This document shows positions 1 through 64,000 of a stretch of 64,000 nt of DNA, piece by piece. The notes under the pieces are model-generated. The model did not search any database. It was not told the DNA's origin and saw only the letters and a list, made by a program, of their open reading frames with translations. Numbering within the stretch: the stretch's first letter is position 1; every line of letters starts with the position of its first letter. This stretch comes from Nitrososphaerota archaeon (GTDB lineage: Archaea > Thermoproteota > Nitrososphaeria > Conexivisphaerales > UBA164), in assembly GCA_029786595.1 (NCBI GenBank), contig JAFLXO010000001.1, forward strand, positions 1,332-65,331. The letters are read 5' to 3'. Position numbers and translations under genes: made by a program.

Positions 1-272
1 AGCCCTTTAATGAGCTCATCATCGCTGTCCCCAACGCCTACCCAGCTTATCCCGCGTTCGGTGGCGGCTACAAGCAGCCTGCCGATCGGCGAGTCAACAA
101 TGGCGTATGTGACTGTGTCATTGGGGGGAGTGGCTTTATTGACAGCCGAAGCGGCCCTCCGTCCCTGTTTCTGTTTCCGGCGCGGGGCCTCGTGTACCCC
201 GGCCCTTCCCTGAAGCGGCGAACCAGTGGAATGGCCCGAACCGCCTCCCCTTTCAGCCCCTTTCGGCATCAT
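1..272 (-). CDS. ogt: Methylated-DNA--protein-cysteine methyltransferase (Ogt/Ada-like), 5' part; runs off the window start
   Basis: Manual translation MMPKG...TVTYAIVDSPIGRLLVAATERGISWVGVGDSDDELIKG matches the Ogt N-terminal domain pattern. Not in the ORF track. Confidence 0.75.
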   Translation of the reverse strand, partial: MMPKGAERGGGSGHSTGSPLQGRAGVHEAPRRKQKQGRRAASAVNKATPPNDTVTYAIVDSPIGRLLVAATERGISWVGVGDSDDELIKG

Positions 273-562
273 TTCATATCAATTAAGGCCTTAAATATAT
301 CCCTTCTGGCCTTATCGCAGGTAGCCTGTCTGCAACCTGTTGTCCAGATATCTCTTCGCTATAAAATAAATGACATTTACGGGGAAGGCGCTATAGGTTA
401 TGGCATTAGGCCTGCCCAGCTGCATACGATGGCCCTGATATAACCCTGTAACCATGAAATGGGTGCATTCGATCGTGTCCGGTAAATACCAGCGCAATTC
501 CTACCATTTAACCGGGTTAAAGTTATTAAATATTTATATAAAAAACGCATTTGCTTGAACAC

Positions 563-2218
563 ATGGTACTTAGCCAAGAATATGAGGAAAAGAAGACCGT
601 AGAATATAACGTTATCAAGAAGACTCAGAGCATATGCCCTGAGTGCAACAGGATACTCCCCGCGACCATATTTGAACGGGATCAGAAGGTCTATATGACA
701 AGGACCTGCCCGGACCACGGCGAGACAGAGGAGCTCTACTATGGGGATTATCAGATGTATCTCAAGTTCAGCAGTTACTGGGATGACGGCAAGGGAACGA
801 TGGCGCCGAACGTCGCCATAGATAACTGCCAGTGCCCCGCAAACTGTGGGCTCTGCAGCAACCACCTGAGCCATACCGGCCTTGCCAACATCATAGTCAC
901 TAACAGGTGCGACCTGACCTGCTGGTACTGTTTCTTCTATGTAAAGAAGGGGCTGGAGGGGGCGTACGTCTACGAGCCGGACCATGAACAGATAAGGAAC
1001 ATGGCCAAGGCGCTCAAGGCTGAAAGGCCAGTCCCCGGCAACTCCATTCAGATAACTGGTGGTGAGCCTACGCTCAGGGATGACCTTCCGGAGATAGTAA
1101 GGATACTGAAGGAGGAGGGGGTCGATCACATACAGCTCAATACCAACGGGATCAACATCGCACTGAAGCCTGAGCTGGCCAAGATATACAGGGAGGCGGG
1201 CGTCAGTAACCTTTACATGAGCTTTGACGGGGTTACGGCCAAGACCAACCCAAAGAACCACTGGGAGGCGCCGTACGCAATAGATGCCTGCAGGAAGGCA
1301 GACCTTGGCGTGGTCCTGGTGCCGACCGTCATCAAGTCGATAAACGACCACGAGCTGGGGGCGATCATAGATTATGCCAAGCAGAACATAGACATAGTAA
1401 GGGCGGTAAACTTTCAGCCCGTATCGCTGACCGGAAGGATGAGCAAGAAGGAGAGGGAGAAGTACAGGATCACCATCCCGGATGCGATCAAGAGGATAGA
1501 AGCGCAGACGAACGGTGAGGTCACCGCAGACGACTGGTTCCCGGTACCCAGCTGCTCGCCTATAACTCACTTTATCGAATCCCTTACTCACAAAAAGCAG
1601 TATGAGCTTTCCATCCACTTTGCCTGCGGTGCAGGGACCTACGTCTATATGAGCAAGGGAAAGCTTGTTCCGATTTCGCAGTTTGTGGATATCAAGGGGC
1701 TGGTGGAGTACCTTGATGAAAAGGCCGACGACCTGAACTCGGGTAGCAACAGGTACATGACGATAGCCCAGGCAGCGCTCAAGATAAACAGCTTCGTCGA
1801 CAAAAAGAAGCAGCCTGAAGGGCTAAACCTTGGGAGGCTGCTCTTCAATGCGCTGGTAAGGCACGACTATTCCTCCATAGGGCAGTTCCAGATGAAGAGC
1901 CTCTTCCTTGGCATGATGCACTTCCAGGACAAGTACAATCAGGACGAAGAAAGGCTTCAGAGGTGTGACATTCACTACCTGACACCGGACCTCAGGATAA
2001 TACCATTCTGCAGCTTTAACGTAATACCCGAATGGTACAGGGATCGTGTTCAGAAGAAGTACGGCATGCCCGTCGAGGAGTGGGAGGCCAAGAACGGGGA
2101 GAAGCTCGAGGACAGGCTATACAGGGGACAGCTCAGGAAGGTCAGGCCGGGGATGAAGGCAGAGGCGCCCACCTGCGCCACGGCTGAAATATACCAGAAG
2201 GTCAGCAACCTGGGTTAG
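563..2218 (+). CDS. tes: Radical SAM tetraether lipid synthase (Tes/GDGT-MAS, MJ0619 family)
   Basis: N-terminal CPEC...CPDHG, CPANCGLCSNH, radical SAM motif CDLTCWYC, C-terminal RCDIHY..PD.RIIPFCSFN; AT-rich promoter upstream. Confidence 0.88.
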   Translation: MVLSQEYEEKKTVEYNVIKKTQSICPECNRILPATIFERDQKVYMTRTCPDHGETEELYYGDYQMYLKFSSYWDDGKGTMAPNVAIDNCQCPANCGLCSNHLSHTGLANIIVTNRCDLTCWYCFFYVKKGLEGAYVYEPDHEQIRNMAKALKAERPVPGNSIQITGGEPTLRDDLPEIVRILKEEGVDHIQLNTNGINIALKPELAKIYREAGVSNLYMSFDGVTAKTNPKNHWEAPYAIDACRKADLGVVLVPTVIKSINDHELGAIIDYAKQNIDIVRAVNFQPVSLTGRMSKKEREKYRITIPDAIKRIEAQTNGEVTADDWFPVPSCSPITHFIESLTHKKQYELSIHFACGAGTYVYMSKGKLVPISQFVDIKGLVEYLDEKADDLNSGSNRYMTIAQAALKINSFVDKKKQPEGLNLGRLLFNALVRHDYSSIGQFQMKSLFLGMMHFQDKYNQDEERLQRCDIHYLTPDLRIIPFCSFNVIPEWYRDRVQKKYGMPVEEWEAKNGEKLEDRLYRGQLRKVRPGMKAEAPTCATAEIYQKVSNLG

Positions 2219-2269
2219 GCGGCCGGGCGATCTGGTGAGCAAGGGGCGGCGGACAGGGGTGGTGATAGG

Positions 2270-2842
2270 TTGGCCATCAGCATAACTTCGGCAGAAAGGG
2301 AGAAGTCCAGGGCAACGCTCCTTTCCCCAGTTGAATTCAAGCTACAGACTGACGAAGTGAGCCTGGATGAAGCGGTTAAGGTATCAGTAAGGGCAAAGCT
2401 GGAGGGGGGGCTCGTGGATGCATTCAGAAGGGCTACATGGCAGGAGGCCTACGCGGCTCACGACATACTCCTCAGGCTGCAGTTTGGAATGAGCATCAGA
2501 TCTGGCGGACAGCTGTTCGGAAAGACCATTGTTTCAGCAAAATGGATCAAGAAGGGGATACTGTTCTGGACAAGGGATGCCAACCTGACCGACAACGTAA
2601 CAAACATGATATGGGCTATGGCGGCCGATGAGAACGGCTACAACCATTTCTTCGAAGACGAGCAGAGCGTAAGGGATTTCCTGTTCACGTTCAACAGGGA
2701 ACTCAGCTTCCTGCCGGTGAGCCTTGGAAGGGGCGAGCACAGGCTGCACGCGGAGGTCTTCGTAAAGTGGTGGCGCCATACCTATATAGAAAAGGGACAG
2801 GTCACTGGAAGGTCGCCGTCCATAAGCTTAAAGGTTAGATAG
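2270..2842 (+). CDS. Hypothetical protein
   Basis: 190-aa ORF, TTG start after GGTGGTGA SD-like motif. Confidence 0.7.
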   Translation: MAISITSAEREKSRATLLSPVEFKLQTDEVSLDEAVKVSVRAKLEGGLVDAFRRATWQEAYAAHDILLRLQFGMSIRSGGQLFGKTIVSAKWIKKGILFWTRDANLTDNVTNMIWAMAADENGYNHFFEDEQSVRDFLFTFNRELSFLPVSLGRGEHRLHAEVFVKWWRHTYIEKGQVTGRSPSISLKVR

Positions 2843-2860
2843 GCGTACGTGATAAGCGCA

Positions 2861-3007
2861 ATGGCAAAGTTTGATGGGGTAATAGGTCAGGAGCTTCTGA
2901 CCGTAGAGGAAAAGGAGGGCGAAGTGGTCTTAATATTCAGGGATAATAGGTACATATTTGTAAGGCTGGTCGACGGCAAACTCGTGACCGAAAGCGTGCC
3001 CGAATAG
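2861..3007 (+). CDS. Small hypothetical protein (48 aa)
   Basis: MAKFDGVIGQELLTVEEKEGEVVLIFRDNRYIFVRLVDGKLVTESVPE*; fills the gap between co-oriented genes; below the ORF-track cutoff. Confidence 0.7.
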   Translation: MAKFDGVIGQELLTVEEKEGEVVLIFRDNRYIFVRLVDGKLVTESVPE

Positions 3008-3015
3008 CGCTTCTA

Positions 3016-3366
3016 ATGGATAAAATGGCCAGTTCCATAGCGAAGGAGATGGCCATCCTTCTCGATTCTGATGAGAGCCTGATCAATGCGTATATCGTCC
3101 TTCTCCTGGCAGGCTTCAATGAACATCAGGGAGAGGTCGTTAAGGGAGGTAAGGGCGTAAAAACCGGGCTTGAGGGTGGGCAACTTGAGAGGGCCGTGGA
3201 AAATGGCCTGGTGATAAGCACCAGCTCCGGCTATGTGCCGCTCCACCCGCGGATGGCTATGAGCAACCTCTACCGGCTGAGCTGCATAAGGAATCCGGAT
3301 GTCAGGAAGAACCGTCCAAGGGTGGATGCCCTTGTGGCGAAGCTTATCAGGCTTTGGGACGGCTGA
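3016..3366 (+). CDS. Hypothetical protein (possible winged-helix)
   Basis: 116-aa ORF starting 8 nt after the previous stop. Confidence 0.65.
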   Translation: MDKMASSIAKEMAILLDSDESLINAYIVLLLAGFNEHQGEVVKGGKGVKTGLEGGQLERAVENGLVISTSSGYVPLHPRMAMSNLYRLSCIRNPDVRKNRPRVDALVAKLIRLWDG

Positions 3367-3505
3367 GCCTTTTCAGTCAAGTAAGTGCTGGAGGATACCT
3401 CCCTGTAATGTCCATCTGGTGCTATAGCCGCATCAGGGGGCGCCCTCTCGTGTTTCTTTAAAAACACACGAAACCGATAAATAAAGCTGGCATGTGGATC
3501 AACCT

Positions 3506-4276
3506 ATGGACCTTGGGGAGAAGGCTATAAAATCGCTAGTGTATCTGGGCCTTTCAGAATACGAAATCAAAGTATATTCAGCGCTGCTTCAGGGCGGCCC
3601 CCTGACGGCTTCCGAATTAAGCAAAAGTTCAGGGGTTCCCTATTCGAAGATATACGATATACTGAATTCCCTGGAGGAAAAGGGGTGGATAGACGATGAT
3701 AAGGAGAGGCCGAGCAAGTACTTCCCATGTGATCCCGAAGCTGCGCTCAACACCAGCAAGGCCAGGATAGATAAGACATTCGAAATATCGAAGCAGAGCG
3801 TCCTGGACGAAATAAAGCCGATATATGACAAGGTGGAAACGCGGGAAAGGCCGGAGATATGGGTGGTGAGGGGGGAGAAGGCGGTGCTCGAGAAGACGCT
3901 CGAAATAATCCAGAACGCGTCGTCCGAGCTCAAGCTGGCCATCCCGGCCCTGGTGGCTGGGCAGTATGGCGTGGAGGAGCTGCTCCCCCTTATCAAGCCC
4001 ATCAAGTGCTACTTCCTGGTGAGCGATAACGGTCTCGCTGGGCTGATCAAGAGCTCGATGCCGAGCGCTGAAGTAAAGATAAGGGATGGGATGTTCGGAG
4101 GGGGGGTGATCGGGGACCTGAAACGGGTTCTCCTACTGCTGGGGAGGGGCGACAGCGGTTCCCCATATCTGGCCATATCGGCTGAGCACCCCGGACTGGC
4201 CATATTTGCGGACAGCTACTTCAAATACCTGTGGGAAAGCTCCAGCTATTATAGCACAACGGCGTCAGGCCGCTGA
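3506..4276 (+). CDS. TrmB-family transcriptional regulator
   Basis: LGLSEYEIKVYSALL..GPLTASELSKSSGVPYSKIYDILNSLEEKGWI TrmB HTH. Confidence 0.9.
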   Translation: MDLGEKAIKSLVYLGLSEYEIKVYSALLQGGPLTASELSKSSGVPYSKIYDILNSLEEKGWIDDDKERPSKYFPCDPEAALNTSKARIDKTFEISKQSVLDEIKPIYDKVETRERPEIWVVRGEKAVLEKTLEIIQNASSELKLAIPALVAGQYGVEELLPLIKPIKCYFLVSDNGLAGLIKSSMPSAEVKIRDGMFGGGVIGDLKRVLLLLGRGDSGSPYLAISAEHPGLAIFADSYFKYLWESSSYYSTTASGR

Positions 4277-4458
4277 GTGCGCTTGCCTGGCCTTTCATGG
4301 GTGGCCGTTGGCGTTCAGCAGCTTAATGAGTGCTGGATTTCACTAGCTATCAATAAGTGAAAAACCGGGGCTTGGGCAACCATTTGGCCCTTGGAGCCGG
4401 GGGGAACGAAAACAATGTACGATATGCTAATATAGCCACCGATGGGTCATCGATCATC

Positions 4459-4863
4459 ATGACGCAGGAACAGTGCAAACACGACGTGAGGTACGCCGGC
4501 GTTCTAAACCTCCTGCACGGCTTTGGGATTTTGGGGGCTGTGGACGTGTGGGAGTGTGCCAAATGTGGCCAGATATGGTGCGACGAAAAGAGGCTCGGGG
4601 TACAGGATCTGCCCCCCCATGTTGGATTTCCTCCCAATGAGCCCGATAGTGAATGGGCCATACTTGTGTGCAGGGACGGCGAGAAACTGGAATGGCACCT
4701 GCTGCAGGTTAAAAAGGGGGCAAAGCTGGAGCACAACTGCGAGGTCTTCAATACGACCTGCAACATCGAGATGGTAGACGGCAAGGCCGTATGCGACCTT
4801 CATAAGGAGGGGCACACGTTCTTTTCAGTGAAGGACAACATAAACAGGAGCATCAAGGTTTGA
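4459..4863 (+). CDS. Cys/His-rich hypothetical protein (putative metal-binding)
   Basis: CKH...CAKC..WCDEKR and CDLH motifs; ATG 4459 chosen as start. Confidence 0.7.
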   Translation: MTQEQCKHDVRYAGVLNLLHGFGILGAVDVWECAKCGQIWCDEKRLGVQDLPPHVGFPPNEPDSEWAILVCRDGEKLEWHLLQVKKGAKLEHNCEVFNTTCNIEMVDGKAVCDLHKEGHTFFSVKDNINRSIKV

Positions 4864-5162
4864 ATGACCGGCATGACATGGTGGTGAGCTATATGATGAA
4901 AATCACCGTTTCCAGCGCGCAAATGGGGGCCGTAGCCGGATTTATCAAGGGGCATATAGATATCGACGGGCTCACGGTCAACTTCGTGGGAACCGCCTAT
5001 GGCCGGTTCAGCGGGCACAACATATCCGTAAGGTTTTCTCCTGCAGCAAAGAAGAAGATGGTTCAAAGGGGGCTTGATCCGGAACAGGTAGCGTTAGACG
5101 CCCAGCAGGCGCTGATCACCGGTTCCTTTGAGCTGACGGACAATTCGGCGGCTTCGGAATAG
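4860..5162 (+). CDS. Hypothetical protein (start uncertain)
   Basis: ORF of up to 100 aa in operon context. Confidence 0.6.
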   Translation: MNDRHDMVVSYMMKITVSSAQMGAVAGFIKGHIDIDGLTVNFVGTAYGRFSGHNISVRFSPAAKKKMVQRGLDPEQVALDAQQALITGSFELTDNSAASE

Positions 5163-5210
5163 GCATGCGCCGGTGGTTGCACTGGCGCTATGTGGCGCTA
5201 AGTTACAGCG

Positions 5211-6215
5211 TCAGGCCCACACGTTCATGTTGAATATATCCCCTATATCCTTGCCCTCAAAGAGGCGCACCAGCGCCAGGCCCTGTGGATATGAAAGGAT
5301 GGGCTTTTCGAAGCCCCTGTCTGCCATAGGTATCCTCGGACAGCCCAGCTCGATGAACGCGTCATAATCCCTTATCAGGTTGATCCTTGCCGGGGATATA
5401 TCACGGAGGGCCATGAGGGTCGCTACCTTGCCAAGCTGAGAAAGCCTGGTTCTGAACCACTCGCCCTTCGCCCGGAAGGACTGTCCTTCCCTTAAGCCTA
5501 CTATTATCCCGAATTTATCTCCACCCTTGGCCTTGTAGATCCCAAGCACCGCCTTCTTGTACATCTTGTCGCCCTCCTCCTTGACGTCCGTCACCTCCCC
5601 AAAATGTGGATCCACGAGGTAGGTGGGTTTCAGCGTCGAAAGGTATATGCCGGCGGCATGAAACATGCTCTGGCCTATAAAGAGGAAGGCCTCTGCATTC
5701 GAATTCCTCGGCGCGTAATAGTTGCAGCCAAACACCTGGCCCTCGAACAGCGACGGAAACGGCTTTGACTTGACTACCTCAAACCCAGCGGCCGTCAGGA
5801 TGGCCTCGGCCCTGGCCATGGCGCCCCCGTAATTGCTCGTGGTTATCAGGCCGACCCTTGTGTATCCGTGCGAACGCAATACCTCCGCGGCGGTGGCCAT
5901 CGCAGCTTCTACATCAACGTCGTACTCAGCCCTGATCAGGAAGGTCTTGCTGCCCATCTTCGGTATATCCGTAGAATGGCCGATGTTGAACACCGCATCA
6001 AGGTTCAGCCTGTCTGCCTCGGCGTTCTGGAGGTCGCACGTGCCATATGTAGCCTCCAGGAACACGAAGACGCTTGTGCCGGGATACCTGTTCTCTATTT
6101 CCCTCGCCAGCTCCGGCAGCTTGTAGAGTATACCGTCAGGTGCGGACAGGCCAACGGAACGAAATCCGTTTTTCTCGATCAGCGAAAATATCAGCTCCTT
6201 ATCTATTCTGATCAA
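5211..6215 (-). CDS. dph2: Diphthamide biosynthesis enzyme Dph2
   Basis: YGTCDL, GQVFGCN and GCPRIP Fe-S cysteine motifs. Confidence 0.92.
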   Translation of the reverse strand: MIRIDKELIFSLIEKNGFRSVGLSAPDGILYKLPELAREIENRYPGTSVFVFLEATYGTCDLQNAEADRLNLDAVFNIGHSTDIPKMGSKTFLIRAEYDVDVEAAMATAAEVLRSHGYTRVGLITTSNYGGAMARAEAILTAAGFEVVKSKPFPSLFEGQVFGCNYYAPRNSNAEAFLFIGQSMFHAAGIYLSTLKPTYLVDPHFGEVTDVKEEGDKMYKKAVLGIYKAKGGDKFGIIVGLREGQSFRAKGEWFRTRLSQLGKVATLMALRDISPARINLIRDYDAFIELGCPRIPMADRGFEKPILSYPQGLALVRLFEGKDIGDIFNMNVWA

Positions 6216-6564
6216 ATTGTTTATGACTTTCCAAGTTCTCCATTAATATGTGTATCTGGATTTACACGGGTATATTCATGCCGCTGCACCCCTACCTATC
6301 CGCGCGGTTGGCCAACCATCCTTCCTCCACCGCTGGCCTCTGTGTATCGATACCCTCCACCCATTCCTTGTTGCGGATGCTGGCAAGGACTCGCGGTCCA
6401 TTGCCGGCCGGCCCGTGCCGGCCATCAAGTTATGCTGATCAGAGCTAAATTGGAGGCCATGGAGCCCTTATGAAGATCGCGCAGGGTGCAAATTCTGCAG
6501 GCCCCCGCGGCGGGCGGCCCAAATGGAACTGAACGGCATGGAACGTGTTAGGGAATAGCCTCCA

Positions 6565-7773
6565 GTGCCCCAAAGTATTTTAGCCAAGCGCTGCATAAAG
6601 GTAGCGTTGAGTGGACTTTCAGTTTTATTCGCGTCAAAGACCATCAGGGTCTTCGTATTCGGCACGGTCACGGTCCTCACTCCGGTCTACCTGTCCCTAA
6701 TGGGCTATTCTTCGCTCTACGTTGGCCTGGCACTGATGGTGATAGTCATCGGGAACGCGCTTTCAAATACCTTCCTGACGTGGTACGGTAATGCCTTCGG
6801 TCGGAAGAGGACGCTGCTCCTTTTCAGCTCCTTGATGGCCATATCCGGTGGCATACTGTTCATTTCAAGGTCATTTCCGCTTATCATCGTGGCGCTTTTG
6901 ATAGGCAACATAAGCACGACAGGGACAGAAGCCGGCCCATTTCAGTCGATCGAATCTGGCGTGCTCCCGAAGCTGACCTCGGACGCGGGCAGGGGGCGAG
7001 CGTTTGGAATGTACAACATGCTGGGCTACTCCGCCTCGGCCATCGGGGCGCTGGCCGCTACGATCCCTTCATTCTTTGGAGGGGCCATGCCGGTCTTCAG
7101 ATACCTATACCTGATCTATGGCTTTGTGGGCATATCGCTCTTCCTGCTGTACAGGAGGCTGCCCGAAATTGAGGCCGTGAAAAGGGGGGTCGGCTTCCGA
7201 AATATATCAACGAAGGCAAGGCGGGAGATCAAGAAGCTTTCGGCATTGTTCTCAATGGACGCGCTGGGTGGAGGCTTCGTAACGCAATCGCTCATAACCT
7301 ACTGGTTCTTCCTTGTCTATCACGTATCGCTTCAGGGCCTGGGTTTAATATTCTTCTTCGTGAACGTAATCACCGCCCTTTCAATTTACGGCGCTTCATT
7401 GATGGCCGAAAGGCTTGGCAATCTTCGCACCATGGTCTACACCCATCTCCTTTCAAACGTCTTCCTCATCCTGATACCGATTTCAGGCTCGCTGGAGCTG
7501 GGGCTGATGTTCCTCTTCCTGAGGCAGAGCGTGTCCCAGATGGACGTCCCCACCAGACAGGCGTTCATGGCCCAGGTATTTGATGACGACGATAGGGTTT
7601 CGGCAAACGCAATAACCAATACCTTCAGAAGCGCCAGCGCGATCATCGGAGCTCCCATAGCCGGTCTCGCCCTGGCCCAGGCCCTTTTCTCCCTTCCCTT
7701 TCTAGTGGGAGGGTCATCGAAGGTGGCCTACGACCTCTCCATATTTGCGGCATACAGGAAGAAGGTCAAGTGA
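6565..7773 (+). CDS. MFS transporter (start uncertain)
   Basis: About 12 hydrophobic segments; FGRKR loop; SQMDVPTRQAF motif. Confidence 0.88.
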   Translation: MPQSILAKRCIKVALSGLSVLFASKTIRVFVFGTVTVLTPVYLSLMGYSSLYVGLALMVIVIGNALSNTFLTWYGNAFGRKRTLLLFSSLMAISGGILFISRSFPLIIVALLIGNISTTGTEAGPFQSIESGVLPKLTSDAGRGRAFGMYNMLGYSASAIGALAATIPSFFGGAMPVFRYLYLIYGFVGISLFLLYRRLPEIEAVKRGVGFRNISTKARREIKKLSALFSMDALGGGFVTQSLITYWFFLVYHVSLQGLGLIFFFVNVITALSIYGASLMAERLGNLRTMVYTHLLSNVFLILIPISGSLELGLMFLFLRQSVSQMDVPTRQAFMAQVFDDDDRVSANAITNTFRSASAIIGAPIAGLALAQALFSLPFLVGGSSKVAYDLSIFAAYRKKVK

Positions 7774-7840
7774 TGGCTTGCCTGGCTCAAAGGCAGCTGG
7801 GCTTCGAGCCCCATATGGCCGTCCCATAAATCAGATGAGG

Positions 7841-8167
7841 TCAGGAGACCGGCGAGCCCGTAGCAATATCCTTATCAGGCCTGAGAAGCGACAGCTCCTT
7901 TCCATCAAAGGCAGCCAGTACCATCACCTCAGATTTCAGGCCCATCATCTCCTTGGGCTTGAGGTTTGTCACCACGATCACCAGCTTTCCCACAAGGGAA
8001 GGCACATCATAGTATTTGATTATCCCGGCTATGGCCTGTTTAGTTTCAGCACCTATCTCTATTGACAGCTTGATAAGCTTGGATGAACCCTCTACCTTTG
8101 TGGCCTCCAGGATCCGCCCCACCCTTATGTCCAGCTTCTTAAAATCTTCGAATTCGACGGTGCTCAT
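7841..8167 (-). CDS. tRNA-binding OB-fold protein (Trbp111/MetRS C-terminal-like)
   Basis: DFKKLDIRVG...NLKPKEMMGLKSEVMVLAA. Confidence 0.9.
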   Translation of the reverse strand: MSTVEFEDFKKLDIRVGRILEATKVEGSSKLIKLSIEIGAETKQAIAGIIKYYDVPSLVGKLVIVVTNLKPKEMMGLKSEVMVLAAFDGKELSLLRPDKDIATGSPVS

Positions 8168-8225
8168 GGTTTTTGTCCCATAATGCCTCCTTTTAACCTT
8201 TGAGCTTTGGAACTGGCTTCATGGC

Positions 8226-8346
8226 AAAAGGAAGGGCCGGAATACGACTCAGATTAATGCCTTCAAATCATCAGTATCATATTAACTCTGAATCATCACC
8301 GTCGTACCGCCTTCCCGACCGGGCGTAGCTTTCGCTTTGCCCGGCC
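8226..8346 (-). ncRNA. Box C/D sRNA with extended terminal stem and 5' GAAA-capped hairpin
   Basis: C box GTGATGA (8299-8293), D' ATGA, C' TGATGA, D CTGA (8252-8249); stems TACGAC/GTCGTA and GGAAGG/CCTTCC; TTTTTTTATAA upstream (8369-8379); T-run downstream. Confidence 0.85.
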
Positions 8347-8477
8347 GTATGTGAGCGGTGACCCCACCTTATAAAAAAAGCGGCTTGCGCCGACTGGCCA
8401 TGTTAAAAGCTCCGAACCAGGTGGAAGTGTTGTGAGCCGGCGTCCGGCCAGCAAGGGCCACCATGAGTTAGAGGATA

Positions 8478-9014
8478 TCACTTAGCGCCGCTTTTATAGT
8501 CCATGGCCAGCTTCCTGTAATCCCGGTGCCCGCATCTGGTGCACTTGACGAAGGACCTGCCGGTTGGGACGACTTCGCCTCCACATTTGCTGCAGGAGGT
8601 GAATATAACGCCCAGCTCTGGCTCATCTATTCTCACGAATAGCATAGCGTTCCTGATCAGCTTAACCTTTGCCCTGATGATGTCCCCTTCCCTTCCGGCA
8701 GGGGCATCCCTTACACTGCCTTTCATGTACAATACTGCGGTCTGTTTTACCCCCACGTTCCGGCCATCCAGCTGGTTAATGCGTATGTACACAAAGGGCT
8801 TCTGGACCTGGTCTATCGTCCCCACTATCTCATCATCTGGCTTCGGGAATGGCTTCTTCAACCCGATGGATGTCAGGGACCTGTCCTTCCTGTTGATCCT
8901 GATATTTGCGACCTTTGTAGAATAGATTTCACCGTCGAGCACATATACGTCCCCCCTGGCGTCATATTCCTCAATGACGGCCAATCCTTCCCCCGGTACG
9001 GCCCTGTTGTTCAT
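8478..9014 (-). CDS. csl4: Exosome RNA-binding protein Csl4
   Basis: VPGEGLAVIEEY, S1 domain, CSKCG...CTRCG..RKLA zinc ribbon. Confidence 0.9.
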   Translation of the reverse strand: MNNRAVPGEGLAVIEEYDARGDVYVLDGEIYSTKVANIRINRKDRSLTSIGLKKPFPKPDDEIVGTIDQVQKPFVYIRINQLDGRNVGVKQTAVLYMKGSVRDAPAGREGDIIRAKVKLIRNAMLFVRIDEPELGVIFTSCSKCGGEVVPTGRSFVKCTRCGHRDYRKLAMDYKSGAK

Positions 9015-9973
9015 TTCTGGTCAGACGGTTTACGCGCTTTAGCCTTTGGTTTACCCCTTGGTTTAGCCCTGGACCTGGGTGCGGTGGCAGATTTTTCATC
9101 TTCCGCAGCCTTGCCCTCTACCTTGATTTCTGGAGATGCTTCCTGAGCTTTAGCCTCAGCCTTTGGCTTTTCCTTAGCCCTGGCCCTTGGCTTTGCAGCT
9201 GCGGCCTTTTTCATTGCCCTGGCCCTGGGCTTCGCTTTGGCCTTTGGTGCCTCTATGGGCGCCGCTGCAGGCGTTTCCGCCGTCAACTGCTCGGCGGCTG
9301 ATGGGAGCTCAGCTGGTGCTGCGGCTTCAACTGGGGCTGGTGCTGCCACTGCAACTGGGGCTGGTGCTGTCACTGGAGCAGGCGCTGCCACTGGAGCTTC
9401 GGTCACCGTCGGCTCCGGCTTGGCCACACTCACCTTTTCCTTAACTTCGATTTTAACCTTGGGAGCCGCCTTCCTTTCCTCCTCCCTGCTCGCTGTCCCT
9501 ATGATGGTCCTCACCGGAAGCTTGATCCTGGCAGCTTCAAGGGCGGCCCTGCCCTTAGGAAGGTCCGTATCCCTGACCCTCACTTCTAGGATGGTTGAAC
9601 CGTTCTCAACCCTGGCGGCCAGCCCGACCGGCTTGCCGAAGGCCCGTCTCATGCCTTCCGAGAGGCGGTCCGCACCGGCCGTCGCGACCATCTTATTTTC
9701 CCTGAGCACTACGTGAGGGTAGCTTACCACCCTCAGGTGATAGTTCGGCTCTCCAAGGGGCTCAAGTATCTTGTTGGCAGCGACCCTGGCGGACTCAAGG
9801 GCGTTGTGCCTGATCTGCGCCCTATCCTTGGACTTGAGCGTCAGAAGATAACCATAATTTTCAACCAGCCCCCCCTGTGAAAAGCGGGCCACTCGCGGCT
9901 GAGGAGCCCCGGCTATATACTCCCTCCGTACGTAGGGCATCCCCTTTACTTCCCTATAATTTCTTCCTTTCAA
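9011..9973 (-). CDS. rpl10e: 50S ribosomal protein uL16 (L10e) with long low-complexity C-terminal extension
   Basis: QIRHNALESARVAANK and LRENKMVATAGADRLSEGMRRAFGKP; TTG start at (M)KGRNYR. Confidence 0.93.
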   Translation of the reverse strand: MKGRNYREVKGMPYVRREYIAGAPQPRVARFSQGGLVENYGYLLTLKSKDRAQIRHNALESARVAANKILEPLGEPNYHLRVVSYPHVVLRENKMVATAGADRLSEGMRRAFGKPVGLAARVENGSTILEVRVRDTDLPKGRAALEAARIKLPVRTIIGTASREEERKAAPKVKIEVKEKVSVAKPEPTVTEAPVAAPAPVTAPAPVAVAAPAPVEAAAPAELPSAAEQLTAETPAAAPIEAPKAKAKPRARAMKKAAAAKPRARAKEKPKAEAKAQEASPEIKVEGKAAEDEKSATAPRSRAKPRGKPKAKARKPSDQK

Positions 9974-9977
9974 ACCA

Positions 9978-10727
9978 TCATCCTCTATAATCGGAGGTTT
10001 TAAAAAGATTTGCCTGCCTTCCTTCGGCTCCCCTGGCAAGCGCTATCCTTGTCCTTCTGAGGAAGCCGAGCAGCGTTACAAGGTCCTCCTCCGTCGTAAT
10101 ATAATCCACGGTTATGCCCTTGATGAGCTTCAGCGTCCTTTTCTTCCTTTCTTCGGAAAGGTCAATGCCGTCGGCCACAGCTCCTGCATACTCCAGGGCC
10201 GCGTTCCTTTCCTCCGTTCTGATCCTGGACCTCCTCCTGGAGGCCGGAGTCCCCTTCCAAAGGTAAAGGAGTATGGCCAGGGCGTGTGAGATGTTCAGGG
10301 TCGGATATGCCCTTGACGCCGGTATGGAAATGACATAATCGCACGCTGAAAGCTCCCTGTTGTTCAGCCCGGATACGTCCCTGCCAAGGATCAAAAGCGC
10401 CCTTTTGAACATCCTCGCCCTGCTGAAAGCCGCTTCGGGCGTCATGGCGCGCCTGTTGACGTTCTTTGAGCTGGCGCTGGGCCTGGCGGTGGTCGCCATC
10501 CTCAGGTCAAACTTGGCCACCTCCTCATCGAAGTTTCCCAGGACGGCGTTCTTCACAATCCCCTTAGCGTGGGCTGAAAATTTATATGCGTCCTCCGGAA
10601 GTTCGCTCAGGCCAGTCACTATCAGCTTATCAATTCCGAAGTTCATCATGGTCCTGGCCACATAGCCTATGTTAAGGCCGTACTTGGGCTCAACCATCAT
10701 AACCGAAAGTTCAGTCAATAAGGTCAC
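9978..10727 (-). CDS. trmJ: SpoU/TrmJ-family RNA methyltransferase
   Basis: VEPKYGLNIGYVARTMMNFG, GRDVSGLNNREL, YPTLNISHA. Confidence 0.85.
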   Translation of the reverse strand: MTLLTELSVMMVEPKYGLNIGYVARTMMNFGIDKLIVTGLSELPEDAYKFSAHAKGIVKNAVLGNFDEEVAKFDLRMATTARPSASSKNVNRRAMTPEAAFSRARMFKRALLILGRDVSGLNNRELSACDYVISIPASRAYPTLNISHALAILLYLWKGTPASRRRSRIRTEERNAALEYAGAVADGIDLSEERKKRTLKLIKGITVDYITTEEDLVTLLGFLRRTRIALARGAEGRQANLFKTSDYRG

Positions 10728-10785
10728 CGTTCATCGCGTACATGCCTGAATATATAGGAGTTTTGAGGCCTGGACCCCTAACGCA

Positions 10786-10858
10786 TAGCCCGGGGCGGAT
10801 TCGAACCGCCGTCCCCGGCTCCAAAGGCCGAGATGCTTGGCCTCTACACCACCGGGCT
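10786..10858 (-). tRNA. tRNA-Gln(TTG)
   Basis: Cloverleaf AGCCCGG/CCGGGCT; anticodon arm TCGGC-CTTTGGA-GCCGG; TTCGAAT T-loop. Confidence 0.96.
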
Positions 10859-10962
10859 GAGTCATCCAGCGATGCGACCGAGTTATAAGTTTTTAGACGC
10901 CGGCCGCAGCTGAGCCGGCTGGCGCATATATTTATTAGCGATTACTGTGATACCGGTGTACA

Positions 10963-12051
10963 ATGCGACAGCCTATTCTGATGATTCCGGGCCCGACCAA
11001 TCTGGACAGGAGTGTGCTGGAGGCCCTTGCCCTGCCGGCCATAGGGCACACCAGCGGCGAGTTCTATGATGAATTTGGTGAGCTTCTGGCCCTCGCCGCA
11101 GGCGCGTTCATGGCAAAAAAGGAACAGATGGTGGTCATAACGGGGTCCGGCACGTTCGGAATGGAGGCCGGCATCGCCACCTTTCTGGGCAATGGCAAGA
11201 AGGTCCTGGCCATAGTCAATGGGTTCTTTGGGGAGAGGTTCGCGCAGATAGCCGAAATATACGGGTCCAGGGTGAGGAGGCTGAACGTGGCCGATGGACG
11301 AAGCGCTGGTGAGGACGAGCTCGCCAAGGCCCTGTCAGAGGATGATTATGAAGCCGTGCTCATGGTGCACTCCGAAACCAGCAACGGCGTGCTTAACGAT
11401 GTCAGCGCCCTCGCCAGGGTGGCCAGGGAAAGGGGCGTATACACCTTCGTGGACGCGGTGTCAAGCCTCGGCGGCGTCAAGCTCGACTTCGGTTCCGGGC
11501 TCTACGATTTCGTGTTCGCCTCTTCACAGAAGTGCCTGGCCGCGCCGCCCGGTGCGGCGCTCATAGCAATTTCCGATGAGCTCAGGTCCGTGATCAGGCC
11601 CGGCGCCGTAAGGTCGTATTACTTCGATCTCGGGAGGTGGGTGGACATAATGAAGGACCCAAAGATATACCTCACCACGCCGGCCATCCCCAACTTCCGG
11701 GCCCTCCGGGTGGCCCTGAAGAACCTCGCCAACGAAGGGGTGGAACGGCGCTGGGAGAGGCACTCCCTGCTGGGGAGGACCGCATGGCGCTTCTCCGATG
11801 ACACGGGGATCAGGCTGCTGGCCAGGGACAGGTCGCCAACGGTCAGCGCCTTCCACGTAGGGAAGGGAGCCCCCGCTATCAAGGAGAGGATACTGAAGGA
11901 CCATGGCATACTGGTAGCGACGGGCATAGGAGGGGATAGGGACAGCGTCATAAGGATAGGCCATCTGGGGCTGACCGACAAACGGCTGATGGATGAAACG
12001 CTGGCCGCGTTCTCGGAGGCCCTACGTTCCGTTGCCGGCTCCTCCCCTTGA
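10963..12051 (+). CDS. Class V PLP aminotransferase (alanine-glyoxylate/serine-pyruvate type)
   Basis: LMIPGPT, HSETSNG, VDAVSS, SSQKCLAAPPG, IRIGHLG. Confidence 0.92.
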   Translation: MRQPILMIPGPTNLDRSVLEALALPAIGHTSGEFYDEFGELLALAAGAFMAKKEQMVVITGSGTFGMEAGIATFLGNGKKVLAIVNGFFGERFAQIAEIYGSRVRRLNVADGRSAGEDELAKALSEDDYEAVLMVHSETSNGVLNDVSALARVARERGVYTFVDAVSSLGGVKLDFGSGLYDFVFASSQKCLAAPPGAALIAISDELRSVIRPGAVRSYYFDLGRWVDIMKDPKIYLTTPAIPNFRALRVALKNLANEGVERRWERHSLLGRTAWRFSDDTGIRLLARDRSPTVSAFHVGKGAPAIKERILKDHGILVATGIGGDRDSVIRIGHLGLTDKRLMDETLAAFSEALRSVAGSSP

Positions 12052-12525
12052 GCGGAGCACGTCCGGCGCCAGCCTTTCCGCCGCCTTCCAGAAGCGGTCA
12101 CCTATGTAATGCTCATTGAATATGGCCGCCCCGCTTTTCATGGCCAGCAGGGCATCCGAGCCATCAATGAGCGTCCCCACCGATATCCCCTTGCCGAACT
12201 TCTCATCGGAGACTATGACGATGGTGCCCTTGGCCAGGCCAGGAGGCATCCCCCTTATCCCAGGCCTCATGACCTTAGCCCCGTTTATGATCGACTTGAT
12301 GGCGCCCATATCGACGCTGACCCGCGGGAAGGACCTTAAAAGCTCCAGGTCGCCAAGGAACGGAAAAACGCCTCGTTCGTTCCTCACTATCATGAGGTCG
12401 TCAAGGTACAGTTTACCCCTGTCCAGCAGCAGCACCCGTCGGGGCTTGACGCTCAGCCCCCATTTCGCCATGATCAGGTTCGAAAATTCCCTGACCTCGC
12501 GGTTGTCGAGGAACCTTATGTCCAC
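12022..12525 (-). CDS. PUA-domain RNA-binding protein (MCT-1/DUF1947-like)
   Basis: VDMGAIKSIINGAKVMRPGI...HYIGDRFW. Confidence 0.88.
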   Translation of the reverse strand: MDIRFLDNREVREFSNLIMAKWGLSVKPRRVLLLDRGKLYLDDLMIVRNERGVFPFLGDLELLRSFPRVSVDMGAIKSIINGAKVMRPGIRGMPPGLAKGTIVIVSDEKFGKGISVGTLIDGSDALLAMKSGAAIFNEHYIGDRFWKAAERLAPDVLRSRGGAGNGT

Positions 12526-12596
12526 AGGGTGGGGGTGGCTGTTCCGGAATAAATATTTATTTATGGCGGCCCGCGGTGTAAGGGAGGGAACGAGCG

Positions 12597-12827
12597 ATGT
12601 CGGCTGATATGACGCTAAAAATGCTGTCTGATAGCTTGAGCAAGGTCGTACTCATAAGGTTGAAGGGCAACAAGAAGATAAGGGGCCATCTACAGGGCTT
12701 CGATCAACACATGAACCTTCTGCTTTCTGAAACCGCTGAGCTTGAAGAGGATGGATCGATGAAGGAACTGGGAGTAGTAGTGGTAAGGGGGGACAACGTG
12801 ATACTGGTCTCGCCCCTCAGCAATTAG
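12597..12827 (+). CDS. Sm-like archaeal protein (SmAP/Lsm)
   Basis: Sm1 GHLQGFDQHMNLLL and Sm2 VVRGDNVILVSP; directly upstream of L37e. Confidence 0.95.
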   Translation: MSADMTLKMLSDSLSKVVLIRLKGNKKIRGHLQGFDQHMNLLLSETAELEEDGSMKELGVVVVRGDNVILVSPLSN

Positions 12828-12839
12828 AGGTGACTGAGA

Positions 12840-13004
12840 TTGAAAGGAACAACAAGCATGGGGACGAAGAAGAGAAAACAGGTCCACATACTGTGCAGAA
12901 GGTGCGGTAGGAAATCCTATAACGTAATCAAGAAGAGGTGTTCCCACTGCGGCTTCGGGCGGTCCAGCAAGCTGAGGAAGTACGCGTGGATAAGGAGGAT
13001 CTGA
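12840..13004 (+). CDS. rpl37e: 50S ribosomal protein eL37 (L37e)
   Basis: TTG start; (M)KGTTSMG..HILCRRCGRKSY..KKRCSHCGFG..KLRKYAW. Not in the ORF track. Confidence 0.95.
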   Translation: MKGTTSMGTKKRKQVHILCRRCGRKSYNVIKKRCSHCGFGRSSKLRKYAWIRRI

Positions 13005-13073
13005 TCGCCGTTTTCGGGCAAGCCTGAATTCGATTAGCAAAGTTTATCTATATATCGGCCGAAAAAGGGAATC

Positions 13074-13688
13074 ATGACCGTTGGCGATCTATACATCATA
13101 GTGGCCTTACTGGTCGCGATCGTGGTCGCAGCTGCGGGCCTTGTAGTGTACTTCGCCAGGGCTCGGAACCGCTTGATGGACCCCCTCAGGAGCATAGGGA
13201 TAGGCGGCGGCATCACTTCGATGTCCCGAATGGGGAGCGGCGATGCGAAGAAGGACCTTAAGGTTCTCAAGTTCCAGCGCGACCTCGTGGGGGACGCTGT
13301 ATTGAGGGTATACGAGGCCAGCTTCATAAACAAGGAGGACAAGGACTACCTACTCGCCAAGTACAAGGCGGAGCTTAAGGACCTTGATAAGAAGATAGCG
13401 GAATACACGGCCATAGTGGACATATCGGAGCTGGAGAACGCCAAGGAGGAGATCATGAGGCTCATGCAGGTAAAGGTATCCCAGATCGACAAGAAGCTTG
13501 AAGAGCTCAAGAAGGAGTACAGGGTTGAAACTCCAAAGCCTGAGATACACGTCGAGCGAAAGGAACCTGCCACTGGCACGGAGGAGAAGGCCAGCAAGCG
13601 GAAGCCTCAGGAGGAGGACAAGTTCACCAAGCTCTATGACGAGGTTAACGACGTGCTGGAAAAGCTCGAGCAGATAGACGTCAGTTAG
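13074..13688 (+). CDS. Membrane-anchored coiled-coil hypothetical protein
   Basis: N-terminal transmembrane helix followed by charged heptads. Confidence 0.75.
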   Translation: MTVGDLYIIVALLVAIVVAAAGLVVYFARARNRLMDPLRSIGIGGGITSMSRMGSGDAKKDLKVLKFQRDLVGDAVLRVYEASFINKEDKDYLLAKYKAELKDLDKKIAEYTAIVDISELENAKEEIMRLMQVKVSQIDKKLEELKKEYRVETPKPEIHVERKEPATGTEEKASKRKPQEEDKFTKLYDEVNDVLEKLEQIDVS

Positions 13689-13761
13689 GCGGCCCCGCCC
13701 TTCATGGATAAATCATGGAATTTAAATAATGGCAACTTTCTGGAAGTACTAGGTGTGCTAA

Positions 13762-14181
13762 TTGGGGGAGATTTCCGTCGAGACGTCCATAGACCGGGTA
13801 AGGGAGTTCCTTATTCTTTCGACCTGTAGGTCGTTTATACCAAGGCAGTTCTATTACGACAGAAGGGTATTCCCCGAAAGGGAGCTTGACAAGGGCTCCA
13901 TTTACGTCGAGGCAGAGGACAAGGCAACGCTTGACAAGATAAGGGATATCAGCTTCGTAATCACAAAAGAAGTGCTTGGGATAATATATGAATCAAAGAG
14001 CGGCAACACAAAGCTGAAGTGGAGGCAGCTGAAGGAGGGGTACGGGAAGCTGACCGGCACGGCCTCCGGGAACTCGCTTACCAACCTGATAGAGGCCGGC
14101 ATAATAAGCAGGTCTTACGTTGAAGCCGAGGCTTCAAAGCAAGCTGAGGGGGGAGAAGCGGGGACGGAAGGAAAAGCTTAA
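13762..14181 (+). CDS. Hypothetical protein
   Basis: 139-aa ORF with TTG start after a GGTG SD-like motif. Confidence 0.75.
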   Translation: MGEISVETSIDRVREFLILSTCRSFIPRQFYYDRRVFPERELDKGSIYVEAEDKATLDKIRDISFVITKEVLGIIYESKSGNTKLKWRQLKEGYGKLTGTASGNSLTNLIEAGIISRSYVEAEASKQAEGGEAGTEGKA

Positions 14182-14211
14182 TAGTCATATTCCAAAAAGC
14201 TGGCCAAGCAA

Positions 14212-14284
14212 GCCCTGGTAGTATAGAGGCCCAGTATGCGGCGCTGTCACCGCCGTGACCCGGGTTCGAATCCCGGCCAGGGCG
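14212..14284 (+). tRNA. tRNA-Asp(GTC); integration target
   Basis: GCCCTGG/CCAGGGC acceptor stem; CGGCG-CTGTCAC-CGCCG anticodon arm; TTCGAAT. Confidence 0.96.
14272..14284 (+). repeat. attL (CCCGGCCAGGGCG)
   Basis: Identical to 17965-17977. Confidence 0.9.
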
Positions 14285-14299
14285 ATCCTCACGTTGGGT

Positions 14300-15170
14300 A
14301 TGGTGCCCAAAGTTGCTTTAATCAATGGGGAAAAGAAAGTGGACATTCATAACTATGAAACAGCCCTAAAGAGTACTTACAGGAGACTTGAAACGGCAAA
14401 GATTAACGAACAAAACAGGAACGACATAAGGGAATTTGGCAGGCTGGCTGAAAGCATGGGGCTTAACAAAGGGCGTGTGTCCAAGTTTGTTTACAGCATG
14501 ACCACGCTGGCCAGGCAGGCAAATAAACCATTCAGGGAAATGACCAGGAAAGATGCTGAAAGCCTCATGATATGGCTTAACGACAATCCCACGTATAGCC
14601 CGGCCACAAAAAGCGACATGAAAAAGATATTCAAACGGTTTATGAAATGAGTTAAGACCGGCTCGCTTGAAAGGGACGTGCCTTTTTCCCCAGAGGTCTC
14701 ATGGATCCATACTGAAATAAAGGCAAATGAAAGGAAACAGATTGATATGCTAACCGATGATGAAATCGAAAGAATGATCAAAGCTGCCATAAACATAAGG
14801 GACAAAGCTTTCATAGCTGTATTGGCTGAAGGTGGGTTCAGGATTGGAGAGATCCTGCCGGCAAAGATCAAGGATGTAGTATTTGATGAAAGAGGAGCAA
14901 TAATTCATGTAACAGGTAAGACCGGCCCAAGGATTGTAAGGCTGATTACTTCAGCGCAATGCTTTCAAGGTGAATTGAGGAGCACCCCAGGGCAAACAAC
15001 CCTGATTCATTTCTGTGGCCAAGCCTTTCCCCTAACCGCAAAAATATTGATGAACCGTTAAGTTATCAGAAGGCGCAGGTTATCTTGAAAAGGATAGCCA
15101 GGTCTGCCGGGATCACAAAGCGCATATATCCCCATTTATTCAGGCACTCGGCAGCAACCAGGGACTCAAG
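14300..15170 (+). pseudogene. Tyrosine recombinase/integrase pseudogene
   Basis: RDKAFIAVLAEGGFRIGE, GKTG.R, YPHLFRHSAAT; TGA at 14648 and 14971; frameshift near 14957; truncated before the catalytic Tyr. Confidence 0.9.
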
Positions 15171-15176
15171 CATAGC

Positions 15177-15443
15177 ATACAGAGTTCCCTTCCTGGCACT
15201 AGGACGATTCCAATTAGTTGGCTTAAGTCCAATAGCTTACTTTTGGATAAGCATGAGCAAGAGATTAATCAAATCTTAGGCGATAACAAACGCTTCAGGA
15301 TAACTTCGCGCGAAGTGCAGATTGTGATTAAAGAAGTCAGCGACATTCAGCCATCAGACCTGCACGACCATTTCATTTTTAAATTGATTAGACATAAAGT
15401 TTTGGCATCGACTATGTTTTGGGTATTTGAAACAACCCTTTAA
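15177..15443 (+). pseudogene. 3' fragment of an unknown gene at an apparent deletion junction
   Basis: Open frame without a convincing start, beginning where integrase similarity ends. Confidence 0.4.
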
Positions 15444-15577
15444 AATATAACAATATAATATTCAGGGACGTCATTAAGGCGTTTAAATTATAGTATTGTT
15501 TGACTTAAACTAGGTTTATTTATTTGATGCATTAGTATGCAGAACGTTTATATTTATGCAAATTTATTAAAATTTAT

Positions 15578-16147
15578 ATGTTTAGCTCCAGCAACCAATC
15601 GTCGTTGTTTGAATCTGTGGCAAATTTGATTGAGAATGCATGGCAACCTAAGTGGGATTTGCAAGAAGAACGACAATACAGGGATGATTTAATGAGTTTT
15701 TTGAATAATCACCTTAAGAAGACCCACACTATCAAGCCCGAAGATGGAAGGGCATTAGCTGATATTGGAATTGATGATGAAATAGCAATTGAGCTTAAGC
15801 TCAATCTGAAAGGTAAGAGTAAAGTAGATAGATTACTTGGGCAGGTAGTACGTTATCTGAAAGGTAAGAAAAGTTATGATGGAGTTATTATTGTCTTGCT
15901 TGATAAAGAAAACTCGCCGGATGTTATAAACATGAATGTTAGAGACATTAGAAAGTACGTGCAAGAACTGATGCCATATGAAAAGCCAGATCCAATATTG
16001 GGTAGCTTTCGTAAAGTTCAATCAAAGAAGATCAAAATAATAACCAAGTCACCAGGTCAAGTCACCAAGTCAAGAACCAATAATAATTATGATAATAATA
16101 GCTTGATTTCACAAGCAAGAAGACTTGATGAAAAATTAGGATGGTAG
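15578..16147 (+). CDS. PD-(D/E)XK-fold nuclease-like protein
   Basis: E.QYRDDL...ADIGIDDEIAIELK...DRLLGQVVRY; AT-rich promoter upstream. Confidence 0.7.
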   Translation: MFSSSNQSSLFESVANLIENAWQPKWDLQEERQYRDDLMSFLNNHLKKTHTIKPEDGRALADIGIDDEIAIELKLNLKGKSKVDRLLGQVVRYLKGKKSYDGVIIVLLDKENSPDVINMNVRDIRKYVQELMPYEKPDPILGSFRKVQSKKIKIITKSPGQVTKSRTNNNYDNNSLISQARRLDEKLGW

Positions 16148-16351
16148 CTATAAAATTGGCAAAGTGAAAGCCTAAACGCGGCGTCTGGGAAGAGAATATT
16201 GATGCCCTATTTGGAGTGGCTAATTCACGGTACAGAAACCGCAATGGTACATATGCCAAAGACCCCTTTAAGCGTATGGAAGACATTACAGGAATACACC
16301 TAAAGAAAAAAAGGAATTAAATATAATTTAACAATGTTGCTTTATATGTAT

Positions 16352-17110
16352 ATGGAGCATAATATTCCAGGCGATAATAACGAGCAAAAGCATAAGAAGG
16401 GTTATTATGATGAAACGATCCCATTAGGAGATCCAAGGGAGCTGCAAACTTATACGATCTACAGGGTTTCGCTGCGCACAATCAGGAAGGTAAAGGCGTT
16501 AAAACAGAAGCTGGGGTTCAAAACAGTTTAAGCCGTGATCGCCTACTTGGTTAATACGATTGAAAGGGAGGGGGTTGTGCCCATAGCAAACTATGAGCAA
16601 GCATTCATAAAGTCCGGCAGCAGACCGGTCATAATCGCCGGTGAAAGCGGTTCAGGCAAGACCACAACGGTGAAGTCATTGTTGAATACCTTTATGAATC
16701 CAAAGACAGGGCCGGCTGCACCAAACATGGGACCAAGAAATGCCTTTATCCTTGACGTGGACGACGAATACCAAGAATTCAAGCGGATTGACCTGGGCAA
16801 GTTCTTTGACATAGACGGGGCAAACGCCAATGGATTGAGGATTCGCTTTGTACCAAATTCAAACGTTGAAATATCCAGGGCAGAGGCAGCCACTCTGTTT
16901 TCGCATCTGAACTTTATCAAGAATTCAGGGGCTTTACAGAACTGGGTCATAGTTGTAGAAGAGGGGCACCGTTTCAAGGACGACACAAATTTAAGGGCTT
17001 TGCTGATTGAAGCAAGAAAGTTTGTGCGAAAGCTGATCATCATAACTACCGACTGGCGCACTTATGAAGGGATAACTTTGGCTTTAAAGCCGGCACTTTT
17101 TAATCAATAA
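16352..17110 (+). pseudogene. RHH-like domain fused to a HerA/FtsK-like P-loop ATPase, interrupted by in-frame TAA
   Basis: ...LGFKTV*AVIAYLVN... in one frame (TAA 16529-16531); Walker A GESGSGKT; Walker B VIVVEEGH; EARK motif. Confidence 0.7.
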
Positions 17111-17127
17111 AAAAATAATTAATTAAT

Positions 17128-17274
17128 TTATTCGTTATTAAGCGCTGTAGTTCCTATGATCTCTTCGCTGACAAAGAATGTTGCGTACTTCAGCTTCTCC
17201 TTTAGCTCTGCTATTTCTTTATCCTTTGCAGCCAGCTCTGCCTTAAGATTGTTTATCTGATCTTTTGGGTTCAT
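17128..17274 (-). CDS. Coiled-coil microprotein 3 (48 aa)
   Basis: MNPKDQINNLKAELAAKDKEIAELKEKLKYATFFVSEEIIGTTALNNE*; ATGA overlap with the upstream gene. Confidence 0.75.
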   Translation of the reverse strand: MNPKDQINNLKAELAAKDKEIAELKEKLKYATFFVSEEIIGTTALNNE

Positions 17275-17447
17275 TGATCACCCGCCTCTTTATCGCTTTC
17301 AACGACGCCAGCCCCATAATAGTTTATTTCAAACGTGTGCATATGCCTGATCTTGGCCCTGATGTCCTCTATTTTCTGATCTTTGGCCCTGATCTGATCT
17401 TTCAATTCCTGGTTTTCCTTTTTCAGTCTAGATAGTTCGTCACTCAT
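17271..17447 (-). CDS. Coiled-coil microprotein 2 (58 aa)
   Basis: MSDELSRLKKENQELKDQIRAKDQKIEDIRAKIRHMHTFEINYYGAGVVESDKEAGDQ*; ATGA overlaps on both sides. Confidence 0.75.
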   Translation of the reverse strand: MSDELSRLKKENQELKDQIRAKDQKIEDIRAKIRHMHTFEINYYGAGVVESDKEAGDQ

Positions 17448-17680
17448 TGACCCTCCAGCTCCGTTTCGCCTATCACTTCTTCATCAATGGGAATGAGCGC
17501 GTGCTTCAGTTTCTCTTTAAGCATGGCATTTTCCTTTCTCAACCTTCTATTCTCTGCTTTGAGCGTTTCGCAACAGTTATCTGGCTCATACTCAAGCTTG
17601 CTGATACCCAGCATTGTTTCTTTAATGGCTATTTTGCCGGGCGTGTGCTGAATAGGCGCCGTATTTTCATTATCTTTCAT
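17444..17680 (-). CDS. Coiled-coil protein 1 (78 aa)
   Basis: LKAENRRLRKENAMLKEKLKHALIPIDEEVIGETEL; ATGA overlap; GGAGGTGA SD. Confidence 0.75.
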   Translation of the reverse strand: MKDNENTAPIQHTPGKIAIKETMLGISKLEYEPDNCCETLKAENRRLRKENAMLKEKLKHALIPIDEEVIGETELEGQ

Positions 17681-17859
17681 AATTTATCACCTCCCTCTGG
17701 TCTCAATAACCGCGCCACTTCGTCTTCAGGGATCCTTATTGTCCCGCTTGGCAGCTTGACGGCCTTGATTTGCCCTTTATAGATCATACGCCGTATGGTA
17801 CTCTGGCTCACATTCAGCATTATGGAGATTTCCTTTACCGTGTATAATCTGCCTGTCAT
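17677..17859 (-). CDS. Excisionase-like (MerR-type HTH) DNA-binding protein
   Basis: LYTVKEISIMLNVSQSTIRRMIYKGQIKAVKLPSGTIRIPEDEV. Confidence 0.88.
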   Translation of the reverse strand: MTGRLYTVKEISIMLNVSQSTIRRMIYKGQIKAVKLPSGTIRIPEDEVARLLRPEGGDKL

Positions 17860-17964
17860 TATGATTATAAAGCAGGAATTGCATAAACCTGCATAGACTT
17901 GCATTATTTGAACATTAAAATACAGTTGTTTAAAGTCAGGGATTTAGACCTGTAAAGCTTATAA

Positions 17965-17977
17965 CCCGGCCAGGGCG
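17965..17977 (+). repeat. attR (CCCGGCCAGGGCG, followed by CCA)
   Basis: Duplicates the tRNA-Asp 3' end. Confidence 0.9.
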
Positions 17978-18307
17978 CCATCAGGATTTTTGAAGAGGGC
18001 CGTGGAACTTTGAAGCCTTACTGTAGATGCGCCGGCCTCCCTGGCAAATAACATTTGGATGCCATTTATGGAATGGTGATGGCCAAGCGTGAACTTATGC
18101 CTGTGGGGATGCCGTTCACAGGCCATAAGACGGATGCTGGCCATGCGTCGTTGTAACTGGAAACAATTCGTACGCCGGCAGGGCTGATAGCCCCAAGGAG
18201 CTCATACGCTACAACGAGGGTGGATGCCACAACTGCTTTGACGGCATTACCATATTCATAAAACGGCAGAGAGCATATTTTGAATTTCGGAATTTGTGCG
18301 TGCCGAC

Positions 18308-19195
18308 TTAGAGTATAAATGGCAAGGTCGCCGCTATTAGGCAGAACAGCGAAAGCAACAGGGACGTCCTCACCTTCTGCTTTATGTGCCTGATGTACTT
18401 TGCGTCTTCATATTTACCGTTTATCTTGAGGACCTGCATGAGCAGATATATGGCCAGCGGGGCTTCGCCGAACAAGAAGAACGGTGTTGATCTATCCATG
18501 ATTCCGGCCAGGCTAATGAACAGCATATAGAGGACCGGTAGGGACGCTATCACTTTCATCGCCTTTGCAGGTCCCATTACTATTGGAAGGGTCCTTATTC
18601 CGTTGGCGGCATCACCTCGCACGTCCGCCATGTCGCCCACCGCCACCGATACTACTACAAGCGTCCCCCAGCTTAACGACAGTAACAATATCATGGGGGA
18701 AAGGTCGTTGATAGCAGCCCCCCCTGCCATACCGGCAAGGAAACCCCCGATCCAGCTGATAAGGAGCTTATGAGGAAACTTGGCCTTGGCCCTTACCCCT
18801 GGCAGGGAGTAGAGGAGGCCCAGGGCCATCGAAACACTGAATAGCAGCAGGGTCATGGCGTTCACCATATATGCAAGATAAAGGGCTATCACCGCAGATG
18901 CTGCCGAAAGGAGAACGGCGTCTCCAGGCGTCGCCCTCCCGGACGGAAGCGGCCTCCTTGGCTGGTTTATCGCATCCTCCTTCATATCAAAACGTTCGTT
19001 TGCAACGTAAGTGCTTATAGTGATGAGGTATGCACCTACGACTACAAATAAGAATCGAAAGAGTGGGGGGGAGAATGCAGAGCCCACCAGCACATTTGAC
19101 GCTACCGCAAGGGTCCAGATCAGTGCGCTCCATTCCGATCTCAGTAATGCCAACCATCCCCTTAAGCTTAATTTCATTCTAAGTTCATCCTCCAT
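18308..19195 (-). CDS. UbiA-family prenyltransferase
   Basis: NERFDMKEDAINQPRRPLPSG and DMADVRGD motifs; multiple transmembrane segments. Confidence 0.9.
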   Translation of the reverse strand: MEDELRMKLSLRGWLALLRSEWSALIWTLAVASNVLVGSAFSPPLFRFLFVVVGAYLITISTYVANERFDMKEDAINQPRRPLPSGRATPGDAVLLSAASAVIALYLAYMVNAMTLLLFSVSMALGLLYSLPGVRAKAKFPHKLLISWIGGFLAGMAGGAAINDLSPMILLLSLSWGTLVVVSVAVGDMADVRGDAANGIRTLPIVMGPAKAMKVIASLPVLYMLFISLAGIMDRSTPFFLFGEAPLAIYLLMQVLKINGKYEDAKYIRHIKQKVRTSLLLSLFCLIAATLPFIL

Positions 19196-20133
19196 CTCTT
19201 GATTATGTCTTCAAACTCGTCCTTGGACGCCTTTGACCACATTTCCTCAAATTTAGATTCATATTCTTCGGACATGGTGGCGCTCTTGAACCGCATCCCA
19301 AATAGGAAGTCCTGCGGGCTCAACGGGTTGGGTATCTCCACGCCTATATCAGCGCCATCCACCAGTATGAAGCTGTATGTTACGCTTCCCATCCTAAGCG
19401 CCACATTAGGTAGCCTTATGAAATCTCTGAAGGCCTTTAACATGGCGGGGTTTGCCGCGATCCTGGCAAATGAATTTATTCGGAAGCCTTCCGCTGAAAC
19501 ATCGGTCAGTATCCTCACCCTGACGCCCCTCTCTGCAGCCTCTTTCATAGTTATCAACCTATGCTCTACTATCCTCGTCGCTATGTCTATGTGGAGCTTG
19601 GCCTCCTTAAATGCCTCGGAAAGTTCAAGGTTAAGGGAATCCTGATCGCGGAAGACCTTGATTGGCTCCATGTTCGCAAGCCCTATCGACCTTTCCAGGC
19701 TTTTCAGGAACATCGTATTTGCCTTTATATAACGTGCAGGCGTAGAATGGCCGTTTAGCCTGTTCCCAATTTCCATATAAAGATCGAATTCGTCACTTTG
19801 GCCTATGGCCCGCCATATGTTCGACTCATACGCATACACGAAGGAGCCCAGCGGCGACAGCCCGTATGTCTTTGGGCCAACCTTGGATATCAGGCCAGCC
19901 CTCTTTAGCATGTTAAGGGATATGTAGAACCTCCTTTTTGTGGTATTGGAGGTTGCAAGCAGCACATCTGTACTCATATTACCATCGCGCAGGCGGGTCA
20001 ACATCTGGAGGGCCGTTGAGCTGCTGAGCGCTCTGTACAGACCCCTTATAGCGGGCAGGTCCTTTGTGGGGACTCCCGTCAGGGTGCCCTTATTTACAGT
20101 TGATGTGGGAGCCACAGGGATAGGCGCCGCCAT
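19174..20133 (-). CDS. Winged-HTH regulator with C-terminal TrmB/PLD-like domain
   Basis: N-terminal wHTH (RRFYISLNMLKRAGLI..YGLSPLG); C-terminal AAERGVRVRIL..FILVDG..FEEMW. Confidence 0.7.
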   Translation of the reverse strand: MAAPIPVAPTSTVNKGTLTGVPTKDLPAIRGLYRALSSSTALQMLTRLRDGNMSTDVLLATSNTTKRRFYISLNMLKRAGLISKVGPKTYGLSPLGSFVYAYESNIWRAIGQSDEFDLYMEIGNRLNGHSTPARYIKANTMFLKSLERSIGLANMEPIKVFRDQDSLNLELSEAFKEAKLHIDIATRIVEHRLITMKEAAERGVRVRILTDVSAEGFRINSFARIAANPAMLKAFRDFIRLPNVALRMGSVTYSFILVDGADIGVEIPNPLSPQDFLFGMRFKSATMSEEYESKFEEMWSKASKDEFEDIIKRWRMNLE

Positions 20134-20388
20134 GAAGTTGATCTTTGTAAAAGCGATTAAAAAACCCTTCGTTTTTACCAAAATGCGGAACTTTTCCGCC
20201 ACCCCACCCCCAGCACGCTGCAGACTGATATACTTGATGGGTACAGCTAACCCGGAAAACGATCATCTACTAAATCGTTTCAGTACACAGGTCAAATGGA
20301 AAATTCACAAATAATGGTAACTTTTTGTATTGAATTCACTTAATGCTGTTCCACAGTGCATAATAACGTGGTCCGAAAACCTTTGAGC

Positions 20389-20937
20389 ATGAATAAGATT
20401 CGTCTATTTTCCGTGTCTGCCGTTATCTTGGCGCTGTTGATTTTAAGCGCGGCCTATGCTACGACTAGCACAACGGCCACCATAACTGCAAGTGGAACTA
20501 CACCGGTCGGTGTTGCTACATTGACTACCGAAGAGCCAAGTTGGTCACCTGCTGCAAACAGTGGCGGAAGCATAAACGCCGGAAACCTCTATAATGTAAC
20601 CGTGCCAGCCGGTACTATTTCGCTTGTGACGATCTACCTGACGAATCCGACTAGTCTCTCTCTTGACTATGAGTTCCTGAACATGAACATAAGCTATGGT
20701 ACGTCAACGGGTTATACACATGTGTTTACACCGATTACACATACAACAGGTACATTTAATGGCACCTTCTTATCCCTTAGCAATGGTTATGTCCAGTTTG
20801 AGATAAACAACGCGCTAGGAACTAGCGCAGAAAATTACACCATTGGGATAGCTGGTGGGAGTTTCTACTGCCTTAGCACGTCTAATGCAGCAGGGTCCTT
20901 AAATCCCAGCTTCTATATAACTGTCGAGGCAGTATAG
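20389..20937 (+). CDS. Secreted Ser/Thr-rich protein, putative filament subunit A
   Basis: Signal peptide ending AAYA; several N-x-S/T sequons; paralogous to the next gene; upstream of SipW. Confidence 0.75.
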   Translation: MNKIRLFSVSAVILALLILSAAYATTSTTATITASGTTPVGVATLTTEEPSWSPAANSGGSINAGNLYNVTVPAGTISLVTIYLTNPTSLSLDYEFLNMNISYGTSTGYTHVFTPITHTTGTFNGTFLSLSNGYVQFEINNALGTSAENYTIGIAGGSFYCLSTSNAAGSLNPSFYITVEAV

Positions 20938-20988
20938 GGACGAGCGAGCGTCAACACTGAAATGACGGGTTGGCGGTGACATAATTTC

Positions 20989-21579
20989 TTGGTTTTGACA
21001 AAGAGGCTGTTGGTTGGGCTGCTTATAGTTTTAGCCTTTTCAGCCACAGCTTTCGCCGGCCTGAGCAGCACGCTGAATCTAATGGTGGTCCCGGCGGGCT
21101 CCACAGGGGTGGCCGGCCCTAACGGACAGCCCAACCCTGGTGGCCTTCCGTACAACCTTACGGCGCTGAGCGGAACCTTCACGGTCACAGTTGGAAAATC
21201 TCAGCAAATAAATGGCGTAGGGCTCTATAATATTTCTAACATAATCACAACCTATCAGAACAGCCTTCGGATAAGCATATACCTGACTGATCCTCAGGAT
21301 ATGGGTTCTGTACTGCATAATCCGAATTCATATATCAATGTATCGCTTTACTATCCTGCCACTAATGGCGCCGTAACCTATAATGGTAACAAATACTCCT
21401 ATACTGGCGTTAGCGGCATCATCACGAGGACAAATACGGTTTTAATCCTATCAACGGTTGGCGTGACACCATCGAGCTCTTACTTGATCCTAGCTTCGAT
21501 AACCGTGCCAGGTGGAAACCCGTCAGGGCAACAGAGTACGATCGGCAGCCTGCAATTCTACATAAACATAAGAGTATAG
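20989..21579 (+). CDS. Secreted protein, putative filament subunit B
   Basis: Signal peptide ending ATAFA; shares LYN..IYLT.P and C-terminal FYI with the previous gene. Confidence 0.75.
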   Translation: MVLTKRLLVGLLIVLAFSATAFAGLSSTLNLMVVPAGSTGVAGPNGQPNPGGLPYNLTALSGTFTVTVGKSQQINGVGLYNISNIITTYQNSLRISIYLTDPQDMGSVLHNPNSYINVSLYYPATNGAVTYNGNKYSYTGVSGIITRTNTVLILSTVGVTPSSSYLILASITVPGGNPSGQQSTIGSLQFYINIRV

Positions 21580-21628
21580 GGTGGGGGGTAATGGAAATAT
21601 ATAAAATAATTCATTTGGCCGGTGAATT

Positions 21629-22408
21629 ATAACGAGTGCGACGGTCCTAAAAAAGCCGAATCGCAGAAAACGTGCTGAAAAGGCCGGCATCGTTGCTGGC
21701 GGCACCATTGTAATAGCCTTCATACTGCTGGTCCTCATCATGGGTAACATACAGCCTATAATGTTTGTCCCCACGACGAGCATGCAGCCCACCATTACTA
21801 GGGGTAGCGTTGTACTGGTAAAGAGCGTTCCCAGTAGCTCCTTGCAGGTCGGCGACATAATCGTCTTCAGCGTGCCCAAGGCCTATCAGGTGCAGTATGA
21901 CTATCCCCCTACGATCGTGCACAGGATAATATCGATAACGACCAGCAGCAGCGGTGCGGTCATGATACAGACGAAGGGCGATAACACCGCCGAGGATCCG
22001 TTTCAGATAACGCCTTCGCAGGTTAGAGGGGAGGTAGTAGCAATAATTCCCTATCTTGGCTTTCCTCTGATGTACCTGGACAGCATGTATGGTATAGCGT
22101 CATTGATAATCATAGTATCTTACTTCTGGTTGCCAGGTTACATAGAATCGTACGACAGGAAGCGAAAGGAGGGTAAGAAACAGCAGGATGAGAGGCTCTT
22201 AAATATAGAACGCTCGGTGGAGTCCTTCTCCAGGGCGATCAATGAATACGCTAAGCACTTGGAGTCCCATACGGCCGTCATCATGGAATTGAAGGAAACA
22301 ACGGAGTCACTGTCCAAGGCCACAGCCAAAATGGATTCTCTGTTGGATGATCATCTTAGGTTGGAAAAGGGAAAACCGTTAGATTGGCACGACATGCAGG
22401 ATAATTGA
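21629..22408 (+). CDS. sipW: SipW/S26B-type signal peptidase with C-terminal coiled coil; probable ATA start
   Basis: TSMQP, GDIIVF, IVHRI, TKGDN; the N-terminal TM helix lies upstream of the first ATG (21740). Confidence 0.85.
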   Translation: MTSATVLKKPNRRKRAEKAGIVAGGTIVIAFILLVLIMGNIQPIMFVPTTSMQPTITRGSVVLVKSVPSSSLQVGDIIVFSVPKAYQVQYDYPPTIVHRIISITTSSSGAVMIQTKGDNTAEDPFQITPSQVRGEVVAIIPYLGFPLMYLDSMYGIASLIIIVSYFWLPGYIESYDRKRKEGKKQQDERLLNIERSVESFSRAINEYAKHLESHTAVIMELKETTESLSKATAKMDSLLDDHLRLEKGKPLDWHDMQDN

Positions 22409-22499
22409 GCCCGCCTCAAATTATTCATATCACCAGGATGTAGTTTTATCAGGTTATAGCACCCCAAAGTTAATTAGCCCAGCTTCCTGAATACATGTA

Positions 22500-23012
22500 A
22501 TGATATTTACAAGGGAGAAGATACTGGAGCTGGTAGCCCATGGTGAAGTCATGATCGAGCCCTTCGATGACGCTCAGGTGGGGCCGGGGTCCATAGACCT
22601 GCACCTTGGCAACGCCTTCAGGGTATTTAAGAAGGCCAGGGAGGTAGTGAAGATCAAGGAGGAGGCCGATTACATAGATGTTACGCAGCCGATAACCATA
22701 AGCTCCGAACCGCTTCTGCTGGAGCCCGGCGAACTGGTACACGGGATAACCAGGGAAAGGGTTACCCTTCCGTCGAACATATCGGGCAGGATAGAGGGCA
22801 GGTCCAGGTTCGCGCGGCTGGGCCTTCTGGTGCACATAAGCAGCGGCTTCATATCGCCGGGCTCGGATGGGAGGGTGGTGCTGGAGATAGCCAACCTCTC
22901 CCCATCCACCCTTGCGCTTTACGCAGATACGAAGATATGCCAGATCATACTTGAAGAGGTCACCCCGCCTGCCAGGTACGTCGGAAAGTTCAGGGGGCAG
23001 ATGAAACCCTGA
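22500..23012 (+). CDS. dcd: dCTP deaminase
   Basis: SIDLHLG, EGRSRFARLGL, LEIAN, KICQI, YVGKF.GQ. Confidence 0.92.
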   Translation: MIFTREKILELVAHGEVMIEPFDDAQVGPGSIDLHLGNAFRVFKKAREVVKIKEEADYIDVTQPITISSEPLLLEPGELVHGITRERVTLPSNISGRIEGRSRFARLGLLVHISSGFISPGSDGRVVLEIANLSPSTLALYADTKICQIILEEVTPPARYVGKFRGQMKP

Positions 23013-23070
23013 TATGATACCCGATAATTCCGCTGAAAGCGTTAATTAGGGCGTCGTATCAAAGTGGCCC

Positions 23071-23535
23071 ATGTCATATGAGCGCAGGTCAGAGAACGAG
23101 GTCCTGGACACCATCAACGGCTTCTTCGAGGCTGCAAGGGAGAAGGACATGGAGGCGCTGGCCGACGCGCACGGTCACCGAAACGCCTTTACAAAATTTG
23201 ACGCCTTCCCCCCGTACACGCTTCAGACATCGGATACCGCCATAGCGTACGAAGAGGCGGTGTTCGCAAACATATCAGACCTGAAGTTCAAGGTCGAGGA
23301 TCCACACATCACCGTGATCGGCGAAACCGCGGTGGTCGCATTCTTCCTCAACATCTCGGGCATTTTCGTATACGATTATTCATTCGAGGGGAGGCCGGTG
23401 GACCTCAGGTTGAGGGTGACCATGGTGCTGGCCAGGGAGGAGGGCCGGTGGGTCATCATCCATGAGCATCTGAGCGAGCTGAAGGACATGAAGGCTGAAG
23501 CCGGTCCTGCAGAAACGTGGAGGTCGGGACGGTGA
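23071..23535 (+). CDS. SnoaL/NTF2-like protein
   Basis: RVTMVLAREEGRWVIIHEHLS. Confidence 0.85.
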   Translation: MSYERRSENEVLDTINGFFEAAREKDMEALADAHGHRNAFTKFDAFPPYTLQTSDTAIAYEEAVFANISDLKFKVEDPHITVIGETAVVAFFLNISGIFVYDYSFEGRPVDLRLRVTMVLAREEGRWVIIHEHLSELKDMKAEAGPAETWRSGR

Positions 23536-23642
23536 TCGTGCATATCATCATCAGACATAGTCTGTAACCAACTAAAGGCCTTCTACGGCTGGAGCCGCAG
23601 CGCTGTAGCTGCGTGTGCCAGCCCTTCTAAAATTGGCGCCTG

Positions 23643-23786
23643 CTACCGTATATACCTTTTAGGGTCAGCATCGAACGAATCCTTGCACCTTAGGGAGCAG
23701 AAATAGTAGGTCCTCCCGGCGCGTTCGGGCCTATACCTGGCCCTTTTCTCATCCACGTCCATACCGCATACCAGATCCTTTACCAT
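23643..23786 (-). CDS. YHS/TRASH-domain metal-binding protein
   Basis: KDLVCGMDVD...YYFCSLRCKDSFDADP. Confidence 0.88.
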   Translation of the reverse strand: MVKDLVCGMDVDEKRARYRPERAGRTYYFCSLRCKDSFDADPKRYIR

Positions 23787-23870
23787 GGGCTGGATACGCC
23801 AGGCGGGCGTTAGAAACTTTATGCTTTGCATTTGGAAAAGGATTTATACGCCCGGCGCCGTCATCGAACC

Positions 23871-24479
23871 ATGAAACTTGATAAGGTAGATACGGCCATC
23901 ATCGCCGCGCTTCGCAGCGACGGGAGGGCTTCGCTCAGGGAGATAGCGAGGAGGACATCGATTTCAACGCCGACGATTTCAAGTCGCCTGTCGCGGATGA
24001 TGAAGAGCGGCCTGATCAGGAATTTTGTACCGGTATTCGGCACGCTGGACGTGGGCACGGCCGCCATAGTGACTATGGAGGTTCCGGTGGCCGATGTGGC
24101 CTCTGTTTCTGAAAGGCTTGCCCGGATGGATAAAATATCTTCGGTGCTGGTGACGGCCGGTCGTTATAACCTTACGTTAAGGGTCAACCTTGAAAGTCCG
24201 GCCGACCTCCAGGGCTTTCTCCTTGAGCTGGAACGATACGGCCGGGTCAGGGATAGCATTGTGGTGACCTCCATAGTGAAGGAGGAGCAACCAGCGCCAA
24301 GGCTGGATGAGGTTGCAATTAACCTCAAGTGTAACTTCTGCGGAGGGGATATAACCGCACCCAGACCGTACACTTTCAAGGTGGGCCCCATTCGTTACTA
24401 TTTTTGCTGCAGGACCTGCAGGAGGTCATACTTGGAGAAGTATTCTGAAAGGATCAAAAGGATGAAGGCCGGCGCCTGA
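23871..24479 (+). CDS. Lrp/AsnC regulator with C-terminal TRASH domain
   Basis: LDKVD..II..L..DGRASL HTH; CNFCGG...YYFCCRTC. Confidence 0.88.
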   Translation: MKLDKVDTAIIAALRSDGRASLREIARRTSISTPTISSRLSRMMKSGLIRNFVPVFGTLDVGTAAIVTMEVPVADVASVSERLARMDKISSVLVTAGRYNLTLRVNLESPADLQGFLLELERYGRVRDSIVVTSIVKEEQPAPRLDEVAINLKCNFCGGDITAPRPYTFKVGPIRYYFCCRTCRRSYLEKYSERIKRMKAGA

Positions 24480-24511
24480 CCCGGACTTAGGAAAACGGTC
24501 GCCGCAGCCGT

Positions 24512-24811
24512 TCAGTACTTGAACGAAGTGAACGGTTTCTCGATCAGCTCCGAAAGGAATTCCATAACGGATTCAACTGTGCGGAACCCGCGGAATAGCA
24601 GCAGCCTGTTCGGGGTCCGGACGCCGTTCTCATCGATGTAATCGTAAATGGCGAGGGCGTACTCGCCTTCACCGCCTCGGGTGATGAACGCATAGGCGCC
24701 GGTGCCCAGATACCTGACCATAACCCTTATCCCCCCGTCATAGTCCAGGAGCCCGATCTCCCTCGGCAGCTCGTCCTGCGACCTTATAGCCTCTTCAAAT
24801 ATCATGGGCAC
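24512..24811 (-). CDS. Hypothetical protein
   Basis: 99-aa ORF with an upstream TATA-like element. Confidence 0.65.
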   Translation of the reverse strand: MPMIFEEAIRSQDELPREIGLLDYDGGIRVMVRYLGTGAYAFITRGGEGEYALAIYDYIDENGVRTPNRLLLFRGFRTVESVMEFLSELIEKPFTSFKY

Positions 24812-24926
24812 GCTTTTTAAACCGTCGTAAATATATATCCGTTATGGGGAAAGTTCATAACAGGGAGGCCGAAGGCGGGAACCTGAGCCGCCGGCCCCGG
24901 CATTGACCCCCTTGTAATAATAAGTG

Positions 24927-26129
24927 ATGGAGTTGGCTGGTCTGACCGTTTTTAATGAGCTGTCAAATTCAAGGGAGCCGTTCAAGCCGCTGAGGGGGAA
25001 GGAGGTCAGGATGTTCGTATGCGGACCAACGGTCCAGGATTACATGCACGTGGGCCACGCAAGGACATATATATTCTACGACCTGGTCAGCAGGCATCTG
25101 GCCCACCTGGGGTTCAGCATGAAGACGGTCATCAATATGACCGACATAGACGAAAGCATAGTCAGGGCCTCCGAATCAGCCGGGGTCAGCATCGGTGACT
25201 TCATAGAACGATATATGCTTGCCTACAGGAAGGACATGGAGGGCATCGGGGTGAAGGGCCTGTACAGGTTTGAGCCCGTCTCAAACTATCTGGGCGAAAT
25301 GAAGAGGCAGATATCGGAGCTCCTGAAGAGGGGATTCGCATACCAGGCCGATGGCTGCATCTTCTTCGACACCTCAAAATCACCTCACTTCGGCGACCTA
25401 GCGCACATGAGCAGGCAGGAGCTTTCGCTCAGGCCTCTGGAGCTCTATCCGGATAAGAGGAACATCCTCGACTTTTCGCTCTGGAGGAAGGCGCCAGACG
25501 GGGCGCCGCTGTTCGACAGCCCATGGGGGAAGGGCTGGCCTGGCTGGCACATTCAGGATACGGCGGTGGCCATCAGCGAACTCGGGATGCAGTATGACAT
25601 ACATGGAGGCGCCTACGAGCTGATATATCCTCATCATGAGGCCGAGATAGCACAGGCGGAGGCGCTGAATGGGGTCAGGCCGTATGTTAGGTACTGGATC
25701 TATACCGGGCTTGTCACCATATCCGGCAGGAAGATGTCGAAATCGGAGGGGAACACCACCTACGTCAGGGATATCCTGAAGGATTACGGTTCCGACCCGC
25801 TGCGGCTATACGTGCTCTCCGTTCCTTACAGGGCCGATATGGATTTTGACACGGACGGGCTGAAGGCCCAGGCCGATGCGCTTGGCGGGATGAGGGACAG
25901 GCTTGCTCATATCGACGAAAGGAAGGCGAGCCGCAGCGGGGCCAGGAGGCTTGCTGAAGCCTTCGACGAACTTCTCAATGATGATTTCAATGCCCCGGCT
26001 GCGCTGGAGCTGTGCCGGAGGGCGGTGGACCGCCCCGAAGAGGCGTTGCAGGGCGGTGTGACCATTGAGGATGTCAAATCTGCCCTGTATGGGCTTTCCT
26101 CAATATTGGGTGTGGACCTTGTTGGATAG
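24927..26129 (+). CDS. cysS: Cysteinyl-tRNA synthetase-like protein lacking the C-terminal anticodon-binding domain
   Basis: CGPTV..HVGHAR, PGWHIQDTA, DIHGGA.ELIYPHHEAE, KMSKS; ends right after the DALR-like domain. Confidence 0.85.
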   Translation: MELAGLTVFNELSNSREPFKPLRGKEVRMFVCGPTVQDYMHVGHARTYIFYDLVSRHLAHLGFSMKTVINMTDIDESIVRASESAGVSIGDFIERYMLAYRKDMEGIGVKGLYRFEPVSNYLGEMKRQISELLKRGFAYQADGCIFFDTSKSPHFGDLAHMSRQELSLRPLELYPDKRNILDFSLWRKAPDGAPLFDSPWGKGWPGWHIQDTAVAISELGMQYDIHGGAYELIYPHHEAEIAQAEALNGVRPYVRYWIYTGLVTISGRKMSKSEGNTTYVRDILKDYGSDPLRLYVLSVPYRADMDFDTDGLKAQADALGGMRDRLAHIDERKASRSGARRLAEAFDELLNDDFNAPAALELCRRAVDRPEEALQGGVTIEDVKSALYGLSSILGVDLVG

Positions 26130-27483
26130 TGGAAACGACGTTATACCCATCAACGAAAGGAACGAAGCCGGCTGGTGGGGGAACTGGGCTGATGTCAGGT
26201 GGTTCAGATCGGGCTACTTTACGTCCACATCCAGGGAATTTGACGAGCCGCTGTTCAACAGGTGCGGGATAGCCTCGCCCACCGTTAGGATATCATCCGT
26301 CATAGGTTCGTGGGAAAGGGGCTTTGGCCAGGCCGGCTATGTCCCCTCCTTCTTTGTCCCGGACAGGAAGGAGTATTACCACCTGAGCGATGAAATCATA
26401 AAACGCGGATACCGGTTGGCCGACCGAATGGATGTGCTGGCGCTCAGGGGGGCCCGGGGCCTGACCGTGCCGGATTCTGATGCCGAGATCGAGATCTCCA
26501 GCATAACCAGAAGGGGTATACACGAATGGGCATCGGTTTACATAGCATCCTTTGGCGAAGACTTTCGCAGGAGGCCTGCTATAGGTAGGTCACTGGAGAG
26601 GGCCCTGAGGCGGAGGGGGGTGACGCTGCTGATGGCCCGGTGGAACGGCCTGCCTGCCGGCATCACAGCGCTGTACGAGCGCGATGGAGCGTCAGGGCTC
26701 TACTGCGTCGGGGTTCTTCCGGAATACAGAAAGAGGGGCATCGGCATGGCCCTTGTAAACAAAGCCGTCGGCCTCGCCGCTGATAATGATTTAATCGTCC
26801 TCCAGGCGTTCAGGTCGGATTCGGCGGCGGATTTCTACGAAAGGATGGGGTTCAGGAGGGCCTATAGCAAGGCTATATTTGTCAAGGGCGGCGCAACCGA
26901 AGGGGGGGAAGGGGTACAGGGCGCATGGCAGGTCCCTGGACAGGGGGCCCAGGCCACCATGGGCGGTGCGCCAGCTGGCGCCGTCATGGGCCTGCTGCCA
27001 ACAGGCATCACCATAGTCCGTAACGTGAAGGCGGGGCGGCACCCCTTTTTCGATATATTTCAGGGATTTGAGCACCTGCCGGTATTAAAGGGCCTTTTCA
27101 GGGACCCGCGCGGTGCGCTGGAACGGCTGCAGGTGATCGTTGACCCGAGGCCGGGGTATATGCATGTGGATGATGAAAACGGCTCAGTGTATGTAAGCGC
27201 CAGGTACCTGAAGGATGGCGATCCCAGGTACCTCTTCCTGGACATAGTCCACGAACTGGTCCACGTAAGGCAGTTCCAGGAGGGAAGGGAGCTCTTTGAT
27301 GACAGGTTTTCATACTACAAAAGGCCCACCGAGGTCGAGGCATATGAAACGGCCGTGTCGGAGGCCCGGAGCCTTGGAATGACCAGAAGTGAGATAATCG
27401 AGTACCTGAAGGTGGAATGGGCAACGGACGAGGAGTTCAGGGATTTCATAGCTGCGCTTGGCGACAGGCTGGGCCCAGACTGA
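26122..27483 (+). CDS. GNAT acetyltransferase fused to a C-terminal HEXXH domain
   Basis: VLPEYRKRGIG..FYERMGF; Gly-rich linker; IVHELVHVRQ...PTEVEAY; TTG start overlaps the cysS stop. Confidence 0.8.
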   Translation: MDSGNDVIPINERNEAGWWGNWADVRWFRSGYFTSTSREFDEPLFNRCGIASPTVRISSVIGSWERGFGQAGYVPSFFVPDRKEYYHLSDEIIKRGYRLADRMDVLALRGARGLTVPDSDAEIEISSITRRGIHEWASVYIASFGEDFRRRPAIGRSLERALRRRGVTLLMARWNGLPAGITALYERDGASGLYCVGVLPEYRKRGIGMALVNKAVGLAADNDLIVLQAFRSDSAADFYERMGFRRAYSKAIFVKGGATEGGEGVQGAWQVPGQGAQATMGGAPAGAVMGLLPTGITIVRNVKAGRHPFFDIFQGFEHLPVLKGLFRDPRGALERLQVIVDPRPGYMHVDDENGSVYVSARYLKDGDPRYLFLDIVHELVHVRQFQEGRELFDDRFSYYKRPTEVEAYETAVSEARSLGMTRSEIIEYLKVEWATDEEFRDFIAALGDRLGPD

Positions 27484-27598
27484 TATGCTCCTCCGAAGTC
27501 TTCACAGCCTAAGGAGCCTGCCTTCCAGGATGGCCTCGGGTTGCCGCGGCGGTGTTTTTTGCGCAGGCCTTTAATAAAGGTCTGCAGTTGGATATCGC

Positions 27599-27961
27599 AT
27601 GAAAAGGTTATCTGCAATTCATGTAGTTTACGCCAAATGGTGCCCACACTGCGTTCCCACCACGGTCGAGCCCATGCAGCGCCTAGCGGCCGAACTGGGG
27701 ATTCCCTGTACGCTCTATGATATAGACTCCGATGTTGGCAAGGCCGCTGACGAACTCGTTAAACGGTACGGAGACTGGTCCGAGGATTATACGATACCCC
27801 AGGTATTCTTTGAGATGGAGGGCGGCTCAATGGAGCACGTGCTGACAGGTGATCCGCGTGGAACCAGGTACACAAGGCAGGCGGTGGAAGCCCTCTTGGA
27901 CAGCGAACCCGTAAGGTCCATGAGGCATCAGGGTCAGGCGGTAAGCAAGCCTGCAGGCTGA
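27599..27961 (+). CDS. Thioredoxin/glutaredoxin-like protein
   Basis: WCPHC active site; YTIPQ cis-Pro motif. Confidence 0.82.
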   Translation: MKRLSAIHVVYAKWCPHCVPTTVEPMQRLAAELGIPCTLYDIDSDVGKAADELVKRYGDWSEDYTIPQVFFEMEGGSMEHVLTGDPRGTRYTRQAVEALLDSEPVRSMRHQGQAVSKPAG

Positions 27962-28018
27962 CCTGCCTGACTGGCTCGGCAAAAAACGCATATTAACGCT
28001 GGAAGGCCACCTCCATCC

Positions 28019-28924
28019 ATGATCACGGGTGACATAGTTTCCGTACTGTCGTCCAGCGCCGAGTCGGCGGCACTGGTAGCCTCAAAGCTTGGCAAGAAGC
28101 ACGAAAGCGATGGGCTAGGGATATACTACAGGAAGAAGGAGGATCATATAAGGTCCGTGCTGGTTTCCTCTCCTCCATACCCGGAGAAGGTGCTCACTGC
28201 GGCGGAGGCGCTCACCCTGTCCTCGGCCTTCCTTTTTGCGCCCAACCGGGAGCTTTCCTGGTCCGACGGTGAGCTAGGCCTTCTCCTTGAGAGTTCAGGG
28301 CTGCGCGGCACGATAATAACCGACAGCGAGGATGATATAAAAAGGACCTTCAAGGGGCTTGCCATATCCTCAATGGATATGAAAGCCGACGTAGACGCAT
28401 ATGAAAGCCAGGCTGAGGCCCAGGAGGGCGGGTACGTATACCTGGACCGGCTATTTTCGGTCAAGGGGGTCGGAACCGTGGCCCTGGGTTTCTCGTTCAC
28501 CGATATAGCGGTGCACGACCGGCTGCTGGCGCTTCCTTCCAGGAAGGAGGTCGAAGTCAGGAGCATTCAGGTGCTGGATGAGGACCAGGACAGGGTTGGC
28601 AGGGGCGTAAGGGTGGGCCTGGCCCTGAAGAACGTGGAGCTGAACGAAGTAAAGGATGCCTACGCGCTGGTCAGGCCTGAAACCAGGACAGCAAGGTCGT
28701 TAAATGGGACCATAAAGACGTTTCCGTGGACACAGGTCGGTGATGGGCAGCTTCACGTGGTTTCCGGCGGCATCTCATCGCCATGTGAAGCAAAAGGTGA
28801 TGGTGCGGGGGGGTACCGCCTGGAGCTTAACAGAGAAGTGCCGCTCCTGCCGCGGTACGTGGTCCTGAACCTGAACGTAAAGCCCGGGAAGTCCCGCGTG
28901 GTGGGCTCGCTGCTGGTCGGCTGA
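28019..28924 (+). CDS. SelB-like/EF-Tu domain II protein with degenerate G domain
   Basis: LDRLFSVKGVGTVALG, VRSIQ, GVRVGLALKN; no intact P-loop. Confidence 0.8.
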   Translation: MITGDIVSVLSSSAESAALVASKLGKKHESDGLGIYYRKKEDHIRSVLVSSPPYPEKVLTAAEALTLSSAFLFAPNRELSWSDGELGLLLESSGLRGTIITDSEDDIKRTFKGLAISSMDMKADVDAYESQAEAQEGGYVYLDRLFSVKGVGTVALGFSFTDIAVHDRLLALPSRKEVEVRSIQVLDEDQDRVGRGVRVGLALKNVELNEVKDAYALVRPETRTARSLNGTIKTFPWTQVGDGQLHVVSGGISSPCEAKGDGAGGYRLELNREVPLLPRYVVLNLNVKPGKSRVVGSLLVG

Positions 28925-28946
28925 AGTGAAGTGGAGCACAACGGCT

Positions 28947-29996
28947 CTACTTCTTCATGAATTTTCCTATGCCCTTAAAGAGGAACGAAAGGTCCTGCCG
29001 CTTCCTCTTTATCCCCCTTTCGTTAAGCGCGTGGGCTATCAGGGGCAGCGCTATGGTCGCATCGCAGTAGCAGATGGCGTTGTTGCCGTTCGGTGAAGTC
29101 TTCCCCCAGCTGATGGCCTCCTCGAAGGTGGCTCCGCTTAGCCCTCCCCACTGGGGCGAATCGCTCGTTATCTGAATCGCGTACTTGTGGGGCTTGACCA
29201 CCTCCTTTTTCGTTTTCCTTTCCAGCAGGAGCGCCTTCATCACAGCCGTAAGCTGGATGGTGTCCTTTGGCACTCCGCCCCCTATGTACACGACGGCCGT
29301 TTCATCACACTTCTCGACCACCTCCGTCATCTGCTCAAAGTCCTTGAACTGGTCCACCACCACTCTGCCCTTCCCCCTTGCGGCATATACCGCCGCTATT
29401 CCATAGCTGCTGTCCACCATGGCTGGCGAGAAGATGGGCATCGAGCTCCTGTAGGCCCTGGTGACCATGGAATCTATCCCCTGCTCATCGAGCCTCCTGC
29501 CCAGGAGGTGAAGGAATTCGGCAGTCGAATAGATGTACCCGCGGTCAAGACCCTGAATGAAATCCGCAAGAAGCCCCTCCATCTCCCTGTACTTGTATTC
29601 GTCGGCCCATTCATCATAGTACCTGTCGATCTTCTGCTCCAGAAGGACCTGATCATCAACCCAGGGGGTGCCCTTGCCGTAGACGAAACCCATTCCATTG
29701 TATATATCCTCAGATATGTTGGCGCCGGTGGATAACATCAGGTCTATGTACCCCCTGTCTATCATGTATCCCATGATCTTCCACATTCCGGCGGTGGACA
29801 GCGACCCCGTCAGGCCCAGCATCACCGTAGTATCCTTATCCCTCAGCATGGCGTCCCAGGCCCTGAAGGCCTCGCCGAGCTTCCTCCCCTGAAATGAAGT
29901 GTCGCTCATGGCGTCAAGCAGCGCCGAAATCGACCTGCCGTCCTTCACCTCTATAGGCTTTACAGGCTCCTTAAAGAAGTCCTCTCTTTTTGGCAT
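28947..29996 (-). CDS. dys: Deoxyhypusine synthase
   Basis: FQGRKLG, STGAN, IGGGVPKD, GGLSGATFEEAISWGK, DATIALP. Confidence 0.93.
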   Translation of the reverse strand: MPKREDFFKEPVKPIEVKDGRSISALLDAMSDTSFQGRKLGEAFRAWDAMLRDKDTTVMLGLTGSLSTAGMWKIMGYMIDRGYIDLMLSTGANISEDIYNGMGFVYGKGTPWVDDQVLLEQKIDRYYDEWADEYKYREMEGLLADFIQGLDRGYIYSTAEFLHLLGRRLDEQGIDSMVTRAYRSSMPIFSPAMVDSSYGIAAVYAARGKGRVVVDQFKDFEQMTEVVEKCDETAVVYIGGGVPKDTIQLTAVMKALLLERKTKKEVVKPHKYAIQITSDSPQWGGLSGATFEEAISWGKTSPNGNNAICYCDATIALPLIAHALNERGIKRKRQDLSFLFKGIGKFMKK

Positions 29997-30138
29997 TATA
30001 GCGCTAATAGGCGAATGGCTTCCTTTTAAAGGATTTGCAGGCGGTAAGTCCAGCCCCAGCACCCGCGGCAGGACCTCTTCCAATAAGTTTTAAAAGCCGA
30101 TTTATTACCCGTAAGTAGGATAAATTGGGTGAAGGTCT

Positions 30139-31203
30139 ATAGGCCACAGAAAGCATAATGCGCCGAGAAGGGGTTCTCTCGCCTTCCTGCCGCGCGGCAG
30201 GTCAAAGAGATTAGTCCCGAAGGTAAAATACGTAAGGTCCGAGAAGGATGGCGAGCCGCGTTTGGGAGCCGTACTTGGCTTCAAGGCCGGCATGGCGCAC
30301 GAGATAGCCCTGGATGACAGGGATAAGATACCGAACTATGGAAAACCGTTGTTCGTACCGTTTACGGTCGTAACCCTGCCGAAGATCCACGTGTTCGGCG
30401 TCAGGCTGTACGGCAAGGGGTACGGTGGAATGAAGATCTACAGCGATATATTAAATTTAAAGGATGAAAGGGTGTTCGGCAAGGGGCGTGAGCGCCCGGC
30501 CGGGCGGCTTCCCGATAAATCGGTCGACATGCAGCCAAAGGAAGCTGGCGTTGCGGGCCAGGGGACAGCTCAGCCGGCTGACCAGCAGATGGATGCTGGC
30601 GCCGTGCAGGACGTGCGCCTGTTGACCTATGTAGTGCCTGCGGAGGCGGGCACCTCCGAGAAGAAGGCCGTAAGGCTGGAGATACCGATGGTAGGTGGTT
30701 CTATGGAAAAGAGGATTGAAGTTGCTAGGTCCATGATCGGGACCGAGCTCAGCTCGGCGGATCTGCTCAAGCGGTGGCCATACGTCGATGCGTTCGGTGT
30801 TACCAAGGGGAAGGGAATAGAGGGGCCTGTTACCAGGCAGGGCATCAAGAGGAAGCAGCACAAATCCAGGAAGAGCGTAAGGGCGGTCGGCGTGCTGGGT
30901 GCCTGGCATCCACACAATGTAACTTATACGGTTCCAAGGGCCGGCCAGATGGGTTATCACCGCAGGCCAATCCTGAACCTGAGGGTCCTGAAGGTGTTAA
31001 ATTCGTCCAGCGATGACATAAACCCAAAGAGCGGCTTTAACAAGTTTGGGCTGGTGGGCTCGGACTACGCGCTTATCAAGGGCTCTCTCCCGGGCCCGAC
31101 AAAGAGGCCAATACTGATCAGGAGCGCCGTAAGGAAGAGGACGGCTGGAAAGGATCTCAAGGTGATGTCGATGTCGGTAGGAGGTGTCAAGGTGGATGCC
31201 TGA
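30139..31203 (+). CDS. rpl3: 50S ribosomal protein uL3; ATA start
   Basis: Conserved N-terminus (M)GHRKHNAPRRGSLAF begins at ATA 30139; GFKAGM; TKGKG.EGPV; RAGQMGYH. Confidence 0.93.
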   Translation: MGHRKHNAPRRGSLAFLPRGRSKRLVPKVKYVRSEKDGEPRLGAVLGFKAGMAHEIALDDRDKIPNYGKPLFVPFTVVTLPKIHVFGVRLYGKGYGGMKIYSDILNLKDERVFGKGRERPAGRLPDKSVDMQPKEAGVAGQGTAQPADQQMDAGAVQDVRLLTYVVPAEAGTSEKKAVRLEIPMVGGSMEKRIEVARSMIGTELSSADLLKRWPYVDAFGVTKGKGIEGPVTRQGIKRKQHKSRKSVRAVGVLGAWHPHNVTYTVPRAGQMGYHRRPILNLRVLKVLNSSSDDINPKSGFNKFGLVGSDYALIKGSLPGPTKRPILIRSAVRKRTAGKDLKVMSMSVGGVKVDA

Positions 31204-31969
31204 CCTGCTTGACCTGACCGGTAAAAAGGTGAAGTCCATAAAGGCGCCCAAGGCCTTCACTGCTCGAGTGGATGAAAAGCTGATAAGCCGGGCATTCTGG
31301 ATAATGTTTACGCACCACCTACAGAGGAAGGGGAGGGACCCGCTCGCAGGTGAACGGACCAGCGCACAGTCATGGCAGACGGGCCACGGCGTCGCCAGGG
31401 TAGCCAGGATTAAGGGTGAGAAGAACCCGCGATCCGGCCAGGCCGCCGGGGTCGACAGCGTCGTAAAGGGGAGGCTGTCGCATCCTTCACGCGCCGAAAA
31501 GGTGATCTATAAGAACATAAACCGCAAGGAAAGGGACCTTGCGACCCTCTCCGCGGTGAGCGCTACCGCTATGAGCGAATACGTCGAAAGGAGGGGCCAC
31601 AGGCTGGGCAAGAAGGTGAAGCTGCCGCTGGTGGTAGTGGACGACCTGGAAAAGATATCCAAGACCTCTAGGATGATAAGCTTCCTGAAGAAGATGGGGC
31701 TGGAGGAGGAAATGGAAAGGACGAGCAAGGGTAAGTACGTACATGGAAGGACCAAGTACGGCAGGGGTCCCCTGTTGGTCGTAACCGACGACAGCAAGGT
31801 CAGAAGGGCCAGCGGAAACATAAACGGGCTGGATGTCGTCGTAGCAAAGGATGTAAGCGTGCTGGACCTGGCGCCCGGAGGAAGGGCGGGCAGGCTCACG
31901 GTGTGGACCGAATCGGCCTTCAAGGAGGCGGGCAAGAGGCTCGCCGGGGTGATCGAGGATGAAGCTTGA
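31196..31969 (+). CDS. rpl4: 50S ribosomal protein uL4
   Basis: AGERTSAQSWQTGHGVARVARI; DLAPGG.AGRLTVWT. Confidence 0.95.
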   Translation: MPDLLDLTGKKVKSIKAPKAFTARVDEKLISRAFWIMFTHHLQRKGRDPLAGERTSAQSWQTGHGVARVARIKGEKNPRSGQAAGVDSVVKGRLSHPSRAEKVIYKNINRKERDLATLSAVSATAMSEYVERRGHRLGKKVKLPLVVVDDLEKISKTSRMISFLKKMGLEEEMERTSKGKYVHGRTKYGRGPLLVVTDDSKVRRASGNINGLDVVVAKDVSVLDLAPGGRAGRLTVWTESAFKEAGKRLAGVIEDEA

Positions 31970-32225
31970 AGAGGCATTTGAGATAATAAAGAGGCCGCAC
32001 GTTACGGAAAAGACCTACAGCCTCTCCAACGTCCAGAACGAGGTGGTGTTCCTGGTTAGGGGGGATGCCACGAAGGGGATGATAAAGGAGGCGGTGCAGA
32101 AGCTGTACGAGGTAAAGGTCCAATCCATAAGGACGATGAAGGATAAGAACGGCAAGAAGGCCTACGTCAGGCTGGATAGCTCCAGCAAGGCGTCCGACCT
32201 GCTGTCAAAGTTAGGGGTGTTATAG
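31959..32225 (+). CDS. rpl23: 50S ribosomal protein uL23
   Basis: IIKRPHVTEK...KKAYVRL. Confidence 0.95.
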   Translation: MKLEEAFEIIKRPHVTEKTYSLSNVQNEVVFLVRGDATKGMIKEAVQKLYEVKVQSIRTMKDKNGKKAYVRLDSSSKASDLLSKLGVL

Positions 32226-32227
32226 TA

Positions 32228-32944
32228 ATGGGTAAGCGTATTGAGGTACAGAGGAGAGGAAGGGGCGGCCTTCAGTTCAGGTTCAGCTCCAAGAACAGGC
32301 TGGGTGCTGTCAAATACCCGGCCGTTGAAAATGGGAAGACCTACAGCGCTGTGGTGGAGGATATAGTGCACGAAAAGGGCAGGTATGCGCCGCTGATGAA
32401 GCTGAAGATGGACGACGGGAATTACAGGCTCCTGCCGGCTCCGACTGGGATAGCTGTAAGGGATAGGATATATATGGGGGAGGATGCGCCGCTGAGGAAC
32501 GGCTGCATACTGCCCCTCAGGAAGATACCGGAGGGAACCATCATATCCAACGTGGAGAGGATACACGGGGACGGAGGGAGATACGTCAAGACCGCCGGCA
32601 CGTCGGCTATAGTGGTCGCGCACGTAGGCGATATGGTCAAGCTCAAGATGCCGTCTGGGAAGACCATGGATGCCTCGGATGAGGGAATGGCCATGATAGG
32701 AGTTATAGCCGGTGGCGGGAGGAAGGAAAAGCCATTCCTCACGGCAGGGAGACGATATTACTATATGAAGGCTAGGAGCAAGAACTACCCGACGGTAAGG
32801 GGTATAGCCATGGCCTCTGTGTATCATCCGCACGGAGGAGGTAGGCACCAGCACCCCGGAAAGCCCACTACGGTTTCAAGGAACGCGCCTCCGGGCAGAA
32901 AGGTTGGCAACATATCCTCAAGGAAGACGGGCAGGGGGTATTGA
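32228..32944 (+). CDS. rpl2: 50S ribosomal protein uL2
   Basis: MGKRI.VQRRGRG; HPHGGG..HPGKP; PPGRKVG. Confidence 0.96.
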   Translation: MGKRIEVQRRGRGGLQFRFSSKNRLGAVKYPAVENGKTYSAVVEDIVHEKGRYAPLMKLKMDDGNYRLLPAPTGIAVRDRIYMGEDAPLRNGCILPLRKIPEGTIISNVERIHGDGGRYVKTAGTSAIVVAHVGDMVKLKMPSGKTMDASDEGMAMIGVIAGGGRKEKPFLTAGRRYYYMKARSKNYPTVRGIAMASVYHPHGGGRHQHPGKPTTVSRNAPPGRKVGNISSRKTGRGY

Positions 32945-32985
32945 TCAGAAATGGATAAAAGGGAGATAGCGGGTGGAATGGGCAC

Positions 32986-33369
32986 ATGGTAAGGGAATTT
33001 AAGTACCGGGGATACGGACTGGAACAGCTTCAGGAAATGCCCATGGAGCAGTTCCTCAACCTGCTTCCATCCAGACAGAGGAGGAGCCTGAACAGGGAGC
33101 TGAGCCACGAAAAGAAGGTGCTCATAGAGAAGCTGAGGGCCAGCAACGGAAAGCCGGTCAAATCGCATGCCAGGGATATGGTCATTCTACCGTTCATGGT
33201 GGGCAAGAGCCTCGAAGTGTTCAACGGGAAGGAGTATCTCAAGGTTGATATCAAGTCGGAGATGCTGGGACACTATCTCGGCGAGTATGCGACCCCGATC
33301 AAGAAGGTCGTTCACGGAACGCCGGGTATAGGTGCAAGCAGGAGCTCGCTGTACGTGCCTCTGAAGTAG
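32986..33369 (+). CDS. rps19: 30S ribosomal protein uS19
   Basis: SRQRRSLNR; GHYLGEY; HGTPGIGASRSSLYVPLK. Confidence 0.96.
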   Translation: MVREFKYRGYGLEQLQEMPMEQFLNLLPSRQRRSLNRELSHEKKVLIEKLRASNGKPVKSHARDMVILPFMVGKSLEVFNGKEYLKVDIKSEMLGHYLGEYATPIKKVVHGTPGIGASRSSLYVPLK

Positions 33370-33533
33370 TCCGGCGCAAAGGGGCTCCGGTACGGGACGG
33401 CCAATGAGGAAAGCGCTGGCTACGGTTATCCGTATTTTATTTAATTTTATTTAATTTAAAAAGCGTTAGCTCTGGGCAGGTCGGGATGCCTGGGGGTTAA
33501 ATCATCCATTTACAGCCCCCGGCTAGCTTCAGG

Positions 33534-33929
33534 CTATGCCTTGTCTTCCTTGAGCTTTTCAGCTATGGAAAGCGCCCTGCCGTCCTTTTCGAACCTGATA
33601 GAAGTTTCGAAGGAGACGTTAAGGCCAACCGCCCTGAATAGCGCAAGAAGGTCGCCCCCCCTTATCGGTTCAGCGATCTGATTTCCCATTATCAGTTCGG
33701 CCAGCTTCTCCACTATCATCGCCGTTTCACGGGGGAACTGTGCTTCGGCGGCACGCAGCACCTCATCCCCCCTGTCGATCAACCTTTCAGACAGTATCTG
33801 CCGCGGGGACCTGCTGGCTGGCTGAGGAGCCGGTTGAGCCGGGGCTTGGCGCTGCTCCTGAAGCTTCCTCCTGTTCAGCTCAAGGAGCTTCTTCCTCAGC
33901 AGCCTTTCCTCCTCCTCATCTCTGTCCAT
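33534..33929 (-). CDS. PDCD5-like dsDNA-binding protein paralog
   Basis: EEERLLRKKLLEL N-terminal helix followed by a helical body. Confidence 0.6.
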   Translation of the reverse strand: MDRDEEEERLLRKKLLELNRRKLQEQRQAPAQPAPQPASRSPRQILSERLIDRGDEVLRAAEAQFPRETAMIVEKLAELIMGNQIAEPIRGGDLLALFRAVGLNVSFETSIRFEKDGRALSIAEKLKEDKA

Positions 33930-34062
33930 AATAAAGGGCCTGCAGGCCGGATATTAAAATATTACACCGGAAGTTCCTGCTGGCAGAAGTACAGGCCTGG
34001 CCTAATAATGATGGGTGGCCGTCTCAGAAATGCTTAATTCCCGGGTGGGCGCAGGATCATCC

Positions 34063-34395
34063 ATGCCCGAGGAGACGATAGAGAAATACCTGAAGATGCT
34101 TAAGGACCTGAACGATGAGCTGGACGGCCTCAAGGCCCGGACAGCACAGGACGCGGAAAAGCTCAAGGAGCTGGCAAGGGAGGAGGCCAAAGCCGCGCAC
34201 AGGTCCTTTATCCAGGAGCAGGAGGCCGCAGGGAAGGCAGAAATTGAGGAGAACGAGCGCCAGGTCAGAAAGGAGGTGGATGCCTATGAGAAAAAGGTGG
34301 ACGATACCATCGAAGGAATCAAGGCTACGTTCCAGGCAAAGGGGAAGGAGATCAGGAAGATGATAAAGGAGGAGCTTTTCAGGGTTGATGGCTGA
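34063..34395 (+). CDS. Coiled-coil protein, probable A-type ATPase subunit G/H
   Basis: Charged helical protein of about 110 aa directly upstream of subunit C. Confidence 0.55.
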   Translation: MPEETIEKYLKMLKDLNDELDGLKARTAQDAEKLKELAREEAKAAHRSFIQEQEAAGKAEIEENERQVRKEVDAYEKKVDDTIEGIKATFQAKGKEIRKMIKEELFRVDG

Positions 34396-34398
34396 CAA

Positions 34399-35343
34399 AT
34401 GGTAAACACGAAGTTCTATGTGGCGGTCGCCTATGCCAAGAGGGGCAAGCTGCTGAAACCGGAGGATTATGCGGAGCTGCTGACGTCTAAGGATACGGCT
34501 TCCCTCATCGCAAAGCTGCAGCTGCCTAATAAGCGGGGCGGCGTGGATGAGTCAATCAGCTGGATAAACGAGGACCTGGTGGAGGAATGCAGCTCTCTGA
34601 GGCACTTTTCAAAGCTTACAATGGCCTATTACAACAGGTTCCTGATCTGGAACATAAAACAGGCCTTCAGCTCAAAGCTGGCCGGGGAGAAGTACGGGGA
34701 CATAGCCGGCCGCCTCTATTACCTGAGGGGCGCCCCTGTGGGTGGTGAGGAGCTGTTAAGGAAGACCATCGACAGCTTTACGGCTGCTGAGGCGGTGGCC
34801 CTGCACGCCGGTAAAGGATATCATCCATATCTCCTCGAAGCGCTCGGCAGGCTTGAGCCGGCCAGCAGCAAATCCATGTTCGACTTCTATCTTGACAAGT
34901 ACTTTATAGCCTCCCTCAAGGCAGCAGCCGACAGGCAGTCCAGGGAGCTTGTCGACTATGAAGTCGATTCCTATGATGCTGCTGTCCGCCTCAAGGGGGG
35001 GCTGAACCTCGAGGAAAGGAAGAGGCTGTACATTGAAAGCGATATCGTTGAAAGGTGTGAAGGCGAAGGGACGGTAAGGGGCGTGCTCGGCTACCTTGAA
35101 AAGAAGTATCCCATCAAGTTCGATATGCAGGGGGATATAGACCTGGATCGCACGCTGGTGGCTGGAAGCTACATCCTGGCAGGTTACCAGTTTCTGAAGT
35201 TCTCCAGGCCAGTCGTGATGGCATATATGAAGCTCAGGGAGCAGCAGGCCAGGAACCTGATCGGCATACTCACCGGTTACAAGTACGGCCTCCGGACGGA
35301 TGAGATAAGGGCGGCCCTGATGCTGGGCGATGGAACCAAATGA
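34399..35343 (+). CDS. A/V-type ATP synthase subunit C (divergent)
   Basis: YAKRGKLLKPEDY..LL; VMAYMKLREQQARNLIGI..G...EIR. Confidence 0.75.
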   Translation: MVNTKFYVAVAYAKRGKLLKPEDYAELLTSKDTASLIAKLQLPNKRGGVDESISWINEDLVEECSSLRHFSKLTMAYYNRFLIWNIKQAFSSKLAGEKYGDIAGRLYYLRGAPVGGEELLRKTIDSFTAAEAVALHAGKGYHPYLLEALGRLEPASSKSMFDFYLDKYFIASLKAAADRQSRELVDYEVDSYDAAVRLKGGLNLEERKRLYIESDIVERCEGEGTVRGVLGYLEKKYPIKFDMQGDIDLDRTLVAGSYILAGYQFLKFSRPVVMAYMKLREQQARNLIGILTGYKYGLRTDEIRAALMLGDGTK

Positions 35344-36191
35344 TAGCCATAGACGTGGCGTTGCCGGATTCGCTGTTGACGGAAAGGCCTGACCTGCTGA
35401 GCAAAACTGAGAAGGTGGGGGCCGTGGCCAGGGCCTGCGCCATGTTCGCCGTGCGGCGGATATTCATATTCCGGGACCGCCTGGATGGGAGCCCTTCGGA
35501 CGGGGCGCTGATGCAGGACCTCCTGAACTACATAAGGACAGCCCCCTACCTGCGGAGGCGTGCCTACAGGCTCAGTAAGGAGTACTCGTACGTTGGTCGC
35601 CTCCCGCCGCTGAACATACCCCTCCACCAGGTGAAGCCCGAAATAGCCGGGGATGGTGAAATAAGGGAGGCGTACGTGATCAACGGCTCCATGGCCGATG
35701 TGGGGCTGGTGGAGCCCCTGCCTCTGGTCCGGGGGGAGGGCTCCTCAACCAGCAATGGGCTGGCGCTGGTCCGGGTGTACAGGAAGGGGGACTCCTTCGT
35801 CGCCAGGGAAGTCGCCTCCTCACCCGTGTACAGGGGGTATGAAGTACGCACCGTGGACGGCCTGGATAAAGTTATCAGTAGCGGTGGCCCCTATGGCCTG
35901 ATGATCGCGACGTCCAGGTATGGAAGGCCGGTCAGCTCAGAATGGGACGGCCTCCTGAAGGCGACCCACGATGGGGCAAGGTTGCTGGTTGCGTTCGGCT
36001 CTCCCCGCAGGGGGCTTCAGGGCATTATCAGGAGAGAGGTCAGGGAAAGGTTCACCTGGCTATGCACGATCGAAGATCAGAAGGTGAAGACGGTCAGGAC
36101 GGAGGAGGCGCTCCTGGCCACCCTCTCCCTGATAACCCTGGCGGCTAATATATCGGCTGGAGGTCAGGGGCACGGTAAAGGTCATGGGTAG
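35340..36191 (+). CDS. SPOUT-family RNA methyltransferase (DUF171)
   Basis: ARACAMF.V, APYLR, LPPL, FGSP.RGL, TVRTEEA. Confidence 0.9.
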   Translation: MIAIDVALPDSLLTERPDLLSKTEKVGAVARACAMFAVRRIFIFRDRLDGSPSDGALMQDLLNYIRTAPYLRRRAYRLSKEYSYVGRLPPLNIPLHQVKPEIAGDGEIREAYVINGSMADVGLVEPLPLVRGEGSSTSNGLALVRVYRKGDSFVAREVASSPVYRGYEVRTVDGLDKVISSGGPYGLMIATSRYGRPVSSEWDGLLKATHDGARLLVAFGSPRRGLQGIIRREVRERFTWLCTIEDQKVKTVRTEEALLATLSLITLAANISAGGQGHGKGHG

Positions 36192-37402
36192 TCCGGGTCT
36201 ATTCCCCGGGTTTCATAGCCGCCCAGGTACCACAGCAGGGCCCCTCCGAGGCCCAGCGACCACAGGGCCAGGTTGAGCAGCAGGAAATCATATATGTCGT
36301 AGGAGCTAGTAAGATATATTGAAAGTATGTATGCCGCGTACGGGAAGACCCTGATGAACCCTATGCCCAGGCCCCTGATCCTCGTAGGAAACAGCTCGGG
36401 CTCCAGCGTGGTGCGTGAAGCCCAGCAGAATTCGCTCATCACCATGTTGAAGAACAGGAGCGGCAGGAACACCAGCAGCCTGCCCAGAGAGCTCACCAGG
36501 AAGAATATCGCTAACATCGTAATGAAGCCCCCCAGGTATGAATAGAGCGTATAGCTCCTGCGACCCCTTACTATTAGCCTGGCCGCAATGAACCCCCCTA
36601 TGCTGGCACCGATCGTGGCCATGAAGATTATCTGGGCGTCGAAGGTGGGCGATGCAAATTCATAGGGGCCTATGATGTAGGCCATCAGGCCGAACGTGAG
36701 GAACTGTGAAACCCCCATGGTGATCAGCGCCGTAATGCCTATGAAGTAACCCGGGTGGGCGACGGCCCTTCCCTCCGACGTCACGCCCACCTTTGCCTTA
36801 ATATCATCAGCGCTTCGTTCGTCACCGGCCTGGCGCAACCACCTGTAGGACTCCAGCAGGCGCATCCTCGAATAGGCCATCACAGCTATGAGTGAGGCTG
36901 CCGAGGCCAGTATGATGTAGGCGAAGTTGATGTGCGAGATCAGAAGAAGGCCCGCTATCAGGGCGCTGCCCATATTATTGAAGTTGGGCACCAGCGTAAG
37001 ATATCTTTCCCGATCAGAGGGTGGGGTATTTTCCGTAAGCAGAGACAGAGATGGCGGCTCCTCCCCCCCGATGCCGAATTCGGCTACCGCAAGTCCCGCT
37101 ATCGTCCCATAGAGGCTGCCCAGCAGGGCTGAGGCAACTATCAGCACGAGCCCGGCGCTGTAGGCGGGCATAGTCCAGAGGAAGACCCTCCTCCTGCCAA
37201 CCCTGTCGGCCAGGTATCCCATTATTAGACTACCGAACAGCATGGATACCGGGCCGGTGATCAGCAGCACGACCTTTGCCCAGCCGGCAACGGACCCGAC
37301 TACGCTCCCGGAGGCTGCAAGCGGGCCTATGGCCGTTATTATGCCCCACAGGAAGAAGCTTGACGATGTGGATATGATTATGGCCTGGATGTCCCTGTTC
37401 AT
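36182..37402 (-). CDS. MFS transporter, probable thiamine/precursor uptake
   Basis: GYLADRVGRR and ELFPTRIRG motifs; downstream of a TPP riboswitch. Confidence 0.85.
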   Translation of the reverse strand: MNRDIQAIIISTSSSFFLWGIITAIGPLAASGSVVGSVAGWAKVVLLITGPVSMLFGSLIMGYLADRVGRRRVFLWTMPAYSAGLVLIVASALLGSLYGTIAGLAVAEFGIGGEEPPSLSLLTENTPPSDRERYLTLVPNFNNMGSALIAGLLLISHINFAYIILASAASLIAVMAYSRMRLLESYRWLRQAGDERSADDIKAKVGVTSEGRAVAHPGYFIGITALITMGVSQFLTFGLMAYIIGPYEFASPTFDAQIIFMATIGASIGGFIAARLIVRGRRSYTLYSYLGGFITMLAIFFLVSSLGRLLVFLPLLFFNMVMSEFCWASRTTLEPELFPTRIRGLGIGFIRVFPYAAYILSIYLTSSYDIYDFLLLNLALWSLGLGGALLWYLGGYETRGIDPDYP

Positions 37403-37409
37403 GGCGCTA

Positions 37410-37583
37410 TCACATCCGGGTCCCCTCCATTTTGCGTGACGGCGCCGTCCCGATGGCAGTTCGGGCAACTGGGCCCTCCGCCAAGGCCTGATACCGGCGG
37501 GGGGCATGGTAGCAGCTGGACTCGCCCACTATTCGGGCCTTAAAACATTTCCCGCTTTCGTCAATACTATATGTCCTTTTCAT
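37410..37583 (-). CDS. Putative 57-aa leader ORF between riboswitch and MFS gene
   Basis: ATG abuts the riboswitch 3' end; stop lies 7 nt before the MFS ATG. Confidence 0.4.
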   Translation of the reverse strand: MKRTYSIDESGKCFKARIVGESSCYHAPRRYQALAEGPVARTAIGTAPSRKMEGTRM

Positions 37584-37667
37584 CAGCTTTCCCTACGCCG
37601 GCATTGCCCGGATCAGGTTCCAAGGGTTAGTCCAACTGGACCTCTCAGCTCTTCGCACCCCTTGCCG
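37584..37667 (-). promoter_or_regulatory. TPP riboswitch
   Basis: AGGGGTGC..GCTGAGA..ACCCTTGGAACCTGATCCGGGCAATGCCGGCGTAGGGAA consensus; TTAAAA promoter-like box at about 37689-37694. Confidence 0.93.
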
Positions 37668-37768
37668 TAAATTGAAAGGAGGCGCACCTTTTAAGCCTTG
37701 CTCATGTTAATCCGGTAGGTCCGTATCAGGACGATATGTTTATGAGGGCCTGATAAGAACTCAGCAAG

Positions 37769-38311
37769 ATGAAAATCAGCAGTGACAGGGTCCTTCTGGA
37801 CCGTATAAACGACCATATGAAGATGAGGCGAAGCGCAAGGGATGAGCTTCCAGGCACCATCAAGGTGAAGCTGGAACATCTGGAGCACCTTCACTTCAGG
37901 GGAACGGCTTCGGAAGGAAGGGGGCTATCACTGGACATAGACGAATCTCCAGAGAGGGGCGGTCAGGGGAACGGAGTGACCCCATTGGAGACGTTCCTGA
38001 TGGGCGCAGGCGCGTGCTCCCTGACCCAGTGGGCGGCGCTGATCATAAGCGAAGGGTTGAAGGTGGACACGTTGAACGCCACGGTGACCGGGCAGATCGA
38101 CAGGAGGATCGAGGGGCTTTTCAGAAGCCTGACCTTTGACATAATGCTGACCGGCTCCGAAGGCGTTGAAAGGATAAGGGAGGCGTCCAGTGACGCAGAA
38201 GGGCTGTGCAGGACCGCCGAAGGGCTGTGCTACGTCCATAATACCCTTAGGCGGGCAGTTCCGATCCATACCAACGTATACATTAACGGGAACCTGATAT
38301 ATTCAGACTAG
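37769..38311 (+). CDS. OsmC/Ohr-family protein
   Basis: DE..ERGG.G.GVTPLE.FL.GAGAC; CYVHNTL. Confidence 0.85.
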   Translation: MKISSDRVLLDRINDHMKMRRSARDELPGTIKVKLEHLEHLHFRGTASEGRGLSLDIDESPERGGQGNGVTPLETFLMGAGACSLTQWAALIISEGLKVDTLNATVTGQIDRRIEGLFRSLTFDIMLTGSEGVERIREASSDAEGLCRTAEGLCYVHNTLRRAVPIHTNVYINGNLIYSD

Positions 38312-40074
38312 GCGGTGCACCATTGCGCGGCCGGCCCTCCCCCTTCGGGAGCTACCGGATTTAGCCCTTCTGATGGATTTTGAGCGGCGGCTCCCTTTCT
38401 GCGGCGCCTGCTGGAAAGGGCTGCCACGATAGCCACTATGGCGATGATGAACAGGAGCGCCCCTACCAGCTGATCCATGGAGAACCCGAATGGCAGCGCC
38501 GGTGCGGGGGCGCCGCCCTGCGATAGCTCATATACTATCGAGGCATTTCCGGCTCCCTCGATGGTCCCTCCGGGATTGGTCGGGTAGTATGTATAGCCTG
38601 AGATGCTAACGTTTTTGGCGCTCCAGTAGAGCAAGCCGTTAAGCCCGGAGATGGTTAGCGAAGAATTGGTCGTGTAGTACAGATCTCCATTCACCGTGAC
38701 CTCCCAGCCCGCCCCCTCCGGGAGGCCTATTTCGTTCCAGGTAAAGGAATAGCCAGGGGGCTGTGGGGGCGGCGTATAATTGAGTTCTGCCCCCCAGTAT
38801 ATGTAGCTGCTGAAATCCGGGCTGCCTATGGTGACAAAGGCGTTGCCGTTTTGCAGGACGGTCTGCAGGTTGTAGGCGCTTTCTGCTGTGTCACTGCCAA
38901 ATTCATATGCTGCGTACGGAGAAACAAATGTGCCGTTGGGCATCCTGTAGAACAGCATCAGCTCCGAGTTCATGCTGGTGAACGTGGTCGCCTCCCCGTT
39001 TTCTTCGCCTCCGAAGACCAGCTCCGCGTCGTAATAGTTACCTGAAGGGGTCATCCTGTAGCCGCTCACCAGTATGGAGGCGTTAATCACGCTGCTAGGT
39101 TCGGTTATGGTTACCGTATCGTATGTAACCCGAGGCCCTCCATTTACCTGATAACCGAAGGTTAAGGTGATGGAATTATGAGAGGAGGAAACGCTTATGG
39201 GGAGGAGCAGCTGCAGCGGAAGTGAATATGAAGTTGTAGCGGTGGAATACCCATAGTAGTACTGATCCCCCTGCTGCCATAGCGTCACCTCCCCGCGGCC
39301 CGCCGTTATTGAACTGATCATGCTGGATGCCTGGGCAGAGGCGTTCCAGACGTTATCGTTGATCATCATTTCGTTCTTGTTCGTAGTGAAATCAGCGATG
39401 TCCTGCAGCCAGTAGCTGTACTGCCCGGAGGTGGTATTGACCTGAAGCATGACGTTCAGCTGGAGGCTTGCCCCATATGGGTCAGCCGAGGAGCCGTTAT
39501 AGGCTCCTATGGCATTTATGGTCGCTTGGCCCAGCACCCCTGACGTAACGACTTCATATGGTACGACGTAGCCGGCGGAGTTGATCTCCTCCCCATAATC
39601 GGCCAGGCCCGTCGGGGCCGGGGCCCCAGAATATTTTGTGTATATACCGACGGGTATGGTGCCGTATGAGTAGTTGACATCAGCAGCGGACCTGGATATG
39701 TCGTTGTTGATGACCAGGTAATAGTTGCCCGGAGCTCCGATGCCAAGCGTCCGGGAGATATTCTCCGTCTGGAAGCCATAAAGATAGGCGACCGAGCCAT
39801 ATCGCTCGAACGTATTATACTGGCCCTGATTCATGACGTATATGTCAAGGGGCACGCTTGACTGGACCGAAAAGCTCAGCTGAAATCCATACGCGGATAT
39901 GTTTATCGGAATGGGCAGGTTATAATCGGGCTGGAGCACTATGCTGTAACCGGTAAAGGTCTGCTGCGCCCTGCTGAAGTCCGCCGGATGGTGGCCGGCC
40001 ACTAATGGGCCCGACGACATCAACACTAGCAGGATGATGAGCGCCGCGGCTGCAACCCTATTTTCTGCGCACAA
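38308..40074 (-). CDS. Thermopsin-family (A5) protease, membrane anchored
   Basis: PAPTGLADYG, ASLQLNV, YWLQD, DAELVFGG, GSDTAE; signal peptide and C-terminal TM. Confidence 0.9.
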   Translation of the reverse strand: MCAENRVAAAALIILLVLMSSGPLVAGHHPADFSRAQQTFTGYSIVLQPDYNLPIPINISAYGFQLSFSVQSSVPLDIYVMNQGQYNTFERYGSVAYLYGFQTENISRTLGIGAPGNYYLVINNDISRSAADVNYSYGTIPVGIYTKYSGAPAPTGLADYGEEINSAGYVVPYEVVTSGVLGQATINAIGAYNGSSADPYGASLQLNVMLQVNTTSGQYSYWLQDIADFTTNKNEMMINDNVWNASAQASSMISSITAGRGEVTLWQQGDQYYYGYSTATTSYSLPLQLLLPISVSSSHNSITLTFGYQVNGGPRVTYDTVTITEPSSVINASILVSGYRMTPSGNYYDAELVFGGEENGEATTFTSMNSELMLFYRMPNGTFVSPYAAYEFGSDTAESAYNLQTVLQNGNAFVTIGSPDFSSYIYWGAELNYTPPPQPPGYSFTWNEIGLPEGAGWEVTVNGDLYYTTNSSLTISGLNGLLYWSAKNVSISGYTYYPTNPGGTIEGAGNASIVYELSQGGAPAPALPFGFSMDQLVGALLFIIAIVAIVAALSSRRRRKGAAAQNPSEGLNPVAPEGGGPAAQWCTA

Positions 40075-40380
40075 CCATATCCGTTGTCAGGACTGATATA
40101 AATAGGTAGATATGGTAGCTATAATGGCTGTAGCCGGTCATATTGACGGGTCAGAAGGGAGTACCGCCGTCCGTCCCTCATAAGGCAATCACAGGTAGCC
40201 ACCGCAGGACGGCGGCCCGGTAGCGCGTTTTCCGCGCAAATAATTATAAGTGGGATAGTGATAAAGCGGGTCATGATAGCTAAAGAGAAATTTATACCGG
40301 TCCTGCATGGTGGCCTGAACGGACGCGCTTCGGACATCCGATATGATAGGGAAGGGTTAAGGCCCGCCCTGGTGATCTAG

Positions 40381-41430
40381 ATGAAGTATACATCGCTGGG
40401 GACCACCGGCGTTCACGTATCGGTACTGGCGCTCGGGGCCATGACCTTCGGCACGGGGAACGCCTGGAAGCTGGGTGGCCTGGATCAGGAGGCCGTGGAC
40501 AGGATGGTCTCCCGGGCCATTGACGCTGGAATAAACCTTTACGATACGGCCGATGTCTACGACGCCGGGGAGTCCGAGAGGATGCTAGGCAGGGCCATCA
40601 GGCCATACCGCGAAAAGGTCCTCATAGCCACAAAGGTCAGGGGGAAGATGGGTGAGGGCATAAACGATGTCGGACTTTCAAGGCACCATATCAGGATCGC
40701 GGCGCGGAAGAGCCTGGAGAGGCTGGGAACAGACCGGATAGACCTGTACCAATTTCATTCATGGGACCCCCTCGTCCCCCTTGAGGAGTCGCTTGAAGCA
40801 ATGCAGGACCTCATCGAGGAGGGGATGGTCGACTACCCCGGCGTCTCGAACTTTACGGCCTGGCAGATGGCTACGCTGCAGGCGAGGTGTGAGGAAAGGG
40901 GATATGCCAGGTACCAGACGGCCCAGATGAACTACAGCCTACTGAACCGAGACATCGAACACGAAGTGCTTCCATTCATGCGTTACAGCAGGATGAGCCT
41001 CCTGGTCTGGAGCCCGCTACATGGGGGCGTCCTGAGCGGCAAGTACGACAGGAAAAGCAGCCCTCCGGCCGGGACACGTGCGGGCGACAGGGGCCTGTTC
41101 TTCCCGTTCTTTGAAGAGGCGAAGGGGTTCGATATAGTAGAGGCGGTGAAGGATATCGCTAAGGAGTCGGGGGCCACACCGGCACAGGTCTCCCTGTCCT
41201 GGCTGCTGTCCAAGGGGCATATAGTGCTGCTTGGAGCCAGGACAATGAAGCAGTTAGAGGAGAACCTTGGCTCCCTGGATGTTAACCTGTCCGGGGAACA
41301 GATGGCCAGGCTGGATGAGCTTACAAAGCAGAGGGTGCAGTATCCGAACTGGATGATCGACAGGCAGGGTTCCGGCGCGAGGAACTTTACAGTCGAACCG
41401 TCCCCCTGGGAAAGGCCGGGCAAAATTTGA
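40381..41430 (+). CDS. Aldo/keto reductase
   Basis: LGAMTFG, DTADVY, IATK, SLERLGTDRIDLYQFH, WSPL.GG.L.GK. Confidence 0.95.
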   Translation: MKYTSLGTTGVHVSVLALGAMTFGTGNAWKLGGLDQEAVDRMVSRAIDAGINLYDTADVYDAGESERMLGRAIRPYREKVLIATKVRGKMGEGINDVGLSRHHIRIAARKSLERLGTDRIDLYQFHSWDPLVPLEESLEAMQDLIEEGMVDYPGVSNFTAWQMATLQARCEERGYARYQTAQMNYSLLNRDIEHEVLPFMRYSRMSLLVWSPLHGGVLSGKYDRKSSPPAGTRAGDRGLFFPFFEEAKGFDIVEAVKDIAKESGATPAQVSLSWLLSKGHIVLLGARTMKQLEENLGSLDVNLSGEQMARLDELTKQRVQYPNWMIDRQGSGARNFTVEPSPWERPGKI

Positions 41431-41624
41431 CCGGTGACCGACCGTCCAGCAGCTAAGGATGGCCTAGAGCCTTCCTTCTGAACCCGATCCGCTTGTCCTC
41501 ATTCCCACCTTATGGCCAATCGCACGGTTAGCCATCTAACGCTATTCGTCATACTTCCTTGTGGAGCTTCTCCTACCGGGTTCTTACAATAAAGGAGGCG
41601 CTGACCGTTAGCGCCGTCATACCT

Positions 41625-44600
41625 TCAATTGCCAACCATCGGGCTTGAGCAGCCCAGGTAGCCATTGTTTCCTGAAAATGAGGCATTAGAGTTGGTTATG
41701 CCTTCGCTTCCGTATGGGTCGTTCACCGTATAGGAGTAATATCCCGCGCTGTTCGTAGTGACGCTGCCGGCTATATGCCAGGATTGACCGCCATCGGTAC
41801 TGAAGGTCACGTTTACAGTCTGCCCCCCTAGGGCCATGCCATTGTCGGCCGTCCTGAGGTATCCGGAGATCGTATACGTGCCAACGCCAACAGTGAAGCC
41901 TGCGCTCAGCCTGGTAGGCGTGTTGTATATCGCCATATCTGTAACGTTGCCGCCTGAACTTACGTACAGTGAGGTGGTGGCGCTGTAAGCCCTTTCGCCG
42001 AGGGAGTCCATTCCATAAGTAATGTAATACCAGCCAGGGGGAAGCCATGTTGAGCCACCGCTTTGGATATCCTGTACAGTTACTGGGCCGGAGAGGCTGG
42101 CTGTGGAATGCACCGGATAGCTGGAGCCATAGTCCAGCGCGCCGTACCACAGCTCGCCCTCGGTCAGGAAATTGGCGCCAAGCGACTCCGGGCCACTCAT
42201 GATCACCGTCGTTGGGTTATCCATGGAACCCGTCGTCCAGCCCCAAAAGCAGTGCCCTGTGCCGCCGGTTGCCCTAACGATCACGGATGAACCTGCATCA
42301 TACCATCCTGATGATGGGGAAACTGAGCCATCGCTTGTAGAACCATTGACATAGGTCGTAAGATAGTACTGCGTGGTGCTGTAATTGGCCGTGATAGTGC
42401 TCTGGCCAGTAACGGTCAACGAACCGTTTAGAGGGTCCGGCCCAATGTACCTTATACCGTGTCCGCCGCTGAACGAACTATTGAAAAGGTATGTTACAAC
42501 ACTTCCACTGGGCTCCCATATGGTGAACGGCGTGAGCCCGGAGCCGAAATTAGTATATACAAAGGAGCCGTTCGCGGGGTAACTCTGGAATGTAACGGAA
42601 TACTGTATTTCATATTTACCTGTAAGCGAGCCCGGTGAGGAGACGGTTACGGAGCCTGAGCGTTCATCGCTGATTCCGGCTGTGGAAGTCCATACAAACC
42701 TGGTCCCTCCCCCAGCCGCTATGGGGGAAATGAACGTGAAGTCCATGGTGCTTCCCGGTGATAGATAGAACGTGCGGGGCAGCTGATATAATGAGTAATT
42801 CAAGCCGTCTATTATAACCGCCGTCCCCGGAGCGTTCAACCCGGACACGGAGACCGTAATGCCGGCGTCGAAGTAAACCGTCTCATTGACCGGGCCGTTC
42901 AGATAGATGGTAGGCATCTGAAGCGTCCCTGTGTAGGATCCGCTGCCCGATCCCACCCATTTGGCAAAGCTCCACCCGGGAGCTGGGATGGCAATTAACT
43001 GGCCGCCTATGTTCGGGGTATACCATCCCGATTTTACGGAATACCCGCTGGTCGTGTTTACAGCACCAGCGCCCGCTGGATTGACCACCATTGAAAGGTA
43101 GTACTAGCGCTGGTATGTACCGATTATGGCCCCCGGGGACGTCACAGTCAGGGTGCCCGATTGGGAGCTTGCCAGCCCGCTTACGCTTTCCAAAAATGAC
43201 CTGTTTCCGGTTCCATAGAGGACCTGCTGAGCAAAGGAGTAGGTTAAAATGGAATTGGGAGCGGCGTAAAGCGTCAGCGGCAGCTGCGAGCAGGAGAAGG
43301 CCTTACCGTTAACCGTGACCACCACCGCAGGTGAGCCTGCGGCTATCCCTGATGCGGACAGCGTAATGCCGGCGTATAGATTTGCGGTCTCGATGATGGG
43401 CCCGTTCATGATGACGCTTGGCGATGAAGATGAGCCGGTGTAGGACCCCGACCCCGAGCCAGTCCATGAGTTAAACACCCAGCCACTGTCCGGGGAAACG
43501 GCAAGCTGGACGGTGGACCCCTGGTTATAATATCCTGTCTTCGGAGTAACAGAGCCAGAGCCCGAAGGGTTTACCAGAAGTGTAAGGTTGTATTGTGTTA
43601 CATATGTGGCAACCACATCGCCTGAGCCCGTCAGGTAAATTACAGCCGATCGTGTGGACGCTAGGCCTGACGTTGAAATCCAGCTATATATCTTTCCGGT
43701 TGAAGAGGTTGATAATGGCGAGGTCCAGGAATAGGACACCGCGGTTCCAACGGGCGCTTCGACAGTTACCGGAAGCTGAGTGTAGTTATAGAAGTAGGTG
43801 TTTCCGAAATATGAGATGGTCAGGACGTTCCCAACGGTATCAGGCCCAGCGCCGGTGGTGTAAAATTCGACCCCGGGATCTACGCTGGCTGCAACGTTTT
43901 CGTTAGCAACGCTGTTGATGCCGACCCATATACCCACAAGCGTGCTGTTGTTTATCCCGGCATAGTCACCTGCCTGCAGCTGTAACAGGGTGTAGTTGAT
44001 GGCATTTATGGACACTACGGTTGACGGGCCTATTGTATCGTTCCCGTTGATGGGTGGGGCCGTCGACCCGTTGACATCGCCGTTCAGAGAGCTCATTATC
44101 CCCCCGGATGTCCAGGCAAAGAACGGGCCATTGGCAGATGTATCGTTGGCGGCGCTGGCATCGAACCACAGATCAACGTAGTACGGTCCGGTCCCAACGA
44201 TTTGCAGGCCGGTTAGGTTGCCGAGCTTACCATAGGTATAACCGTACCCCAGGATAAGGCGGCTTGAGTTCGAACTATCTATATCCATTGTGACGGAGCC
44301 ATTGCTGTTCAATTTTTCCATCATCGTATTTCCTAAACTGAAGGGATACATGGACCTGTGCAGGCTTCCCTGATAGTAGGCATAATAGGTTAATGGGTTT
44401 TCGGTGTAGATGACGGATAGCGTCCCTGAGTATTCATTGGCCACATACATATAACCGTTGGCCGGGTCGTAGGCAATACCATACGGCGTACTTCCCACCG
44501 TTATGGCGGCTGTTACGTCCTGAGTGGAACAATCGATCGCGGCTATCTGGCCCATTCCGGATTCTGAAACGTACATTGACCCCATAAGAGGGTCATATGC

Positions 44601-45560
44601 TATACCCCATGGAATGGCGGATTGGCCGGCCCCCACGGGCAAGGAAACATATTGTTGCACGCTTTCCACTGAAGTGTTTATTACGGCCACCGTATTCACA
44701 TACTCGCTCCCAGCGGCATTGGTAACATAGACCAATCCATTTGAAGGATCGTATGCTATGGCGTATGGACCGTTAAAGCCAGCTATATACGATAAGGCCG
44801 AATCGTTAACTGGATCTATAACGGCGACACAGCCGCCATCTGGAATGGTGGCATAAATGTAGCCGGTGGATGGATCATATAGCAATTCAAGAGGAGCGTG
44901 GAATGACATATTGATGATACCCACTACGCTTTCCATGGTGGGATCGATGACGGAGATATAATAGTTGTTATCAGTGGAACCTGAGTCGGCCACGTACATG
45001 TACCCGTTGGCCGAGTCATACGCTATTCCATACGGTTCATGGCCAACCGGTATGGTCTTTATAACGCTTTGAGAGGAGGTATTAATGACGGAAACTGCAT
45101 CCGATCCGTAATCAGTTACGTACATGTACCCGTTGGCCGGATCATACGCTATTCCGTAAGGCTTGGGGCCAACTCCTATATTGGCAACCATCATCTCCGT
45201 TGAGGAATTTATAACCTGCACCGAGCCAGGCCCTGAACCGCTTCCATTTGTCACATATATGCACCTGTCGGCAGTGTCGTACGTTACCGCGTAAGGGTTA
45301 GTATCGTTTGAGGGATTTGTGTTAGTCTGCTGATTTCCGTAAAGGAGCGTGCCATTATGGAGCAGCAGGGTGTACAGCACAGATCCTGATGTATTGTATG
45401 GCAATACCGTGGTCGAGTTGACGGGCTGCGCGAACACGGCGCCCGAGCCAGGCCCGCCCGCCCCCCAGCTGCCGTACGCTCCGAACAGGAGTGGAGACAG
45501 GGAGGCTACAAACATGATCAGGATGAGCAGTGCTGCCAACCTTCCTCCCCTTGTGCTCAA
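41625..45560 (-). pseudogene. Large secreted YVTN beta-propeller/repeat surface protein, interrupted by one in-frame TAG
   Basis: PYGIAYDPANGYMYV repeats, then W.F..W.GSG.GSYTG repeats; the two ORFs share one frame across TAG 43104-43106; TTG start after GGAGGT. Confidence 0.8.
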
Positions 45561-45854
45561 ACCGAACCTCCGGCCGCGCCCATGGCTCCATGCCTGATTG
45601 TAAATAAATGAATGGAAACTTAATATGCGTTTAATATATTTATGGAATGGACCATAAATTGCCATAATAAATAAATAATGACATTTATTTATAAAGTTTT
45701 TTAATGGGTTTTTGTCGTTGAAGCCGATTCCCTGGCAACTGGTGAACTCAAAAAGGTGATGGCGGGGGCCAGTTTAGCGTAAGATGGTGTCATGGATTGA
45801 ATTCAGGTCGTGCCTGAAGATGTTCCCGCAGGGGAAGAAAAAAAATGGTCCAGT

Positions 45855-46034
45855 TCAGCCGCGGATGGCCGAACTGACCTTTTGTGCCAGGTCCGGTGAT
45901 ACAGACTGTATCCCGTGGGCAACCTTCGCATGGATGGATGCGATCTGCATCAGTTCATCCTTCGATGAAGCCCCCTTGACCTCGAACCCGCACTTCATTC
46001 CGATGTCCTTGCATTTGAAACTGTAGCTGGGCAT
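45855..46034 (-). CDS. DUF1059-family small metal-binding protein
   Basis: MPSYSFKCKDIGMKCGFEV...HAKVAHG..KVSSAIRG*. Not in the ORF track. Confidence 0.85.
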   Translation of the reverse strand: MPSYSFKCKDIGMKCGFEVKGASSKDELMQIASIHAKVAHGIQSVSPDLAQKVSSAIRG

Positions 46035-46188
46035 TTTACTCGATTTATGCCATTGTCTCCGGTCTATTTAAGGCGTACTGAGGAACAGACGGCCCTGCAT
46101 GGCCATCCCTCTATACTCAATGGATAAGCCTTTTCGTTCATCGAGCTAGACATAAATCTTAAGCGGCACAGGTGGGAGCGGTGATCTG

Positions 46189-46998
46189 ATGCGCCGGCAG
46201 GATAAGGGCGGTCCGAACAGGCTTGGGTCCATAGAACACAGGCTCAAATCATACGAAGAAGCAGGCAAGGAGGAAATCTCCAGATACTCCTACTATCTGC
46301 TGATATTCTCGATCATCACCTTCCTGCTGACCTTTACAGGCTTCCTGAACGGCTACTTCCACTTTATGAACGTCGCAGCCTATTACAGATACGAAAAATC
46401 AGTGCTTTCGCCGCTTAAGGCCACGGGCTACGTCACGATGTTCCTGGTGTTGTGCTTCTTCCCGGTGAGCGACTATGTGCTGATACCCTTTTACGGCTAT
46501 TTGTCGTCCCTCGGGTACTTCAACGTCTACCTGACGCTCCTGGTAGTGGTTGGCTCGATGATGTTTATAGCCGAAATCGAGTATTTTGGCGGAAGGTTCG
46601 CGGGCAGGGCGATCCTGTTAAAAGCGCTCTCCTACTTCAGGATAAAGGAGAAGGACATCGAAGTGGCTGACAGATGGCTGGCCAGGCACGGTCCATTTTC
46701 AATCTTCATGTCCACCTTTGTGCCATACTTCAGGAACGTCACGTCGCTGGCCGCCGGCACCCTTAAAATGAACGCCGGGTACTATGCCATAAGCAACCTG
46801 GTCGGCTATTTCCTCAGGGCGCTGTTCCTGCTGTACCTTGGCTATACCGGGCTGGACGTGCTGACCCCCTCCTTTGACTACAGATATCGCCTGCCCCTGC
46901 TCCTTACCGCGGTATTTATGGCGCTGATGATCGCTATGACAGCTTTGATGATGTATGAAATAAGACCAGCGGCCGGGAAGCGCGACCCTGGCCCATAG
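46189..46998 (+). CDS. DedA/VTT-family membrane protein
   Basis: FPVSD..L..GYL; FVPYFRNVTSLAAG. Confidence 0.85.
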   Translation: MRRQDKGGPNRLGSIEHRLKSYEEAGKEEISRYSYYLLIFSIITFLLTFTGFLNGYFHFMNVAAYYRYEKSVLSPLKATGYVTMFLVLCFFPVSDYVLIPFYGYLSSLGYFNVYLTLLVVVGSMMFIAEIEYFGGRFAGRAILLKALSYFRIKEKDIEVADRWLARHGPFSIFMSTFVPYFRNVTSLAAGTLKMNAGYYAISNLVGYFLRALFLLYLGYTGLDVLTPSFDYRYRLPLLLTAVFMALMIAMTALMMYEIRPAAGKRDPGP

Positions 46999-47060
46999 AG
47001 GGAAGCGGGCAGCGTACGTCATTCTCGTGCCGGCCTAAGATACAAGTGCACCGGGCTGGG

Positions 47061-48023
47061 TCAGGCACCCTGGGCGGGGGCCTCCATTATCCTGACCGAA
47101 GTTTCATATGGGCGCCCGACCCTCAGCGCCACTAACCTGAGCGCCTGCCCGATCTGTAGCCTTGATAGGGCCTGTATGAGGTCCTTCATATCATTAACCC
47201 TCAGTTCACCGACCTGGATGATTATATCGCCTTCCTTAAGGCCGGCTTCATATGCCGGGCTATCGGGCGCTATCCCGACCAGGAACACGCCGGACTCCGT
47301 TGGCAAGTTGAACCTCCTCGCTATCGCGGGGTTGAGCCCTACGCCTGATATCCCCAGCCATGGCCTGATCACCCTTCCGTTGTTCAATATCTGGTCTACC
47401 ACCTGTTTGATCGTGTTCACCGGTATTGCGAATCCAACGCCCTGTGCAAACGGCATCATAGCGGTGTTCATGCCTATTACGTTGGCCTCAAGGTCGGCCA
47501 GCGGGCCGCCGCTGTTGCCCGGGTTGATGCTGGCATCCGTCTGGATCAGCCCTTCAAGCACGAAGTCGGTGCCTGGAAGCGGCCTCCCCAGGGCGCTGAT
47601 GACGCCCATTGATACCGTCGGATCGCCTGGCAGGCCGAGCGCGTTCCCTATTGCCAGGACCATCTGGCCAGCCTTAAGAGCATCCGAATCTCCCAGCCTG
47701 GCGGCGGTAAGGTGGTCCGAATCCACCCGCACAAGAGCCAGATCGGTGGGCTTGTCGGTCCCTATCACTTCGCCTACAAACGTCCTCCCATCCCTCAGGG
47801 TCACCTGTACCCTTGTGGCATCGTCTATGACGTGGTTATTGGTGACTATCAGCCCTCGCCCATCAATTATGATCCCCGACGCCTGACCTTCGAGGGGGAC
47901 TATCCCCAGCCGGTTATCCCTTGCCAGCCTCGTGCTTTCTATGCTGACAACGCTTTCTTCCATCCTTTCAACGGCCTTAGTTATCTGTCCTTGAATCGAA
48001 TCGTCAAACAATCTTCCTTTCAC
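47061..48023 (-). CDS. HtrA/DegP-like serine protease with PDZ domain
   Basis: TNNHV, DLALV, INPGNSGGPL, PDZ SPA..AGLKEGD. Confidence 0.93.
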   Translation of the reverse strand: MKGRLFDDSIQGQITKAVERMEESVVSIESTRLARDNRLGIVPLEGQASGIIIDGRGLIVTNNHVIDDATRVQVTLRDGRTFVGEVIGTDKPTDLALVRVDSDHLTAARLGDSDALKAGQMVLAIGNALGLPGDPTVSMGVISALGRPLPGTDFVLEGLIQTDASINPGNSGGPLADLEANVIGMNTAMMPFAQGVGFAIPVNTIKQVVDQILNNGRVIRPWLGISGVGLNPAIARRFNLPTESGVFLVGIAPDSPAYEAGLKEGDIIIQVGELRVNDMKDLIQALSRLQIGQALRLVALRVGRPYETSVRIMEAPAQGA

Positions 48024-48109
48024 TGGTAGGCTATATATTGGGTGTCCAATATAAGTATATCGCGCCTTTTTCCGCGCCTAGCAATCCATCATCCGGCAAA
48101 GCCGGAGCC

Positions 48110-48733
48110 TCAGGATGTCATCATGGCAGAAGCGGTCTCCCCAGGGGCAATCTCCTGCCTTCCGCCCCTTGATGATATGGCCGTGGCGATCACGTTATGA
48201 AGCAGTTCCTTAAGAAGGGACCTAGCGATATCATCGGTCAGCTCGCCATTAGCGTTGAACTTCCGATGGGCGTAGCTCAGGAATACGCCGGGCCTTGTAA
48301 CCAGGCGGGCGTCAAGGTCAAGCAGCACCTGCCGCAGGTGATACTGTGCCCTTGAGCCTCCGAGCGCGCCCGTGGACGCGCTGACAACAGCAACCGTCTT
48401 TCCTTCAAAGGAATTGTGGCCGTGGGGCCTTGATGCCCAGTCCAGGGCGTTCTTCAGCACCCCCGGAAATGAGGATGTATATTCCGGAGTGGCTATCAGG
48501 ACGGCGTCTGCGCCTTCGATCTTATCCTTGAAATCTTTCACCCGAACCGGCATCCTCAATTCTTCGAGGTCCTGATTGAAAAGGGGTATGCCCTTAAGGC
48601 TGAAGACATCGAGCGTCACGCCTCTGGGCACCACTTCAGAAGCGGCCCTTAGAAGCGCCCTGTTGAAGGATTCCCTTCGCAGGCTTCCAGCTATTCCCAG
48701 TATGCTGAACGTCCCCTCCTTTTTCTGCGCCAT
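48110..48733 (-). CDS. NADPH-dependent FMN reductase
   Basis: GSLRRESFN; TPEY...GVLKNALDW.SRP. Confidence 0.92.
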   Translation of the reverse strand: MAQKKEGTFSILGIAGSLRRESFNRALLRAASEVVPRGVTLDVFSLKGIPLFNQDLEELRMPVRVKDFKDKIEGADAVLIATPEYTSSFPGVLKNALDWASRPHGHNSFEGKTVAVVSASTGALGGSRAQYHLRQVLLDLDARLVTRPGVFLSYAHRKFNANGELTDDIARSLLKELLHNVIATAISSRGGRQEIAPGETASAMMTS

Positions 48734-48835
48734 ATAATCTATCGGATGCCCGATAATGTATATATAAATTGACAGCAAGAATCTATCGGACGGCCAATAT
48801 ATTTATATCGCCGCCAAGGGTTAAACCCAAGGGGC

Positions 48836-49189
48836 ATGGCTGGGAAGTCGGTGAAAAAGAGGCCGGGCTGTGATATGCGCGGCATGCTGTCCTTTCAGAT
48901 ACTGTGGTTGCTTTCAAACCGCCCCATGTACGGTCAGGAGCTTGCCCGCGAAATCGAGAGGAGGAGGGGGGAGAAGCCTAACCCCGGGACCATCTATCCG
49001 GCCATAAAGGAACTTTCAGAGGGGGGGCTGATAATGGGCAGGACGGAGGGGCGCAGCACGGTATACCGGTTAACCGGAAAGGGGAGCTCCACGCTGAAGG
49101 CGTCGCTGGCCTATTTTGAACGGGCGTACGCCGACATCTTTTACTCTATACCATCGGTGCAAAGGAGGATGAAGGAAGGTCGAGCGTAG
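48836..49189 (+). CDS. PadR-family regulator
   Basis: PMYGQEL...PGTIYP...YRLTGKG. Confidence 0.9.
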   Translation: MAGKSVKKRPGCDMRGMLSFQILWLLSNRPMYGQELAREIERRRGEKPNPGTIYPAIKELSEGGLIMGRTEGRSTVYRLTGKGSSTLKASLAYFERAYADIFYSIPSVQRRMKEGRA

Positions 49190-49321
49190 CTGCAGCACGG
49201 GCCCGGCCGGCCCGAGTGTTAGACCTGAGACGGTGTAGCGGGAGCATACTATGAAACATGGTAGGAGCCCATCTTCCTCCTCTTTGAAAGCGTCAGCAGG
49301 GCACCATCAGGAGGCGGAATA

Positions 49322-50482
49322 GTGCATCCCAATGCCAAATTGGCCATAACTTCAAGGGCGCTGACCAGCATGAGCCTCGGCTTCATAATGGTGATCCTCC
49401 CTCTCTATCTGAACGCCATAGGGTACGGTCTGGTGACCGTCGGTCTGGTCCTGTTCATCGCCATGATCATCAACGCCCTTCTGGCGTTCCTCCTTGGGAT
49501 GGTGGCCGATCATTATGGGAGGAAGTACGTGCTGATACTGCTCTTCACCATGTTCGTGTTTTCGTCGTCTCTGTTCATTTCCATAAAAAGCGTATATGCG
49601 CTCGCCGTGCTGGCCGGCATAGCCGGGTTCACGACCGGCTCAACCGGGGGGCCAATCGGGTCCGGGGGCCCGGTCGGAGGGGTCCAGACGGCCATAATAT
49701 CTGAAACGGTCGACGCAAAGGGCATGCCGAAGCTGCTTGGCATCGCGTCAATAGTTGAAATGTCAGCCGCAATGGTGGGCTCGTTCATAATCACGGTGGC
49801 AGCATATCTTCACGTGTATATTTACGATCTCTTCTACCTGGGGGCGCTGCTGGGGTTCGCGGCCCTCGTAGCTTCATTCTTCATCAGGGACCTGAAGGTG
49901 AGGAGCAGAAGGTTCCTGCCGTCCATCTCCTACAGGAACATCCTGAAACTGAGCATCCCGACTATCCCCTGTGGGCTGGGATCTGGTTTAATAATCCCAA
50001 TCCTTTCGCTCTGGTTCAAGCTGCGGTACAACGCCCCCACTAGCGAAATAGGGATAGTGTTTGGCCTGATGAACGGTGTAACGCTGATTTCAATGTACCT
50101 GATGCCCAGGCTGTCCATGGCCATAGGCAAGCTGAAGGTCATCGTGCTGACGAGGGTCGTGGCATCCGTGGCGTTCATTCTTATGGCGTTCTCCCCGTTC
50201 TTCGCCCTCGCAGCCCTTTTCCTGATCACAAGGGGGACCTTCGCCATGGGCTCCATGCCCGTCAGGCAGTCGTTCGTTATGACCAACGTTGACCCGACCG
50301 AACGCGCTACCACAAACGGGGCCACCTCGGTGAGCCGCAATGGCGCATCTTCTTTCGGCCCCCTTATCTCCGGGTACCTTCTGCCGCTGGATTTCACCAT
50401 GATCCCCCTCTTCGGCGGGATCATAACCATGTTCGACCCGCTCTTCTATTACCTGATGTTCAGGGACCAGTGGAAAAAATAG
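49322..50482 (+). CDS. MFS transporter
   Basis: ADHYGRK motif; about 12 TM segments. Confidence 0.88.
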   Translation: MHPNAKLAITSRALTSMSLGFIMVILPLYLNAIGYGLVTVGLVLFIAMIINALLAFLLGMVADHYGRKYVLILLFTMFVFSSSLFISIKSVYALAVLAGIAGFTTGSTGGPIGSGGPVGGVQTAIISETVDAKGMPKLLGIASIVEMSAAMVGSFIITVAAYLHVYIYDLFYLGALLGFAALVASFFIRDLKVRSRRFLPSISYRNILKLSIPTIPCGLGSGLIIPILSLWFKLRYNAPTSEIGIVFGLMNGVTLISMYLMPRLSMAIGKLKVIVLTRVVASVAFILMAFSPFFALAALFLITRGTFAMGSMPVRQSFVMTNVDPTERATTNGATSVSRNGASSFGPLISGYLLPLDFTMIPLFGGIITMFDPLFYYLMFRDQWKK

Positions 50483-50750
50483 GGCCTGATTCAGGTGATG
50501 GCCATTTGGTAGTCAGCCTCTGGCCGTCAGAATTCCCAAATTCAGGAACCGGCGCCTAGGCCGGGCTCAGGCGATTGAAGCCGGATATGAGACCTCTACT
50601 CTGCTGGTGAGGCAAATAGATGTTATAGTTGGTCCAGTAGCCCATCTGCTAGCGCCTTATCCATCTCCTTCTGTTAGCATCTTCCTTACGGCGTCATTCA
50701 GGTTGGGTCCACACGCCGGTTTCCACCTTGGGATCACCCGTTAGAGGTGA

Positions 50751-51074
50751 TCATTTGGAGTGTTCATCAGCGAAGCCGCTTATCCAGGGGATATTGATGT
50801 CCCTGCCGCTGTAGGCTTCAAAGCCCACGTAGAGGCCATAGAGCCAGATCAACAGGCTTACAATGGTTGGTAGGAACGGGACGAAGAAAAGCACCAGACT
50901 GATGATTATTGACAGCAGGCCCAGCATTATGGCCTGGATACCATGCTTCCTCAGCCTCCTGTCCTGACCGGCAATGATCAGCATAATTATACCAGTAATC
51001 AGGCTCAGGACGTAGGCAAGGAAATAGAACGATTTCCTGTCAACGGTAAGTACGGTTGAACCTTCACTGGTCAT
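50751..51074 (-). CDS. Small membrane protein (DUF4870-like)
   Basis: LAYVL..ITGII..HGIQAI..AYSG...IP.I. Confidence 0.75.
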   Translation of the reverse strand: MTSEGSTVLTVDRKSFYFLAYVLSLITGIIMLIIAGQDRRLRKHGIQAIMLGLLSIIISLVLFFVPFLPTIVSLLIWLYGLYVGFEAYSGRDINIPWISGFADEHSK

Positions 51075-51263
51075 AACCAACCAAATGTAATAGCCATATT
51101 TAAGCATTTGTTTACACGGATGGCGGCACCGCACATGGAGTTCTGAAACCATTTTATCAATCGGTTCATATAACTTGCTTTAACAGGCCCTGAGGGCTAT
51201 AGCTAAGTATACCGGTAAAAAATGAAAATGAAAGGCGCTATCTTCTAAGGCACCAGGTGGATG

Positions 51264-52046
51264 CTATGACAGCAGCCGCCCTCCGTCTACGATGATCAGG
51301 CTGCCCGCCATATAGTCGGCGGCCGATGATGCCAGGAACACCGCCGCTTTGGCGATATCATCAGGCTGTCCTATCCTCCCCACCGGGATCATCCGTATGA
51401 AGGCCTCCATCATCGCCTTCATCTGCTCTGAAGATTGAGATGGCATCGATGCCCCTTCAGTGGCTATGCCGCCCGGTGCTATAGCGTTCACCAGGATTCC
51501 GTGTGGTGCCATCTCCAGGGCAAAGTTCTTCGTGAACATCAGCACCCCTCCCTTTGATGCGTCATACGCGGCCAGGCCCACCGAAGATGGATGGACGCTG
51601 TCTATCGATGCTATGTTAACTATCTTGCCTCCAGCCCCCTGCCTGATCATCTGCGCTGCGGCGGCCTTGGACAGAAAGGCAAGCGCCCTCAAGTTCAGAC
51701 GGTATACCTTGTCAAACAGCTCCTTCGTCATGTTCATCATCGGCACTGTTGGGTATATGCCTGCGTTGTTTACGAGCACATCGATTCCACCCAACTTCTT
51801 GACCGCCTCGGAAACTATCCTTTCCGGGGCATCTTCATCCAGCAGGTCAATTTCAAGGCCAAACACCTCGCCCTGTTTAGAAAGTTCGTCAACCGTCAGC
51901 TTCAGCTTATCGGCAGCCCTGTCCACCACAAGGACGCGGGCACCAGCCTCTACGAACCTGTTCACGATGCCCCTTCCGATGCCCATGGCGCCTCCGGTGA
52001 CTATCGTCCTCTTCCCCTTCAAACTGAACGGACCCCAATCGCTCAT
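51264..52046 (-). CDS. Short-chain dehydrogenase/reductase
   Basis: TGGAMGIG, NNAG, YDASK. Confidence 0.95.
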   Translation of the reverse strand: MSDWGPFSLKGKRTIVTGGAMGIGRGIVNRFVEAGARVLVVDRAADKLKLTVDELSKQGEVFGLEIDLLDEDAPERIVSEAVKKLGGIDVLVNNAGIYPTVPMMNMTKELFDKVYRLNLRALAFLSKAAAAQMIRQGAGGKIVNIASIDSVHPSSVGLAAYDASKGGVLMFTKNFALEMAPHGILVNAIAPGGIATEGASMPSQSSEQMKAMMEAFIRMIPVGRIGQPDDIAKAAVFLASSAADYMAGSLIIVDGGRLLS

Positions 52047-52367
52047 AAGGTAATTTGCATGTTGCCCCTTAATACGCCTTCTGATAAGTCCTGAACGCTT
52101 TAAGGCCTGTGCCGAAGGTGAGCCTTATTGGCGGCCAGCAAGCGGTTAGCGGGGGGGGAGGGGGGAGGGCCCAAATCGAGTGACAGGGCTCAGGACGATA
52201 AAAGGATGGTCAAAATGGTCCGCTCTAAAGCCCATGACCAAGCCCCCCATCGTTCCGATGATTTATGGTGTATCATATCCAGCGATGTTAAAGTGCTAAC
52301 TCTGGGGGCTCAGCTCAAGGAGGTGCGCGCGGACTTCCCAGCAAGTCAGCCATGCCTTTCCGGGCCT

Positions 52368-54044
52368 TCAGGCTAACCTGCTGGCGAGTTCTGGAAAGAA
52401 GCTGGGCAGCAGCCTGACCCATTCGTCGCCTACGAACATCAGGGTGGCCCTGTCCTCCGGACCCCTTATCGCCCTCCCTACAGCCTGCCTGACCGCTATC
52501 CTGGCCCTTTCAACTACATAGTCCCACTTGACCCTGTCGCCGCGCATCTTCGCCAGGTCATCAAGAAACGGGTCGCGTACGTTTGGGAACGGGACCCCCA
52601 GCAGTATTATGGACTTCAGCGTCGACCTTCCACCGGAGATGAACTCCACCCCCTCGACAAGCTTCCCACCGGCGTGTGCGACTATTACCCCGGAGGTGGG
52701 AGCGTCGCTCGCCAGCGTCCCCCTGCCCTCCACGTACCACCTGTCCTTGAACCAGCCTGCAATCGACTTTGAAGGTGCAACCACCAGCGTAATGCCACCG
52801 CTGTTCGTCCTTCTTTCGCCGTCAATTATCCCGCCAACAAGCTCCTTCACCCTTTCCCTGTCCGCGCTGCGCCTGGAATAGCTCAGTGAAACGCCGGTGA
52901 ACGGCCTGACCGGGGTTATCATCTTCGGATCGGCCGTCCATGACCAGGGCGGCCCTTCGCGTATTATCACGAAGTCCTTCAGCCCAAGGACATCCTTCAT
53001 GTACGCGGCGCTGGGTGGGGTACCGCTCAGGGCAATCCATGGTGGCCCATGAGTCAGCGACCTGGTGAGATAGCCGGGATCAACGGGCCTGAGCCTGATC
53101 TCGGGCTCCCTGCCCTTTATAACATCATCCTCCCTTCCGCTCCTGTGCCAGCGCCACAGGTCCTTCCCCCCTTTTAGTAGCTCCAGCGCCGAATAGAGGT
53201 GGCTCAGCGGGTCAACTTCATCGTCGTCGCCAGCGATGAGCCCGTTGGTTGGCGGGAGGTCGGGCTCATCACCCCCCTTTACCCAGGCCTCCAGCGACCC
53301 TATCCAGGCCCTTGTTTCTTCGCTCCACCTGGGGATGCTTCGGTTCCCGGGCGATGATATGGTCAGGACGTCGGCCTTGTTCTCCGCATAGTCCTTTAGC
53401 CAGCCCAGCCAGGAAGGCGTTATGGATATCTCGGCAAGGCTGTTTATATCAACGAAGTTATGGAACTCATCGAAGATGTGAACTTCACAGCCCGTGTCGA
53501 CCACGCCGGGCAGCAGGAACCTTGCATTATACGTGTAGAGCTTGACCTTTGTGGCCGCCTTCCTTGAAAACCAGTACCCGCACTTCTTACGGTCCCCCCT
53601 TACGAACCGCCTGATCCCAAGCTCCGATATTCGTGAAACTTCGAAGTCGGGCGAATTGTAGACGCAGCTGCCTTCAACGTACATCGACGCAGGCAGGTCG
53701 GACCTGCCCCCCTTCGACGCGCGTCTGGCCCCCTTTACGCATGGAGGCAGGGCGACCGGGAACCCCTTCTTCTGGGCCCTCGCCCATTTGCACACCCTGG
53801 CCTTTCCATAAAGGCCGCTGAAGGTGAGCCCAAGGCTTCTGGCTGCCATTTCCCACGGCTCGTACTGGCTCAGCGTCCTCGTAAATACGGCGCTGCGCCC
53901 GTAGACCGAGTGCGCTGCATAGAGGGAGGTGATGGTCTTACCGGAGCCCGTCGGCATATCCAGCACTACGTTCTTCCCCCTTTTCAGTGCGCTGATGGCC
54001 TCCTTGGCCGCCCGCATCTGGTAATCCCTGAGCTCTACCGTCAA
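52368..54044 (-). CDS. XPD/DinG-like SF2 helicase (divergent)
   Basis: LRDYQ, PTGSGKT, DEFH, LSGT, EGVEF, GVPFP, QAVGRAIR; four spaced Cys. Confidence 0.85.
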   Translation of the reverse strand: MTVELRDYQMRAAKEAISALKRGKNVVLDMPTGSGKTITSLYAAHSVYGRSAVFTRTLSQYEPWEMAARSLGLTFSGLYGKARVCKWARAQKKGFPVALPPCVKGARRASKGGRSDLPASMYVEGSCVYNSPDFEVSRISELGIRRFVRGDRKKCGYWFSRKAATKVKLYTYNARFLLPGVVDTGCEVHIFDEFHNFVDINSLAEISITPSWLGWLKDYAENKADVLTISSPGNRSIPRWSEETRAWIGSLEAWVKGGDEPDLPPTNGLIAGDDDEVDPLSHLYSALELLKGGKDLWRWHRSGREDDVIKGREPEIRLRPVDPGYLTRSLTHGPPWIALSGTPPSAAYMKDVLGLKDFVIIREGPPWSWTADPKMITPVRPFTGVSLSYSRRSADRERVKELVGGIIDGERRTNSGGITLVVAPSKSIAGWFKDRWYVEGRGTLASDAPTSGVIVAHAGGKLVEGVEFISGGRSTLKSIILLGVPFPNVRDPFLDDLAKMRGDRVKWDYVVERARIAVRQAVGRAIRGPEDRATLMFVGDEWVRLLPSFFPELASRLA

Positions 54045-54244
54045 ACGCTACCCCCCCCGGTCTTAATATCCGGCCGTTGATAAACCCGTCATGGCATCGG
54101 CCAGCCGATTACAGCAACATAAGCCCATCTGCGTTTGTACGGTCCCCCTGATTACAGGATAAATGTAGCTGCTGGAAAGGGGTTCAATGGCAATGATCAA
54201 AAAAATAAAAGTATGTAGTTAATTGATTAAAGGTCGGGAAAAAA

Positions 54245-54310
54245 TTAAGATTTCTTTGCGGCCTTCGCGTCCTTCTTTGCGGCCTTCTTAGCCTTAGGCG
54301 TTCGATACAC
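54245..54310 (-). CDS. Putative Lys/Ala-rich micropeptide
   Basis: (V)YRTPKAKKAAKKDAKAAKKS*; AT-rich upstream region; T7 run after the stop. Confidence 0.45.
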   Translation of the reverse strand: MYRTPKAKKAAKKDAKAAKKS

Positions 54311-54574
54311 CTCGATTATATATCACCATCTTACTATTTTAATGTTTCTAAAATTTAATTTTTAGGCTGCACAATCTCTATGGATTATAAATTGTGTATT
54401 TAGTGGGCAAATTTTCAAGGAAGTTTAATGCACAGTTGAACGGCAAACTGAAGCGGGGTGCAGCCTTTGGTCAATGCATCTTCGGATATATGCAAGGTCA
54501 GGCGGAGGAGACTCTGGTTCATATGTTCTCAATCTTTGAAAAGATTTATTATGGGTTCAGTGTTAGTCATTGAC

Positions 54575-54901
54575 ATGTCATCCGAAGACAAGCTTTCCAC
54601 ATTCCTGAAGACCGGCCCTGACTGGGGCAGGCTCAAGACCTCCGTGCCGGGCATATTCGTCCTGAAGATGCCTGCGTATAAGAGCAGCCCGGCCAGGCTG
54701 GCGATCGAGCTGAACCCTACGGACGATTCCGGCTCCCCAACAAAGAAGAGGGGACTGGTGCTCAGGTCGTCCGATGAGCTCGAAGAGTACAAGGTTATCT
54801 TTCAGTACGATAAGCTGGTCCCCCTGCTGAAGTCTGTCGACGCCCTGAACCCAAAGGTGAAGAGGGCGCCGAAGATGGGGGAGGACGTCCTCGAAATCTG
54901 A
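54575..54901 (+). CDS. Hypothetical protein
   Basis: 108-aa ORF, GC-rich codons after an AT-rich intergenic region. Confidence 0.75.
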   Translation: MSSEDKLSTFLKTGPDWGRLKTSVPGIFVLKMPAYKSSPARLAIELNPTDDSGSPTKKRGLVLRSSDELEEYKVIFQYDKLVPLLKSVDALNPKVKRAPKMGEDVLEI

Positions 54902-54956
54902 TGCGTAATCCTGACAGGCCCATCCTACCGGTTTAACATGTGTTAAGGGGCGCGGC

Positions 54957-57113
54957 TTGGACTACGTTTCTCACCCGCTGATCTACGAAGGAACGGTCGA
55001 GGACAGGGAGTACCAGCGGGTTATATCGGGGGCGGCCAGGGCTAGGAATACGCTGGTAGTGCTTCCCACCGCCCTGGGCAAGACCGTGATCTCCGCGCTT
55101 GTGGCAGCTGACCTGCTGTACAGCTACCGGGGCAGGAGGGTGCTGGTGATGGCGCCCACCAGGCCTCTGTGCGTGCAGCATCTGGAGACCTTCAGAAGGA
55201 TCATCAGGCTTCCCGAGGACGATTTTGTACTGCTGACCGGCAGGACCGGCGCCACGTTCAGGGAGGCCGTATGGGCCGGCCGGCCCAGGGTGGTATTCGC
55301 TACGCCCCAGGTGGTAAGGAATGACCTGCTTGCGGGGAGGATGTCGCTCGAAGGGTTCGGCCTGCTGGTGTTCGACGAATGCCACAGGTCCGTAAAGGAG
55401 TACGCCTATACGGAGATAGCAAGCCAGTATGCCTCCACCCCAGGCTACCCGCTGATACTCGGCATGACCGCGTCTCCCGGCTCGGATATCGAAAGGGTGA
55501 AGGCGATCTGCCGCTCCCTGTCCGTGGAGCACGTTGAATACAGGAACGACGATGACGCCGATGTCAGGCCGTACATACAGCCGGTGACCGTGGAGTCAAT
55601 TACGGTTGATCTCCCCCCGGAGTACGGGCCGGTCAGGGACGCGCTTAAGGGCATGCTGGATGAAAGGGTAAAATGGCTTCAGGCGAGGGGTTATCTGAAG
55701 GGTGCCTATAGGGGAGTTTCACGGAGGCAGTTGCTCGAGCTGGGGATAGAGCTTAGGTATGCCGCGGAGATGAGCATAGAGGAGGAGAGGGGACCAATCT
55801 ACGCCGTCATTTCAAGGCAGGCGTCGGCGCTCACCATCTTTCATATGATCGAGCTTTTGGAGGCGCAGGGGGCTCACACCCTCAGGGCGTTCGTGGATCG
55901 CATGGCAGATGAAGGCGGTGAGAACAGGGGCCACAGCGCCATCCTTGACGATGAAGCATTTGCCTTTGTGCGAAGGTTCCTGGAGGGTGATCACGCGGTG
56001 GAACATCCAAAGGTGGAGGCCCTCAGGGGGCTGCTGGAGGAGCAGTTCAGGGGAGGTTCGGGGACGGGTTCGAGGGCTCTCGTTTTTACGCAGTACCGTG
56101 ACACGGCGGCCCACCTGGTGGAGGTGCTGAACGGGGTTAAGGGGATAGTCGCGGAGAGGTTCGTTGGCCAGGCCTCCAGGCCCCATGATAGGGGCCTGAC
56201 GCAGGACAGGCAGGGATCCCTGATAAGGGACCTGAGGGATGGTCTTTTGAATACGCTCGTCGCCACCTCCATAGCCGAAGAGGGGCTGGACATTCCGCAG
56301 GTGGACTTGGTGGTCTTTTACGAGCCCATCCCCTCGGAGATCAGGTACATACAGAGGAGGGGGAGGACCGGGAGGCGTGCAGCCGGCCGGGCGGTCATCT
56401 TGGCAACGCGTGATACGCTGGATATGATCTACCTCTACGTATCCCAGGGCAGGGTGGAGCGGATGAGGGGCATAGCGCAGAGGCTGAACGCGGTGCTGAA
56501 GCCGGTCATCAGGCCCGGGCAAAGGCCGGCACCCGATCCGCTGTCTCAGGGTGAGCTGGACCAGATATATTCCAGGACCGCATCGAAGCCGGAGCCGATG
56601 TCAGGTTCGGCGCTGGATTCGGAGAAGGAAAGGCTTTCGGCGATGGCCAGGCTGGTGTCCAGGGCCGAGAGGTCGATATACATGAAGGTGCTTGAAGGCG
56701 GGACGGCGGGGACGGCCGATAAGGCCCTGTACAGGGAGATGGAGGAGGAGGGGTTCTCGCGTGAAGTGGTACGGGCCGCCATGGCAAGGCTCGTTGGGGC
56801 GAAGCACGTTGCCGAGGCTCCAAAGGCGCGGGAGGGGACACCGTCCGCCGTCCCTTCGGTGATATCCATCCCCCAGAAGGATATACCGGGAACCAGGCTG
56901 ATGAGTATAGAGGTCGAAAGGGTGGAGCCCGGGCGGGTCCTAGTCCAGGTGGACGGAAGGTGGATGGCCAGTCTGCTCCCCGAAAACTACGATGGTCCCA
57001 GAGAGCTTCTGAAAAGGGGAAGGAGCTTCGAGGCCCTGTGCTACCTTTACCATGATGAGGGAGGCGCCCTGCTCTTGAGAGTCAGACGGGTGGTGAAGGC
57101 GGGCCTTCCCTGA
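54957..57113 (+). CDS. Hef/FANCM-like SF2 helicase without ERCC4 nuclease domain
   Basis: REYQ, PTALGKT, DECH, TASPG, EEGLDIP, IQRRGRTGR. Confidence 0.9.
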   Translation: MDYVSHPLIYEGTVEDREYQRVISGAARARNTLVVLPTALGKTVISALVAADLLYSYRGRRVLVMAPTRPLCVQHLETFRRIIRLPEDDFVLLTGRTGATFREAVWAGRPRVVFATPQVVRNDLLAGRMSLEGFGLLVFDECHRSVKEYAYTEIASQYASTPGYPLILGMTASPGSDIERVKAICRSLSVEHVEYRNDDDADVRPYIQPVTVESITVDLPPEYGPVRDALKGMLDERVKWLQARGYLKGAYRGVSRRQLLELGIELRYAAEMSIEEERGPIYAVISRQASALTIFHMIELLEAQGAHTLRAFVDRMADEGGENRGHSAILDDEAFAFVRRFLEGDHAVEHPKVEALRGLLEEQFRGGSGTGSRALVFTQYRDTAAHLVEVLNGVKGIVAERFVGQASRPHDRGLTQDRQGSLIRDLRDGLLNTLVATSIAEEGLDIPQVDLVVFYEPIPSEIRYIQRRGRTGRRAAGRAVILATRDTLDMIYLYVSQGRVERMRGIAQRLNAVLKPVIRPGQRPAPDPLSQGELDQIYSRTASKPEPMSGSALDSEKERLSAMARLVSRAERSIYMKVLEGGTAGTADKALYREMEEEGFSREVVRAAMARLVGAKHVAEAPKAREGTPSAVPSVISIPQKDIPGTRLMSIEVERVEPGRVLVQVDGRWMASLLPENYDGPRELLKRGRSFEALCYLYHDEGGALLLRVRRVVKAGLP

Positions 57114-57138
57114 CACCGTGAGTCAGGGCCGAATCTGT

Positions 57139-57441
57139 TCAGAGCTCGGTCGATACGACGGTGAGCTTTCCGTATCTGCCTACGTTAAGCCTCAGCTCCC
57201 CCCTGAACGAATTGGTGTATCCGTTCTCAATTTTCACGGAATCCCCCTCCTTCACTTGCTCGATGCCCTCGTTCCAGAGGGTGAGGGTAATGGTCCCTGA
57301 GCTGTCCTTTAGGAGGCAATCGGCCACTAGGGCCGTTTCCCCGGTCCTCTGCAGCCTTACCTCCCGGGGCTCACCCTTCTTCGCTATTACCCCTTCGACG
57401 CTGACCGCCCTCTGCCCGTCATAAAGTTCCTTGATATTCAT
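57139..57441 (-). CDS. ssb: Single OB-fold ssDNA-binding protein
   Basis: LKDSSGTITLTLWN...IENGY..FRGELRLNVGRYG. Confidence 0.88.
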   Translation of the reverse strand: MNIKELYDGQRAVSVEGVIAKKGEPREVRLQRTGETALVADCLLKDSSGTITLTLWNEGIEQVKEGDSVKIENGYTNSFRGELRLNVGRYGKLTVVSTEL

Positions 57442-57723
57442 TAAATGAAGGAAAACGGCGGATTATTTAAGCATTTTAACAGGTGCACGGGCCGCGCATC
57501 GCGGAGTCCGTCATTGTCGGTTAGGAAGGGCCTCAACCCTTCCGGAATCGCTGTCTATGGATTCCGCCGCAGTTCGCCGGCCTGGAAGGTGGTGGTACCG
57601 GGCCCATTTACGGTGACAGCCGGCAGATCGACCTGCATTGTAATACAGGCGCCGGTCCGCCCGTCAATAAATGAGGACGCTGGCTATAGGATGCGGACTT
57701 CCGTTTGATTAAAGCATGTATGC

Positions 57724-57987
57724 CTAATATTTTTTATCTTCGTTATAGTATTCTTCAGCCTTCATCCTTTTGCCTTCCAAGTCGTATGTGTACACCTTCC
57801 CCTCCTCTTCATCCGTAACCAACCTGTGATGGCCATCGCAGAACGGCTTGTTCTGGGACAGGCCGCATGCGCACAGGTGCATGGTGTAGTTGAGCACCTT
57901 TTCATCAGAACTTATGTTGCTGAAGCCTGGGATGTCGCCCAATCTCACGGAATACGGTTTCCTCCTGCTATGAATTATGGATCTCAT
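57724..57987 (-). CDS. CDGSH iron-sulfur domain protein
   Basis: CACGLSQNKPFCDGHH. Confidence 0.88.
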   Translation of the reverse strand: MRSIIHSRRKPYSVRLGDIPGFSNISSDEKVLNYTMHLCACGLSQNKPFCDGHHRLVTDEEEGKVYTYDLEGKRMKAEEYYNEDKKY

Positions 57988-58234
57988 GCTGTGCCTTCGC
58001 TGGACATTTCTAATAAGCGTTGCTCAAATCTTTAAGTCAAATTTGCCCATAGCGCCCGCTTCAGGGCTTCATGCTTTTTTTACCGCGCTTGTATGCGCCA
58101 AAATGGGAAGGCTGGCATCAAGCTTCCCAACATCTGGCGCCTGGTCCAGCGGTGATGGTTGCAAGTCCTTCGGAAGGAGCCTTTTTGCGTCAAAATGAAT
58201 AAATATTTGAGGTTCGAGCTACAAGCAGTGACGC

Positions 58235-58310
58235 GCGGCCGTCGTCTAGTCTGGTCTAGGACGTCAGCCCTCCAAGCTGAGGATCGCGGGTTCAAATCCC
58301 GCCGACCGCA
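58235..58310 (+). tRNA. tRNA-Gly(TCC), atypical (C33; C5:A68 mismatch)
   Basis: GCGGCCG/CGACCGC; TCAGC-CCTCCAA-GCTGA; GCGGG-TTCAAAT-CCCGC. Confidence 0.88.
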
Positions 58311-58907
58311 TCCTGATACATGCTACCGATTTTCTATCTCCCGGGGACCTTGCAGATGGTTTGGTTCATCTCTGTATTACTATGTATTTATTGTGAGACC
58401 CATTTCGGCCTTACTCCACCAAAGGTCCTGAAAGGGGGATCGTCGGTTGCGCAGACCATCAAAAGGCCTATGGCAGTAGCGCCTGTTATAGCGTCTGCCA
58501 TTGGACCTTGTCTATTTAATCCTATTATTTTTTATTATTTATAAATTTAACCCTATTAAATTTATTTGCCACCTCCAGATATCTTATGTATGTCCACCTA
58601 TCAGGCCCGCTCTGTGGTGGATGCCTTCCATATTGTACAGGCTGGCAGGCCTGCCGCCGTAAAGTATCCGGCCATATCAGATTGCCAGCTCAATTTCGGA
58701 CCCCTTGGATTCAAAGCCGTTAACTCGATCCCTCTACTCACTAGGATAGGGCCTGTATTCTGAAGGGGATGTGCCGTTGCTGCCGCTTTGGTTACCACCG
58801 ATGCCATTTGATATGGCCTTCATCTTCTTGCTCAGGGGATTACCCGCCGCCGAAAAAATCCCTAATACCTTTATAAATTGCGCCGTCAACAGAGCATCTG
58901 ATAACAG

Positions 58908-59345
58908 ATGAGCGGCAACCAGGCCGATTGGAACGCATGGAATGCGCAGGCCATTATAGAGTTCCGCAGGAACCACGGAAAGGTGGGAGGCAATTTTGAA
59001 GGCGCACCGCTTCTGCTTCTTCATCACATAGGCGCACGCAGCGGCAAGCCGCGCATCAATCCGATGATGTACCTTAAGGACGGGGATCGCTACCTGGTCT
59101 TCGCTTCAAAGGGGGGATCGGACACCAGCCCTGACTGGTACCATAACATCAAGGCGCACCCTGATGTCCAGATAGAGGTCGGAGACGAGACGATCGATGT
59201 CCGCGCCGAGGAGGTCACCGGCCGTGAGCGCGACAGGCTCTACGCTCGTCAGGCCTCACTATATCCCAGCTTCGCTGAATATCAGCGCCGAACCAAGAGG
59301 ATCATCCCAGTGATCGCGTTGATCCCCCGGGCCGTGCGAAGGTAG
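58908..59345 (+). CDS. Deazaflavin (F420)-dependent nitroreductase family (Ddn-like)
   Basis: EFRRN.GKVGG; GARSGKPR; ASKGG..PDWYHN; YQ..T.RIIPV. Confidence 0.9.
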   Translation: MSGNQADWNAWNAQAIIEFRRNHGKVGGNFEGAPLLLLHHIGARSGKPRINPMMYLKDGDRYLVFASKGGSDTSPDWYHNIKAHPDVQIEVGDETIDVRAEEVTGRERDRLYARQASLYPSFAEYQRRTKRIIPVIALIPRAVRR

Positions 59346-59563
59346 CCATTCTCCTCATCGTGCGTTCCCTCCCGGATGAGGGTGATGGGTTACGATTGTG
59401 CATTCATATTGAACCTTCAGCCCCTGTTGCCAGATCATTAATGTCTTTCGGGGAGCCGGCAAGGAAGAGGCCAATGAAGGGGTTTGCTACCTCCCAAACA
59501 AGAGTTTGAGCTTACCTAAATTTTGTATCCACTCAGATAGACGATTGCAGTTTGGCGATGGCC

Positions 59564-59911
59564 TCACTGGCTTTTCAGTAGCTTGAACAGGATAGCGGTT
59601 AGCCTGTTGTAGGTCTCCACCTTCATCCGGCCGATCTTCATCCTGACGAGCCGCTGGCTCACGCTGAAGACCCTATCCACCTTCGCCTTGCTGTCGACGA
59701 TCAGCCTGCCGCTTTCCAAGTCCTTGTTGGTGATCAGCACCGCGTAGTCCCTGAATTTCAGGTTGGACGTGATCGGAACCGCTATAAAATCCTCAGAGCT
59801 GCGGTTATATCCGTCGTTCGACATAACTATGGCAGGCCTCACCTTGGAACTCTTAAGGTCGGAGAACGGGAACGACAGCAGCACGATGTCACGCTGGGAT
59901 AGCATCGTCAT
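59564..59911 (-). CDS. PemK/MazF-family toxin
   Basis: DIVLLSFPFSD...KVRPAIVMS...VPITS. Confidence 0.9.
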   Translation of the reverse strand: MTMLSQRDIVLLSFPFSDLKSSKVRPAIVMSNDGYNRSSEDFIAVPITSNLKFRDYAVLITNKDLESGRLIVDSKAKVDRVFSVSQRLVRMKIGRMKVETYNRLTAILFKLLKSQ

Positions 59912-59930
59912 CGAACCCTGGCGTTCAGGT

Positions 59931-60215
59931 CTAGGCCTCAGCCTTGAGGTAACGGTTCCAGACGTCTTCCCCCTTCCTGGACCACATCCTCGCCAGCGAT
60001 GCTTCTGTGATCTCGTCAAGGTCGGCGAATTCGTCCTCCAGTAGCTTGGCGATCTTTTCCGGCTTCTCTAGCACTATCCTGCGCCCTTTCCTGATCATTA
60101 TGAGTTCGTCCCCCTTTTCTATACCCATTTCCCTCTGGACCTTCACTGGTATCGAAATCTGCCCCTTGGCGGAGACCTTCACCTTCTTGAACGTGGGCTC
60201 ATTCGTGGTCGTCAT
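59931..60215 (-). CDS. AbrB/MazE-type antitoxin
   Basis: KVSAKGQISIP...GIEKGD; upstream of the toxin. Confidence 0.88.
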   Translation of the reverse strand: MTTTNEPTFKKVKVSAKGQISIPVKVQREMGIEKGDELIMIRKGRRIVLEKPEKIAKLLEDEFADLDEITEASLARMWSRKGEDVWNRYLKAEA

Positions 60216-60339
60216 GTCTTAAAAGTAAGGAAATCCTTACTTAAATAGTTACTGTTTGTCGGCTTATAGGCTCTCGTTTTTGGACGCCATGGAGGCCCTG
60301 GCTGGGCTGCATGTGGAGAGTCCATGGAGATAGTGTGAG

Positions 60340-60810
60340 ATGAGAATAATATCCTTCATTTTTTCACCTGATGAAACGATATTGATGAGCGGCACTGGCA
60401 CGATCGAGCAACCCATCCAGGGCCACAGTGAACTCTACCTGACCGATAAGAGGTTGTTCCTTATCCACAGGTCGGGTTTGATAAGGAAGCGTGAAACCTC
60501 TTTGCTGGATATAGATATGGCCCAATTGACATATGCCAAGACCGAAGGAATCATCAGGAAGGTGCTGATAATAGGGGCTAGGAACCAATCGGGCCAGGTT
60601 AACGCCTTCAAAATCCATGTCATGAACCCTGAATCATGGGTGGCTCATATATACAATCTGAAGAACGCGCCAGCCGCTGCGCCGGCTCAGCCTCCTGCTC
60701 AGCCTCCTGCTTCTAGTCCGGCTGATGTGTTATATTGTACCCAGTGCGGGACAAGGATCCCTTCCACGGCAAAATTCTGCCCTAACTGTGGTGCCCCAGT
60801 CAATTCATGA
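60340..60810 (+). CDS. PH/GRAM-like domain with C-terminal zinc ribbon
   Basis: LYLTDKRL; CTQCG...KFCPNCG. Confidence 0.8.
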   Translation: MRIISFIFSPDETILMSGTGTIEQPIQGHSELYLTDKRLFLIHRSGLIRKRETSLLDIDMAQLTYAKTEGIIRKVLIIGARNQSGQVNAFKIHVMNPESWVAHIYNLKNAPAAAPAQPPAQPPASSPADVLYCTQCGTRIPSTAKFCPNCGAPVNS

Positions 60811-61137
60811 ACAAGGATATAACTGGGAGGGACCAGGTGGCAGATAAGAAGTAAAATAAGGTATACAGTGTGGTCAGGATGTGGGCCTAGATAATGCAGC
60901 GCGCCATGAGAGGGATTGCCGTGCTGGTTCATGCCCCTGGAGACGTCCCACAGCGCATCGGACGGCCGTCAGCCATATGAAGTATAAAAAAACGAAGGAA
61001 GCTCACTGCGGCATTAATGATAATTCCTATAGGATCGTATAAGTCGGCAAAAAAATGGGAGAATGGAGGGCCGGAGGCCGGTTAATAGTTCAAGGCTGGC
61101 CCATGGACAACGTAAGGCAAGGGCCTTATACACAGCT

Positions 61138-61452
61138 TTACTGCTCCTGCCTGAACACTTCAATGTCAGCGTTGTCCGTGAACCTGACGAAAAAGGTGCG
61201 CCTCTGATCCCCCTTCATTGCGGTGCAATGCCTGCCTGTGCTGTAGGACCCATCGATCGTCAGGACCTCAAATGGGCCCCATGCGCCCTTGATCCCTTCA
61301 GCGATGTTGGTAAAGCCCTTTGCGCACAAGTTGCAGCAGAAGAAGAGCCTCTGTCCATCTATTTCCTCATAATAGTCCCCCCAGGTGGATCCGCACAGCG
61401 CGCACCCGGTGTCCCTTGTTCCGGCCTCGCGCCCGTTCACAATTATTTTCAT
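61138..61452 (-). CDS. TA0938-family protein
   Basis: NGREAG...GCALCGSTWGDYY...LFFCCNLCA. Confidence 0.85.
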   Translation of the reverse strand: MKIIVNGREAGTRDTGCALCGSTWGDYYEEIDGQRLFFCCNLCAKGFTNIAEGIKGAWGPFEVLTIDGSYSTGRHCTAMKGDQRRTFFVRFTDNADIEVFRQEQ

Positions 61453-62321
61453 GATGATCCCTCCAGCATCCTGGCCCTTTCCAGCCTTGAGTTCAGGTAA
61501 GTTGAAACCGCGTCCAGCGACTTCAGGACGGTCAGCTGCACCCTCTGAACCATTTGGCCCAGGGCGTGCTCCTCCACTAACTTCATAGCCTCGGAGGCAT
61601 GATATGAATCGGCTTCATACCCTTCCCTCAGGAATTTCCTGGCCTCCGGGGTGTACAGGTCTGAGTCGAGTATATCAACGTTGAAGTAATGTACACTGGC
61701 ACCCAGCACCTTAACCCTCCTGTCCGCTATGAACTCGAGGGAGTGCATCGCGGCCATGGTTTCAACCCAGCTTCTTTCCTTAGCTATACCCCTCCACACC
61801 CTTATGGCGTTTGCAGTGCCGCTCAATGGCTGTGATGCCAGAACGTCCTGCCTGTTAGCCCCCAGGGACTCACCCATCCTCAGCAGCAGTTCAAAGTGGG
61901 AGGGTCCAGCGCCGTTGACATATTCGGTTGCGATGTTCGCCAGCTCATAACCTATCACCCTTTCGTCATCCGTCCCGTATATGACCGATGAAAGGACCTG
62001 AACCCAGTTAGTCAGGAAGTGCCTGTGTTCATAGACGTACCCCAGAAGGATCGCCCTGCTTGGCCTCTGCATGGCCGCAATGAACGGGTGAGGGCCAGAG
62101 TATATCCTTTCAACCACCTTCCTGCGTACCCACTCCCCCAGGCCATCTTCAGCCCTGAAGAATCTTTCAAGGGAAACAGCCAGCTCCCCCGGGCTGATCC
62201 GGGAGATGGAGATGTTCCTGTTAAGCCACATCGTGTGGCAGCTATCGCCCATCCCTGCCATATGAGAAGCTATGCTTTCCCAGTCACCGGCCTCGATTTC
62301 GCACGATGGACAAAGCGGCAT
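61449..62321 (-). CDS. Zinc finger fused to a TenA/PqqC (heme-oxygenase-like) domain
   Basis: CPSC..H..H N-terminus; ANIATE...SHFELL; AMHSLE; EAD.YH. Confidence 0.78.
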   Translation of the reverse strand: MPLCPSCEIEAGDWESIASHMAGMGDSCHTMWLNRNISISRISPGELAVSLERFFRAEDGLGEWVRRKVVERIYSGPHPFIAAMQRPSRAILLGYVYEHRHFLTNWVQVLSSVIYGTDDERVIGYELANIATEYVNGAGPSHFELLLRMGESLGANRQDVLASQPLSGTANAIRVWRGIAKERSWVETMAAMHSLEFIADRRVKVLGASVHYFNVDILDSDLYTPEARKFLREGYEADSYHASEAMKLVEEHALGQMVQRVQLTVLKSLDAVSTYLNSRLERARMLEGSS

Positions 62322-62661
62322 GTATCATATGCTCCGCCCACCCTAAAAAGGCTTTTTTTACTTTTGATGGTTTGATCATCCCTCTGAATCCGTGATTGCA
62401 TTCCGGTCTAGGGCCGCCATATTCAGACATCAGCGGCTTATCCTTATGTATATCGCAAAAGCCAGAGGGGAGGGGTTTTAGGTGCGCCCATTGCTGAAAG
62501 GGGTCGATAGGGCAGGTCCCAACGTTCAGATCGGCTTGTAATGGGACCTTTACAGATCAAGGCTATGCGGGGGTTAACGAAGATGAACTGCAGCAGCCCC
62601 CAGACAAAGCGTTTTTTAAGGGGATGGTCGTAAAAACGCGTCTTATACTGGTGGAGGTGGC

Positions 62662-62847
62662 GTGGGCTTGAAAGTGAAGGTTTGCGGGATATGTGGAAAG
62701 GAGTTCGTCTGCGGGAGCCCTTTTGAATGCTGGTGTTCAAGTGTCAAGCTATCCAGGGAGCAGCTTGAAATGCTGAAGGAAAGCAGCGATGACTGCGTTT
62801 GCCCTGATTGTCTTAGGAAGGCTGTAGCAAGCCGGAAATCTCCCTGA
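62662..62847 (+). CDS. Cysteine-rich CWC-family protein
   Basis: CGICGKEFVCG...CWC...DCVCPDCL. Confidence 0.85.
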   Translation: MGLKVKVCGICGKEFVCGSPFECWCSSVKLSREQLEMLKESSDDCVCPDCLRKAVASRKSP

Positions 62848-63214
62848 ATAAAATACTTGATACAGCTAGCTGAGGCACTTCCTTTTCCGGATAAAGTCCA
62901 GAGAAGCTGTTTCAGGAGCGTGCTCAAGAGCTGTGGCCCAACGGCCTATCTAGTATCCGGCCTGGTGAACCTGAGTATGAAGTGCCCATGAACGTCGGGC
63001 TCTACTAATTGATATATATATGTACAATCAAGCCTGAGGCCAGTGGCCATACTGAAGGCCTCAAAGTTATCCGACTCATCAAAATCAAGAAAAAGCGGTT
63101 AGGAAAAGAAAAGCAGAAGCTCATCAAGTTGCGCGAAGGTTACCGGCCAATTGAGGGGGCTGCTATACGTCCGCCCTCTCCAGCTAACTTGACCGGTTTC
63201 CATCCGCTGGAATT

Positions 63215-63364
63215 TTACTCCTCCTTCTTTTCTTCTCCCTTGACTCCCTTCTTCACTCCGCTGCCCAACCCTTTGGCAAACCCGAAGCCCTTCTTGAGTC
63301 CTGTCCCTATGGCTTCACCAGTTTTCTCACCGGCCTTTTCAACCTTCTTTTTCTCCTCCGGCAT
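63215..63364 (-). CDS. Small Gly/Lys-rich amphipathic protein (49 aa)
   Basis: MPEEKKKVEKAGEKTGEAIGTGLKKGFGFAKGLGSGVKKGVKGEEKKEE*; GGAGGTGA SD. Confidence 0.75.
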   Translation of the reverse strand: MPEEKKKVEKAGEKTGEAIGTGLKKGFGFAKGLGSGVKKGVKGEEKKEE

Positions 63365-63831
63365 ACATTTCACCTCCATCCATTAAGGGCGGGCAATTGC
63401 TTAAACCTTTTGGTACATTGTCCTGTTTATCCCCGCTATATCCCTGTCATCGCTGGTCTGTTGCGTTTGTTACTAGCATTGGCATGGATATGCCTGAAAT
63501 AACAGAACTGAGCACTGGTGTAAAAAATATGTATTATCCCGGCTTCCTTCACGAACCTCTGGATAACTGTACTGCTAGGAGGGGCTATCGGCGGCATAAC
63601 AGGGTCTGCGTTAATGCATCGTTTCAATTCCAAGAATGTCAGGATCCTGATAATAATCAAAAACGGCTTATTCACTTATAGCCATATATCCCTGACTTTT
63701 GAAGCAGGTCGCGGATGGGTGGGATAACCCCGCGAGAGGCGGCAGGCAGGGGGCATGCTTTGAGCTTCTGTAATTACTACAGTTGCTGAAACTTACTCCC
63801 TTATAAATAACAGAATAAAGCAAATGCCGTC

Positions 63832-64000
63832 ATGAAGCCCAGGCTGTTATTCGTCTGCGTGGAAAACGCCGGAAGGAGCCAGATCGCGGAAGCCGTAGCA
63901 AAGAGCATGGGATACGAGGCCAAAAGCGCCGGAACGATGCCTGCACGGAGGGTCAATGAAACAGTTGTGGAGGTCATGAAGGAAATCGGGATGGACATCG
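63832..64000 (+). CDS. arsC: LMW-PTP/ArsC arsenate reductase, 5' part; runs off the window end
   Basis: LFVCVENAGRSQIAEA...SAGT.PA..VN. Confidence 0.85.
   Translation, partial: MKPRLLFVCVENAGRSQIAEAVAKSMGYEAKSAGTMPARRVNETVVEVMKEIGMDI

Follow-up and report, generated by a model that had tools for sequence, protein, structure and literature searches.

The window (the whole 64,000-nucleotide stretch analyzed here, from a Nitrososphaerota archaeon) carries on its minus strand a box C/D sRNA, whose boxes, as read from the sequence, span positions 8299-8249. The sRNA lies between csl4 and a gene for a methionyl-tRNA synthetase (MetRS) C-terminal domain, on the same strand as both. The features of the locus are as follows:

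8299-8293, minus strand: C box, agreeing with the RUGAUGA consensus
8292-8281, minus strand: D' guide of 12 nt; positions -3 to -11 pair with the H69 loop of 23S rRNA, and D'+5 falls on A1913 (E. coli numbering)
8280-8277, minus strand: D' box, an AUGA variant
8273-8268, minus strand: C' box (UGAUGA)
8267-8253, minus strand: D guide of 15 nt; positions -4 to -11 pair with the H70-H71 junction, and D+5 falls on A1938
8252-8249, minus strand: D box (CUGA)
8315-8301, minus strand: 5' arm of the terminal stem, from the predicted fold
8247-8230, minus strand: 3' arm of the terminal stem, from the predicted fold
8347-8316, minus strand: 5' hairpin with a GNRA-type tetraloop, from the predicted fold, in this genus only
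8375-8368, minus strand: TATA-like element, merged with an upstream T7 run at 8379-8373 (sequence reading)
8229-8226, minus strand: short run of four T, a possible 3' end (sequence reading)
8478-9014, minus strand: csl4, an exosome subunit, the upstream neighbor (NCBIfam NF034126, above cut-off)
7841-8167, minus strand: stand-alone MetRS C-terminal/tRNA-binding domain, the downstream neighbor (TIGR00399, above cut-off)

All four boxes and both guides are present on the minus strand as the earlier note on this DNA had described them. The core of the sRNA has a GC content of 31%, and its surroundings roughly 50%. A consensus C/D'/C'/D pattern, composed after the element had been seen, has a single match in the window and a single one in the 1.6 Mb genome, and 0 of 300 dinucleotide-resampled windows contain it. 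A genome scan for C and D box pairs recovered 243 candidates, 11 of them with a stem of at least 4 bp and a single one, the focal sRNA, with an rRNA target of at least 9 bp; the corresponding numbers for the reversed genome were 48, 2 and 0. The focal assembly (G000) encodes fibrillarin, Nop5 and L7Ae, each scoring above its curated cut-off. The sRNA has the same four boxes, 12-15 nt guides and terminal stem as the archaeal dual-guide box C/D sRNAs that work with L7Ae, Nop5 and fibrillarin (PMC7994747, PMC4644070, PMC6009581), and it is a real archaeal box C/D guide RNA of the ordinary kind. In Rfam no family, sR11, sR20, sR49, SNORD15 and snoR75 included, reaches its gathering score on this sRNA; the best is sR11, at 29.3 against 39 bits, and the best sub-threshold matches are archaeal C/D sRNAs. 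It is also the single C/D sRNA passing strict criteria in the whole of G000 despite the full protein machinery, and any further ones may be degenerate or unassembled.

Elsewhere in the window, positions 9011-10039 of the minus strand encode the ribosomal protein uL16/L10e with a long Ala/Pro/Lys-rich C-terminal extension, the ORF being 342 aa long and the domain ending near residue 190. A TPP riboswitch is seen in this archaeal genome at 37572-37672 of the minus strand, scoring 69.8 bits, above the Rfam gathering score. A loose scan, with 3 matches against 1 in the control, further yielded a C/D-like candidate at 53075-53128 (minus strand) with a 10-bp complement to 23S rRNA; we rejected it, as it has no match in 20 relatives and is probably due to chance.

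The earlier note had left out the 5' hairpin and the long terminal stem. The hairpin has a predicted energy of -22.4 kcal/mol (z-score -4.81, attained by 0 of 200 shuffles) and is found in G000 and its relatives G001 and G002; it is not evident in the other homologs displayed. Together with the long stem it sets this genus apart from the published archaeal dual guides. Examined as an extra-pairing element, the 5' extension has no rRNA complement longer than 8 nt. The box-proximal 6 bp of the terminal stem could be followed through an alignment of 59 of our 72 homologs, in which 83% of the cells are paired and 66 double changes occur, spread over all six pairs; none of 500 shuffles attained this, and controls with slid arms were 26-49% paired. 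Thus, the terminal stem closing the k-turn covaries.

With respect to transcription, the earlier note had ascribed to the sRNA its own TATA box and a T-run. A TATA-like word, read against the archaeal TATA consensus, is indeed present at 8375-8368, but it falls outside 8226..8346 and merges with the T7 run; it would plausibly serve as a promoter of the sRNA, and the T7 run could mark the end of the csl4 transcript. A TATA-like word lies upstream of 31 of the 72 homologs, a count that has no control. The T-run at 8229-8226 likewise exists but has only four T, and is shorter still in G001; it hints only faintly at a termination site. A promoter and terminator scan built for sigma-70, and hence not covering archaeal promoters, found nothing, and three metatranscriptome contig sets from the same study cover only csl4- and rpl10e-like parts, at ~93-97% identity, leaving the sRNA uncovered.

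The earlier note had further suggested looking for homologs downstream of csl4 in relatives. These do exist in the focal genus but the direct link is absent beyond it: csl4 is directly adjacent to the sRNA only in genus g1, whereas at 6 loci of genus g2 it is ~1.1 kb away with a P-loop NTPase gene in between. The remaining loci of that relative set gave no csl4 match, and a csl4 scan of genome contigs found it at 2 loci only. The gene neighborhoods of the sRNA differ widely among its carriers.

The G000 assembly, which is 83% complete, contains no assembled 16S or 23S rRNA, and the targets were therefore taken from G002 and G001. The complementarity proposed for this genome's own 23S rRNA holds in the near-identical G002, a member of the same genus with 100% identity over the 211-nt element and 99.3% over 2.4 kb. 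Against the G002 23S rRNA the D' guide forms 9 Watson-Crick pairs (-3 to -11), reproducing the 9-bp antisense match to the H69 loop noted before, and the D guide forms 8 (-4 to -11), the second match having likewise been placed about 25 nt downstream; the two sites are 25 nt apart. The D duplex reaches -10.9 kcal/mol, against -14.5 kcal/mol in a typical relative. Each site is the best Watson-Crick match of its guide in the 16S and 23S rRNAs of G002, with one further 9-bp site of equal length when G-U pairs are allowed. Both guides have a Watson-Crick pair at N+5 in this congeneric 23S rRNA, and alignment to E. coli K-12 rrlB identifies these bases as A1913 and A1938, precisely the positions that the earlier note had derived. 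Its assignment to H69 and H71 stands for the H69 loop; A1938 sits at the H70-H71 junction, outside H71 proper.

Either guide alone is weak against chance, with shuffled guides attaining the observed pairing length in 48 of 1500 and 224 of 1500 cases; both lengths were attained jointly within 100 nt in 1 of 1500. Among the 41 genomes searched, 22 have a 23S rRNA, and both target words are present in all 19 loci covering the region (20 were fetched). tRNA targets of at least 7 bp turned up, among 29 tRNA calls, only in one implausibly long intron-bearing call. Positions -2 and -3 of the focal D guide are unpaired, as they are in 23 of 166 homologs, both being paired in 97 of the 166; methylation of A1938 in the focal genus is less certain than the overall prediction.

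A direct DNA search found the sRNA core in 14 of 41 genomes. A pattern comprising both guide cores in order plus a D box reached much further, matching 311 of 401 Nitrososphaeria genomes (287 of the 351 of high quality), with 2 matches for the backwards control; this tally includes four unpublished genomes (G131, G230, G282 and G326). In a set spanning the phylum it matched 104 of 401 genomes, and 49 of 341 outside the class (backwards control 1). In all these counts, related genomes are not independent. Since the pattern required the guide cores, their invariance in the alignment is partly circular. Parts of the RNA that the pattern did not specify are kept as well: a C box of the form RUGANGA occurs in 55 of 72 homologs, the UG of the C' box is invariant in the 59 aligned homologs, and outside the class 49 of 54 homologs carry NNGA in the D' register.

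A covariance model built from the 59-homolog alignment finds one copy in G000. Outside the class it matched 53 of 80 pattern-negative genomes, picked from 292 such genomes to span families. Fifty of these model loci were inspected: 34 were identified by script as same-order dual guides and another 2, whose D box is shifted, by eye; of the rest, 1 is swapped, 1 has a divergent D' guide and 12 have a single guide. Within the class it matched 36 of 46 pattern-negative genomes (30 of the 32 of high quality), drawn from 90; both guides are present in 29 of the best 30 of these matches, the remaining one being reported on the opposite strand. A spacing of 3 nt to the D box, although not imposed, is kept in most model matches. 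Nearly all matching genomes have one copy of the forward form, which is near-universal in the class and present in at least 25 families outside it, with similar box spacing.

Going by the names of the source genomes, with some families nameless, the carriers include Caldarchaeum (Caldarchaeales), Bathyarchaeia, Brockarchaeota, Nezhaarchaeales, Methanomethylicaceae (Methanomethylicia), Infirmifilum and other Thermoprotei (Thermofilum-like). Within the class they include genomes named Nitrosopumilus and Nitrosocaldaceae, and the flanking proteins of relatives in the focal family carry Nitrososphaeria names. Genomes named Sulfolobus and Caldivirga have single-guide matches. A metagenome scan for the archaeal-type dual-guide pattern, designed to exclude most Nitrosopumilaceae, gave at least 120 matches; one odd metagenome locus carries Thermoprotei names.

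The guides also track changes in their targets. Of 80 genomes, 43 could be read at the rRNA site: 39 have the standard sequence, 2 a variant, and 2 carry unrelated sequence on the 5' side of the helix. Both H69-loop variants (2 of 43) are matched by changes in the guide: in G527 the bases at 1914 and 1915 have traded places, as have their counterparts in the guide, giving 11 perfect pairs, and in G636 the guide carries a C-to-U change corresponding to G1918A in the rRNA. The exchange at the G527 locus (L332, G527:C2:364411-364452) also eliminates the uridine that bacteria and eukaryotes convert to pseudouridine. Tracking is incomplete elsewhere: 8 of the best 30 model matches have an uncompensated D' guide change, producing an A-C mismatch in all 3 whose rRNA was seen, and G514 has a mismatch within the D guide. 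The eight loci (L251-L253, L255-L257, L259 and L260, of Bathyarchaeia or Brockarchaeota type) have in common a G-to-A change in the D' guide; in those whose rRNA was seen, the A-C mismatch lies opposite C1916. G405:C73:3449-3490 and G423:C1:1313272-1313313 have unrelated but mutually similar sequence immediately 5' of the H69 3' strand, which is probably a 23S intron at this site. The 23S gene of L032 (G019:C1:181978-185440) is ~400 nt longer than those of its relatives, suggesting an intron or insertion.

The family shows two departures from the focal layout. One affects the register of the D' guide: outside the class 49 of 54 homologs are of the A1913 type, with 5 unparsed and none shifted, and within the class (n=54) 21 are of the A1913 type, the focal copy among them, 29 of an A1912 type and 4 unparsed. 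One extra base before the D' box makes the strict rule read A1912 instead of A1913. The A1912 type (loci L078-L095 and other loci of families f7, f12 and f2) includes 18 of 18 Nitrosopumilaceae and some other Nitrososphaeria. The other departure is a swap, in which the A1938 guide occupies D' and the A1913 guide D, found in 13 of 401 phylum genomes (control 0), none of which matched the forward pattern. These comprise loci L335-L344 (in G446, G697, G547, G474, G481, G727, G571, G717, G418 and G607) and three further genomes (G707, G662 and G567); the swapped form occurs in 6 of 8 members of family f36, and each of the 10 swapped loci displayed shows a C box and a short terminal stem.

Both sites have been predicted before in Archaea. 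Sulfolobus acidocaldarius sR113 and Ignicoccus hospitalis sR91 have the same guide core and the same predicted site, A2179 = E. coli A1913, according to Additional file 1 of PMC4644070, where the S. acidocaldarius row prints the position with a typographical error; the text of that paper gives A2178 = A1912. Unlike the focal RNA, they bear this guide at the D box, and in place of the A1938 guide its partner is an orphan (sR113) or targets G2211 (sR91). Conversely, S. acidocaldarius sR125 and I. hospitalis sR109 (predicted A2204 = A1938; PMC4644070) share with the focal RNA the D guide, its position and its predicted site, but their D' partner targets G2172 rather than A1913. Thus, one guide, never both, is shared with each published pair. 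A similar guide occurs at D' in Pyrobaculum sR40 (PMC6009581). H68-H71 is a named hotspot for guides (PMC4644070) and ~45% of Pyrobaculum sRNAs have two targets within 100 nt (PMC6009581), habits in which the focal sRNA agrees with other archaeal dual guides. It differs from them in that the guide pair of its family is conserved across many orders. Archaeal C/D guides are described as turning over fast, conservation holding for hotspots but not for exact sites or guide pairings (PMC6009581, PMC7994747); the majority of guide sequences do not persist over long times, long-range dual-guide interactions are seldom retained beyond the genus (PMC6009581), and no site was common to all seven species compared in PMC7994747, the accessible portion of which makes no mention of Thaumarchaeota. 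Circular permutation within a family (sR56/sR57) and indel-driven migration of targets are both documented in Pyrobaculum (PMC6009581). As permutation and target migration are known mechanisms, it is the depth of conservation that stands out. The main text of a preprint on the Pyrobaculum calidifontis ribosome lists no modification positions.

Our literature searches, some of them weak, returned neither a description of this dual-guide family nor a measurement of Am1913 or Am1938 in an archaeon. About six C/D candidates are reportedly listed in the Nitrosopumilus maritimus genome paper, and a member of the family may already be in print there or in supplements.

The earlier note had equated A1913 and A1938 with yeast 25S Am2256 (snR63) and Am2281 (snR13), guided by separate snoRNAs. 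This fits the published data: yeast Psi2258 corresponds to E. coli 1915 (PMC2794176), which places Am2256 at 1913, and the tabulated pairs Am2256/Am2281 in yeast, Am3739/Am3764 in human and Am2522/Am2547 in Dictyostelium (PMC8817022) are each 25 nt apart, like the focal targets. The published tables assign the two sites to separate snoRNAs in yeast, and likewise in human. Both sites are present in plants, human and yeast in PMC11542601, whose table, in its flattened form, seems to have no Pyrococcus entry. The RNAs for Am2281, namely SNORD15/U15, plant snoR75 and yeast snR13, address the same target in the same register as the focal D guide, and in one homolog (L104) the D guide and D box together agree with the Rfam consensus of SNORD15 and plant snoR75 at all of 15 nt, an identity forced by complementarity to a conserved target. 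These RNAs are otherwise longer and score 10-19 bits against gathering scores of 50-75; the SNORD15 model gives 10.1 bits on the window and 18.8 on L104, against a gathering score of 75. The second site of Arabidopsis U15 is the Gm2288 equivalent (PMC8817022). For Am2256, SNORD46/U46, yeast snR63 and Dictyostelium CD4 target the same base as the focal D' guide, but SNORD46 and snR63 are separate RNAs in human and yeast, and CD4 uses its D box and has one site listed; none of these families gave an Rfam match up to E 10. The paired core of CD4 differs from the D' guide only opposite the single base that differs in the rRNA loop. We considered CD4 as a guide for both sites and rejected this, since the supplement of PMC8817022 lists Am2522 alone. 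A same-order dual guide with the eukaryote-type loop base had 0 metagenome matches with the one exact pattern used.

With its anatomy, its complementarity to 23S rRNA, its conservation, its covarying stem, two guide-target compensations and the genes for its protein machinery, the element is very probably a functional archaeal dual-guide box C/D sRNA, predicted to methylate A1913 and A1938 of pre-23S rRNA. By the established C/D rules, L7Ae would bind the C/D k-turn and the D'/C' k-loop, Nop5-fibrillarin would join, and the two guides would pair with pre-23S rRNA 25 nt apart to direct 2'-O-methylation of A1913, in the H69 loop at the subunit bridge and in contact with A-site tRNA, and of A1938 at the H70-H71 junction. 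That the locus is instead a 3'-UTR element of the csl4 operon, without function or with a structural one only, might be read from its GC-rich hairpins and its placement downstream of csl4 on the same strand; the sRNA is conserved whatever its gene neighbors, its stem covaries and its guides compensate for target changes, which largely refutes this reading, and we give it a negligible chance. It is unlikely, though worth weighing, that in the focal genus A1913 alone is methylated and the shortened D guide acts mainly as a second anchor or folding chaperone that ties H69 to the H70-H71 junction, Am1938 being scarce or absent. Consistent with this, the D duplex has 8 bp with the target base in the second pair from its box-proximal end, the guides remain linked even in swapped order, and a chaperone role has been proposed for dual guides (PMC6009581, PMC7994747). 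Yet the 3-nt D-box spacing recurs in most model matches without being imposed, the unpaired -2 and -3 positions are shared with 23 of 166 homologs, and duplexes of 8-10 bp are reported to be highly active (Yang 2016, as cited in PMC7089733), so that one of 8 bp can suffice. A chaperone function may accompany methylation. The persistence of the guide linkage even after the swap suggests a benefit from one particle binding both sites.

As to the history of the family, conservation favors an age at the depth of the phylum, to which extent the 'ancient' in the earlier note's proposal of an ancient shared modification is supported; the family was probably present near the root of Thermoproteota, likely of a single origin, with the two guides kept linked in one RNA. 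The pair might instead have arisen repeatedly, conserved sites 25 nt apart attracting guides and shuffling uniting them, with the forward and swapped forms being convergent. Guide sequences are fixed by their target, composite and transposed sRNAs are documented (PMC6009581), these guides have other partners in Sulfolobus-, Ignicoccus- and Caldivirga-type hosts, and the gene neighborhoods vary widely. Still, we hold recurrent assembly to be unlikely, in view of the single-copy, near-universal presence of the forward form in the class, its similar box spacing in at least 25 further families and the within-family permutation known from Pyrobaculum sR56/sR57. The other part of the proposal, a shared origin with eukaryotes, fares less well: one sRNA on both sites does not prove it, and it is not supported, given that guide sequence is dictated by the target and that the guides published for Sulfolobus and Ignicoccus are on separate sRNAs. 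Direct descent of snR63/SNORD46 and snR13/SNORD15 from the focal RNA by splitting would accommodate the 15-nt identity of L104, the departure of CD4 from the D' guide only opposite a variable rRNA base and the wide retention of both Am sites in eukaryotes (PMC8817022, PMC11542601); with that identity forced by the target and the metagenome search for an intermediate empty for its one exact pattern, such descent is possible but unsupported, and we think it quite improbable. Only slightly less doubtful is a composite scenario in which an RNA from the root of the phylum, its guides selected as a clamp folding H69 onto the H70-H71 junction in 50S assembly, persisted despite circular permutation in part of the phylum and, in the ammonia oxidizers, a slip of its target by one base, and was ancestral to the split eukaryotic Am2256/Am2281 snoRNAs.

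For the reading that we prefer, a functional dual guide of phylum depth, the chemistry is ordinary and both sites had already been predicted in Sulfolobus and Ignicoccus, on separate sRNAs; what stands out is a guide pair conserved far deeper than published surveys implied. By itself the focal family does not demonstrate descent of eukaryotic snoRNAs from this RNA. It is absent from Rfam and merits a family there. Among cultured hosts, Nitrosocaldus-type copies predict Am1913, and Nitrosopumilus-type copies Am1912 unless a base is bulged out. A single-copy dual guide across Nitrososphaeria, Caldarchaeales, Bathyarchaeia, Brockarchaeota, Methanomethylicia and some Thermoprotei stands as a counter-example to fast guide turnover, and two ribose methylations at the subunit bridge, conserved in eukaryotes and predicted here, would date at least to a deep ancestor of Thermoproteota.
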